Assembly: GCA_965645245.1 (NCBI GenBank)
Contig: OZ287088.1
Location: forward strand, 186,001-250,000
Source: Massalongia carnosa
Lineage: Eukaryota
Reading direction: 5' to 3'
Length of the DNA stretch: 64,000 bases
The notes beneath the pieces are model-generated. The model saw only the letters and a list, made by a program, of their open reading frames with translations, ran no database searches and was not told where the DNA came from. This document shows positions 1 to 64,000 of the stretch, one piece after another. Positions within the stretch are counted from its first letter, which is position 1; every line of letters starts with the position of its first letter. The translations under genes and the position numbers were made by a program.

Positions 1-112
1 TATTCAATTTGAACCTCAGTTTTCAAAAAGGCATCCCTCTAGCAGTCCCACGTGCTGTCGTCGCCGAGACGAATCCTACAAACTCCTACCCCTACTCAAT
101 TGGGCATTCCAT

Positions 113-942
113 TGGGCGTACAGGTCAACCAGGGCATCGATCCGGAGCGCCGCCGGGCACCTCCATCTAGATCATCGCCGTCGGGCACTGCCGTCGGGCA
201 TCATCTATCGGATCGTTGAGCGTCAGCAGACGCCTCGGGCCTAGAAGATGAGGTTCTCACCTCAGCACCGACCCCGAGTCACGTGCCTAGGCCTGCCCGG
301 GCTGACCTGTGTCGTTCCCATGCCCAATCAAATTCAAGCATTCAAATCAATTCATCCAATTAAAAGCCCCCCCAGCGCAAGCGAAGGTAACGGCACCGAT
401 AAGGGTCATAGATGAGATGGTTCTATGTCACGTGAGGCCCCTGAGTCAAAGTAAATTAAGAATCACCCTCTGAAAATTCTTTCCTCATCCACTTCTTCTC
501 ACTCGGCCTCATCCATCTCACTGACTCGTCGTCGACCCCACGTTGTCTCGGTGCCCCTACCTCGCTGTCAGTGCTTGCTGCTTTTCCCCACCCTCGGCCA
601 CCCGAGATTCATAGCTAGTTAGAAGCCACCTTAAGTGAGCGATGGGCGTACAGGTCAACCAGGGCATCGATCCGGAGCGCCGCCGGGCACCTCCATCTAG
701 ATCATCGCCGTCGGGCACTGCCGTCGGGCATCATCTATCGGATCGTTGAGCGTCAGCAGACGCCTCGGGCCTAGAAGATGAGGTTCTCACCTCAGCACCG
801 ACCCCGAGTCACGTGCCTAGGCCTGCCCGGGCTGACCTGTGTCGTTCCCATGCCCAATCAAATTCAAGCATTCAAATCAATTCATCCAATTAAAAGCCCC
901 CCCAGCGCAAGCGAAGGTAACGGCACCGATAAGGGTCATAGA
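113..942. repeat. 300-bp direct duplication (113-412 and 643-942)
   Basis: tgggcgtacaggtcaacc...aagggtcataga occurs twice at an offset of 530 bp with no differences seen by eye. Confidence 0.9.
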
Positions 943-997
943 ATGACAGCGAGAGGGATAGCAAACACCTCCTTGACCACCTTACCGCATTAGGATT

Positions 998-1600
998 CAG
1001 GGGGCCGGCCTATTGTAAGGCCGGCCTCCGATAAGGCTAGGTGGCACGCGGGTGGAAGCAAGGTGAGCCGAAACTCCCGCACCAAAACTTCCCCTTTTTC
1101 TTCCCCTTTTTCTTCCCCATCTTCTTCCTCATTCAACATTTCAAATGCCATCCCACTACGATACACCTCAAAAAGCCAAGGTGCAGGGAGCTTATAACTT
1201 TCTTCTTGCAAAAGGCATTTCCATCGATCCTCGAGAAATTTTTCAGCATTTTGGCATTCGAAGCGAGAGACAGGGCTATAAGATCATTTGAAACGGAGCA
1301 TCTTCTAGAAGAAGACATCATTCAACGCTCGTTGAGACACGCGGTCGCAAATCAAATGTCATGGAAGCACAAATAGAGGAGGCAGATCACATTCTACAAG
1401 ATGAGGGGCTACAGTTGGAAGGAAAACGATACACATGGGAACAATTGGCTATGGAGATTGGGGCCGACGTTGTCGGTCGTACAATGCACAATGTTATGTC
1501 GGCTGCTCTAAACTATGAGAAATGTCTGGCCTGCGTCAAGGGATGGCTGGCCGGCCCACCTATGGAAAGACGGGTCGAATTTGCTCACATGATGCTGACT
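998..1600 (+). pseudogene. 5' fragment of a Tc1/mariner-type transposase (DNA-binding region), truncated before the DDE core
   Basis: Frameshifted ORFs 1041-1376 and 1361-1699 give ETRGRKS...EEADHIL...YTWEQLAMEIG...RRVEFA, typical of fungal Tc1 N-termini. The similarity ends near 1600. Confidence 0.6.
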
Positions 1601-2257
1601 AGTTCGTCTATGGCGAGAGCTAGTGCGGGACCGATGCTATTCGGCTACCAGCGGATTCGGCAACCAGCGGATCGGCTACCAGCGGTTCTCCACGCATGAC
1701 AGGGACAACAGGTAATGGACCTCTTCGGCTTTGCACGGTTAATCGCCAGGAGCTGGTTCGGATAACGACGGGGGATCGGATAGGGAACGATGGATGACAG
1801 GGTGGAGATGGAGGCTATATAGAGGGCCAAAGCAGTCCTACATCTCCTCATCATCTCGTATCGGGAAATCGGGAGGACCCGGGAATTGGTCAAATGGTCG
1901 ACTAGTAGGCTACATTAGTCAATTAGCCGAAATGTTCTAGGTACTGCCGATTGCGCCCACCTTTGACATGGGCGCTTGACGAATAGTCGAACATTTGACG
2001 TGTAAACAGTTTCTCTTTGACTATTGATTACCTTTACTATTCTTTGTCCAATGATGATAATTGTTATATTGTCTCTTTTGTGTCATTATAAGCATTTGAA
2101 TCCAATAATTTCATTAATTAACTTGTTGTTTAGTAACGATTGTAACAAATCTTCAAAATACACTGCTTCTGTTTCCTTTTCGAGCGCTTGATGCTGCATG
2201 ATACGACAATAAAGACACACCAGTCAAGTATATTATCAAGATTTGGGTTAAATAATG

Positions 2258-4675
2258 TTATGTAAGTTCTCCCATATTGTCGTCCTCCCTCACAGAGTTT
2301 TCATCTGCTTGAGAATGCGCCCAGTTTCCTCTTCGTATCATTACTCTATGCACCTGTTCCACCCGATCCAAAAACGAACTATATTCCTCCTCAAAGCTCA
2401 ATACGGCCTCGGGAAATGTTGGTACAGTATACCAGAACGACTCTCCATCTTTCATTCCCACAGCAGTCTGCCACTCCTTCCACGTTGCATCATACCTCAT
2501 CCGAATCCGCCAGTCTTTCCCCATGCGTAAATCGTAATGTACCGCAACTTCTTGACCCGAACTGTCGTCACGATTGCGTCTTGCGCGAGTGGAGTTGGAG
2601 TTGACGATGTCTTGTCGTTAAACTGTTTCCAACGCAATTGTTAGACTAACAGATATTCTACAACAAAAGCGAATACTTACGAAGGATGAACTTGATGCGC
2701 TGTTCTTTAATTGTGAGGGCCCACGTTACGAAGAATTCTAGGAGAGATGTTAATACCACTTTAGACCGCGGTTAATAAGATTGCATACCTCGTGGCTCGT
2801 CAACTGCGGCGGTCTAGGTGAAGAGGTTTCCTTCTATTGTTGTTACTGATAATTCCAAAGCATATTACCAATCAAGACATACAGAAAAACCCGAATCCAC
2901 CTCCTCGCAACGAACGATCGAAGTTCTACATGAAGATGTCAAGGAAGAAAGCCGCGCTGTCGACCTGACCGACTTTGTCATTTCATCTCCCGCATCAAGA
3001 TCTACAAGATCGTCAAGAAGTGGCAAATGGATTGTGGACAGCTTTTGTGACCGCCGAAAAGCCCCCATCTCTTTGTCCAGTCTGACGCATAACCCGCCGA
3101 TGAATGATTCTTTGTAACAACATCTTTCTCTCCGAGGACTGTTGATTCCAGGTGTTCGTCATTCGAGTATGGATTGCTTTTCAGTATTATTGCCTCAACT
3201 CAGCAAAGATTATATTGATACAAACTTACTCTCTCGCTGCGACCCATCAAAAGCCTGTACCTTTTTTTGCCCGTATTCGTACTCTCCAATAGCATGTTGA
3301 ATCAGAGTTGCTATCAATACGATCACTTCTCCTCGAAGTGGATTGAACAAATGCGCAGTATCGGTATTGCGTCCATAAATGCATTCATTGTCGTTATTGA
3401 AGAATATCAGAGTAACTGCCTTTATCAAGATAGGCGCGAGAAACTGATTTTTCGGAGCCTACTCGCGAGTTAGTTAAACTTTGTATCAAGACAACTAGGA
3501 CATATTAACCGTTGATAAATCTTCGCACAGAAAATGAAGATCGTCTAGCAAAGTGGACACGAATATTCGACAGTCGCTCTGAACTGAGAACGGGTATTCG
3601 TTAGCCACAAGCAATCTCACTTTGCTCAACATTTGAGAGCGAAAATCCGTTGTCGAATCATAAATCTAGTCTTAGATTAGTTTTTATATGTACAAATCCG
3701 TTGTAAGCAAGACCTCACCTACCCTGCGAGCCTCTTTGGCGGTGGGAAGCTCTGCTACGTCGACGTTCCGGTTGCCAGGAAGGTCACCGAGACGCTTTGC
3801 AAGGTCCTGCCAAGTACGACTCATTAATTTGCTCAATCGAGGCTTCTGTGTGTTTGCCCAAGGCGAACATAATTCAACCGCGTGTCCGGACGTTATCAGA
3901 GCGTTGAAAAAAGGAATCATGGCACGTAGTATTAGTTGATGAGCAGGGCTAGAGTTGGACTTGGTTCGCCTTGATATGTCACCCCAGAGTAAACGATAAG
4001 TATCTATTTATTTTGATTTCGGAGACTGTCTCGTATTCCGTTATGCCAGCCCTTGTGCCGGAAGTAGACTTGATCGGGAGGACATTTGAGATCTCGAGAG
4101 TTTGCGAGGAGAGTGTCGCAGGCAAACCCCGACGAGTGCTTATTTGTGAAGGCGACAAGATGTTATCCAGCGCGCGGGAAGAGTTTCTCGGTGGAGACGA
4201 GGGTAATGTTTCCCTTCGTAAGGAGCTCCTTCGAGATGGAGAACTTGAGCTGTATTGAATACCGCGGCCTGCGCCGGCCCGTAATGTCCTCGCCACATAC
4301 TTAGTTATCGGCTTTTTCTGTTCTAAGTCAGAACCCGATACATGCATTCATGACTGTACTATTTACACTCGGCTGGAAACTCACATCGCTTGAGTCGTTG
4401 CCAGTACTAGATTCAGCCAACTCGTCCACACAAGACAGGCGATGTGAGCGTTTGTTGTCTCCGTAAGTGTTATTTCCATCAAATTGTGCACGAGAGCGTT
4501 TTAGTTGTGTCAATGTAGGCAAGTCTTCCTCGGAAGGCGAATCATCAAAATCCTGAGAGTTCTCGAAGGAAAAGCAAAGTCAGCGATAAGCGTTGGTTTC
4601 TATACATCCTGGGGAGGTTCGTACCATTGTGATTCTTTGTGGGTTGTTGATAGTGGTTGCCTTTGATGTTGACAT
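2258..4675 (-). CDS. Putative multi-exon protein carried by the TIR element; central part resembles fungal DUF6532-like domains
   Basis: Co-oriented ORFs (4328-4522, 3979-4347, 3684-3920, 3210-3428, 2258-2524) are conserved in copy B. Recalled motif similarity: LFNPLRGEVIVLIATLIQHAIGEYEYG. Exon boundaries are approximate and the gene may be disrupted. Confidence 0.45.
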
Positions 4676-4977
4676 AGTGAAAAAAGAAGCAACAAGGGAC
4701 ATGCAATACCTGTGGATTTGGGAAACGAGCAAAGTAGAAGAGATCGACGCGAAAAGTAAAATGACCAAGTTTGCCATTGCAACCAAATCTAGCGTGTTAG
4801 GATCGTTGACTTTGTTATGATATGCTAACGGTTCCTGTTAGATTAAAACAGCCCCTGTTAGATCAAGAAAACCCTGTTAGATCAAGAAAATCTTGTTAGC
4901 TGTTAGATTAGGGTTAGTTGATGTTAGCTTACTGTAGATTATCTCTGTAAAAGGTTCAGTATGTCAAACCTCACATA

Positions 4978-5271
4978 CTATCCCCCTCTGAACAATCTTG
5001 AAAACATGAGTTTTTTGCAAGGGGAGGACGGGAGTGATGACTTAAAAGCACATGGGTGGAAACCAGGGCTTTGAGCCAATCAGGACATGTAAATATTTTT
5101 TACTGTACAGCCCTACAGCGAATCCCTTAGTGATTTTACCTTCCCCAAATATCCAGAAGATTCGACTGTCTGATTGGCGACAAGCCTGTATCCACGCCCG
5201 TTTTCACCCTAGCACATACCCCCGTACCGCCCTTGCAAAATCCCATGTTTTCAGGATTGTTCAGGGGGTAG
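4978..5271. mobile_element. ~295-bp MITE nested in TIR element copy A
   Basis: Imperfect ~45-bp TIRs (ccccctctgaacaatcttgaaaacatg..ttttgcaagg / ccttgcaaaatcccatgttttcaggattgttcagggg) flanked by TA. Confidence 0.8.
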
Positions 5272-5943
5272 TATAATAGTATCCGTTAACCTGTAACAAT
5301 AGTAACCAGGTATCATGGAAGCGGCAACGAGTCCGTGGCACTTCAGACCTGAAGCGTTGAAAACGGCGGACATAGCAGAGGACAACAGTGTTCATTGCGG
5401 AGATGATAGTACTGAATATAGTAAGCACCCCCGAAAAGCCTAATTCCTGCCCCAGACCTGCTCATCGACGCTCCGCAACGGCCCTTCGCCACATTCTTCG
5501 TGAACTGAATGTTCACCTCTTATGCCACCTTTTGAACATCAGCTAGACCATCTTTCGTCAACCATTTATCTACCATCCAGATCACCACCCAGATTACCTT
5601 TTGACCACCATCCAGACCACCGTCCATACCACCTTTTGACTATAATCCAAATCACCTCTTGTCCACTATCGATACGATCATACATATTATCTTTGACCAC
5701 CGTCCATACGAAGGATGCTGTGGCATGTGTAATCTATATCCCGATGAACAAATCAAGTAGTGGACTCTATTTGTCAGGTTAATATAACCAACCGAGTCCA
5801 TTTGTATTGCGACCGAGAGCGCCCCCCAATCGCACGTCCCATATATCTAGACGTTCATGTGCTCTTGAATCCTTTAGACTCGATGGATTGGGTATTTAGT
5901 TTATGTTTGGGATTATAACTTAACGTTTGGGATTATAACGTAA

Positions 5944-6113
5944 TGTAACGGTTCGACCATGCGTGGTCTGGACGGCAGGACCTACAGCGAACATAGCAGG
6001 AGTCCCAGTTATAGTAGAATAGAGCTTGGTCTGCGGACTAAGTATTGTGTCTTTTGGTCGGGAGGAGAGGTGGCGCAATGGTAGAAATCTATTCACTGTC
6101 TCGCTTCGTCACA
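5944..6113. mobile_element. 170-bp solo LTR nested in TIR element copy A
   Basis: tgtaacg...cgtcaca termini with near-TSD cgtaa/cgtac. The copy B equivalent has a perfect ttacg TSD. Confidence 0.8.
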
Positions 6114-7161
6114 CGTACCCTATTGTGTTAAGTTAGGATTAAAGAGAATTGGTTTCCTAAACGCATGCGCTTTTTAATAGGATAAGGAAGGGCTTCCGTC
6201 TAAGAGGGACTGTTGTTCCAGAACAGATGAGCTTAATATGTCGTCGCGGTAGTAGTTGGTCTCCTAAGATTTGTGCTCTGTAGGCATTAAGCAGGCTTTC
6301 TCGTCATCAAGTAACAGATAATCATCAATTCAAAGAACGATGAGAATCATAACCACGTAATAATGTAGAATGCTTTTGATCTTCGAGAACTGAATGTACG
6401 TAACATTATCTTCGATGAGACATGCAAGGTGGGTTGCGCATTATAAAGATATGTTATACGCAAGATACAAAAGCTGCAACGAAGTCAATGTATGACGATG
6501 CGACATGTAAAGAGAGCAGCTGAACAACCAAAATTACTCTGTGACGGATAAAGAGGACGTAAAGATAGGATAGAGTGGATAATATACGACTGAATTGTTA
6601 AAAGGTCAAGGTACAGAGAATAATAAAGCTTATCGAGACGAGAAGTAAAGACAGAGCGACGATTATTTGTTGAGATGCAGGTTGCACTGACTAATATGAC
6701 GACAAGACGTACAATAGATAAAGGCAACTGACTAAAGGTTGACGAATAAAGACTAAAGAAACCAAAGAGTCGAATATTTAATCATCAAGATCTATTAGTC
6801 ATCTCCCGATTTCCCGATGCGGATTCGGAGGTAGCATTGCATAGTAGTTTTTGACCCGCCCACCCACTCCAGGTCTCAGCCGCAGAGGTAGAGGGAGTTT
6901 CCACCGCGACTCTGCACCAAGGCCCGAAAGGGGGCGCTAGGTAGAAGCGCCGGCGAGAGTGACGGCGCCAGCGAGGTGCAGATCGCTGTGTTTCCGCCAA
7001 TCTTAGAAATAGAAGCAATACGAGGTCACATGAACTAGGGTGGAATATAACTGTTAGGGATCAGATTTACTTAAGCGGCGGTAGGGTGGAATAACTTTCG
7101 AGGGTAGGGTGCCATTTCGCGCCTCAGGCAGATTTACTTGATTCGAGTGGCCAGCAATAGC

Positions 7162-10100
7162 TACGCCGCGGAATGGGTTGGGTATTACCCAACCCAAAAT
7201 CCAACCCAAAAGGTTATGGGTTGGGTTGGATTATTAAAATGAGAACCCAACCCAATGGGGTTTGGGTTGGGTTGGGTTATCGTTGGGTTACCCAACAGAA
7301 AAGGGTACTGATATATGGACACCCCATCCGCTACCTAGAGTCTAGTTTACACTCGCAGATTTTTTCTTAATCACAGAAAAAATCTGCGAGTGTAAATGAT
7401 GACTACTAGCATGACTACCACAAAACACGAATGCAATATTTATCACATTAGTTAGGATTTTCAATCATTGTAGATTTATTTTAATGACTATCACAAAGTA
7501 AAATGTAGATTATAGATAAAACATTTATTTCGTTGACGTCGAACTACCATAAAGACTATCACAAATTCATATGCTATCTAAAACTCGTAAAGAAAGTCTC
7601 TCGCCATCTCTTCCTTTACTCTCCACCTTCTTGTCACCCCCACCCTCTCCACCCCCCTCCTCTACCTCATCCTCCACCACACCCTCCTCCTCCTCCTCCT
7701 CTACCTCATCCACTACACCCTCTTCCTCCTCCTCCTCCTCCACCTCATCCACCACACCCTCCTCTATCATACCCTCCTTCACCTCCTCGTTTGATGGAAG
7801 CCTACCCCTTCTTGTGCGCGTTGCAATCCTCTTATTCCTATCGCTTTGCTCGGAAATAGAGTTTCTGTTATTGTAAGTTCGTTTCTTACTTTTCTGTAGA
7901 ATAATTAGCTCAAGAAGACACGAAAGTAAGTGACTCGATGCTTACATCTCGCGCTGAGACCTGCTCAACCTGCGATGATCCGATCTGCGTTAACTGATCC
8001 TCGTCATTGTTATCGTCTTCTTCATCACTAATGTAGACCTTCTGGAAAACCTGTGTTAGGTCTTCATGTCGCCTTTGCATCTATAAGTCAAATCCTCAAG
8101 ACTCATGCTTTCTTCTTCTTCCAAATCTACGTGTAAACTTGCATCTGCATTTTCCTTCTGATCGTAGAAACGAACCATCATCGCGGAGAATGTATCCGGA
8201 TGAAAATTCTTGCGATGATCGTAAAGGGCTCCCGCAACGCTAAAACCGCGCTCACATCCAACGCCAGCGGCTGGTACAGCAAGGATGTCCCTGGCAACCA
8301 TACTCATTTGTGGAAATTCCGGCTCGAGATCTTTGCACTGTTGTAGAATAGGACCCGAACGATCATGCATCGCTGTGTATTGTAAATAAGTTAAACACAA
8401 TGAGAAAAGACCGGATTTATTGTATCAGTTAACCTACCTCGCTGACGATAGCAGTTGAACTCGTCATCAAGAGCGAGCGGAGTAGCATTGTTCGTACTCA
8501 GAAGAAGATCCAGATTATTCAAGTCTCGAATGACCGCGACATTACGCCCGCGTACTTGTGAGGTTTGAGAATTCTCGTAGATATCGAATTCCGCTTCCAG
8601 AGATTGCCAATATTGATCTTCCCATCGACTTTCCCCATAGGGCGCATCCCAATTGGGACCCTTGAAAATTAGGTCCTTCTTATTGGGAGATAGCAATGCC
8701 GCCTTTTCATATAGATAACCTAATGACCCCGAAGTTTTAGAATAGTATTGACGTAATTTCGTTGCAGCCACCTCGATGCCATTCAATAGCGCATGTTTCC
8801 ACGATACTCGCTTACGAGATAATCTTGCGCGAGCTTGATCCAGATGATCGAACAGCTTATTGTAGATCTCGAACACCTGATGAATGGTCGGTTGCTTTGA
8901 TTGACCAATCATCTTTGTGAAGACGCAGAATAGCTTCGTTAAATCGATAAGATATTCTATCTGTGACCAATCCACGTCGAGCAATCTCAAATACTCGGCT
9001 TCATGTTTATCATGATATCTATTCAGCTCTTGTCGCAACTTGAGCGCTCGAATTAACATGTGACACGTGGAGTCCCATCGAGTATTTACATCTTGAAAAA
9101 GCTTAAGTACTGTACTGCTGACCGAGTTTCCAGTACGTCTCTCTTCGTCATTCAATGCTCGTTGAACAGCACAGCGTAGAAGTTCTCCTTACGTAAATTG
9201 CTACTGTTAATGTAAACAGCTAATGCTCGAACCTAATCGAAATTTAAAACGACTACCCCAACGACTACCACAAAATAAATCTTGCCTTAGCTAGCGTAAG
9301 GGGAACTCCAGGTGTCGGGTTTTCGAAATCGCGTCTATCTTGCTTATCATCCCAGCTAGTTTTGAAATCGGCATTTTTGGGATTAATGTGAATACACCCA
9401 AGTAGCTGTTTCACGGCAAGTTGAATTACATGCGATAAACAAGGCACTCGCTGTATCTCATTAGCATCAGTCTGTAGAAGTGCTAAGGCTCGATTGCTTC
9501 GTATCATTCGTCGCAACTCATCTACCATCGTTGTGTTATTAGATGCACTGTCCGTGGTTAATGCCAAAACATGATCTTCAATAGAATGTCTAATTAGAAC
9601 GCTGTTCAATACTTCAGCAAGTTTTATTTCCGTGTGTGAGCCTTCAACGTGTTCGAAGGCAAGAAGCACTTCGTGATAATTCCATTTATCGTCAATGAAG
9701 TAAGCATTGATGGCCAGATAACCTTGACGATTAAATGACGACCAACAATCCAAAGCCAGAGAGACCTTTGAACTACCCCTAGGTAGCCTCTCGAGAAAAA
9801 GCGGAATAATCTCTTGACTTCGGGTCATCAAGCGATTCTTGATTGTCGATGGTGAAGGAAACTGTACATTATCGAGCAGACAGTTGAACGCTCTTTGCAA
9901 TTCGACATTGGCGACACTTCGTAACGGTAGCCCAAGAGCAACAATCATACGAAGCAATTGAGGCGTGAAATCATCCTTCTTTAGTCTACACCCGTTGAGA
10001 GTTAAGGCCTCTTGTCTTTTTGCTTCAATCTAATATTGATTAGCAAAGCACGTAATGTGGTAGTCATTGTGGTAGTCATACTTCGGCACGATATCCAACC

Positions 10101-11068
10101 TTTAAGGAAAGTTGCTTCATTCCTTTCAATGTCGACGTCATTTTACAGGACTCGGAATTTAAGTGATTAGTCATGCAGTTATTTCCGGAGCCCAGTGAGG
10201 GATGAGTCAAGACCAGGGAGCATCGCGAGCAGATTATTTTGGGATTACCATCGCCCACAGTGGCGCCTTCCTGAAACTCTTTCCATTCCGCCGCCTTTCC
10301 TTTGGTCGATCCCCAATCGATCTTCTTCATCGCCTTTCTACTCTTCTCTTCATTAGCAAAATGCCATCTCGTACTTCGCCACCATTCCATTAACTCCTCG
10401 CTCTTCTCGGCCACATATGCGTAGCATCTGGTGGGTTTGCCCACAACTTGAAGATCGTATATCTCTGAATCTATCATCTGCGAGCTGCTCATTGTTGCGA
10501 ATGACGAGGATTGTATATATAGGAATGTATATATAGGATGTAGCTGTAGGAATGTAGCTGTAGGAATGTAACTTCATTGACTAGATTATGCTGCGATAAA
10601 GCATTAATAACTACGTTTACGTTCTAAAAACTCAGTCAAATCCAACGCATGCATACATATTCCACCTAAACTAGCCAACCCAACCTAGTCATACTGAACC
10701 TAACCATACCCAACCTAACCTAGTTGCCACGCGCGACCACTGATAACCTGTCTGCTTGCCTGTTTGCTTTTAGATATGGCACCGAAGACTCCGCGCAAGC
10801 GTACGCGCAAACCTGCGCGAATTCCAAACCGAACACTCGACAGAATACCCGGACCAGGTGCCAGAACAGGTGCGATAAGAAAACCAACCACCAGGAAGAG
10901 TATGCCTGGTGGTAAGTAGATGGTATAGTTGAGAATACATAAGATACTAACGCCGATCGCCACGTTGATAAGTCAAGGTTATTGATTACCATTACTAAGC
11001 ATGTGATTTGGGTAACCCAATGACAACCCAACCCGAAGCCAACCCAACCCAACCCATTCCGCGGCGTA
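7162..11068 (-). mobile_element. hAT-superfamily DNA transposon
   Basis: TIR tacgccgcggaatgggttgggt / acccaacccattccgcggcgta with subterminal aaccc/gggtt repeats, enclosing a hAT transposase. No clean 8-bp TSD is visible. Confidence 0.9.
7567..10492 (-). pseudogene. hAT transposase, spliced and frameshifted
   Basis: BED-like CSRC..H..H finger, SLALDCWS, TTDSASNN, PCLSHVIQL, NTRWDST, dimerisation motif VPAAGVGCERGFS and an acidic tail. A 5-bp duplication (acagc x2 at 9166-9175) breaks the frame. Confidence 0.85.
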
Positions 11069-11109
11069 AACAAGCTCGTATAATATGAACTCTCACATAA
11101 CGATCAAAT

Positions 11110-11885
11110 ACCTCTTCCCTGATGTGTTTTGCGAAACTTCAACCACAACGCGATTTTACCTTTCTCTTCATGAGCTCGATATTCTATGATATGCTTGAAT
11201 GTGCAGAACTTCATCAAATCGCAAAAGACACAAGAAACTCAAAACATAAGCAACTGACATTATCATACATTGAGCTGCTCCGCCCCAAAATCGAGCTCCT
11301 TGCTCGTCTACACCGAGTCTATGCAGTTGACTAGCGATTTTATGTTTTTTGTTATGTTCGTATAAACGAAATAACAAATTTGCGTCTATTGCTCTTGCGC
11401 TTTGAGATACAGTACCTGCTCGCACCTGAGATATATTATTGATAATGCTCATATTAAAAGAGGTCGAACGAAAAGAACTCACTTTTTTTCTTTGCAAGCT
11501 TTTCATGTAGATAGATACCGTGCTCGAAATAGACGAATTGCTACTGTATGAACTATCTCGATCCTTTCCCCAAGGATGCGAACCTAACTCCATGCTATAT
11601 GCATACCTCAAACTGCATGCGGAGCGCATTTAACACTCCTGTGACCATGATTTATTTTGAGGAATAGCAAGTGTTGAGTTTTTATTACTGAAAGGTTCAT
11701 AAGAACGAGCTCATTAATATAAAAGAATAATACATTTAATCAACAGATTCAGGAGAATTACAGTTTTGATAAATCCAACAAGCTATCAAATATGGAGTAT
11801 TTTTGTCTGGATTTGACACAGATATTTCATGTTTAGGAAAATTATCCTTGACCCAGGATGAAAACATCTTCCATTGACTTCATTC
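11110..11885 (-). pseudogene. N-terminal part of a fungal tyrosine-recombinase (Crypton-like) gene, truncated
   Basis: Spliced and frameshifted reading gives TPYLIACWI...MRSA...YMKSLQRKK|VRAGTVSQSARAI...WGG...SFLCLLRFDEVLHIQ...LKFRKTHQG. This matches the recalled fungal YR family including the box-I Arg. The C-terminal HxxR/Y region is absent. Confidence 0.65.
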
Positions 11886-11925
11886 ATTTATTAACAGATG
11901 TTGTTGAATAGGTCTATGACTATGG

Positions 11926-12286
11926 TGTCATGGAGTTACTGGGCACCTGCCAGTTAGTTCATTAAATCAACCTCAACCTTAGCTGCTTGAGCGAAGCACT
12001 AGCCGGCTAGCCGATCCGAAAGGAACTAAGCTTAATCCGGTTCAGTCAGGGCAAAGGTAAGTGTTCCGACCGTCAATAGTGTCATGGCGATAGTTTCATG
12101 CCAGGGACTTGGGGGAAATTGGATCAACGGCTGGATTGGGACTAGTTCCGTTCGCCAGAGTCTTATACTCGCCCACGTTGGATTTTCTGTTTCTTTTCTC
12201 CTTGTCGAACGTCTTGTCCACCTAGCTAGACAATCAAGTAATACGTTTGCACCATCTGAATTTCTACCTGACCTCGCACCGTGACA
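11926..12286. mobile_element. 361-bp solo LTR
   Basis: tgtcatgg...ccgtgaca with a perfect 5-bp TSD (tatgg). Confidence 0.9.
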
Positions 12287-12370
12287 TATGGCTCTATGAC
12301 TATGTAAAGATAGGGCTTGTATGACCATGATGTTCAGGATGCAGAGTTGCTACGGAGTGCAGAGTAATCT

Positions 12371-13632
12371 AAATGCACGACAGTCCCGTAGCCGGACATC
12401 CAGGAAGAGCAAAAACCTTCGATCTAGTTCAGCGACATTACTATTGGCCTCAGTTCTATCAGTTCATAGCGAAGTATGTGAAACATTGTCAGGTGTGCTC
12501 TCGAAGCAAATCTTCTCGTCAAGGAAAGATGGGAGTGCTTCGACCATTACCCGTACCTGAGCAACGCTGGTAGGACATCTCCATGGACTTTGTTACTGGT
12601 CTCCCTGTTAGTCAAGGATTCGACGCTGTACTAGTTGTTGTGGATCGTCTGTCAAAGCGACGTCACTTCCTGCCTTGCCATACTACTCTAGACGTTGAGG
12701 GCCTCGCGAGGCTGTTTCTAAAGGAGATTAGGAGGCTACATGGATTGCCTTAGACCATTGTATCCGATCGTGGAGTGCTTTTCGTCGCAGAATTTTGAAA
12801 AATCTTATGTCAACGTCTGGGAATAAAGAGTCTCTTTTCCACTGCATTTCACCCCGAAACCGACGGGCAGACTGAAAGAGTAAATTCTTCAATGGAGCAG
12901 TACATCCGTATGTATACCGACTACTTGCAGGACGACTGGGTAGACTGGTTACCGCTGGCAGAATTTACGGGAAACAACATGACCTCGGAAACCACTGGGT
13001 GTAGCCCCTTCTTCGCGGAGACGGGATTTCATCCTCGAATGGGATTTGAATCAATAGAACCTTCCCGGTCGCCCGCCAGTCTGAATGCAGAAGGTTTTGC
13101 CAACAAGATGCAGCAAATCAATGACGTACTGCAGGAAGAGATGAAGTTTGCTCAGGCAAGGTACGAGTTCAATGCTAATAGACACAGAGTCCCTGCCCCG
13201 GTTTATCAAGTAGGAGATAGGATATGGCTAAATGCTAAGAACATACGCACTCAGAGTCCTGCCCGAAAGTTCGATTGGAAGAATCTGGGTTCATTTGTCA
13301 TCTCCAAGGTCGTCAGCAAATACGCATACCAGCTAGCCCTGCCACCAGGCATGAAGATTCATCCAGTGTTCCATGTTTCGCTCTTGACTCCTGTGCCACA
13401 AGATCCTCACCCTGGTCATATCGCTCCCCCTCCACCACCCGTGCTAGTTGATGAAACTGAAGAATACGAAGTCGAAGAGATTTTAGACTCGAAGAAGATA
13501 CGCAATCGTCTGAAGTATCTGGTCCAGTGGATAGGCTGGAACGACCCTACCTGGGAGTACGCGGAGTACGTCACCAACGCTCTCGAACGAGTACAGGAAT
13601 TCCATAAACGCTACCCTGACAAGCCTCGCTGA
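12371..13632 (+). pseudogene. Ty3/Gypsy (chromovirus) integrase-chromodomain fragment
   Basis: HDSPVAGHPG..C..C zinc finger, HPETDGQTE core, IHPVFHVSLL and chromodomain EEYEVEEILD..YLVQWIGW; several in-frame stops. Confidence 0.9.
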
Positions 13633-14042
13633 TTCACACCGACTAGGCACTATAAGCCTGCGTACATACGGCTGCCCTAGATGGACTTTAAGGTTTAGCG
13701 CCGGCGGATGATCGTTGTGGTTAGACTGCGAGCTTACCGAGTTCGGTTTAGTGTTCCTTTTCAGGAGTTAAAGGAAATCTCTGCTAGCTGTTACTGTTTT
13801 CCTCCTTGTGTTCGTTTCGTCAGATTATCATGTAGTATAGTCGATAGCGTAATACTGTTCCACCACATGGATAAGATCATTGGACTCCTACCGTGACAGG
13901 GAATATAACTGACAGCACAGGGAGCGATCATGTGACTTCCGGCAATGGTGTTCGGTAGCACTGACCCTCGCGTACAATTGTCATCTGGCAATCTGGTAGA
14001 GGTCCACTCCACCCCTCCACAACTTCTAAACTATAAAGCATC

Positions 14043-14175
14043 TGTTGAATGTTCAACTTCTACCAGCATTGCCTAGCCGATAGATTAGATAATGTCAGAT
14101 CTAATCTAAGCGTATAGAGGCTCGGATAAACTATTATCATCTCGCTTAGCAGAGGTGACCAACATAAAACGAACA
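14043..14175. mobile_element. Short LTR-like sequence at the Gypsy breakpoint
   Basis: tgttgaa...cgaaca termini; the flanks (gcatc/ctctg) do not form a TSD. Confidence 0.4.
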
Positions 14176-14856
14176 CTCTGCAAAGTCTCATTCTCAGTGC
14201 ATGCGAGTCTGGAACATACAACTTTTCTCGATAGTGTAGTCGTCCCTGAAGTTCTTTGCATTCTGCCAAAGAGATTTCCTTAGAATGACTGACCTTATTC
14301 CGCAGGAGTTCGAGAATCTTGCTCGGAAAAGGATCATTCTCCAGACCCTCTTTCCAGAGTTCTTCCAGAGTCTTTTCGACTTCCTCTCGCTCGGTTTGAC
14401 GATCGTCTGCTTGGCTAGGAATCTTTAAATCATTGCTCAGAAGTTCTAAATTTCGAGGTTTCAAGACCACTTGATGCTGAACTTTCAATCGTGGATTATC
14501 CTCCCCTTCAGGTAGGTCTTGAGACCTTCTGGTCAATGCATCAGGTTTTCCTCCGCTCTTGCCTGGACGATACACTATCTTGAAGTCGAAACGAGAAAGA
14601 TATTCCGACCAACGGGCCTGGCGACGACTCAACTGCTTGGTTGTCATGAAGTACTCTAAGTTCTTATGATCAGAAATTACTTGTATGGGAAAAGCAGCTC
14701 CTTCAAGCTCGGCTCTCCATTCTTCAAAAGCACGAACAATGGCCATGAGTTCCTTGTCATAGATTTCGTAGTTAATCTCCGCTGGTGAGTGTTTTTTGGA
14801 GAAGAAGACCACCGGCCTAAGCGTTCCCTCGTCGTCATATTGCGAGAGTACTCCTC
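14176..14856 (-). pseudogene. Ty3/Gypsy RNase H-linker fragment
   Basis: [40 protein letters not shown]; cut at 14857 by a Copia LTR. Confidence 0.9.
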
Positions 14857-15001
14857 TATCAAGCTGTATGGGCTAATGTGGAATACGGGTGAAAAGGAGT
14901 GGTGTGTATTGATATATGGGAGGTCTAGGCTAGCTAACTGAGGGATATATCTAATAGGGGTTCGTGGGTCATGTGACCCATGGCGGGTCATGTGACCCCT
15001 A

Positions 15002-16819
15002 ACGTCTTAGCCACCCATTCGGGTCAGCCACCCAATCGGGTCACCCCACCAAATCTAGTAACCAAAAAAAATTATTTCCTCCCCATCCACCACCACTATT
15101 CATTTATCTATTATTTGTATATAAAATGTTTGTAAATATACCCGTACATGATCCTGCAACTAGATTACAGTTGGCTATCGAAGAATTAGCCAAAAATCCG
15201 GGCGTTTCGCAGCGGGAAATAGCGCGCCTTTACGGAGTTCCTCAGTCGACTTTACAAGCCCGGCTCAAAGGCAGACGGACCGCAGAGCATTATCATCAAG
15301 CCATTCAAAGGCTAAATGTACAAGAAGAACAGGCTTTGATTGATTGGATAGAGCGGATGACTGCATGGGGTTGGCCACCTCGCATTCAACACTTGGAAGG
15401 CATGGCTAAAAGTCTTTTGGAGGCCAAAGGGGACAAGAATTCGTTGGGTCAGCATTGGTACAAAAATTTCTTAAACAGGCATCTTGAATTCAAAACCAAA
15501 TACACTAGAAACTTGGATCAATCCAGAAAGGATGCTGGCAGTTCTGAAACTCTGAAAGATTGGTTCGAATTGTACGAGACCATCCGAGCAAAATATGGAG
15601 TCGCAGATGAAGATATTTACAACATGGATGAGAAAGGCTTTGCCATGGGCATTGGGGACAGTTCTAAGGTGATAATCAACAGAAAAACAACACCATTCAA
15701 TGTGCATTCAGGAAATAGAGATTGGGTTTCCTTAATTGAATGCATATCCTCTCGCGGAACAGTTCTTCCCGCTTATATTATTTTTCCAGGTGTCGAATGC
15801 CAGCCCGCCTGGTTTGCAGTCATGAAGGATAAAAAGGACACCGTCAGAGTCAGTCCTAATGGCTGGACGGATGCGGAAATAGGTTTACATTGGTTGCAAA
15901 AGGTCTTCGATAAGCATACGAAATCTGTACGGGGTAAATATAGGATGTTGATCGTTGATGGCCATGAAAGTCACATCTCCATACCCTTCCAGGAGTTTTG
16001 TGCCAAAGAGAGGATTATACCCCTTTGTTTGCCACCTCATTCTACTCATTTATTGCAGCCTTTGGATGTCGGTATTTTTGGCCCTTTATCTAAGGCCTAT
16101 AAACGATTGGTTTCCAGCCAATCACGTTACGGGGCTGTGACTGTTTCTAAACTGGATTTCCTACGCTTTATTCAGGTGGCTATAAAACAGGCCATAACGA
16201 CTATCAACATCATGAGTGCATGGCGGGGGGCAGGCCTTATTCCCTTTAGTCCAGGGCATGTTTTAGGCAAACTGCCTAGGTCTACTACACCTCCTACCCG
16301 TTCAGAAACCCTCACCGACGCCCCCAAAACGGTCCAGCGGATTCAGGAGGCCAGCGATGCTCTTATATCCCGTATGACTCCATCTTCTCGCGCGCATGTT
16401 GAATTGCTTAAAACAACTGCGTTGAATGCCGTCGCTGATAGGGTTATTCTGAAACACACCAATCAAGAACTGCTTGCTAAACAGGCTCAACGACGTCAAA
16501 AAGCATCCAGAAAAGGGGGTGTTAAAGCGAGGATGTTGACTGTGGGCGAGGGACAGGCGATGCGGAGGAAAAACAGAGAAAGGAAGAAGCATTGGCCAAA
16601 CAAAAGGAACGATACCATGCTTTAAATAGTAAAGTGAAGTTCGCAAAAGCAGTTTGGAAGGAAATGCAGATGGATAGTGATGTTTTTAGTTAGTTTTGGG
16701 GGTGGTGGAAGTAATGTGGTGATGATTTTTGGAATTTTTGTTGGTGATGATGTGTAGTCAGAAATTTTTTGGTGGGGTGACCCGATTGGGTGGCTGACCC
16801 GAGTGGGTGGCTAAGACGT
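15002..16819 (+). mobile_element. pogo/Fot1-like DNA transposon inserted in the Copia 3' LTR
   Basis: ~46-bp TIR acgtcttagccaccca...gggtcacccc with a TA duplication at 15000-15001 and 16820-16821. Confidence 0.95.
15126..16625 (+). CDS. pogo/Fot1-type DDE transposase (499 aa)
   Basis: HTH-psq (YGVPQSTLQARL), CENP-B-like HTH, NMDEKGF, LIVDGHESH and LQPLDVG motifs. The extreme C-terminus may be frameshifted. Confidence 0.92.
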   Translation: MFVNIPVHDPATRLQLAIEELAKNPGVSQREIARLYGVPQSTLQARLKGRRTAEHYHQAIQRLNVQEEQALIDWIERMTAWGWPPRIQHLEGMAKSLLEAKGDKNSLGQHWYKNFLNRHLEFKTKYTRNLDQSRKDAGSSETLKDWFELYETIRAKYGVADEDIYNMDEKGFAMGIGDSSKVIINRKTTPFNVHSGNRDWVSLIECISSRGTVLPAYIIFPGVECQPAWFAVMKDKKDTVRVSPNGWTDAEIGLHWLQKVFDKHTKSVRGKYRMLIVDGHESHISIPFQEFCAKERIIPLCLPPHSTHLLQPLDVGIFGPLSKAYKRLVSSQSRYGAVTVSKLDFLRFIQVAIKQAITTINIMSAWRGAGLIPFSPGHVLGKLPRSTTPPTRSETLTDAPKTVQRIQEASDALISRMTPSSRAHVELLKTTALNAVADRVILKHTNQELLAKQAQRRQKASRKGGVKARMLTVGEGQAMRRKNRERKKHWPNKRNDTML

Positions 16820-19800
16820 TAATCGCCTGACACACCCCCCCAGCTTTGACCAAAGCTGCCATGACCGAAAAACCATATTAGGTGAAAAATTCCCATGTTT
16901 TACCTTGATTTCTAGTGATTTTGGCCGATTCAATTTGTGGCCGTATTTCCCTTCTTCTGATTCGCCAATTTCTTCTGATTGTTGACCAGGTCCATGGCAT
17001 TGACTAGCCCTAATAGCTTGACGAAATGTTGATGCTTTTGAGGAGGTAGGATCTTGGTTAAACCATCTGCGACCATCTGATTGGTCGGCACATAGTCAAC
17101 ACATAATCCCCCCCTTTGCACAGATTGCCTAAGCCAGCATTGGGCGACGTCTATATGCCTCAATTTAGTGTCAGTTTTTCCCATTTCGGAGGTTAAAATG
17201 CGAATTGTCTGTAGGTTGTCGTTATAGATGACTATATCTTGATCCGGGTTAAATTGTAGCTTTTCAAATAGATGTATCCACCATATGAGCTCTTTACCCG
17301 CATGAAGCATAGACAATAACTCGGCCTCAGTGGTTGACGTGGTCACGGTCAGTTGCTTCCTAGCGGCCCAGTCAATCATCCCACCAAAGAGCTTAAATGT
17401 ATAGCCCTCGGAGCTTTTCCTATCTGGGTTATTTGCATAGGATGCATCAGCCGTTGCCTCAAAAACCTGCTTATTAGCCGGGACCGGTCCATGATTTGCC
17501 ATAGTAGTGATTTCACCGCCCCCTTTGGCCGAGTACTGGATTCCCAGATATTTCTTCCCATATAGATAACGTAGGCAATGGTCTGCAGCCCTCATATGAC
17601 TAGGTCCCGGGTTGGTCAGATATTCAGCTAATTTTGAAGCTGATTTTGCTATATCTGGCCGAGTCATAATAGCTGGGTAGCATATTGATCCAACTTTCTT
17701 CCTATATAGATGAATTCTGGCCGGATCCACCTCCCCCTCATATGGCGCCAGTTCTTCATTGAATATGGGCGTTAGAGGTGTTTTAGCCTCCGACTTTTCA
17801 TCTATGTCATATTCCTTGGCTAATTTGTTCATATAGGAGTCCTGAATCAAGTGGATCGTCTTTTCTTTATGTTATGAATGACCCGTACGCCTACAAAATA
17901 TGTTAATGGACCTATATCCCGTATTTCGATCATCTTCATGAAACGTTGCACATATTCCTCGACTTCGGCTTCTTTTTCGGGCCGATACGCCATTACTATG
18001 TCGTCCACATAGAAGAATAGTATGATTCCCTCCGTATAGAATAGGCATGGTTCGCCTGTCACCTGTTTTAACCCTAGTTCTATGCATTTGCCTATTAGCA
18101 TTCGTAGCCATAGAAGGGGTGATTTTCTTTGGCCATATAGCGCTTTTTTCACTTATAGCACCTTCTTTCTAAGCTTTAAACCATCAGGCAAAAAGCAGTA
18201 AATAGGCTCGTCATTGTGAGCGTTTAGAAAGGCGTTAATAGCGTCCAACTGCCTCGTTTTCAGCCCGAATGCAGCAACTAATGCCATTAATGCCCTAAAC
18301 ACCTTGAAGGCTAGTGTAGCTGCATAAACATCTTGAGCATTATCTTGCTGCAGCTCACCTCTAACCACTAGACGTGCTTTGAACTTTGCCAAATAGCCGT
18401 CCGAATCAGGCTTATAGGTGAAAACCCATTTAAGGAGCAATATTGGCTGTATAGCCTCATCTTGATCAACTATTTCCCATGTTTCTTTGTGGAAAAGTGC
18501 CTCCCATTCAACGTTAGCTGCTTTCATGAACTCATCTGCATAGGGATGCCTTAGCAGAGCTCGCCAATGAGATGGGGGGTCGGGCAAATCATCAGTTCGG
18601 AGCTGATTAGTCATTCTCGCCGTCCCCGCCATAAACGCTGTATGAAATTGAGGGAATTTCGACATTTCTTCTGCTGACCAAGCTCCATTTGCAGCGTATC
18701 TAGGGTTTGGTTTCCTAGTACGTTTTCACTCTATAATGTTTGCCTCATTTATCCCATCGCTCCTTTTTCCTGATGATTGCTCTATTTCCGTCACATTGAG
18801 GGGCGTTCGGCCCGTTTGCGGGAGTTGTGGAGGGTCAATTGTTGATGCCCTCACCTTTTTGGCCCTTCTTTTATCTATGGAGACATTAGGGCTGATATCT
18901 GGTTCAGTTGTTTCTATCGGCGTTTCCAGTTGCATGGGCGTTGATGAGGGAGTTATTTTCTACTGTATTTCGTCCTGACTAGGTGAGTTATCTTCTATGG
19001 TCAATTGCTCTACACGCTTATTGACTGATAAGTCTAGCCATTCTTCTTCCTCACTATCTATCTCCTGAAATGCGGGGCGTGGTTCAACTACATGAAACTC
19101 TAAAAAGCTCGCTTTTTCAGTCTCCTTTAGCAATAGCTCCTTATTCGACGTATAGGCGCTATAAAGCTCATCTTCGTTGAATATGACGTCTCTATAACCG
19201 CTGACATCTCCCTTTTCTGGATTCCATATCCTGAAGATATTGGTTGAATCATAGCCAACCAAATAGCCAACTAATGCCCTAGGTTTCAACTTATTGCTTT
19301 TGGGAGGAGCATCGGCCCCTTTTAGCAATGGATACGCCTTGCAACCAAACACTTTTAGATGAGCCAGCTCGTATCTGACTGATTGACCCGGATTGGTCAG
19401 TTTCTGCAATTTGACCAATGGGGAGTCCCATTCTAGAGCTTTATTGGGGGTTCGATTCATCAGATGGGCTGCAGCTAAATAGCACTCCGAATACAGGTCT
19501 TCTGGCATTTTTGCATATTCCCTGATGCATCGAGCTTTTTCAGTTAATAGGGCTCCGAAACGCTCCGAAACGCCATTTTGCTCAGGTATTCTTTGCTGAC
19601 CATGACCATTCTATGCCTTGCTGACTGATCCATGCTTCTAGGGCTTTTCCTATTGATGTTTCTTGCCCCGTGCGAATCGTGGTTACCATTAAATTAATGA
19701 AAATGCCAGCTCTATCGCATTGATTGATCAAGCTTTTGAAGATGGGCAATAGGGTCTTTTCCTTATGATCATTCAATGGATAAACCCATACATATGAGGT

Positions 19801-21984
19801 AAATTCGTCCATAAAATGAGCTATACAGCTCGTTCCATCGAACCCCTTATCATTGATGGTTAGGTCAAAATGAAGCACCTGATATGGCTTAATGGCACGC
19901 CCTGACGGAGCTTTATTGATGACTCTATGCATTTTGGAGACTGAGTTAGCAAACCCTATATCTATGGATTCAGGGTTATATTCTATGATTGAGAGCCCAT
20001 AGTGCTCCTTTATTTCACATATTTGTTGCCCTGTCTCCTTAACTATAAGGGTATCAGTGAACATATCCCAGAAAAAGCCTCGTTATTTCAACTTATTGGC
20101 CGAAACCAACGTCACTGATGAATCAGGAATATAAGCTGTTCCTTCGAATAATAGCTCCCTTTTCTAGCCATTCAATAGGCCATTTACTCTCATTGTGCCA
20201 TGACCATGGATTTTCATCTCCCCGTCCGGGGTGTCCTCCCACATGTCTGACGAAGTGGGGGTTATTTCTCCTATAAACCATGATTTATCATAGGGCAGAG
20301 GGTTATCGCATCCAGAGTCAAATATGACGCTTTTATGCAAGGGGTTATTCGCCCTAGATGTAACGTTCGCAAACGAGATGGATTGACCAGGCAATTCAAT
20401 GTGATTGCCCTGATTATGTTGATCATTCTCTGCTTTTTGGGAGCTCTTTTTGACTGACTCCTCAGTTATTCCGTCTAGTATGTTGGTGTCGGTGACCTTC
20501 TTAATGGCCATGAAAAACCGAATGTTTGACTGAATTTTCTGACGCATTTCATTGCGTACGGTTTTATCTTCCTTCCATGCAGGGGGGCGAGCTGATTTGA
20601 CGATATATGGGCATAGCCTAAACAGGTGTATTTTCCCACATACGCACTTTCTATCCTTGAATCTGGCCTCTTTTGATTGGCCATTCCATTGACTTGATTG
20701 GCTAGGCCCCGGACCTTTATTTTCGTCTTGCATTTGCCCCTGCAGCGAGGCTGCAATAGCTTGATTTCAAGACGTTGATTTTGCCTCATGCAGGAATGAT
20801 TCCACGGCTAAACGATATTCCCTGGTTGTCTCGTAAAATTCAACCGTCGTCTTAGCAGCCCTATGCTGCATTACCCAGTTTTCACAGAAATTGGGCGCCC
20901 ATTTCTTCCCTGATTGGAAAAATTCATTGATGAATATGGTCTCGGAGCCAAATAGGCCCGTTACATTGAGCTCAACAATTTGTCCCTTAATATTCTCCCA
21001 ATCAGCTACCCATGCCTCTATTTTACCTTTAATGGGCGGGGTTTTTAGGGCTAGAAATTGCTCATGCAATTGCTCTATGACTTGGTTATCTGACCGCTTA
21101 TATCTTGCAGCCAGAAATTTAACTATTTCCCTAACCGATGAAGCCATCTTATTGGGGGGGATGTATGCTCGTGCGGAGCTCTTTAGTGCATTTTCCACTT
21201 TTCTGGGTCCTTGGGCGACCTTCTCCACCTGTTTTTCCTTCATCTTATAGGCTGATATCTCCATTTTATAGTCCTCCTTTTGCTCAGCCGATAAATCGCC
21301 GTATTTCTCAGCCGATTTCGTGGCTATTACAACTCCACCATCTATAATGGGGTAAGCAATTCCACCTGCTGGCTGTGCTTGAATAGGGACTTGATATTGT
21401 GAAGCTTCCGGATATTCTCCCTCTTCGGGCTCCGGTTTTGAACCATTGGGGTCCACATATTGCCATGCCTTCGCTTTCTCGGATATTCCTTGTAATTCCC
21501 TAATCCATAGATGATAAGTCTTGGGAGTTAGGGCGATCATCGTTGCTTTGTTGGTCTCCTCCATTTTGATCGTTTTGTTGGATCGTTTTGGGAAGAGGGT
21601 TTTATTCAACTAGATCAATGAGTAGGAATTTGAAGCTTCTATGCTCACCGGGCTCATAACTATCAAGCTGTATGGGCTAATGTGGAATATGGATGAAAAG
21701 GAGTGGTGTGTATTGATATATGGGAGGTCTAGGCTAGCTAACTGAGGGATATTGTCAACCTTTCTGACCAATCACATGGATTCAGGAAGGATGAAAAGAC
21801 TGTATTCTGTATGTGGGAAATGCCCACATCTAGCTACCTATTTAGAAGGGAAAAGGGGTCATGGCGGCAACGATATCAACCCCGGCAAATTGAGGGGTAA
21901 AGGTGGGAAAGAAATGGCGTAGTCTTAGCGGCATCTGCCGCGACAGGGGGTCGAGGATCGGCGATGAGAATCGACCGTATTCAG

Positions 21985-24900
21985 GGTAGGCTAAGTCAGG
22001 CCTAGTGCCTAGCATAGCATACATGAGAGAGCCCACCGCTGATTGGTAGCGGAGGCGAGAGTCATCTGTGGCCTGATGGCCCTCTGGTGCAGCCTCCAGT
22101 CGCCCATCCATCGGGGTAGCCATGGGGTTAATGTCCCACATGCCATGGTCGCGTAGTACTTTTTCCAGATAGACCTGCTGACCAAGGCGAAGAATCCTAT
22201 TAGCCCGATCCCGAATTATCGTCATGCCCAGGTAGTAATTGAAAGGGCCTAAATCAACCATCGATAACTCGTCGCTCAGCAGTTTCTTGACACGTTGTAT
22301 CTCGGAAGAAGAAGAGCCAGTGATGATTAAATCATCGACGTAAATGGCTACGATAACCCCTTCTTTAACGAAAACGCTAAGGTCGGCGTTTACTGGAACG
22401 AATTCATGAGACTTGAAAAAAGTAGTGATCGTTTCATACCAGATTCTAGAAGACTGTTTCAGGCCATAAAGAGCTTTCTTCAACTTGCAAAGTCTCGTTG
22501 ACCCGTCATCCAAACCGGTTGGTTGCTCCACGTAGATTTCCTCGTCCACCCTTCCGTACAAGAAGGCTGTTTTTACGTCCATTTGGTGAATTTCCCAATC
22601 ATTGGCTGCAGCGATAGCGAAGATAGCTTTATAGCTCATTGGCTTCACTACTGAAGCAAAAGTCTCATTGTAGTCAATGCCTTCACGTTGCTCAAAGCCT
22701 CTGACTACCCATCGAGCCTTGTAACGAAGAATCTCGCCAGCCGGGCCTCGTTTGGTTTTATAAACCCATTTGCCTCGCAGGGCTTTGCGGTCCGGTGGCA
22801 GGGAGGTGAGGATCCAGGTATCATTTTCGTTGATAGACTCAATTTCTTCCTGCATTGCCCTTCGCCAATCCTTTTCCTCCCGAATATCTACGGCCTGTTT
22901 ATAGGTTTTAGGCTCGTATGGCTCCGGGTCATTGGCTCGAGCAAGAAGAGCCAAAAGAGCTAGCGGGTCAGGCGAGGGGGCACGAAGTTTTGGGTGCTTA
23001 GAGAGAATATCTGCCTGGGACCGAGGCTCAATGGGCAGTTGGTTTGCCAATGCCTCTTGTCCAGCGTTTGATGGGAGAGGTCCAGTGGGAATTAATTCTA
23101 TGGATTCATGAGCGTCGACTAAGTCCGTATGAGGGGAGTCCGTATGATAGGTAATTTTTTGCTTTCTTGTGGGCGGTCCTGACTGTCCAACATGTAGGGC
23201 TCTTTTAGTTTGAGAGAATGATAAGGAAGGAGGAGTTGGGGGGTTGTTATCTATCCACTGAACATTGGAATAACGCATGACCGCGCCCCGTGGATTTATC
23301 ATTCGATAGATGTGATCGCCTTCGTATCCTACTAAAGTACATTTGCTGGCTCGTTCCTGAAATTTCTTCCATCCGGTGGAGGGCTTGCGATTTTGCGCAT
23401 AGCCAGTCTGTCCTATTATCCTTAGATGTCCTAGTTCTGGTGGGCTGCCGGTGTGAGACTCGTAGGGGTGATGGAGCGTCCCGCAGTTGGTTGTCGATTT
23501 CTTAGGTAGTTGGCAGTGAGAACCATTTCAGCCCAATATTTGATGTCGAGATTAGCGCCTTCTCGCATGGTGCTGGCTAACTTGTGAAGCGTTTGACCTA
23601 GGCGCTCGGCTGCCCCGTTCATGGGTGGATTTCCCGGTACGGTAGGTTCCCACTGAATGCCATGCTCGTTTCTGAAACCCTCGAAGTCTTTGGAGTCATA
23701 CTCACCCCCACAGTCCGATCGCAAGCGTTTAATTCGTTTGTCCCCATATTCATCTTGCTTCTTGTAGTTTTTAAAGGCTTGAAGGACTCCGCTTTTGACG
23801 CGCAGTAAGGTGACGTGGGACCGTTTATCGAAATCGCAAAGAAAGGTCAGCATATATTTGGCGCCATTCAAGGCTTCTGGGAAAGGTCCTTGGACATCGC
23901 TGGGAATTAAGTCTAGCGGGTGCTTGCCTGGTTGGATGGGGGCCCGGTGTGGTTCTACTTGGGACTGAGCGATGGCGCACGGAGGACAGGTGTCTTGGGG
24001 CGGGGGCTTGGTGAGGTCCATTCCTTTTGACATTCCAGCGAGCTTGAGAATGTTTTGATTTCCAAGATGGCCTAAACGAGCGTGCCACATTTTTATCGCC
24101 TCGCTATTAATTGCAGCGAGACTGAGAGCGGCTTCAGAGACGTTCCACATATTCAGGATATACAGATTGTTGTCCTGGCGGCGAGCGATGATACCATAGT
24201 TCCCGATTTCAATTCCCTCTGGTACAATCTTCAGGGGACATCCATCTCGTTGTAATTGTCCTTGGGAGATGAGATTTAGGCCTCCGTCCGGAACGTATAG
24301 CACATCGAAAAGAGGGAACTCCCGAAGACCCTCGTTACCGGCACACCGCAACATGACGTTACCTATTCCTTTGGGAATTAATACTCCTCCAATACCTTGA
24401 ATTGGAGGGCAATCGGATGTCTTGAATGAGGTGAAGATGGAGCGATCGTGGGTAATATGTTGGCTAGTTCCAGAGTCACAGATCCAGAGCTTAGATATTT
24501 TGGTTATATCCGCGGTGGCCATGTAGGCGCAGAAGGCACCTTTGGTTGAGTCATTGTTCCGGTTGGCTTTTGACTTTGACCTTGACTTTTGGAATTCCTA
24601 CGACGCTTATTGGACTTACGCTGTGAGTCTTGGTTAACGAGGTGTGGATATTTTTCACGACACTCGCTCTCTACGTGATAGTCTTTTCGGCAGTGGTTGC
24701 AGAACTTGATTGTTTTGGTGATGATTCGAGAATGGGCTGTTCCGGGTTGAGCTCCTGCTTGGGTTTGAGCGTTTGAACCAGCTGCTATTGCGATTACGGC
24801 CTTATCGCTGGACTTGCTTGGGTTGGTCACCGTGTTTTGGAAATGCTGCATAGCCTGACTTAACGTGTGCTTGGGTTCACGCATTTCATTGAAAGGATCA

Positions 24901-26614
24901 TGATCCTGAGCGTATCGTTCGAAATAGCTGTTGTATTCGAAGCCTAAATTGGTATGGAAGCGATAGATAAGCCAGTTTTCGTCCAGGCTTAGCTTGCTTG
25001 AGAAAGTGCGAAGCTTATTGACCGTGGCGCGAAATTGGGTAACGTAGTCTGGAGGGCTGCTGCAATCCGATAGGATAAGGTTGTCTAATTATCTGAAGGT
25101 GTCATTGAGGAATCCCGAAGCGAGGCTTATAGTTTGACTCAAGCAGGTCCCAGGCGACGGAAGCAGTAGTATGGTCTTCTATATCGGTGTAGGCATTTCC
25201 TTCACAAGCTAATCGAAGAGCAGTGCAGGCCTTATCTTGGCCCTTTTTCCATTTGTTGAAGCCATCATTGGGAGCGTTTGGGCGTGGTGCAGCTTCGGTG
25301 TTATCAAAATAGATCCAAAGATCTATCATTTTGAGGCAATCTCGCATGGCTCGCTTCCATGCTGGATAACCCTCGTGGTCCACTAGCTTAGGGATCCTAT
25401 CAATAGCGCTATAGGACCCCGATGCAGAGATTTTTTCACTCATGATGGAAAGGGTTTATTGGAAGAGCTTGATGGATTGTCCTTGTTAACGGACTGGATT
25501 GAACTGGTGTTTGGTTTTACCGGATTCCGACGGAGTGCTATTATAAGTGCTTGGTGACTTGGTTCTGGCTCTTAGATCGAAAGGATCACAGTCGCTGGGC
25601 GGTTCTAGGTCCGATTTTGATGTGGACTGACCGGGAGTGACTGGAGGCTCAGGGATGATGGTACAAAGCAATCCAATTTTGATTGATCTGAGTTATCCTC
25701 TAAGAGAAAAGCAACGATTTCCGCACTAGCCGCCTGTAATGTATGTTGTGAATCCCGTTCAAGCCTTGTTGCCGGCCTATTATTTGGTTGAGGCTCTGAG
25801 AGTCATTGGATCTCGGCAAGAGTGCCACGTAGGAATGGGGCAGTGATTGATATAATAGATCTAAATGCAGAAGCAGATGCAGGTGCAAAGATAGATTTGA
25901 GGCGTTTAGTTGTGCCTTTGGGGTTGATAAATCGAGAGCGTTTTTTGTTGCTCGAAGCCATAATCCTGCAGTCTTATAACTGATACGCAGATGCTGACTA
26001 TGAATAGAGGGCAAAATCGATGGCAGGGAGATTTGGTTTCATCCCAATGGATGTCACATTCCCGGTTTTTTATTGGGAACGTAGATCATCCGAGACATCT
26101 GGATGTCACATTCCCGGTTTTTAGTTGGGAATGTAGATCATCCGAGACATCGAAACGAAGTGCAAGGAGGTGCCTGTTAAAATATTTGTTAGCGTTCGTT
26201 TAGTAAGTGGCAAAGAAGAAGCCGGGCGCCCGATAGTAGTACTTAGCCATCTCAAACACTGCCGACATTTTCATATGTGTCGATTTGTGTCGGATTTTTT
26301 TGTAGGAGATTATTCGCGACGGTAATTGTTTGCGACGGTAAGGAGGCTTGTGTTAGGGTAGGTAAAGTAAGACAAGCAAACACATGTAAAGAGGCGCCCT
26401 GCGGCCGGGCTCATAACCTATCAAAAGGTAGTATAGTAGATAGAGGATAGAATGCTTGCTATTGTTCTATATAGTGGGAATAGCTAGATTTATAGACAAT
26501 GCACGGTATGCTAGTATTAGACTAGCGATACGTCTAGCCATTAGCGTGCGTATACTCGTGCGGTAGAAGGTGAGTGCGGCTGAAATGAAGTAGCCTGATT
26601 TGTACATTCTAACA
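21985..26614 (-). mobile_element. Ty1/Copia retrotransposon 2, 3'-truncated
   Basis: 5' LTR at 26419-26614 followed by PBS-like ggttatgagccc. It has gag (25102-25443; CNHCRKDYHVESEC knuckle), protease WICDSGT, WHARLGH, integrase and RT (IYVDD), which ends abruptly after TRPDLAY. Confidence 0.88.
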
Positions 26615-26816
26615 CTATCAAAACTCCATATTTTTGGCGGGAACCTAGCTTACATAACTGCCACTTATTTTGTCACCCCGCCCTATAGCTAGCCTAGACC
26701 ACAACAAATACACACCTTTTTGCACCCTTTCTTCACATAGCCCACTACGTGATACGACCTCTGCACATTCTTAACAGGCTAGCTGTATAAATATAAGAAG
26801 TTCAGGACCTTCTGTC

Positions 26817-29800
26817 ATGCCAGATAAAGACTTATGCCTATTATCTCTCGATGGAGGTGGAGTGCGAGGGCTATCGTCACTCGCAATCCTCAAGCGACTG
26901 ATGGAGATCATCAATCCGGATGCGCCGCCGAAGCCATGCGAGTATTTCAACATGATCGGAGGGACAAGTACCGGTGGATTGATTGCTATCATGCTGGGTC
27001 GTCTTGAGATGAACATTGATGAATGTATCGATGCTTATGTCGCATTGTTCGATCAAGTATTTCAAAAAAAGTGGCATCGTGTCACAATAAACGGACACGT
27101 ACAAGGGAGATTCGACACAGAAGAGCTGGAACGGTCAATTCGAGAAATCGTAAAGCGGAAGGACAAGGCAGGCGAAAATGCTCTCCTCAAAGGATCGGAG
27201 AATCAGCAGTGCAAAGTGTCAGTGCTTTGGAAGTTGCATTTACACGTACTATTCTAGTGATATTAACGAAGGCTAGATTTGTATGCGCTCTAAGCAAAGA
27301 GACAGCCGACACAGTCCTTTTCACATCGTATCCTTCTCGAGGATCCTCAGATATGTATCATAAGACACGAATTTGGGAGGCAGCTCGAGCCACATCTGCC
27401 GCATCATCCTTCTTTGATCCAATCAGAATTGGCCAGTTTGAAGAAGAATTTGTCGACGGGGCCGTGGGGGCTAACAATCCTGTCGCACAGCTTTGGAACG
27501 AGGCCAAAAGTGTGTGGTCAGATGAAGCGCTTGAGGGAAACATTAAATGCCTAATATCTATCGGTACCGGTGTTCCATCCTTGGATTCTTATGGCTCAAG
27601 CCTCTTCGAGATTGCAAAAACATTGAAAGACATTGCAACAGAGACAGAAAAAACAGCGGAGTCTTTCCATCGAGCACATTCAGATCTCGACGATGGGAAT
27701 CGCTATTTTCGTTTCAATGTTTCTCATGGGCTTGAGAGTATTGGACTCGAAGATGGAGCACAGAAGAACAAGATTATGGCCGCCACAACCCGCTATGTGG
27801 CTTTGGAAAGCATGATGAAACAAATGAAGCTCTGCGGAAATAATCTTTCCACACGAGAATGTGAGTTAATGTTTCCTTGATAATCTTTGATTTACTTAAT
27901 CTTTGAATAGATTCTGGTCCATACAAAGTGCCATTCAGTTTGAAAGGCCTACCCCGTGTACCCAAATTCGTAGCTCGTGATCAGGAAATGAATGACCTTA
28001 AGGAAAACCTTTTCCCCAAGCCAACTCGTGAGACTCGCCGGAAGGTATTCGTTTTGCACGGACTTGGCGGCTCCGGCAAGACTCAGCTAGCAATCGAGTT
28101 CGCTCAAAGATCACAGAAGATTTTCAGTTCAATTTTTTGGCTAAACGGCGATAGTAAGGAAAGTGTACGTCAAAGTCTTGCTCAGATTGGTCGAAAATTG
28201 CCCAAAGATCAAGTTCCGGATTTATGTAGAAGATTCCACAAAACATCCCCTGAAGAGCTAGATGAAATCATCAATAATATTCTGATTTGGTTCGATCAAC
28301 CCGAAAACAACCGATGGCTTCTCATTTTCGATAACATCGATCGTGATAACTCGCCTGAGGCAGATGATCCTCAATCATATGATGTAGAAGAATTTTTCCC
28401 AGAAGCCAATCACGGCTCTATTTTAATCACAAGCCGATTACGACAGCTGCGACAACATGGGCATGACCGGCAACTTGGGAGAATGAGCGATCTACAAGGA
28501 GCAGAAGTATTACGATACAGGATAGGACGATCAATCGAAGGTAATGAAAACCAAGCAACAGTCTTGGTCCAATTCACTAAGCAAGCATTATATAGACCTT
28601 GACAGGATCGTCGAGAAAGTGGGTGGTCTCCCACTTGCACTTGCTCATGCAGGCTCCTATATTCACGGAACGGCTACAAGTGTGAACGACTATATTCGAT
28701 ACTATGAAGAGACTTGGGAGAAGCTTCACGACAACAAAATGACGCGATTAAAAGATTATCCCCGTAACATTTTGTCTACGTACACCATTTCTTACGAATA
28801 TGTGCGACGCAATGACGCGAGCGCTGCAAAATTGCTTGATCTGTTTGCATATCTCGATCACTCAGATTTATGGTATTCTTTATTCACGCCTGTACTTCAC
28901 GAAAGCATTGTCCCAAAAGAGACATTACCTACCTGGTTTTCATGTAGCATGAAAACGGAGTTTGACTTTACACAGAAGATTCAAATACTGCTAGACTACT
29001 CTTTGATAGAAACACGATATGAGACCTCATCGTATGCGATTCATCCAATTATACATGACTGGTGTTTTCACTTGAGTTGGACCTCCAAGGACGATATAGC
29101 TTCTTTAGCAGTTTCTGTAATCGGTTCGGCATGTCATTCCACTGATAGTTCAGCAAACTGGCTGCATCGAAAACGACTGCTTGATCATTGTAGCCATGTT
29201 CACTTCTGCATTGGGAAAAGAACTGAAAACCTTGAAAGCAATGAGAGATGGGAACAAGTGTTATATTTTTCATATCGTGCTATTGGTGATTTTTCAAGAG
29301 AACAAGGCAAGATGAAAGAAGCCGAAGACATGTACTTGCGAGCATTGACAGGATACAAAAAGGCCCGGGGTCCTGAGCATACATCGACACTCGATACGGT
29401 CAACAATCTTGGACTTCTGTACAAGAATCAAGGCAAGATGAAAGAAGCCGAAGACATGTACTTGCGAGCATTGACAGGATACGAAAAGGCCTGGGGTCCT
29501 GAGCACACATCGACACTCATGACAGTCAACAATCTGGGAAATCTGTACTCGGATCAAGGCAAGATGAAAGAAGCCGAAGACATGTACTTGCGAGCATTGA
29601 CAGGATACGAAAAGGCCTGGGGTCCTGAGCACACATCGACACTCGATACAGTCAACAATCTGGGAAATCTGTACAAGAATCAAGGCAAGATGAAAGAAGC
29701 CGAAGACATGTACTTGCGAGCATTGACAGGAAAGGAAAAGGCCTGGGGTCCTGAGCACACATCGACAATCATGACAGTCATCAATCTAGGACTTCTGTAC

Positions 29801-31501
29801 TCGGATCAAGGCAAGATGAAAGAAGCCGAAGACATGTACTTGCGAGCATTGACAGGATACGAAAAGGCCTGGGGTCCTGAGCACACATCGACACTCATGA
29901 CAGTCAACAATCTGGGAAATCTGTACTCAGATCAAGGCAAGATGAAAGAAGCCGAAGACATGTACTTGCGAGCATTGACAGGATACGAAAAGGCCTGGGG
30001 TCCTGAGCACACATCGACACTCGATACAGTCAACAATCTGGGAAATCTGTACAAGAATCAAGGCAAGATGAAAGAAGCCGAAGACATATTCTTGCGAGCA
30101 TTGACAGGATACGAAAAGGCCTGGGGTCCTGAGCACACATCGACACTCGATACAGTCAACAATCTGGGAGCTCTGTACTCGGATCAAGGCAAGATGAAAG
30201 AAGCCGAAGACATGTACTTGCGAGCATTGACAGGATACGAAAAGGCCTGGGGTCCTGAGCACACATCGACACTCATGACAGTCAACAATCTGGGACTTCT
30301 TTACTCGGATCAAGGCAAGATGAAAGAAGCCGAAGACATGTACTTGCGAGCATTGACAGGAAAGGAAAAGGCCTGGGGTCCTGAGCACACATCGACACTC
30401 ATGACAGTCAACAATCTGGGACTTCTGTACTCGAATCAAGGCAAGATGAAAGAAGCCGAAGACATGTACTTGCGAGCATTGACAGGATACGAAAAGGCCT
30501 GGGGTCCTGAGCACACATCGACACTCGATACAGTCAACAATCTGGGAGCTCTGTACTCGGATCAAGGCAAGATGAAAGAAGCCGAAGACATGTACTTGCG
30601 AGCATTGACAGGATACGAAAAGGCCTGGGGTCCTGAGCACACATCGACACTCATGACAGTCAACAATCTGGGAAATCTGTACTCGGATCAAGGCAAGATG
30701 AAAGAAGCCGAAGACATGTACTTGCGAGCATTGACAGGATACGAAAAGGCCTGGGGTCCTGAGCACACATCGACAATCATGACAGTCAACAATCTGGGAC
30801 TTCTGTACTCGGATCAAGGCAAGATGAAAGAAGCCGAAGACATGTACTTGCGAGCATTGACAGGATACGAAAAGGCCTGGGGTCCTGAGCACACATCGAC
30901 ACTCATGACAGTCAACAATCTGGGAAATCTGTACTCGGATCAAGGCAAGATGAAAGAAGCCGAAGACATGTACTTGCGAGCATTGACAGGATACGAAAAG
31001 GCCTGGGGTCCTGAGCACACATCGACACTCGATACAGTCAACAATCTGGGAAATCTGTACAAGAATCAAGGCAAGATGAAAGAAGCCGAAGACATGTACT
31101 TGCGAGCATTGACAGGATACGAAAAGGCCTGGGGTCCTGAGCACACATCGACACTCATGACAGTCAACAATCTGGGAAATCTGTACAAGAATCAAGGCAA
31201 GATGAAAGAAGCCGAAGACATATTCTTGCGAGCATTGACAGGATACGAAAAGGCCTGGGGTCCTGAGCACACATCGACACTCGATACAGTCAACAATCTG
31301 GGAGCTCTGTACTCGGATCAAGGCAAGATGAAAGAAGCCGAAGACATGTACTTGCGAGCATTGACAGGATACGAAAAGGCCTGGGGTCCTGAGCACACAT
31401 CGACACTCAACACAGTCAACAATCTGGGACTTCTGTACAAGAATCAAGGCAAGATGAAAGAAGCCGAAGACATGTACTTGCGATGCTTCTTGAAGAGTTA
31501 G
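26817..31501 (+). CDS. Fungal NLR: patatin-like phospholipase - NB-ARC - TPR (~1506 aa); exons 26817-27217, 27277-27860, 27911-28540, 28596-31501
   Basis: Patatin motifs LDGGGVRG, GTSTG and DGA; P-loop GLGGSGKT, Walker B LLIFDNID, ITSR, GGLPLAL, IHPIIHDW; then a TPR array. Three GT-AG introns (59, 50 and 55 nt) join the exons in frame, totalling 4521 nt. Confidence 0.93.
29303..31483 (+). repeat. Tandem array of 17 full plus 1 partial 126-bp (42-aa) TPR-coding repeats
   Basis: caaggcaagatgaaagaagccgaagac recurs every 126 bp from 29303 to 31445. Confidence 0.97.
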
Positions 31502-31779
31502 AGATCGGTATGTTCCTCTACTCCAAATCATAGATTTTCTATCACTAAACTCTTCTCATAATAGATTTTAGAAGCACCGTAATGAAGAGTAACGTAGTTT
31601 GTTTGTACCCAGTGCGAGTTAACAAAAAAACGAAAGTGTCTTTTCATCTACCGTTAATCAAGTAACACCCTCGATTTCGGAATCAGTGACCATTCTTCGC
31701 CTTGCAAAAACTCAGGAGGAGTTCCTAGAAATGCTTGATAGTGTAATATAGTCCTTGGCAATACTAAGTCCGAAACAAG

Positions 31780-34700
31780 CTTAAGACCGATTCTCCGCTT
31801 TACGCCAACGAGGACGAAAAGGTCAGTTATGCTTTATCGCAGATGGAAGCGCCTATCTTTGGGGCTATGCACTCCTGGGTCGTCGACATGGGCGACTCTC
31901 TCACCATTGACGCTCTGTTCGACGAGATCGAAAATTATATGGGCATACATCTCCAGAGTCGAGATGCCAAGAAAGAACTCATCACCATCACAATGAAAAG
32001 TGGTGAAAGTGTAAGCGAGTACTATCATCGAATTTTTAAGCTTTGGCAAAAGGCCAAAACCCCCATCGACAAGAGGATATAGAAGTTTCTTGTAACATTG
32101 AAGCCAAACATCTCTAATTCACTGATGGGTTCAGTTTTCACCGAATTTCGTCCCTTGCTGGACGAAGCTAGGAGAATCGAATATCGACGCAAGGATGTCG
32201 CTCACTACTTTACTCGGCCAGAAAAGTCTGGTCCGTCAAAGGACTCTGGTCGCGAAGGCAAGTCCTCGAGTGGACAAAACCTCCATTTCCGATTCTCGTC
32301 AATCGAGTGCAAAAGAGAAGAAGTCGGGTGATCATCCAAACTCCAAGTTCAGCGCCACGATAGTCAAACCCGCTGGTTGGATAGGGGTTTGGTACGCTCC
32401 TGACCCCAACCCCAAAAAGTTGGAGAAGGAAGAGCGAGAGACATTGTCGCGTCAGGGACGCTGTTGGGCATGTCGGGGGTCAGGTCATCGAGGAAACGAC
32501 TCGATCTGCCATCAATTTAAAGAAAAAAAGCTTAACACTACAAGAATTGTTGAGATAGACTCTGACTCCGAGTCAGGAAAAGCTTAGTCCTTGATCAAAA
32601 CCGCGATCAAGGACGTCTTAAGATGTCATTTGTGAAATTGGTAGCGCTGAAATGAAGACAGTAAGGGTCTCTAGTTGTGCTGTTCTCGATACTGAAAAGA
32701 AGATCGAGGGCAAGCATGTAGTATTTAAAACTAGCATAGCTGGAATTAAAACTCGTTTACTTGTTGATAATGGAAGTGAGGCTGAGCTGATTGATGAATC
32801 CTTCGCGCGTGTAAATAAACTGAACACCTCTAAATTAGAAACGGGGGTTAAACTGACCCTTGGAAACGAAGAGGTTGCCCCACTTCTCACGAGGACCGCC
32901 CTAGTCGACGTCAAAATCGGGGATCATCAAGAACAAGTCCTTTGCTATGTAGCAAAACTGGACGTGTACGCGATTATTCTAGGAGATGGGTGGCTACAAA
33001 CTCACAACCCCAGCATTGACTAGAAAGAGCGAATTATGAAGTTTAACTCTGCCGATTGCTTGGAAATGGGATGCCTTTCGCGTGGAATAACCTGCACCGA
33101 ATTTGCTGTTGAAAGTAGGGCAAAGAATAGGATCGGAACAAAAGACGATATCGAAGTCCTCTTTCGGATGGTTAGGAAGAAAGATCACGAGGGATACTTA
33201 TGGACTCCCCGAGAACATAAGACCTTCTGTGCCACAACCACTGGGGCCGTCACCTCAAAGGATTACGACAAGTTTATGAAAGGCAAACCCGAGTACTCCC
33301 GCGAAGAATTGTTGTAGAAAATTCCCTCAGAGTATCATAGCATGATAGAAGTCTTTATGAAGCATAAAGCAGACGAACTACCGGAACATCGGAAGGAGGA
33401 TCACGAGATCAACCTCATGGACGGAAAGGAACCCCCTTATGTCAGGAACTATAAGCCTATGTCAGAACAGGAGTTGGAAGCTGTCAAGAAGTATATTGAC
33501 GAACATATGGGAAAGGGATTCATTCGTCCTAGTTCGTCGACAGCAGCTGCTCCAGTCCTTCTAGTTCGAAAACCAGGTGGTGGACTGAGATTCTATGTGC
33601 ACTATCGAGCCTTGAATGCCATCACAGTAATGAATCGATATCCTATTTCCCTAATTAACGAGACGCTCGGAAAACTCTCGCAGGCAAAACGCTTCACGAA
33701 ACTAGATGTTATTACGGCATTCAATCGTCTTCGACTAAAAGAAGGACATGAATGGCTTACCGCTTTTAACACAAGATATGGCCAGTTCGAATATCTGGTC
33801 ATGCCTTTCGGGTTATGCAATGCTCCAGGGACTTTTCAGAGTTATATAAATAATTCTGTTCGGGAATATTTAGACGTCTTTTGTACTGCTTATCTGGATG
33901 ACGTCTTGATCTACAGTGATAATGAGGAAGAACATTCAGATCACGTCTTGAAGGTTCTTAAACGCTTGGGGGAACGAGGACTCCAAGTTGACATTGACAA
34001 ATGTGAATTCTCGGTGACTAAAGTAAAATACCTCGGACTTATAGTCACCACTGAAGGAATACAAATGGATTCCGAGAAGATTGAAGCGATTTTGAAATGG
34101 GAAACTCCGGATTCCGTGAAGGACGTGCAAGCTTTTCTAGGCTTTGCAAACTTCTATCGACGATTCATATCAAAGTTCTCTCAGCGTACAAGGTCTCTGA
34201 CGGAATTAACAAAAGGGGAACAAATAACGACCAAGTCTGGCAAGAAGAGAACCCAATATAACGTGTTCATCTGGACCGAAGATTGTAAAAAAGCTTTCGA
34301 AGATTTGAAAGAGGTCTTCATTACTGCACCAGTGTTAGCGCACATACGATTCTTTTCTAGAGACATGGATAGAAACAGACTCTTCGGATTTCGTCACTGC
34401 CGGAGTCTTATCTCAGATGCATGACGGAGTGCTCAGACCGGTAGCATATTTCTCCAAGAAGATGACACCGGCCGAATGTAATTACATGATATATGATAAG
34501 GAACTCCTCGCTATCATAAAGAGCTTCGAGGTCTGGCGGCCCGAGGCAGCAAGTGCTGCGCCTGACCAGCCAATCAAAGTTTATACTGATCATAAAAACC
34601 TGGAACACTTTATGACGACAAAGCAACTGAACCGCAGACAGGCCCGATGGGCTGAATTCCTTTCGGAGTTCAATTTCAAAATCATGTATCGACCGGGCAG

Positions 34701-35890
34701 ACAAGGCGAAAAGCCGGACACACTTACTCGACGTTCTCAAGACCTTCCAAAAGGGTTTGACGACTCTCGACAACAACATCAATTCCAGACATTGCTACAG
34801 GAGCATCAACTGGACGATGACGTAAAGAAGGCTTTATCAGTGATCTTCTGTGCAAACACAAGAACACACAACACTGACGAAGAAGCTGAGAAACCTCAGG
34901 ACATCGAGGACGATGAAGAGGCTCAGAGTCAGATTCTGAATGAAAATCCGGTGAAAGAACTAGGCGACGATTCGGAAGAAGATCCATCAGCGAAACCTCT
35001 AGAAGAACTAATTGAAGAAGCTTATGAAAAAGATGAAGTAGTTCAAGACATAATCGCTGCCAAAACACGAGAACTTCGCAAGCTTCCATCGCATCTTATA
35101 AAGAAAGGGATCAAATTAGCCATGGGAGATCTCAAAGTGAAAGATGAAAGACTATATGTCAAAGAAAGGCTGTATGTCCCAGATCATGAACCCCTTCAAT
35201 TATGCCTGTTGCAGAAACATCACGAACCTCCTCTGCAAGGATACCCGGGATATAAAAGCATGTATCAGTCACTGATGGAAAACTACTTCTGGTTCGACAT
35301 GAAGGATCACTGCAAAAGATACGCAGTGAACTGCTCCATTTGTCGAAGGTCAAAACCATACAATGTCAAGAAATAGGGCTTACTGAATCCTCTACCCATA
35401 CCGAACAGAAAATGGACAGTCGTCTCTTTAGATTTTGTGGAGTTTTTGCCGGAATGTCGGCGAAGGAATAGAGTGTATCAACACATATTAGTGATAGTAG
35501 ACCGTCTAACCAAAAGACGATTATACGAACCGCTTACGTCACTCTCCACCGACGAATTAATGGACGCCATGTCTCGACGACTCTTCTCCTCGTATGGCTT
35601 TCCATTGTCAACGGTAAACGATCGAGGCAGTCAGCTGACTGCTCATCTGTGGAAAAGAATTTGTGAAAGATACGGAGTAAAGATAAAGTTCTCTTCAGCG
35701 CATCATCCAGAAACGGATGGTCAAACTGAGAATGCAAATAAAGTAATGAAGAACTACCTTCGATCATACATCAATTATGCTCAGGACAACTGGGTCGACT
35801 ATCTTTCAGATGCCGAGTTCGCCGTCAACAATCATGTTAACGTTTCGACAGGAATGACACCATTCTTCGCAGATCACGGCTTTCATCCGG
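31780..35890 (+). mobile_element. Gypsy/chromovirus internal fragment (gag to integrase, both ends lost)
   Basis: CWACRGSGHRGNDSIC knuckle, LLVDNGS protease, RT AYLDD, RNase H and integrase HHPETDGQTE; multiple stops. Related to the copies at 40395 and 49458. Confidence 0.92.
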
Positions 35891-37104
35891 TTTCGGGCCC
35901 CGAAGGATGATAGATGCGTTGGATGGCCGATAATAACGTCCAGTCGTCCATGATGGCGTGGTTGAAACCCTCTCCTCGATCTGGAGTGATGGTTAGCATG
36001 CAGTGCGCTTTGTCATCAGGGCATGGGGCCGCAACTTACACATGGCCATTGTATGGGCAGCGTCTCCCGCGAGGGTGACTCGCCCGCCCAAGTTCGGGGC
36101 TGGGCCTGAGGGAAGATACCAATCGACGAGATCAATACTCAGCACCGGGCTGTGGTCGGAGCGAAGCGCCTCATGGAAAATGGATCGCAGCCGCGGGTCA
36201 AAATTCATCGACTTTTGCCGCATCTTGAGGACTCTTGCGGCGTCAGTCTTGGGAATCTCGGAGAGATTCTCGCTCGACCGCCATGAGAGACAAAGTTGGA
36301 TCTTCCACGTACGCTGGTCGGGAGGCAGTGATATCGTCCCATTGGTTTCGGGGCTTTCCATTACGGAGAACCACATCCAGGTCGAGGATGTGGGGTGGCA
36401 TCCCTGGAAAAGTATCGGATCGATTTCCAGAAGTGGCCGGATCTGTTTATCGTTGACATGAATCGATGTCCCAAGGAACTGAACGGGTATCGGTGTGGGC
36501 GGCAATATTTCGGGGCTGTACATTAGCGATCGGACTTTGGAAGCTGCGCCGTCCACACCCACCAGGAGGAGACCCTCATACGAGGACCCGTCCCTAAAGT
36601 TCGCCTTGACACCTACGTCGGTGGGCTCGAAAGAGACAAACTGTTTCCCCCAGAAGATTTGTTCGGCTAAACCCTCTTCGAGAAGTAACCGACGGAACCG
36701 GTCTCGGGAAACCCGTTTTCGTGTGCCAGATCCAGGTGGCAACCGCCATTTGACACCGCAGTCGGCTAAATTGATGTATATGGAGTCGCTACGGTCATAG
36801 TTGACGTCGGGATTCACTTGCGTTGAGTCTAAACGGGCAATAATGGCGTCGGGAAGTAGTAACAGGATCTGTGGGAGGCTGAAATGGATCGTCAACGCCC
36901 ATCCCTGCAGACGACTGTTTGCAGCGGTGTCGCGCTCGAATATCAGGAAAGGAACCGATCTCTGATACGATCAGAAAGGGTTGAGTATGAGAAATCGGCC
37001 AAAAAACCCACTTTCTTCAATGCCTGCGCTAACGTCAGGCCCGCTATACCGGCGCCGATAATCAGCACTGGTTTTTGACGTATCCCTGAAGTACAATGAG
37101 CCAT
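35885..37104 (-). pseudogene. FAD-dependent monooxygenase (aromatic hydroxylase type), C-terminally truncated
   Basis: MAHCTSGIRQKPVLIIGAGIAGLTLAQAL (GxGxxG), FERD, LLVGVDGAASKVR, VTLAGDAAHTM-YRGEGFNHAI; two GT-AG introns. The last exon runs into the Gypsy fragment and stops at about 35885. Confidence 0.8.
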
Positions 37105-37835
37105 TGAATGTTCCAGAGCGGGTCGATAAATATAAACATCAAGTAAGAGAAAGAACCCCAAAAATCAGATATGTAGTACTCAGGTTCGGACGAAAAGCTA
37201 TATGTATCTCACATGTGCATATATAGAGTACCGAGTACTCCGCTTGATCCGGATAAGCCATGCATGTTGCCCAAGTACGTTATCCGGAGATGTGATTCTG
37301 TATCGTGCAAGTTATTGCATCACAATGGAACAAAAAAACAAAGTTAAATCTTTCAGCGTTAGGGAGGCAGGCATGCAGTAGTTGGGTTTCGGGATGTCTG
37401 TTAAAGATTTCGATGAAAGATCATTTGCGAGGTAAACCGAACGGCGAGGTTACATGTAAGGAATACGTCTAAAATTACAACGTGTTCCGTAAGCTGTAAA
37501 ATACCGAGTCAAACAGAAACTAGAGTAACCGCCGCAGTACGGAACGTGTCCTTTTAGACAAAGTATAGTTAGGCTTTGTATTTGGATTCATGAATCTGAT
37601 TGGCGGGTAGTTGTTGAAAGAATTCTAGAGAGGCAGGCTGAATTGTTGACAGTTTTCTTGTTCAGTGACTCCTTCACCAATTACCACCGGTGAAGTTCAA
37701 CTCAAATGTTCCACGTCTGACTTCCTGGGGTTCTGTGCGCTGCCCGGTACCTAGGTGACACATCTGATCCAGTATTCAGGATCTCAGAACAGACTTCTTA
37801 AATTATCGGATATTGTCTTCCACTCGTTCAGTCCA

Positions 37836-39895
37836 ATGCCTCATTCACATTCTCCTTCTCATTCGCATCCTCATTTCGTTGTCTCCTGCAAGCCTGGATG
37901 GAGTAAGCATAACTTTGCTGCAAGAAGCAAGCCTATTTCCTATCCTATCTTGTAGGTCATCTTCGGACCCTCTGCGTGCTCGCGTCGAAAATTGCCTTGG
38001 CGAGACCCATTGTGATTACGTGTTTAATCGTCAACATCGCCGCCATTGCGGATAAGGTCGCCGCTGAGGTAGCACGTTGCTTGGAAGAAGAAGACGCTCC
38101 GAAAGGAGAAGTGAGGTTCGGCGTTAGCTCCTCCTACCAGAGCGATGGAACGTTGAAGCTGAAAAGCACGTACATAGAATTGTGTCTGTCGGACCCAACC
38201 CTATGAACGCTGACACAAGCTCTGAAATTGATAGCTTTCGTTCAATCTGGGATCTTCTGATCAATGAATTGCCTGTGAAATGCGCCAGTTCTGGCGCTAA
38301 GTATCCCGCAGCTGCTCGTCCTTCGCTTGTTATACTTGACGTAAAATCAGTGTCAATTTTCGAACGTCGTCCTATGTCAAACAAAATGATCCTCATGTTA
38401 GATTCTTCTAGGGTTTTCAAATTTCGTGGCTCTCTGCAATACGATCCGCTCAATCGCCCCCTCCCATAATGCAATGGATGATGGGTTTCTCGGGTGGTTA
38501 TTTATCTATCGTAGGCCCGAAAGAGATGGGGGGAAGAGGTGATTATTTTCGTGCGTTCGATGAAGAAAACCTGAGCTCCTCCAGAGAATTGGATTACGAC
38601 ATCAAAGGCAGTGTGATTTGCATCCCTGGGATGCCGCCTATGTACGATTGGGAGTTTTTCCCCCAAGATTTGTCCCAGCAAAGGAAGAAAGTTCTGGCCG
38701 CAGAGATGACCTTGTCAAAGTATACCAGCAGTGCATCATTTGGAGTTGATACCTCCTAACCGGAAAATTCCATAGGTTTATAAACGAAGCCGATGGTCTG
38801 CTTACGAGTTGCGCTTTGGACTACGATGGAGAGGATTGCCTGAAAACCATGTCGGCATGGATAAAACAGATCAATGATAGACCTACCTTTCACCTGGGTC
38901 CCATGATGCCATTCAAGCCCGGAACTACTGAGTTCTCCGAGGCCTCTTTGGATGCGGAGATCGCGGCGGCAGCAAGCAGGATCCCTGGTCAGGTCTCCCG
39001 TTATTTGAACCAGGCTTATGAGCAGTATGGGGAAAGTAGCGTAATTTATATCAGCTTCGGAACCGAACATTGGTACGTTTAAGTCGGAAATTTCTCAAAC
39101 TGAGCAATGTTTTATTTACAAAGCGATAGGCCTTCCACAACGAGTCACTTGTGCATTTTACTCTCTTCATTGGAGCGACGAGGGATCCCTTTTGTAAGAA
39201 ATCTTTGTGATCTCTGATTGTGACGACAACTTGACTAACTATTCGCAATTCTCGTATTTAATAGCTACTGGCACATGCATGCCCTAAGTCGAAGATTCCT
39301 GATGATATGAGAGAACGTTTTAAGGATTCCACATTCGCATTTTTAACACCTTGGGCTCCGCAGCAAGCAGTGCTAGCTCATAAGGCAAGTTCTATATTTT
39401 CCAAGATGGGTGTGATATCGTCTTATCATCGCTAGGCCTGCGGCTGGTTTGTCACCCATGGAGGAGCAAACGGAACTATGGAAGCTGTGAGCCAAGGCGT
39501 TCCAATGTATATTCCTACTTGGCTTTATTTTACAGAAGATATGAGCTCACGATCACTCCAGGATTGGCTGGCCATTCGCCGTGGATCAGCCGATGAACAT
39601 AAAACGACTGGTTCACGACCTTGACGTTGCGTTTGAACTCATGGAAGTGCGAACCGGGGCTTTGGGTCTCAAGCCCATCTTCACAACGGGGAAGACTCCT
39701 CTAGGCACGGCCGAGGCGTTTGAAAAAGAGCTGAATGGAATCTTGGACGCTTTAGAAGGTGAGGCAGGCGCTAGGAAAAGAGCAAATGTTCAAAAAATCC
39801 GGAAAAGATTGGCGGAAGCATGGGGGAAAACTGGCGAGGCAAGGCGAGCTTTTGAGCAGTTCCTAGACCATTTTGGAAATCCTTGTAGAGCTTAG
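37836..39895 (+). CDS. UDP-glycosyltransferase (GT1 family), multi-exon, apparently intact
   Basis: N-terminal PGW-SH with the expected catalytic His, VIYISFGT, and a PSPG-like box [44 protein letters not shown]. Exons join in frame across short introns, one with a GC donor. Confidence 0.88.
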
Positions 39896-40059
39896 AGATA
39901 GATTGTTGCATTGTGTCATGGTTTGACTCCTTGTTCCCTAAACATAGATCACCGGTCGAGCGTTGATCATCTGGGTCACTAAACATGTCGATTCGGCTCA
40001 GCGGAGCGACAGTTCAAAAGGATCACAGGAGCAACAGTAGTCAACAGCTTTTTGGTTAT

Positions 40060-40217
40060 TGTGACGAAGCTAGAGAGTGAATAGATTTCTATCATAGTCC
40101 CGGCAAAAGGCAAACTACTTAGTCCGCAGACTAAGCTCTAATCTACTATAATTAGTGATTCGCGTTATGTGCACGATAAGTTCTAACGTCCGGATCACGC
40201 ATAATCGAATCATTACA
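40060..40217. mobile_element. Solo LTR related to the one nested in the TIR element
   Basis: tgtgacgaagc...cattaca; shares tacttagtccgcagac..agctcta with 58758-58927; near-TSD gttat/gttac. Confidence 0.7.
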
Positions 40218-40394
40218 GTTACAAGAAAACGTACAATTTAAAATTTGCTTGTAGTTTAAGTTTATAATAATTAATGTCAGGATTCTGATCAAATCGATAA
40301 ATTGATATTTTTACTTGAATTTGTTTTCTTTAATTATTAAATTAAAGAATTGTTAATTATTGTTACGTTGCGTAACGGGTCGGGTTACCCGTCA

Positions 40395-43300
40395 AAGAAT
40401 GCCGGCAAAGGGAGCAACTTCTTGGGATGACAATCAACTAAGGGAAAGTCTTCATACTCCCCCTCTCATCAAATCAAGAAAACCGAGGATCCGAGCACCG
40501 AACCCGCCCCGACGATCGTGAAACCAACAGGTTGGACAGGTGCTTGGTACGATCCAGACCCGAATCCAAAGAAACTGGAGAACGACGATCGGGAAACCCT
40601 GTCCGCTCAAGGTAGATGTTGGGCTTGCAGGGGATCGGGACATCGGGGAAGCGATTCAATATGTCCTCAGCACAAAACGAGGAAACTCAACGCCATGAAA
40701 ACAATAGAAACCGATTCCGGTTCTGAATCGGACTCGGGGAAAGCTTAGTCCTTGATCAAAATCGCGATCAAGGACTCTCAGAGGGGGATGTTGTTAATGA
40801 GAACGGTGAAGCTGAAATAAAGAGTGTTAGGGTCTCTACTTGTGCTGTCCACGATACTGAAAAGAAAATCGAGGGCAAGCATTTAGTATTTAAAACTAGC
40901 ATAGCTGGGATTAAAACCCGTTTACTTGTCGATAATGGAGGTGAAGCCGAACTCATTGACGAATCCTTTGCGCGTATTCATAAAGTAAACACCTTCAAAC
41001 TGGACAAGAAGGTGAAACTTACTCTTGATAACGGAGAAGTAGTCCAAATTCTCACCAAAGCTGCTCTGATCGAGATAAAGATCGGAGATCATGGAGAACA
41101 AGTCCGGTGCTATTTAGCAAAACTTCATACGTACTCAGTTATTTTAGGGGATGGGTGGCTACAAACCCATAACCCGAGTATTCACTGGAAAGAAGCGAAC
41201 TATGAAGTTCAACTCTTCAAATTGTTTAGAAAAAGGATGTCTCACACGGGGGATAACTTGCACCGAGTTTGCCATAGGTAGCAAGGTCAAAGACAGGATT
41301 GAGCCAAAGGGGGACATAGAAGTTCTCCCAGTTAGCGCGAAGCACTTCTTTCGCATGGCTAAAAAGAAGGATCATGAAGGATATCTGTGGATTCCTCAAG
41401 AGAAGACAAAAGCCTGTTGTGCGACAACCACAGGGGCTGTAACATCAGGAGATTACGACAAGTTCATGAAAGGCAAACCGGAATCCACTTGCGAGGAGTT
41501 GTTGAAGAGAGTCCCAGCAGTCTATCATAGCGTAATAGATGTTTTCATGAAGCACAAGGCGGATGAACTACCTGAACATCGAAAGGAGGATCATTCGATA
41601 ATCCTCGAAACAGGAAAAGAAGCTCCATACGTAAGGAACTATAAACCCATGTCAGAACAAGAACTGGAAGCGGTTAAAAAATACATCGATGAGCATCTGG
41701 GAAAAGGCTTCATCCCTTCTAGTTCTTCAAGCGCAGCAGCCCCGGTCCTTCTAGCTAGAAAACTAGGGGGTGGTATAAGATTCTGCGTAGATTATAGAGC
41801 CTTGAACTCCATCACGATCAAGAACAGATATCCAATACCGTTGATAAATGAGACATTAGGGAAACTCTCACAAGCCAAGAAGTTCACAAAGCTAGATGTG
41901 ATTACTGCGTTCAATCGTATGAGAATGAAGGGAGGCCATGAGTGGCTCACAGCTTTCAATACTAGATATGGCCAGTTCGAATATTTGGTAATGCCGTTCG
42001 GTCTTTGCAACGCTCCAGGAACCTTTCAAAGCTTCATAAACGATACAGTCAGAGAATACTTAGACGTTTTCTGCACGGCGTATTTGGACGACGTCTTAAT
42101 TTACAGCGAAAACGAAGAAGAGTATTCCGAACAAGTGCTAAAAGTTCTAACTCGATTAAAGGAGAAAGGACTGCAAGTGGACATAGACAAATGCGAATTC
42201 TCTGTGACAGAAGTGAAATATCTTGGGTTGATAGTTACCACCGATGGAATAAAGATGGACTCGGAGAAAATCGAGGCGATTCTAAAATGGGAGACCCCAG
42301 GCTCCGTTAAAGATGTGCAAGCATTCTTAGGCTTTGCAAATTTCTACCGACGATTTATATCAAGGTTCTCGCAACGAACGAGATCGTTAACAGAGTTAAC
42401 AAAGGGCAAGCAAATAACGACGAAGTCAGGAAAGAAACGAACTAGATACAATTCATTCGTTTGGTCTGAAGACTGTAAAATAGCCTTCAAAGATTTAAAG
42501 AATGCGTTCACCACCGCTCCCGTCTTAGCACATTACGATCCGGCCTTGGAAACATGGGTCGAGACTGACTCCTCAGATTTTGTTAGCGCCGGGGTACTCT
42601 CAAATGCACGATGGAATACTGAAATCGGTAGCCTATTTCTCCAAGAAGATGACTCCTGCCGAGTGTAATTATATGATTTATGATAAGGAACTCCTCGCCA
42701 TTGTGAAGAGCTTCGAAGTCTGGCGTCCCGAGGTCGCAAGTGCTGCTCCTAATAAACCTATTAAAGTATACACCGATCACAAGAATCTAGAGCACTTCAT
42801 GACCACGAAACAGCTGAACAGAAGGCAAGCCAGATGGGCCGAATTTCTTTCCGAATTCAATTTCAAGATAATGTATCGACCGGGAAAGCAAGGAGAGAAA
42901 CCGGACACGCTGACCCGACGCTCTCAAGACCTCCCAAAGGGATTCGAGAATATAAAAAAGCAACATCAATTCCAAACGCTGCTGCAAGAGCATCAACTAG
43001 ATGACGATACACGAAAAGCACTAGCAGTCGTGTTCTGCTCGAACATAGCAGACGCCAACGACGACAACGACGATAACGATCAAGGTAAGCAAACCAATGC
43101 CACCGAAGAAGGCGCAACAGAATCAGGAGAACCCAACGCAGAACATACACCAGCGACTGATGAAACCGAGAATTCAGTAACGAAGACTTTGGAGGAACTA
43201 ATTGAAGAAGCTTACGAAAGAGACGAAACGGTTCAAGACATTATAGCAGCAAAGAAAAAGGAACTGAGAAAGCTCCCATTGAACCTCATAAAAAGAGGGA

Positions 43301-44330
43301 TAAAGCTACCAATGGGGGACCTCAAAATAGAGAATGACAAGCTGTATGTCAAAGAAAGACTATACGTACCAGATTACGAGCCATTGCAATTACATTTATT
43401 GCAAAAGCATCACGAACCACCATTACAGGGCCACCCAGGATACAAAAGTATGTATCAAACAATGAGAGAAAATTATTTCTGGTTCGAGATGAAGGAGCAC
43501 TGCAAGAGATACGCAGTTAACTGCTCTGTATGCCGAAGATCAAAAGTATACAACGACAAGAAGCAAGGCCTGTTGAATCCTCTTCCCATCCCAAATAGAA
43601 AATGGATGGACGTATCATTGGACTTCGTTGAATTCCTCCCAGAATGCCGAAGACAAAATAGAGTCTATCAGCACATATTACTGATAGTAGATCGATTAAC
43701 GAAAAGACGATTATACGAACCACTAACCTCTCTCTCTACGGACGAACTGATGGACGCAAAGTCCAGTAGATTATTCTCCTCTTACGGATTCCCTATATCA
43801 ACAGTCAACGACCGCGGTAGCCAACTAACCGCTCACCTATGGAAAAGAGTTTGCGAAAGATACGGGGTGAAAATAAAGTTCTCTTCTACACATCATCCCG
43901 AGACGGACGGTCAAACCGAAAACGCCAATAAGGTAATGAAAAACTGCCTTCGAGCATACGTCAGTTATACACAAGACAACTGGGTGGACTATCTCTCAGA
44001 CGCCGAGTTTGCCGCCAACAACCATGTAAACGTATCCACGGGAATGACCCCATTCTTTGCAGATCATGGCTATCACCCACGCTGTGGCATCGAACCACCA
44101 GGCACATACGAAGGGAAAGGAAAAGCAGAGATATTGCACGCTGACAGGATCATAGAAAGGCAAGAAGCCATGCGGACCTGGCTTCGAGATCAGTTAGCCT
44201 GGGCTCAGGAAGAACAAACACGGCACGCAAACAAAGGCCGTCAACCCCATCCCGAATACAAGATCGGAGACATGGTTTATGTAAACGCCAAGCACTTTGC
44301 TTCCGAAAGACCTAGTAGATCATTAAGTTT
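40395..44330 (+). mobile_element. Gypsy/chromovirus internal fragment
   Basis: gag knuckle, protease, RT ORF 41151-42668 (AYLDD) and RNase H-integrase ORF 42580-44355. No LTRs; it joins abruptly to a pogo transposase. Confidence 0.92.
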
Positions 44331-44333
44331 CAC

Positions 44334-46019
44334 ATGCCTGAATCTTATACTATAATTGAAAATCGTATTGCAAAGGCCATTGACGCCTTAAACTCACGCA
44401 AAAACGCCAAACTCAGTGCAATTGCGCGAGAATTTAATGTGCCTAGAGGAAGACTTCGTTCTCGGGTCAAAGGGGTGTCATCTAAAACGAAAGTACGAGG
44501 ACTACATAATAGACGTATAAAACCCGATCAGGAGTTGGCCCTACGTCTATATCTTTTGAAACTGGATTCTTTGGACATTCCGGCTCGTCTGCATATGGTA
44601 GAAGTGGCTGCATACTCTATTCTTCGTCAGACGGCTTCCGATTCGACGCCTCCTCCTCCTCTCGGCTCGCATTGGATCAAAAGATGGCTAAAACGTCAGT
44701 CAGATCTTTACAAGGTTAAACGTAAGCCTCTAGCTGCTGAGCGCAAAAATGCGCATGATTTGAAGTTATTGATAGGGCATTTTGAAAAAAATCAAGAAGT
44801 AGTGAACAAGTATGGAATAAATCCGAAGGATCAGTGGAATTTTGATGAAACTGGGTTTCGTATTGGTATGGCACGAAGTGATTGGATAATCACAGCAGAT
44901 TCTGCTCGACAATCATACAGTTCCGATCCATCAAATCGAGAATCGCTGACAGCGGTGGAGTGTATCAACGGGGTTGGTCAGGACATTCCCCCATTTTTAA
45001 TTGTGTCTAGCATCAACATCCTCGCTCCCTGGGTCAAAAACGATCTGAGCAATGATGTAGTCATTTCTACAGCTGAATCGGGCTGTACAAATGACTGGTT
45101 GAGTTTGCAATGGATCAAGCATTTCGACAAACACACTGAAAAAATAAGAGAGGGGGCTTGGAGACTTTTGATAATGGACGGTTATAGATCTCATCATACT
45201 CGAGAATTTCTAGAATATTGTGAAACGAAAAACATCATTCCATTCGGATTACCATCTCATACCACACATCTCTTACAACCATTGGATGTGTGTGTTTTTC
45301 AACCTCTGAAACACTGGCATTCCGAGGCCGTCAATGAAGCAATTCAGAATGGAGATCAAACCTTTTCCAAAGTCGAATTTCTGAATGCATTTAGCAAGTT
45401 TCGATCGCTGGCTTTTAAACCTTCCACCATACAGTCTGCTTGGAGAAAAACAGGCTTGATTCCGTTCAATCCAGGCATTGTTCTCGACAAAGTTCGAGAA
45501 CTTCTTCCTCCCCCTCCTCGTGAGTCAACTCCGTCTCATACAGCCCCCCTATCTGTACAAGAAACCCCTCGAACCGTGCGACAGTTGGCCACAGTAGCCA
45601 CAGAAATCATGACGCATTCAGCTTGCTCGGATGACCTCGTACAAATTGTTAGCAAATTTGTAAAGGGAGCTGTTGCCGAGGTTCGAAAAGGCGATCTTCT
45701 GGAACAACGCTGGGAACAACAAATCAAGGCCCAAACTGCTTGGAAAGCTCGTAAACGAGAGGCCAATAAGATTCTTCATCACGGAGGCGTACTTACTGTT
45801 GGTGAGGCCCGTTCAATGGTTCGTGGTAGGGAGGAGCAGGAGGAGATAAGGGAGAAAGAGCGAAACGTCGCATGGGAAAAGCGTTATTGTACGGCTCTTA
45901 CCAAAGTGGTTAGGCAGTCAAAAGCGCATAGAAAGATGCTTATAACTAGAAGCATGAATAGTCACAAAAGATGGATGATGATCATGAAGGAATTGCTGAA
46001 AACCCCCCGATGTATGTAG
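44334..46019 (+). CDS. pogo/Fot1-type DDE transposase (561 aa), left terminus missing
   Basis: AREFNVPRGRLRSR HTH, NFDETGF, LIMDGYRSH and LQPLDV motifs. The ATG lies about 3 nt from Gypsy sequence, so no 5' TIR remains. Confidence 0.88.
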   Translation: MPESYTIIENRIAKAIDALNSRKNAKLSAIAREFNVPRGRLRSRVKGVSSKTKVRGLHNRRIKPDQELALRLYLLKLDSLDIPARLHMVEVAAYSILRQTASDSTPPPPLGSHWIKRWLKRQSDLYKVKRKPLAAERKNAHDLKLLIGHFEKNQEVVNKYGINPKDQWNFDETGFRIGMARSDWIITADSARQSYSSDPSNRESLTAVECINGVGQDIPPFLIVSSINILAPWVKNDLSNDVVISTAESGCTNDWLSLQWIKHFDKHTEKIREGAWRLLIMDGYRSHHTREFLEYCETKNIIPFGLPSHTTHLLQPLDVCVFQPLKHWHSEAVNEAIQNGDQTFSKVEFLNAFSKFRSLAFKPSTIQSAWRKTGLIPFNPGIVLDKVRELLPPPPRESTPSHTAPLSVQETPRTVRQLATVATEIMTHSACSDDLVQIVSKFVKGAVAEVRKGDLLEQRWEQQIKAQTAWKARKREANKILHHGGVLTVGEARSMVRGREEQEEIREKERNVAWEKRYCTALTKVVRQSKAHRKMLITRSMNSHKRWMMIMKELLKTPRCM

Positions 46020-46520
46020 AATAGTTGATTTTTGGCTGTATGGCTGGTCCTGGCTGTATGGCTGGCTAGCACTAAGTAAGCGAGTCGACCGAGCGCAAGT
46101 GTGGGGCACGAATAAGCAATCTAAACTCGAATAAATTATTATTACTTCGCTTAATATAAGATGATTATTTAAAGAAGTCTGCTTTATTAACAATTCTTCA
46201 TCTTATACATTAGAGTTATAAACATTGTTATTTATTATATTATCATAATCATATACTTAATTCAACAAACTCGATGTAAGATTCAAAGGGGCTGTCATTC
46301 CGCCACAGGGGAATGGAGGCTTGGCTCTACTCATTATATAGCAGTCACATTGGAGACCTTGCGGCGATCTCTTACATAGGAAGTCAGTTGGTTTACTGAA
46401 TTTCGGCACTCGGAGGTCACTCCGGTTCCCGTGTTAGCGTCGCTGAAGATAAGCACTTGATGGATGCTCATGATGATATGTCATACGATAGTTTCGATAG
46501 TTACATCTCGAGAGCCTCGA

Positions 46521-47954
46521 TCAATCATCATCCTCGTCATTTTCATCTTCATTATCTTCATCATTCTCATCTTCATCATTCTCATCTTCATCATTCTCAT
46601 CTTTCTCATATTCCCAATCGTCCTCATCATCCCCACCGACCTTTTTCCTCTCCAACACATCATGAACCTGCACAGCAACCTTTCGCTCCTCTATTGGTGA
46701 ACGCGGTTCCGGAAACGTATCAGAATCGATGCTTCCGTTCACGATCTTCTCCGCCTGCATAACGTCCCCGATTTCGAGAGCCAAAGCTTGAATCACGCCT
46801 GCGCGCATCCATTTGCCGGGAGTCCCCCAGATTCTCCCCATTTGAATTTTTTCTTGATCTTTTTCGCATCCTGACACCATGTATCGATGACGGCGAAAGA
46901 GTGTGATGAGACAATGAAAGTACAAGTTTCTCTTCTTGGGTCGCGATTCAGTTTTGAACACGAGCTTCTCGTGATTCAGTTCTCGATATAGCGGTCCGCC
47001 CGAGCAGCTTGGTGTGTCCAACAACGAGTCATCGAGCACGACCAATTGCAGTTCGTTTTCACAGTCTCCATGAGGCACGATGACGATGCGAGCGTTGTCG
47101 AAATGCTTCTCGATTCTCGGATGAAGAATGAGCCCGTTGTCGAACCACCAAAGAACCTTCCAACCCTTGTCCAAAGGAACTCCGAAAATGTACGAGGCGT
47201 TAAACTCTCCGATTGCGTGAGGAACAATGTGTGCCGCCCTCATGTTGGACGATTCATGCCATTTCCGTGTCACAGGACACCACAACATCGACAGCTTCTT
47301 CTCTGGAGGATCAAATTCGGCCGTTCCCTGCTCCGGTGTGTACGCCTTTCGGAGCATGTTTCGAAATGACTCCTGATCATGTTTGTTGCGAGCCCCGGGA
47401 TTTTTGATTCTGGCGCCGGCAGGCTCGGAGAGACTGCCCACCAATGCCATCAAGTACGCTTGACCAATCCGCGCATGAGTGGGATGAACTAGAATGTCGC
47501 GTTCAAGTTTCAATCGATTGCGGGCCAACGCCGCTCGCTCGCGTAAGATGTCTGCGTCATTTTCCTCCACGCCTGAAAGAAGTCTTTTATAGATGCGCTT
47601 GTCGAGAGATTTCGTATCATGCTTCTCTCGCAACGCATTGCGACATGCTCGATTATGAGATGCCATGGCTTCCAATAACGGCTCTCGATTCTTCACATAT
47701 CGTTCTGCGCGGCTTGGACTAAACGACTCAAGTATCTCCTGACTTGAGGCGGACGCTGTTCTTGCTCGTTCTTTGAGCTTTTCTCTCTGCTCGGCGAGTT
47801 CATGGCTAAGTTTGCGATAATCAGGCTCCGTAGATTTCGAAAAACGTACAATTGGATCTACGAGCGCTGCTGAGAGACTTTCCCGCTGCTTGCGACGCTT
47901 CTCGTCGCGATTAGAAATTCCGCCAAAGCTTAATGAAGCGATGTGTTGAGTCAT
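46521..47954 (-). CDS. HNH-endonuclease-domain protein (fungal HNH_2 type) with coiled-coil N-terminus and acidic tail
   Basis: WCPVT..RAAHIVPH..NGLILHPRIEKHFD..IVIVP..RPKKRNLYFH; intronless ORF; first ATG at 47954. Confidence 0.75.
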   Translation of the reverse strand: MTQHIASLSFGGISNRDEKRRKQRESLSAALVDPIVRFSKSTEPDYRKLSHELAEQREKLKERARTASASSQEILESFSPSRAERYVKNREPLLEAMASHNRACRNALREKHDTKSLDKRIYKRLLSGVEENDADILRERAALARNRLKLERDILVHPTHARIGQAYLMALVGSLSEPAGARIKNPGARNKHDQESFRNMLRKAYTPEQGTAEFDPPEKKLSMLWCPVTRKWHESSNMRAAHIVPHAIGEFNASYIFGVPLDKGWKVLWWFDNGLILHPRIEKHFDNARIVIVPHGDCENELQLVVLDDSLLDTPSCSGGPLYRELNHEKLVFKTESRPKKRNLYFHCLITLFRRHRYMVSGCEKDQEKIQMGRIWGTPGKWMRAGVIQALALEIGDVMQAEKIVNGSIDSDTFPEPRSPIEERKVAVQVHDVLERKKVGGDDEDDWEYEKDENDEDENDEDENDEDNEDENDEDDD

Positions 47955-48305
47955 CCGTGCTATTGAAATGGAATTGGGAAGTTTGATCAATCAAGGATTC
48001 TTGGTTTAAGCATGAAGAGTCGAGCAAGTTGGGCTCTGATTGCGGACAGGTTACTTTCTATCTACGCTTTGTAAAAGGAAAGGAAAGAGGAAACGGGGGG
48101 ACCATGGCAACGCAGTCTGGAATCATGACTAATATATCTCGACTTACACTTGATCGCATGTGATACGCGTGACGAAATCATTCAAAAAAACTCATTGACA
48201 CATGTTTGCGCATGAGCTTTCACATTTGTTATAATATACATATCAAAGAAAATTTTAACTTCTCGAAGCAAGTTCAACAATGCGTTCGACGTTTAAGGCC
48301 GAAGC

Positions 48306-48755
48306 TGTTACGGTCTACCTAATTTAGAGACTAGCCATAGGGACGCCATGAACGAAGATAATAAAGATAAAGAGGGAAGAAAGACTCGAAAGGTCGGACT
48401 CTGTTAAATATATAAGGGTCAAAAGGCATAATCAGGGAATTGGGTAGATGTTGATTGTATTGTGGAGGATGTAGTGGGAATCTATCTAAGGGGGGAGGCC
48501 ACGTGTCTAGTCGGGCCGGAATAACCCTTCGGATATATCATCCTGAGTTACCACTGATATTTAGGATTAGTTATCCTATAATTTGACAGACTCATCTCCT
48601 AAAAAGCAACGCGCTCTCTAATCCTCATACAGTAGGGTCGCGAAAGAATTTTCCGCGCAATCTCGTGACTCCTGCCAGCCGGCCAGGTCCATCTACGGTT
48701 TCCGTAGGTGCTCGATCAGGCTTAGTTCCTACAGGCAAAGGATAGAATCGTGACA
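48306..48755. mobile_element. Probable solo LTR (~450 bp)
   Basis: tgttacg...cgtgaca inverted termini; the flanks gaagc/agagc match only imperfectly. Confidence 0.55.
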
Positions 48756-48916
48756 AGAGCTATGTAATCCATAAAAGCCTGATGTTCGTCACATTACATA
48801 AATTAAAAACACCTCATTCTTTATTCAAATAAGATGGTCGTATTTGGAAATCAAACGACAAAAGCATCTATATACGCTGTGGAAGGATGAACTGGGTGGT
48901 GTGCGTGGTCTACTAC

Positions 48917-49141
48917 TGCTAGGAGTGCAAGAGATCAAATAAACAAGAGAAGAACAGAACAATAGAATAAGAAAATAGCTAGACTGATCACTTTATGCCT
49001 CGCGCCTCGTGCCCGCCTCGTGCATCGTGCATGTGAACTGTATGTGTTGATGCTATGTGTTGTGTAGCTGTTGTTACGAGCATGCTTGTTCTATGTCTAA
49101 AAGGAAAAGAACTATCTATCCCTCTCGCTGTCATTCTAGCA
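48917..49141 (-). mobile_element. 3' LTR of another retrotransposon with adjacent PPT
   Basis: tgctag...ctagca termini with a minus-strand aggggggg PPT directly upstream. Its start (tagaatgacagcgagagggatag) also occurs at about 939-961. Confidence 0.7.
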
Positions 49142-49457
49142 CCCCCCCTGTTACAGCGATACTCAGTACTGCTAGCTAGCGGGCGCAATACATGAGCGCC
49201 TAAGGAGGTACGGTGACGTACCGGGCACCTATATGTAGTGTAATAAGCGGTAGTGTCTCCACAGGAGAACTACCATAGTACTCAGTGGCTTAGGTGACTT
49301 ATTACCACCCCTGTTACACCCCCAAGCTAAGGTTAGAAAGCGCTAAACCTTAAAATTTTGACCAATCAATGTTATTCCTATTCACAAGAAGTTCATATTC
49401 ATATGTACGGAGTATCAGATACCTATTTACTCGTCCCCCATCATATGAATAGCTTCC

Positions 49458-52400
49458 TGTAAGGAAGCTGTCGTCGATTCTAATCAACCGCTATTAAACT
49501 AAAATTAATCTACAAAAGAAGAAAAGAATTATTGTGCGCTACTCGCTAGAAATATCTGCACCGAGTGTCGCGCTAGCCTCGCGTGCTCCCGTGATCCCCC
49601 CTTCCATCTCAGCCTTATGTCAAGCTAGGACCCTGACACTATCCCTTTCCATTGGCGATGTCTCCGAAGCCAGGCGCCCTGCCAGCTAGCCTGATTCTTG
49701 ATTGTCATCTATTTTTGTTAGATCATCTGGTGGTTTGGGTTTCTATGGATGTTCTCGATGGTATTGGAGGATTTTATCCTTTGAATTCTTGAAGTCGGTC
49801 CATGGTTGCCAGTAAGGGTTCGCGTTCCATTCATCCCAATTTCCAATGAAGGTTGCTTTGTACTGCACGCCGAACTTTCTTGTTTCGCGGCAGTCTATTA
49901 TTTCGAGGACTTCCCATTCTTCGTGGGCCTCTTCGTCGTTTTCGGTTATGGCTATGGGCGGTCCAGGCGGTAAGACTTGTCCTGGGAATGGGTTGGAAGG
50001 TGCGAGATGTAGCTTCCACAGATGAAAGATGGGGGTAAGCCCGACGTTCTTTAGCTGATCCAGGATCTCTAATTCGTATGCTTTATTGTCGATAATTCTT
50101 ATTATCTTCCATGGCCCTATGTTCTTGAAGCTTAATGATCTGCTGGGTCTTTCTGAAGCAAAGTGCTTGGCGTTTACATAAACCATGTCCCCGATTTTGT
50201 ATTCGGGGTGAGGTTGACGGCCTTTGTTTGCGTGTCGTGTTTGTTCTTCCTGAGCCCAGGCTAATTGATCTCGGAGCCAGGTTCGCATGGCTTCTTGCCG
50301 TTCTATGATTTTGGCAGCATGCAGTATCTCTGCTTTTCCTTTTCCTTCGTATGTGCCTGGTGGTTCGATGCCACAGCGTGGGTGGAAGCCATGGTCTGCG
50401 AAGAATGGAGTCATTCCCGTTGATACATTTAAATGATTGTTGGCGGCAAACTCTGCGTCTGAAAGATAATCCACTCAGTTGTCTTGTGTGTAATTGACGT
50501 ATGCTCGGAGATAATTTTTCATTACCTTGTTGGCGTTTTCGGTTTGACCGTCTGTTTCGGGATGATGTACAGATGAGAATTTGATTCTCACCCCGTATCT
50601 TTCGCAAACTCTTTTCCATAAGTGAGCGGTTAGTTGACTACCGCGATCGTTGACTGTTGATATAGGAAATCCGTAAGAGGAGAATAATCTCCTGGACATC
50701 GCATCCATCAGTTCATCAGTAGAGAGAGAGGTTAGTGGTTCGTATAATCGTCTTTTCGTTAAACGATCTACTATCACTAGTATGTGTTGATAGACTCTGT
50801 TCCGTCTTCGGCATTCTGGAAGGAATTCGACGAAGTCCAATGACACGTCCATCCATTTTCTATTTAAAATGGGAAGAGGATTCAGCAGGCGTTGCTTCTT
50901 GTCATTGTATGCTTTTGATCTTCGGCATATGGAGCAGTTAACTGCGTATCTCTTGCAGTGAACCTTCATTTCAAACCAGAAATAATTTTCTCCCATTATC
51001 TGATACATACTTTTGTATCCCGGATGGCCCTGTAAAGGTGGTTCGTGATGCTTTTTCAGTAAATGTAGCTGCAATGGCTCGTAATCTGGTACGTATAGTC
51101 TTCCTTTGACATACAGCTTTTCGTTTTCTAGTTTGAGGTCCCCCATTGCTAGCTTTATTCCTCTTTTTATGAGGTTCAATGGGAGTTTCCTCAGTTCCTT
51201 CCTCTTTGCTGCTACTATGTCTTGAACTGTTTCGTCTTTTTCGTAAGCTTCTTCAATTAGTTCCTCCAAAGTCTTCGTTACTGAGCTCTCGGTCTCGTCG
51301 ATCACTGATGTAGGTTCTGCATTGGGTTCCTCCAATCCTGTTGTGTCTTCCTCGATGAATTCGTTTTGGTTATTTTGATTGTTATCGTCATCGTCGTCGT
51401 CGTCTGCTGTGCTTGCGCAGAACACGACTGCTAACGCTTTTCGTACATCGTCATCTAGTTGATGCTCTTGAAGCAGCGTTTGAAACTAATGTTGCTCTCT
51501 GATATCTTCGAATCCTTTCGGGAGATCTTGAGAGCGTCGAGTAAGCGTATCCGGTTTCTCTCCTTGCTTTCCCGGTCGATACATAATCTTGAAATTAAAT
51601 TCGGAAAGAAATTCGGCCCATCTGGCTTGCCTTCTGTTTAGCTGCTTCGTGGTCATGAAGTGCTCTAAATTCTTGTGATCGGTGTATACTTTAACAGGTT
51701 TATCAGGAGCAGCACTTGCAACCTCGGGGCGCCAGACTTCGAAGCTCTTTACAATAGCGAGGAGTTCCTTATCATAAATCATATAGTTACACTCGGCAGA
51801 GGTCATCTTGTTGGAAAAATAGGCTACCGGTTTCAGTACTCCATCGTGCATTTGAGAGAGTACTCCGGCGCTGACGAAATCTGAAGAGTCAGTCTCGACC
51901 CATGTTTCCAGGGCCGGATCGTAATGTGCTAAGACGGGAGCGGTGGTGAACGCAATTTTTAAATCTTCGAAGGCCTTTTGACAATCTTCAGACCATACGA
52001 ACGAATTATACTTGGTTCGTTTCTTTCCTGATTTCGTCGTCATTTGTTCGCCCTTTGTTAATTCTGTTAACGATCTCGTCCGTTGCGAAAATCTCGATAT
52101 AAATCGTCGATAAAAATTCGCAAAGCCTAAAAATGCTTGCATGTCTTTTACAGAGGCTGGGGTCTCCCATTTCAGAATCGCCTCGCTTTTCTCCGAGTCC
52201 ATCTTTATTCCATCGGTGGTAACTATCAACCCAAGATACTTTACTTCCGTCACAGAGAATTCGCATTTGTCCATGTCCACTTGCAGTCCTTTCTCCTTCA
52301 ATCGAGTTAGAACTTTAACACTTGTTCGGAATGCTCTTCTTCCTTTTCGCTATAAATTAGGACATCGTCCAAGTACGCAGTGCAGAAGACGTCTAAGTAT

Positions 52401-55400
52401 TCTCTGACTGTATCGTTAATGAAGCTCTAAAAGGTTCCCGGAGCGTTGCAGAGACCGAATGGCATTACCAGATATTCGAACTGACCATATCTGGTATTGA
52501 AAGCCGTGAGCCATTCGTGGCCTTCCTTCATTCTCATACGATTGAAAGCGGTAATCACATCCAGTTTTGTGAACTTCTTGGCTTGTGATAGTTTTCCCAA
52601 CGTTTCATTTATCAACGGTATTGGGTACCTGTTCTTGATCGTGATGGAGTTTAAGGCTCTATAATCTACGCAAAATCTTAAACCACCCCCTGGTTTTCTA
52701 ACTAAAAGAACGAGGGCTGCTGCGCTTGACGAACTTGGACGGATGAAGCCTTTTCCCAGATGCTCGTCGATGTATTTCTTAACCGCGTCCAATTCTTGTT
52801 CTGACATGGATTTATACTTCCTTACGTATGGAGCTTCTTTTCCCGCTTCGAGATTTATCTGATGATCCTCCTTCCGGTGTTCAGGCAGTTCATCCGCCTT
52901 ATGCTTCATGAAAACATCTATTACGCTGTGATAAGCTGCTGGGACTCTCTTCAACAACTCCTCTCGGGTGTATTCCGGTTTTCCCTTCATGAACTTGTCG
53001 TAATCTCCTGATGTCACTGCTCCGATGGTAATTGCGCAGAAGGCCTTCTTTGTTTCTCGAGGAATCCATAGATAGCCGTCGTGATCCTACTTTCTGGCCA
53101 TTCGAAAGAAGTGTTTTGCGTTGACTGGAAGAACTTCGATGTCTTCGTTAGGCTCGATCCTATTCTTAACATTGCTTCCCACAGCGAATTCGGTGCAAGT
53201 TATCCCTCGTGTAAGACATTCTTTTTCAAGACAATCTGATGAGTTGAACTTCATCGTTCTCTCTTTTCAATTGATCATTGGGTTGTGCGTTTGCAGCCAT
53301 CCATCCCCTAAAATGACTGCATACGCTTCTAGTTTTGCCAAATAACATAAGACTTGCTCTTCGTGATCTCCGATTTTCACGTCGATCAAGGCGGCCTTCG
53401 AGAGGAGCTGTACTACCTCTCCATTTCCCAAAGTAAGTTTCACCTTCTTATCCAATTTGAAGGTGTTCAATTTCTGTTTACGCACAAAGGATTCGTCAAT
53501 GAGTTCAGCTTCACTTCCATTATCGATGAGTAAACGTGTTTTAACTCCAGCTATGCTAGTTTTAAAAACTAAATGCTTGCCCTTGATTTTCTCTTCAGTA
53601 TCGCGGACAGCACAAGTAGAGACCCTAACCATTTTCATTTCAGTGTCACCGTTCCCATTAACAACCTCCTTGTTTACACGCCCCTGATCGCGATTTCGAT
53701 CAAGGACTAGGCTTTTCCCGCCTCAGATTCCGCTCCCGAATCTGTTTCTACTGTCCTCATGGGGCTCAAGTTCTTGTCCCTGTATTGAGGACAAATGGTA
53801 TCGTTTCCTCGATGTCCTGATCCCCTGCATGCCCAGCATCGGCGTTGACGGGAGAGGGACTCGCGCTCGTCGTCCTTCAGCTTCTTTGGGTTTGGGTCTG
53901 GATCGTACCAGGTGCCTACCCAACCGGCCGGTTTGACTATCGTTGGCATCAGCTTCGCATTCGGCCGATCATCAGATTTCTTGGAGCTGGTTTGATTGAT
54001 GGAGGATGAGGCGGACTTTCCGCAGGAGGACTGGGTTGAGGATTTTCCGCCGGAGAAGTTGCTTCGTTGGCTGGAATTCTTCGTTGCGGCTGGTTTATCG
54101 GGACGAGGAAAGTGGTGCGCCACATCTTTGCGGCGGTCTTCGATTCTTCGTGCTTCGTCAAGTAAAGGGCGGAAATCAGTAAAGACTGAACCCATAAGAG
54201 AGTTGGAGATGCTAGGCTTTAACGTCACGAGGAACTTCTCCATTCGCTCATCAACGGGAGTTTGGGCTTTCTGCCATAGCTTGAAGATTCGGTGATAATA
54301 CTCGCTGACGCTTTCGCCCCCTTTCATGGTGACGGTGAGGAGTTCTTTCTTGGCGTCGCGGCTCTGGAGGTGAATGCCCATATAGTGCTCTATCTCTTCG
54401 AATAAAGCGTCGGCCGATAGTGAGTCTCCCATATCCGCTATCCAAGAGTGCATAGCCCCGAAGATCGGCGCTTCCATTTGAGACAGCGCGTAACCGACCT
54501 TTTCGTTCTCATCGGCGTAGAGGGGTGCGTCTGTCTTCAGTTTATTGCGGACGGAGTACGCCCAAGGGCTATACTCCTCCGAGTCCTCACCTTTAAGTGG
54601 CTTGCTAGGGTTTATACCACGGGGTCGCCAATTCTAGGGGTTAGCGTTGGTGCTTTGGGTAGTAACGGTATCTTCTCGTTGATGACGTGGTGTTTCCCGT
54701 GTTTCCGCTAACTGGCGGATCAGGGAGTCTCTGTCTTTCTGTAATCTCTCTTTTACTATAGTCATTGTCTCCAATTCGATATCTCTATGCGATAGTTCTT
54801 CTTGCGCGAGAATGGCCTCTCGTTCGGCATCGTCTTTTTCCGCGATGAGACGTTCATATACTTGTTTGTAACGTCTGTTGATCTTTTTGGCCTCGCCAAG
54901 CTTCTCCAGGTCGCCCTGCAAGGAGATGTATTTGTTGAATAGGGTCTTGTCGTATTCGAGCGCTCTCGCGAGGAACTCATACCATCGGGGTCCTTCTTTC
55001 TCGTCACGCAAGATGCTCTGCAAATCCTTCAAATTGTGTGCTGCAACGTGGGACGGATGTTCTGCGGCATTCTTCTCGTAATATGGATGATCGGAGACAT
55101 CGATCTTCTGAAAAAACTCCTTTTCTTTTTCACGTCCTGCTCCTGGGGGTTTTTCCCACGTCCCCTCCGTGGTTTCTTTAATCTGTTCGTTCTGAGGTAA
55201 TTCGGAGTCTTGAAATGTTCCCGGCATGCTGCTATCCGAACGAGATGAATGACGGGAGACGGAACGAGCGCGGGTGTGAAATGCTAGGCCGGTCTGGGCC
55301 TCTGCGGGAGGGGCTACGGCCTTTCTCGCCGTCATGGGCGTTTTTGAGCTCATGACTGGATTCTGAAAATGGGAAAGCTTGATTCCCTGATTCTAAAAGT

Positions 55401-55746
55401 TCTGGAAGTTCTGGAATTTGGATCGGTTTGGATTCGCACAAACGATCAGTTTGGAAAGTTACTGGAACGGGTTTTCACCCTATCTGGAAGAAAGTTGCTG
55501 GAACGGGACCTCGTCCCTACTGGAAGTTCTGGAAGAAAGAATACTAATAGATAGGTAGATAAATTCTGTAAGGAAGCTGTCGTCGATTCTAATCAACCGC
55601 TATTAAACCAAAATTTATCTACAAAGAAGAAAAGAATCATTGTGCGCGACTCGCTAGAAATATCTGCACCGAGTGTCGCGCTAGCCTCGCGTGCTCCCGT
55701 GATCCCCCTTTCCATCTCAGCCTTATGTCAGGCTAGGACCCTGACA
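49458..55746 (-). mobile_element. Full-length chromovirus Gypsy retrotransposon (LTRs 49458-49638 and 55567-55746), mildly degenerate
   Basis: Two ~180-bp near-identical TG..CA LTRs and PPT ggaaagggatag. gag spans 55353-53707; pol has PR-RT-RH-IN-chromodomain (EEWEVLEIID) with stops and frameshifts. The flanks (cttcc/acatc) do not form a TSD. Confidence 0.95.
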
Positions 55747-55798
55747 ACATCGGGAAATCGGGAGATGACTAATAGATCTTGATGATTAAATATTCGTA

Positions 55799-57495
55799 CG
55801 GAGGATGACATAAAAAGTCCTTGGTAGCGTGCATTAGTGCATTTTTAGCGTCGTGCAGAAAGGACGCTAAAAATTAAATATGGGGTTTAATAGATATTGT
55901 ACATTTTGACCTATGCAGCATCTTTCATTTATCAGATATCATCAAATAAAATTTTGAATGCTTCGAATCATGACATCACGAACTCAGAACAATAGTCTGA
56001 CTACTGGGCAAAAGTTACAAGCATTATCTTTGGTTGAACACACATAGCAGTCAAAGTCGTTCAAGCAGTCACTGGAGTCTCTACTCAGTCTATCAGTTAT
56101 ATCAAGCGCAAGGCACGAGATCGAGTATATGATCCCACTGTTTCGCGAATATTGAAGGTAGAATACGTAGAAGATGCATGTCGTTCAGGACCTCCTCCTA
56201 AAGTGACGTCTGAGGTAGAACAGGCCATTTTAGACAACATTCGTGATGATCGAAATGGTAGAGAAAAATCCTCAGCCGTTTTGGGATATGAGCACGGAGT
56301 CTCATCTACAACTATTCTCAATGTTCTTCGACGCAATAACTCTCGTCCCTGCAAATCTACCATGAAACCAGGCCTTGATTCAGCAATGAAAGAGGCTCAA
56401 TTGCAATTCTGTTTGCGTTATCGTCATTGGACTCTCGATGACTGGAAGAATGTCATATGGAGCGATGAAACTAGTGTTGTGTTAGGCTCTCGAAGAGGGC
56501 GAAGACTTCAGTGGCGAACTCCAAAAGAAAAATATGCTCAAACGTGCATTCGACGTAGATGGAAAGGATGTTCCGAATTCATGTTTTGGGATTGTTTTTC
56601 GTATGAAAACAAAGGTCCTTTTCATATATGGAAGCCGGAGACAGCGGCAGAAAAACGTGCCGCTCAAGGAGAAATCGACAAAATCAATGAGGCATTGGAG
56701 CCTCTAGCGAAAGAAAACTGGGAATTGGAAATAGGCATGAAACGAATGGGACTGCGTACCAAGGGAGGTCGAAAACCGGTCTGGAAATGGGATGAAAGGC
56801 ATGGAAAAGTGGCTCGAAAAGGCAAAGGGGGCATCGACTGGCATCGTTATCAAAAAACTATTCTTCTTCCCAAATTTCTTCCGTTTGCAAAAGAATGTAT
56901 AAAAGATCGTCCCGATTCCAGGAGGACAAGGCTCCTAGTCATGCTTCCAAACATCAAGACCTCGTCTTTATGGATGCAGAAGTCTTGCGTTTATTGTGGC
57001 CGGGTAATTCTCCTAATTTGAACATGATCGAGCAATGTTGGCCTTGGATGAAAAGGCAAACCACACGAAAAGGAGCACCTCGAAATCGCATTACGGCTAT
57101 CAAAGCATGGACTCGGTGCTGGACAAAAACTCTGAAACAAAAACAAATTCAGCAATGGATAGAACGAATTCCACGACATATAGAAGAAGTCATCGCTTTG
57201 AATGGAGTAAACGAGTATCGAGAGGGTCGAGACAATGGTGTGGTTCGGCCATATAATTCCGAAGATCATCGCATTCGCTATCGCATAGACATTATATCTG
57301 ATAGCAGTGATGTAGACTGATCATGTCATAAGTCTGCATATAGACCTGATTTTCAATGCATTATATCGTTTGAAAATGAGGTTGATGTGAGAAAAATAAA
57401 GATGATAAATCAAATATAGAAAAGGGGCATTGATGCAGCGCTAAATCCTTAGTGCCATTCTTAGCGCATCCAAGGACTTTTTGTGTCATCCTCCG
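55799..57495 (+). mobile_element. Tc1/mariner DNA transposon with frameshifted transposase
   Basis: ~26-bp TIR cggaggatgaca.aaaaagtccttgg flanked by TA; motifs IWSDETSV, QEDKAPSH and WPGNSPNLNMIE across ORFs 56152-57021 and 56895-57320. Confidence 0.93.
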
Positions 57496-57849
57496 TAGTC
57501 AGTTGCCTTTATCATTTTTATTATTAATTCATTAAGCGTATACATCCTAAGGATATGACGCTGTAACTGCTATTTATGTACATAAACAACAGTCAGGAAG
57601 TGGAAACCTGGCCCCCAGGGTAAAACCACTCCCTTGTTCCATGTTGAACGCAACGAGACCGTCCTTCTACCACGCGGTGCATACACCCAGATCTTCAAGC
57701 GCTAGGAATCCTATAGACTCGATGAACTAGACAGTGTATTTCCACACGTTCGACGAACGTTCTCTCTCTTTAAACGTTTTGATTCAATGGAGGAAAGACT
57801 GGCCGTGATCGAGGGCAGATCGTGGTGTCCTATAAATGAAGGTGTGTAA

Positions 57850-57995
57850 GTGTGGCCATTCTAAATGAATGGGCTTTTTCGATGTGGTGAAAGGCTTCCG
57901 CCTGAGGGGTGTGGCCATTCCGAATGAATGGGCTTTTTCGATGAGGTGAAAGGCTTCCGCCTGAGGGGTGTGGCCATTCCGAATGAATGGGCTTT
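57850..57995. repeat. ~2.5 tandem copies of a 59-bp unit inside the retroposon
   Basis: gtgtggccattc(c/t)(g/a)aatgaatgggcttt recurs at about 57850, 57909 and 57968. Confidence 0.85.
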
Positions 57996-58080
57996 GTATG
58001 TGTGCCTTCGAGGTGACGAATGATCAGTAGAGACGTTGATCGTTCAAATGGCCACCGAGGTGGACTTCCGCGTTGGCGAT

Positions 58081-58152
58081 GATCAGATATTGGCCACCTC
58101 CGAGGAGGTGTTGATAGCCTGCACCACATAGAGGTTTCTGACCCAGCAGGCC
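58081..58152 (-). ncRNA. HDV-like self-cleaving ribozyme at the 5' end of the retroposon
   Basis: Manual fold: P1 GGCCUGC/GCAGGCU (G1-U wobble), P2 GGUCAGA/UCUGAUC, P3 ACC/GGU, L3 UCUAUGU, linker AUCAA, P4 CACCUC-CUCG-GAGGUG, J4/2 GCCAA. Confidence 0.8.
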
Positions 58153-58757
58153 GTTGCCTTTATCTATTGTACGTACGTCTTGTCGTCATATTAGTCAGTG
58201 CAACTTGCATCTCAACAAATAATCGTCGCTCTGTCTTTACTTCTCGTCTCGATAAGCTTTATTATTCTCTGTACCTTGACCTTTTAACAATTCAGTCGTA
58301 TATTATCCACTCTATCCTATCTTTACGTCCTCTTTAATTTTGGTTGTTCAGCTGCTCTCTTTACATGTCGCATCGTCATACATTGACTTCGTTGCAGCTT
58401 TTGTATTTTGCGTATAACATATCTTTATAATGCGCAACCCACCTTGCATGTCTCATCGAAGATAAAGTTACGCACATTCAGTTCTCGAAGATCAACAGTA
58501 TTCTACATCATTACGTGGTTGTGATTCTCATTATTCTTTGAATTGATGATTATCTGTTACTTGATGACGAGAAAGCCTGCTTAATGCCTACAGAGCCCAA
58601 ATCTTAGAAGACCAACTACTACCGCGACGACATATTAAGCTCATCTGTTCTGGAACAACAGTCCCTCTTAGACGGAAGCCCTTCCTTATCCTATCAAAAA
58701 GCGCATGCGTTTAGGAAACCAATTCTCTTTAATCCTAACATAACACAACAGGTTACG

Positions 58758-58927
58758 TGTGACGAAGCGAGATAGTGAATATATTTCTACCATTGCGCCA
58801 CCTGTCCTCCCGACCAAAAGGCACAATACTTAGTCCGCAGACCAAGCTCTATTCTACTATAACTGGGACTCCTGCTATGTTCGCTGTAGGTCCTGCTGTC
58901 GAGACCACGCATGGTCGAACCGTTACA
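58758..58927. mobile_element. 170-bp solo LTR in TIR element copy B
   Basis: tgtgacg...cgttaca with a perfect ttacg TSD. Confidence 0.88.
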
Positions 58928-59578
58928 TTACGTTATAATCCCAAACATAAATTAAACACCCAATCCATCGAGTCTAAAGGATTCAAGAGCACATGAAGGT
59001 CTAGATATATGGGATGTGCGATAGGGGGGCGCTCTCGGCCGCAATACAAATGGACTCGGTTGGTTATATTAACCTGACAAATAGAGACCACTACTTGATT
59101 TGTTCATCGGGATATAGATTACACATGCCACAGCATCCTTCGTATGGACGGTGGTCAAAGATAATATGGATGATCGTATCGATAGTGGACAAGAGGTGGT
59201 TTGGATGATAGTCAAAAGGTGGTATGGACGGTGGTCTGGATGGTGGTCAAAAGGTAAGCTGGGTGGTGATCTGGATGGTATATAAATGGTTGACGAAAGA
59301 TGGTCTAGATGATGTTCAAAAGGTGGTATAAGAGGTGAACATTCAGTTCACGAAGAATGTGGCGAAGGGCCGTTGCGGAGCGTCGATGAGCAGGTTTGGG
59401 CAGGAATTAGGCTTTTCGGGGGTGCTTACTATATTCAGTACTATCGTCTCCGCAAAGAACACTGTTGTCTTCTGCTATGTCCGCCGTTTTCAACGCTTCA
59501 GGTCTGAAGTGCCACGGACTCGTTGCCGCTTCCATGATACCTGGTAACTATTGTTACAGGTTAACGGATATCATTATA

Positions 59579-59884
59579 CTAACCCCCCCTCTGAACAATC
59601 TTGAAAACATGGGATTTTGCAAGGGCGGTACGGGGGTATGTGCTAGGGTGAAAACGGGCGTGGATACAGGCTTGTCGCCAACCAGACAGTCGAATCTTCT
59701 GGATATTTGGGGAATGAGGTAAAATCACTAAGGGATTCGCTGTAGGGCTGTACAGTAAAAAATATTTACATGTCCTGATTAGCTCGAAGCCCTGGTTTTC
59801 CACCCATGTGCTGTCAAGTCATCACTCCCGTCCTCCCCCTTGCAAAAAACCCATGTTTTCAAGATTGTTCAGGGGGGGGGATAG
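59579..59884. mobile_element. MITE in TIR element copy B
   Basis: Same TIRs and TA flanks as 4978-5271, at the orthologous position. Confidence 0.8.
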
Positions 59885-62800
59885 TAAGTATGTGAGGTTT
59901 GACATACTGAACCTTTTACAGAGATGATCTACGGTAAGCTAACATTAACTAACCCTAATCTAACAGCTAACAGGATTTTCTTGATCTAACAGAGGTTTCT
60001 TGATCTAAAGGGGCTGTTTTAATCTAACAGGAACCGTTAGTACTAGTATATCATAACAAAGTCAACGATCCTAACACGCTAGATTTGGGATCATTTTACT
60101 TTTCGCGTCGATCTCTTCTACTTTGCATATTCCTTGTAGCTTCTTTTTTTTCACTATGTCGACATCAAAGGCAACCACTATCAACAACCCACAAAGAATC
60201 ACAATGGTACGAACCTCTCCAGGATGTATAGAAACCAACGAGTATCGGCTGACTTTGCTTTTCCTTCGAGAACTCTCAGGATTTTGATGATTCGCCTTCC
60301 GAGGAAGACTTGCCTACATTGACATAACTAAAACGCTCTCGTGCACAATTTGATGGAAATAACACTTACGGAGACAACAAACGCTCACATCGCCTGTCTT
60401 GTGTGGACGAGTTGGCTGAATCTAGTACTGGCAACGACTCAAGCGATGCGAGTTTCCAGTCGAGTGTAAATAGTACAGTCATGAATGCATGTATTGGGTT
60501 CTGACTTAGAACAGAAAAAGCCGATAACTAAGTATGTAGCGAGGACATTACGGGCCGGCGCAGGCCGCGGTATTCAATACAGCTCAAGTTCTCCATCTCG
60601 AAGGAGCTCCTTACGAAGGGAAACGTTCCCCTCGTCTCCACCGAGAAACCCTTCCCGCGCGCTGGATAATATCTTGTCGCCTTCACAAATACGCACTCGT
60701 CGGGGTTTACCTGCGACACTCTCCTCGCAAACTCTCGAGATCTCAAAGGTCCTCCCGATCAAGTCTACTTCTGGCACAAGGGCTGGCATAACGGAGGACG
60801 AGACAGTCTCCGAAATAAATAAAAATAGATGCTTATCGTTTACTCTGGGGTGACATATCAAGGCGAACCAAGTTCAACTCTAGCCCTGCTCATCAACTAA
60901 TACTACGTGCCATGATTCCTTTTTTCAACGCTCTGATAACGTCCGGCCACGCGGTTGAATTATGTTCGCCTTGGGCGAACACACAGAAGCCTTGCTTGAG
61001 CAAATTAATGAGTCGTACTTGGCAGGACCTTGCGAAGCGTCTCGGTGACCTTCCTGGCAACCGGAACGTCGACGTAGCAGAGCTTCCCACCGCCAAAGAG
61101 GCTCGCAGGGTAGGTGAGGTCTTGCTTACAACGGATTTTGTACATATAAAAACTAATCTGAGACTAGATTTGTGATTGGACAACGGGTTTTCGGTCTCAA
61201 ATGTTGAGCAAAGTGAGATTGCTTGTGGCTAACGAATACCCGTTCTCAGTTCAGAGCGACTGTCGAATATTCGTGTCCACTTTGCTAGACGATCTTCATT
61301 TTCTGTGCGAAGATTTATCAACGGTTAATATGTCCTAGTTATCTTGATATAAAGTTTAACTAACTCGCGAGTAGGCTCCGAAAAACCAGTTTCTCGCGCC
61401 TATCTTGATAAAGACAATTACTCTGATATTCTTCAATAACGACAATGACTGCAGTTATGGACGCAATACCGACACTGCGCATTTGTTCAATCCACTTCGA
61501 GGAGAAGTGATCATATTGATAGCAACTCTGATTCAACATGCTATTGGAGAGTACGAATACGGGCAAAAAAAGGTACAGGCTTTTGATGGGTCACAGCGAG
61601 AGAGTAAGTCTGTATCAATATAATCTTTGCTGAGTTGAGGCATTAATACTGAAAAACAATCCATACTCGAATGACGAAAACCTGGAATCAACAGTCCTCG
61701 GAGAGAAAGATGTTGTTACAAAGAATCATTCATCGGCGGGTTATGCGTCAGACTGGACAAAGAGATGGGGACTTTTCGGCGGTCACAGAAGCTGTCCACA
61801 ATCCATTTGCCACTTCTATTGACGATCTTGTAGATCTTGATGTGGGAGATGAAATGACATAGTCGGTCAGGTCGACAGCGCGGCTTTCTTTCTTCCTTGA
61901 CATCTTCGTGTAGAACTTCGATCGTTCGTTGCGAGGAGGTGGATTCGGGTTTTTCGGTATGTCTTGATTGGTATTATGCTTTGGAATTATCAGTAACAAC
62001 AATAGAAGGAAACCTCTTCACCTAGGCCGCCGCAGTTGACGAGCCACGAGGTATGGAATCTTATTAACCGCGTTCTAACGTGGTATTAACATCTCTCCTA
62101 GAATTCTTCGCAACGTGGACCCTCACAATCAAAGCACAGCGCATCAAGTTCATCCTTCGTAAAAATTCGCTTTGTTTGTAGAATATCTGTTAGTCTAACA
62201 ATTGCGTTGGAAACAGATTAACGACAAGATATCGTCAACTCCAACTCCACTCGCGCAAGACGCAATCGTGACGACAGATTCGGGTCAAGAAGTTGCGGTA
62301 GATTACGATTTACGCATGGGGAAAGACTGGCGGATTCGGATAAGGTATGCTGCAACGTGGAAGGAGTGGCAGACTGCTGTGGGAATGAAAGATTGAGAGT
62401 CGTTCTGGTATACTGTACCAAAATTTCCCGAGGCCGTATTGAGCTTTGAGGAGGAATATAGTTCGTTTTTGGATTGGGTGGAACAGGTGCATAGATTAAT
62501 GATACGAAGAGGAAACTGGGCGCAATCTCAAGCAGATGAAGACTCATCGAGGGAGGACGACAATATGGGAGAACTCACATAACATTATTTAAACCAAATC
62601 TTGATAATATACTCGACTGGTGTGTCTTTATTGTCATATCTGGCAGCATCAAGCGCTCGAAAAGGAAACAAAAGCAGTGCATTCTGACAAACGCAAGATT
62701 TGTTACAATCGTTACTAAAACAACAAGTTAATTAATGAAATTATTGGATTCAAATGCTTACAATAACACAAAAGAGTCAATATAACAATTATCATCATTG

Positions 62801-64000
62801 GACAAAGAAAGGTAAAGGTAATCAATAGTCAAAGAGCAACTTACACGTCAAATGTTCGACTATTCGTCAAGAACGTGTGGCGCAATCGGTACCTAGAACA
62901 TTTCGGCTAATTGACTAATGTAGCCTATTAGTCGACCATTTGACCAATTCGCGGGTCCTCCCGATTTCCCGATGTAACCTCGTCTTTCAAGGTAATACGC
63001 AATCCCGATTTTGTAACTCGAAACTGCCGGAAAGAAGCCATTTCAGCGATGTAATTTATCGATAATCAGCTATTATAATAATTATAATATCCTTTGCCTT
63101 ATTAAATCAGTTTCAGGATTTTCTTCAATAAGTTGTAGAAGAGATATTGATTGAAAGTATGTTTCGTGGTTTTGTTAGTTCCGAATAAGCGGGTGTTCCG
63201 AATACAGGTGAATTAGGTTACAGGCTCATGCCCCGAATAGTTGCTGTCATGCGGTACTCGTTACTCTGTACTCGATACTGTGTATACTCGGTTACTGATC
63301 GCTATTTGAGTTGAATGGTGTCAAAACACTAAACAATAACCGAGAGACCCTGCCTCGATTGAGGTTGCCTGTTCTGTATGAGGTAGCGGGTAGCCTTGTT
63401 GATATGACTCAATTAGGCCCCGCTAGAAGCCTAATCGGATTCTGATCGAACTTTTAAGATTAGCGACCTGCCCTACAGGGCGTGACTGCTTTCGTTCCCG
63501 TGTCGCATGACTGTGTCTTTATCGGCGTCGCTAGAATGATTTCCCGCTTACAATACTTCGCTACGTCATCTCGTCTGAAAACGGGCGGATTTAATCGCAG
63601 CATCGGAGATAAAGCTGAAGAAGTGAGTTCAAACCTTTGCTATTTCTTTGATGACTTCTGCCATCTACTCTCATCATCAACTCATTGAGGATTTGGAATC
63701 ATGTCTCTAAATGAAAGCCATGCATGTCCGGTCACGACGAAACGACACTCATGTTTTCAGAGGGTTGCAACGCATCAGCGCAGACCCTTCCAGCAGCGGA
63801 TTCTCAATAGGCAAGGTACAGATCGAGAAAATAACAAAGGATGAAATATTGGACAGAGTTTTTGCTAATTACAATGACATACAGGGCCTCAGAGCAAATC
63901 TATACCTTCATTCCCACTTTCATCCTCACCTTCATCCCCACCCTCTCTTCTGGACCCGGCCGAAGTTGATCAGCTTTGGACACAAGTAAGATCCATCGGT

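What the first reader, a model, noticed from the sequence alone, without database searches (positions are those of the whole stretch)
57514..58152. SINE-like fungal retroposon that starts with an HDV-like ribozyme
Seen in sequence: a 639-bp insert with an exact 12-bp TSD, absent from the paralogous site in copy A. Its minus-strand 5' end reads GGCCUGC UG GGUCAGA A ACC UCUAUGU GGU GCAGGCU AU CAA CACCUC CUCG GAGGUG GCCAA UA UCUGAUC. This maps onto the HDV nested double pseudoknot: 7-bp P1 with a G1-U wobble, 3-bp P3, L3 with U and G at the U20/G25 positions, a CAACA stretch as in genomic HDV, a P4 hairpin, J4/2 G-C-C-A-A with the candidate catalytic C at 58093, and a 7-bp P2. The predicted cleavage site (5' of G1 = 58152) is the very nucleotide abutting the TSD. 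Established: HDV-like ribozymes process the 5' ends of R2, RTE and L1Tc retrotransposons and of non-autonomous derivatives such as SIDEs and NARTc. Inference: this is a non-coding fungal retroposon family that cuts itself out of read-through transcripts rather than using a Pol III promoter, and borrows a LINE RT. P1.1 has only one pair (U-A) and P2 has a bulged A, so this copy may be slow or decayed.
Basis: partly seen in the sequence, partly recalled or inferred. Interest (0 to 1): 0.88.

Follow-up and report, generated by a model that had tools for sequence, protein, structure and literature searches.

The report
Self-cutting ribozyme heads fungal retroposon
A 639-base non-coding jumping element in a lichen-associated ascomycete begins, to the exact base, with an RNA motif of the hepatitis-delta self-cutting type, which would extend a trick known from animal and trypanosome retrotransposons to fungi.

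Summary
Window 57514-58152 (sense strand is minus) is an insertion. It has an exact 12-bp target duplication, an A/T-rich 3' tail and an empty paralogous site.

Its first 72 nt form P1 (7 bp, G1-U), P2 (7 bp, no bulge needed), P3 (3 bp) and P4 (6 bp), with a J4/2 cytosine at 58093.

- **Rfam:** HDV models hit only this spot, below threshold at 22.6 and 22.7 bits.
- **Natural relatives:** The unpaired core alone fished 28 natural HDV-like ribozymes from metagenomes. They covary strongly in P1, P2 and P4, and several abut phage tRNAs.
- **Covariance model:** A model built from 11 of them, without the window, scores the candidate 40.1 bits, starting exactly at G1. Twenty-seven decoy rows sharing the core score 23.8 bits or less.
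- **Copy number:** Contigs of three coded organisms show a multi-copy family. Unrelated flanks begin at 58152 in 20 listed junctions and at 58153 in 5.
- **Rivals:** No tRNA, Pol III boxes or protein-family match was found.

Self-cleavage, read-through transcription and the LINE partner remain inferred. This is a new member of a known kind, apparently unreported in fungi.

The parts
57514..58152 (-). Whole 639-bp non-autonomous retroposon copy. The sense strand is minus, with the 5' end at 58152.
   Evidence: It is flanked by an exact 12-bp duplication and is absent from the paralogous site. Summed contig depth rises about 10-20 fold between bins 57522 and 58150 in runs X1 and X5.
57502..57513 (.). 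Target-site duplication, copy next to the element's 3' tail.
   Evidence: The 12-mer is identical to 58153-58164 and occurs once at the empty site 6728-6717.
58153..58164 (.). Target-site duplication, copy directly upstream of ribozyme G1.
   Evidence: Unrelated flanks of other copies start at 58152/58153 (table 7).
58081..58152 (-). 72-nt HDV-like ribozyme. In window coordinates: P1 58146-58152 with 58116-58122; P2 58137-58143 with 58081-58087; P3 58133-58135 with 58123-58125; L3 58126-58132; J1/4 58111-58115; P4 58095-58110; J4/2 58090-58094.
   Evidence: Rfam RF02682 scores 22.6 bits and RF00094 scores 22.7 bits here, both below the gathering scores. Model R1, built from 11 metagenomic ribozymes, scores 40.1 bits with E 5e-7 and starts at 58152. 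The minimum-energy fold recovers P1, P3 and P4. P2 pairs in the class register.
58093..58093 (-). Candidate catalytic cytosine (C60, second base of J4/2 G-C-C-A-A).
   Evidence: It aligns with a C that is invariant in all 24 rows of alignment A1, a base my fishing pattern had fixed, and with the C of GGC in both Rfam HDV models. Catalysis was not tested.
57850..58026 (-). Three tandem 59-nt units (identity to the reference copy 100%, 95% and 64%), each with a 5-6 bp hairpin.
   Evidence: Contig joints that skip 108-124 nt in this region suggest that the repeat number varies between copies (table 5).
57535..57595 (-). Two stable 3' hairpins (14 bp, and 11 bp with an interruption) just before the tail. 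They are a candidate binding site for a reverse transcriptase.
   Evidence: Fold of 57514-57620: -30 kcal/mol, z-score -2.8, 3 of 200 shuffles fold as well. Their role is inferred.
57514..57534 (-). A/T-rich 3' tail that ends in A5-T.
   Evidence: The 3' ends of other copies are ragged: loose ends at 57515, 57523 and 57527 (table 7).

Best explanation
This is one copy of a multi-copy, non-coding, non-LTR retroposon family of lichen-associated ascomycetes. Its first 72 nt are an HDV-like self-cleaving ribozyme.

**Most likely mechanism:**
1. The element is transcribed as part of a longer RNA that starts upstream. An own promoter is not excluded.
2. The head folds into the nested double pseudoknot. 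Cytosine 60 (58093) helps cut the bond 5' of G1.
3. The element RNA then starts exactly at its first base with a 5'-OH.
4. The 3' hairpins and the A/T-rich tail are used in trans by a LINE reverse transcriptase/endonuclease. Target-primed reverse transcription makes a roughly 12-bp duplication.
5. A full-length cDNA ends at G1, so every new copy carries the ribozyme and needs no promoter of its own.

**Shown here:** the fold potential, the fit to a natural covarying ribozyme class, the exact coincidence of cut site and element boundary, the many copies, the duplication, and the lack of Pol III features.

**Inferred:** cleavage itself, read-through transcription, and the LINE partner.
For: **1. 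Insertion signature.** There is an exact 12-bp duplication and an empty paralogous site.

**2. Both Rfam HDV families hit this spot.** Their scores are 22.6 and 22.7 bits and they cover the full model length. They are 2 of the 5 matches with E up to 10 in 3 kb.

**3. The unpaired core fishes real ribozymes.**
- The pattern left P1, P2, P4 and the two P1.1 bases free. It found 58 metagenome loci.
- 28 model hits in them fold as HDV-like ribozymes.
- Six of these abut tRNA 3' ends.
- One contig has the same length (176,332 bases) as a viral contig found with the same pattern.

**4. The class covaries (25 rows, window included).**
- 93.5% of cells are paired, against 27-40% when partners are slid.
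- 17 of 22 pairs change on both sides.
- All 7 P2 pairs covary, although P2 was not in the model.

**5. The model separates ribozymes from decoys.**
- Model R1 was built from 11 of these sequences, without the window. It scores the window 40.1 bits from 58152 to 58078.
- This is the only hit under E 0.1 in 64 kb with filters off.
- The 27 other rows, most of them chance matches to the same core, score 23.8 bits or less. The 28 ribozyme rows score 43.2-81.9 bits.

**6. The family has many copies with a fixed 5' end.**
- Depth inside 57522-58150 is about 10-20 times that of the flanks.
- Contigs run on into unlike sequence at 58152 in 11 (X1), 7 (X5) and 2 (X6) listed cases.
- They do so at 58153 in 3 and 2 cases. 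That share is what a chance match of one further base would give.
- The 3' ends are ragged.
- A mariner boundary at 57497 shows up in the same way, which acts as an internal control.

**7. The ribozyme looks like a separate module.** In X5, four contigs share only 58081-58152 and then diverge. That stretch is exactly the 72-nt ribozyme (table 7).

**8. The head varies less than the body.** None of the 29 shown variable places inside the element lies in 58070-58152 (table 3).

**9. Pol III and coding readings fail.**
- No tRNA was found.
- No tRNA, 5S or 7SL hit appeared at E up to 10.
- No A box was found within 2 mismatches.
- The 99-aa frame has no Pfam match.
Against: - **Rfam:** scores are far below the gathering scores (44 and 50). 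However, only 1 of 19 natural class ribozymes in the 17 loci searched reached them.
- **Lowest score:** the window scores lowest of the ribozyme group (40.1 bits against 43.2 or more).
- **Partial circularity:** the class was fished with the candidate's own core, so only the helices, the spacing and the A-U after P1 are independent.
- **P1.1:** it has one Watson-Crick pair.
- **Fold energy:** it is not unusual (z-score -1.19; 25 of 200 shuffles fold as well).
- **No covariation test within the family:** diverged copies exist (X5 records 12-14 have 21-22 differences over 120-150 nt covering the head), but their letters were not given. In addition, 36 of 76 variable places were hidden.
- **No retrotransposon context among relatives:** none of the 58 metagenome loci belongs to this element family, and none of the 24 neighbouring reading frames tested matched any Pfam family, so no reverse transcriptase was seen.
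- **No LINE in the window:** no LINE reverse transcriptase or endonuclease was found among 61 reading frames of 110 aa or more plus the element's own 99-aa frame.
- **No RNA evidence:** there is none for expression or for a 5' end at G1.
Confidence: 0.8

Rival explanations
1. The head has the HDV-like shape but no longer cuts, or never did. It may serve instead as an internal promoter (as Pr77 does in trypanosomes) or as a protein-binding structure. The fixed 5' end would then come from transcription starting at +1.
For: P1.1 has one pair. The score is the lowest in the ribozyme group. No cleavage or RNA data exist. In L1Tc the same 77 nt act as both promoter and ribozyme (PMC3383444, abstract start in the listing), so a promoter role is plausible and would not even exclude cleavage.
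Against: All catalytic-core positions that are invariant in the natural class are present: L3, A-U, CAAC, G-G-C-x-A-A. All 23 helix pairs are intact in this copy. The head is the least variable part among the variants shown.
Confidence: 0.12
2. Retrozyme-like element. Tandem copies are transcribed, cut to unit length by the ribozyme, circularised by a host ligase, and copied from RNA circles.
For: One contig in X1 joins 58152 back to 57523, which is tail to head (table 5). HDV-type cleavage leaves ends that an RtcB-type ligase can join; this point is my recollection.
Against: There is only one such contig, and the bases between the two sides are unknown. The copy in the window is single, with a duplication and an A/T-rich tail, which is the ordinary mark of target-primed reverse transcription of a linear RNA.
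Confidence: 0.05
3. Ordinary Pol III SINE derived from tRNA, 5S or 7SL, or a pure chance resemblance to HDV.
For: The element's size and A-rich tail would suit a SINE. A weak B-box-like word (2 mismatches) lies at nt 10.
Against: ARAGORN finds no tRNA. Rfam shows no tRNA, 5S or 7SL match at E up to 10. No A box was found within 2 mismatches. As for chance, model R1 gives E 5e-7 in 64 kb and starts on the very base next to the duplication.
Confidence: 0.03

Closest known systems
NARTc / L1Tc (Pr77, L1TcRz) of Trypanosoma cruzi
   Same: NARTc is a non-coding, non-autonomous retroposon that shares its first 77 nt with a LINE. Those 77 nt are an HDV-like ribozyme that cuts at +1, has a single-pair P1.1 and is fast (PMC3185411, passages). 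Copies occur dispersed and in tandem.
   Different: The host kingdom differs. In trypanosomes the same 77 nt are also a proven internal promoter and the LINE partner is known; here both are unknown. The ribozyme core sequence here matches the phage / F. prausnitzii type, not one I compared with L1Tc.
R2 and its non-autonomous derivatives (SIDEs); RTE and baggins elements with 5' HDV-like ribozymes
   Same: The 5' ribozyme frees the element RNA from a co-transcript. Promoter-less elements rely on read-through. Non-autonomous forms keep the ribozyme (review PMC6765202, passages; PMC3414825, abstract start only).
   Different: R2 and SIDEs insert site-specifically in 28S rDNA. This family has many unrelated flanks. 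Those cases are metazoan. Ruminski et al. 2011 could not be read because it is not held.
Theta ribozymes and full-size tRNA-adjacent HDV-like ribozymes of phages; Rfam RF02682 (F. prausnitzii type)
   Same: They share the same P3-L3-P3' sequence, the same A-U plus CAAC junction, the same G-G-C-Y-A-A J4/2 and the same helix register. One relative reaches the RF02682 gathering score.
   Different: Those ribozymes sit at tRNA 3' ends or in phage non-coding DNA, and theta ribozymes have a minimal P4 (PMC10879173, section 7). The window's ribozyme heads a eukaryotic retroposon, with no tRNA nearby.

Membership tests
HDV-like self-cleaving ribozymes (structural class) | Nested double pseudoknot: P1, P2, P3 and P4 in the canonical order and register. 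| tested here: met
   P1 is 7/7, P2 7/7, P3 3/3 and P4 6/6 pairs. The columns are the same as in 24 natural relatives whose pairs covary.
HDV-like self-cleaving ribozymes (structural class) | P1.1 mini-helix between L3 and the bases after P1. | tested here: inconclusive
   Only U23-A38 can pair; C22 faces U39. The same A-U is present in all 24 natural relatives aligned. L1TcRz works with one pair (PMC3185411).
HDV-like self-cleaving ribozymes (structural class) | Catalytic cytosine at the start of J4/2. | tested here: met
   C60 (58093) aligns with the invariant C of alignment A1 and with the C of both Rfam models. Its chemical role was not tested.
HDV-like self-cleaving ribozymes (structural class) | Self-cleavage 5' of the first P1 base. 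| not testable with these tools
   The only support is indirect. The predicted site is the element's first base, and 20 listed junctions in three organisms lie at 58152.
Rfam RF02682 / RF00094 | Score at or above the curated gathering score. | tested here: not met
   Scores are 22.6 against 44 and 22.7 against 50. The threshold is also missed by 18 of 19 natural class ribozymes in the 17 loci searched.
Non-autonomous non-LTR retroposon | Target-site duplication, A-rich 3' tail, many copies in unrelated flanks, and no coding capacity. | tested here: met
   There is a 12-bp duplication and an A/T-rich tail. The family is multi-copy with unlike flanks. The only frame longer than 44 aa (99 aa) runs through 59-nt repeats in shifting frames and has no Pfam match.
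Non-autonomous non-LTR retroposon | A partner LINE that shares a 5' or 3' module. | tested here: inconclusive
   No LINE was found in the window. Four X5 contigs share only the 72-nt head and then differ.
Canonical SINE (Pol III) | A head derived from tRNA, 5S or 7SL, with internal A and B boxes. | tested here: not met
   The box consensus motifs used were recalled from memory.
Theta ribozymes | Cleavage site within a few nt of a tRNA 3' end, with a minimal P4. | tested here: not met
   There is no tRNA in 57300-58400. P4 is a full 6-bp hairpin.

The most novel reading that the evidence does not exclude
The 72-nt ribozyme is a portable 5' module shared by at least two retroposon families of lichen-associated ascomycetes, one of them perhaps the unseen autonomous LINE. 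It would give fungi a promoter-independent, ribozyme-defined way of making retroposon RNA. That would be the first such system in the fungal kingdom. Its catalytic core is letter-for-letter that of phage tRNA-trimming ribozymes, which points either to very tight convergence or to an old shared origin.
Probability: 0.45. Interest if true: 0.65.

Novelty: new member of a known kind. Interest (0 to 1): 0.55.

Why it matters
HDV-like ribozymes at the 5' ends of retrotransposons are documented in metazoans and trypanosomatids. In four full-text searches I found no fungal retroposon described with one.

If cleavage is confirmed, three things follow:
- It would explain how a fungal SINE-like family with no Pol III promoter keeps a precise 5' end and stays mobile.
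- It would give a sequence handle for finding the partner LINE and related families in other fungi.
- It would show that curated Rfam thresholds miss most of this ribozyme class: 1 of 19 natural members passed here.

Tried and rejected
- **Whole genome:** none is held, so no genome-wide copy census, family consensus or covariation test within the family was possible.
- **Earlier notes of this scan:** nothing by sequence or by place. The search by words returned only phage, viral and DNA-transposon cases.
- **Metagenome scan:** no member of this element family among the 58 loci.
- **Prokaryote genomes:** the exact 26-mer found 0 hits. The degenerate core found 1 hit, a coding-sequence chance match with no helices.
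- **Viral contigs:** 4 hits of the phage type only.
- **Retrotransposon context among the metagenomic relatives:** 24 reading frames from L001, L028, L029, L041 and L053 gave no Pfam family.
- **LINE in the window:** none. All reverse transcriptases found are gypsy or copia types.
- **Fold energy:** not significant as evidence (z-score -1.19).
- **Runs not laid:** They say nothing about expression or habitat.
- **X11:** it gave a single 172-nt contig ending at 58152, and that is too little to count as a family.
rejected, because the helix pairs without it.
- **Left flank:** homology beyond 18 nt was first not found. It was then explained by a mariner insertion plus a missing stretch of about 40 nt.
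- **A fungal HDV-like ribozyme in the 2009 structure-based survey:** I recalled one, but could not verify it in the held library.

Full report
**Observation.**
- GTTGCCTTTATC flanks the 639 bp on both sides, at 57502-57513 and 58153-58164.
- The right flank belongs to a 4.8-kb duplication, 58153-62973 against 6728-1860 at 93.8% identity. Its other copy has the 12-mer once and no insert.
- To the left, shared sequence at first seemed to stop after 18 nt.
- The reason is a second insertion in copy B. It is a Tc1/mariner element with 28-bp inverted ends at 55797-55824 and 57470-57497, and its reading frames match HTH_Tnp_Tc3_2 and DDE_3.
- Beyond the mariner, homology resumes at 100% over 49 nt. 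About 40 nt of copy A have no counterpart in copy B.
- The insertion with a target duplication is therefore confirmed.

**The ribozyme fold.** Position n of the ribozyme lies at window coordinate 58153-n.
- The head forms P1 (1-7 with 31-37, G1-U37), P2 (10-16 with 66-72), P3 (18-20 with 28-30) and P4 (43-48 with 53-58).
- J4/2 reads G-C-C-A-A, with C60 at 58093.
- A plain minimum-energy fold returns P1, P3 and P4 and leaves both P2 strands free. Its energy is not unusual (z-score -1.19).
- Rfam in E-value mode places RF00094 (22.7 bits, gathering score 50) and RF02682 (22.6 bits, gathering score 44) on this spot over their full length. Neither passes, and nothing in the window passes any gathering score.

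**A natural class with the same core.**
- I took only the unpaired core as a pattern: P3-L3-P3', CAAC and GCYAA. P1, P2, P4 and the two bases after P1 were left free.
- Shuffles of the window expect 0.00 matches.
- A scan of metagenome contigs gave 58 loci; two of them overlap on one contig.
- About half are chance matches inside what look like coding sequences.
- The rest show a 7-bp P1, a 6-8-bp P2 and a P4 hairpin in the same register as the window. All of them carry A-U before CAAC.
- Six ribozymes start directly after a tRNA gene inside tRNA arrays, in L002, L009, L013, L032 (two) and L042. This is the setting described for theta ribozymes of phages (PMC10879173, section 7).
- The same core occurs in four viral contigs. 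One has the same length as the L009 contig.
- Only 1 of the 19 ribozymes in the 17 loci searched reached the Rfam gathering score (L013, 44.8 against 44). A sub-threshold Rfam score therefore says little against the window's candidate.

**Covariance model and controls.**
- Model R1 was built from 11 metagenomic sequences, without the window. It used P1, P3 and P4 as structure.
- With filters off it finds one hit under E 0.1 in the 64 kb: 58152-58078, minus strand, 40.1 bits, E 5e-7. Model position 1 lies on G1. The next hit scores 12 bits.
- Over the window and 57 of the 58 loci (L033, which overlaps L032, was left out), the scores split in two groups.
  - 28 metagenomic ribozymes score 43.2-81.9 bits, 17 of them not in the seed. 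The window scores 40.1 bits.
  - The other 27 rows score 23.8 bits or less. Most are chance matches that share the fished core but lack the helices.
- This control matters because the class was fished with the candidate's own core. The core alone is worth at most about 24 bits.
- On the 25-row model alignment:
  - 93.5% of cells pair, against 27-40% when the partners are slid.
  - 17 of 22 pairs change on both sides.
  - All seven P2 pairs covary, although P2 was not part of the model.
- The window fills every one of these pairs.

**The family in sequencing runs.**
- The stretch or parts of it are held by 20 listed runs from 12 studies. They include eight coded organisms and lichen metagenomes.
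- I laid the contigs of four runs at 80% likeness on 57300-58400.
- Summed depth jumps about 10-20 fold between bins 57522 and 58150 in X1 and X5.
- X1 laid 2199 pieces.
- Contigs run on into mutually unlike sequence at 58152 in 11 (X1), 7 (X5) and 2 (X6) listed cases. They do so at 58153 in 3 and 2 cases. A quarter of random flanks would match one more base, so all of these fit a single 5' end at G1.
- The 3' end is ragged (57515, 57523, 57527), as expected for tails of variable length.
- The mariner end at 57497 appears in the same table, which shows that the method finds transposon borders.
- One X5 contig carries the empty site with the copy-A type left flank.
- Four X5 contigs match only 58081-58152 and then continue with a different sequence that is similar among them. 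That stretch is exactly the 72-nt ribozyme, so it behaves as a module shared with another element.
- None of the 29 shown variable places within the element lies in 58070-58152. If they were spread evenly I would expect about 4, with a rough chance of 0.02 of seeing none.
- Two limits apply. First, 36 of 76 rows were hidden. Second, diverged copies covering the head exist (X5 records 12-14, 21-22 differences), but I could not see their letters.
- Covariation within the family was therefore not tested.

**Rest of the element.**
- After the head come about 50 nt of unique sequence, then three 59-nt tandem units with small hairpins at 57850-58026, and then a unique region.
- Two stable hairpins follow at 57535-57595 (z-score -2.8), then an A/T-rich tail.
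- The longest sense frame has 99 aa and starts at the AUG in L3. It runs through the 59-nt repeats in shifting frames and has no Pfam match.
- There is no tRNA and no tRNA, 5S or 7SL match at E up to 10.
- No A box was found within 2 mismatches. The single B-box-like word has 2 mismatches (the box motifs were recalled from memory).

**Host and surroundings.**
- The window is packed with pogo/Tc5, Tc1/mariner, hAT, gypsy and copia elements. It also holds a patatin-NB-ARC-TPR gene.
- The nearest clusters for the pogo transposase are from Ascomycota.
- No LINE reverse transcriptase or endonuclease appears among 61 reading frames of 110 aa or more plus the element's own 99-aa frame.

**Mechanism and rivals.** The best reading is a promoter-less or promoter-poor non-autonomous retroposon.
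- Its RNA is freed from longer transcripts by cleavage 5' of G1. A LINE enzyme that binds the 3' hairpins and tail then copies it.
- I put this at about 0.8.
- Rivals:
  - An inactive ribozyme-shaped head that acts as a promoter or binding site: 0.12.
  - A retrozyme-like circle, suggested only by one tail-to-head contig in X1: 0.05.
  - A Pol III SINE or a chance match: 0.03.

**Comparison with what is known.**
- The closest systems are NARTc/L1Tc. NARTc shares the 77-nt ribozyme head with its LINE, and the head has a single-pair P1.1 and fast cleavage (PMC3185411, passages).
- R2 with its non-autonomous derivatives, and the RTE and baggins elements, are also close (review PMC6765202, passages). 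That review states that SINEs and LINEs with HDV-like ribozymes are known in diverse metazoans.
- Four full-text searches found no fungal retroposon with such a ribozyme. The library lacks most subscription papers, and the 2011 JBC survey could not be read.
- I recall, without being able to check, that an early structure-based survey listed a fungal HDV-like ribozyme.
- The finding is therefore a new member of a known kind in a new host group. It carries the added point that its core is the same as that of phage tRNA-associated ribozymes.

**Not shown.** Self-cleavage, the strand and ends of the RNA, read-through transcription, the LINE partner and compensatory changes within the family all remain open.

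Noticed in passing
window 55797-57497: A Tc1/mariner element with 28-bp inverted ends (96% match). Its reading frames match HTH_Tnp_Tc3_2 and DDE_3. It is inserted in copy B only 4 nt from the retroposon's target duplication, and about 40 nt of copy A are missing beside it. Contigs of X1 and X5 also break at 57497, so it too is multi-copy.
   Followed up: partly
window 58153-62973 and 1860-6728: An inverted 4.8-kb duplication at 93.8% identity with no Pfam match in its reading frames. It is the target of both insertions in copy B.
   Followed up: partly
L010, L011, L016, L019, L024, L026, L027, L031, L035, L039, L041, L047, L051, L057: Fourteen metagenome loci carry one HDV-like ribozyme lineage. 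Its cut site follows a conserved hairpin made of a U-run and an A-run, in very AT-rich DNA. No tRNA was found in the six of them searched with Rfam, and four neighbouring reading frames of L041 had no Pfam match. Host and role are unknown.
   Followed up: partly
L009 6713-6788: A second ribozyme in this phage-like contig was found only by the covariance model (52.8 bits). Its L3 differs by one base from the fished core, and it starts one base after the end of a tRNA.
   Followed up: partly
window 58081 (run X5, table 7): Four contigs share only the 72-nt ribozyme and then continue with another sequence that is similar among them. This may be a second element family or the autonomous partner.
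   Followed up: no
window 58152 joined to 57523 (run X1, table 5): One contig joins the element's tail to another head, which could be a tandem copy or a circle junction. The bases between the two sides are not known.
   Followed up: no
window 57830-58129, minus strand: A 99-aa open frame starts at the AUG inside ribozyme loop L3. It reads the 59-nt repeats in shifting frames and has no Pfam match, so it is probably not a gene.
   Followed up: partly
window 26775-31501: Adjacent reading frames match patatin, NB-ARC/AAA_16 and a long run of TPR_10/TPR_12 repeats. This architecture recalls fungal NLR-type immune genes, and here it sits among transposons.
   Followed up: no
L001-L057: Rfam's gathering thresholds recognised only 1 of 19 well-supported natural HDV-like ribozymes. 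Routine annotation would therefore miss most of this class.
   Followed up: yes
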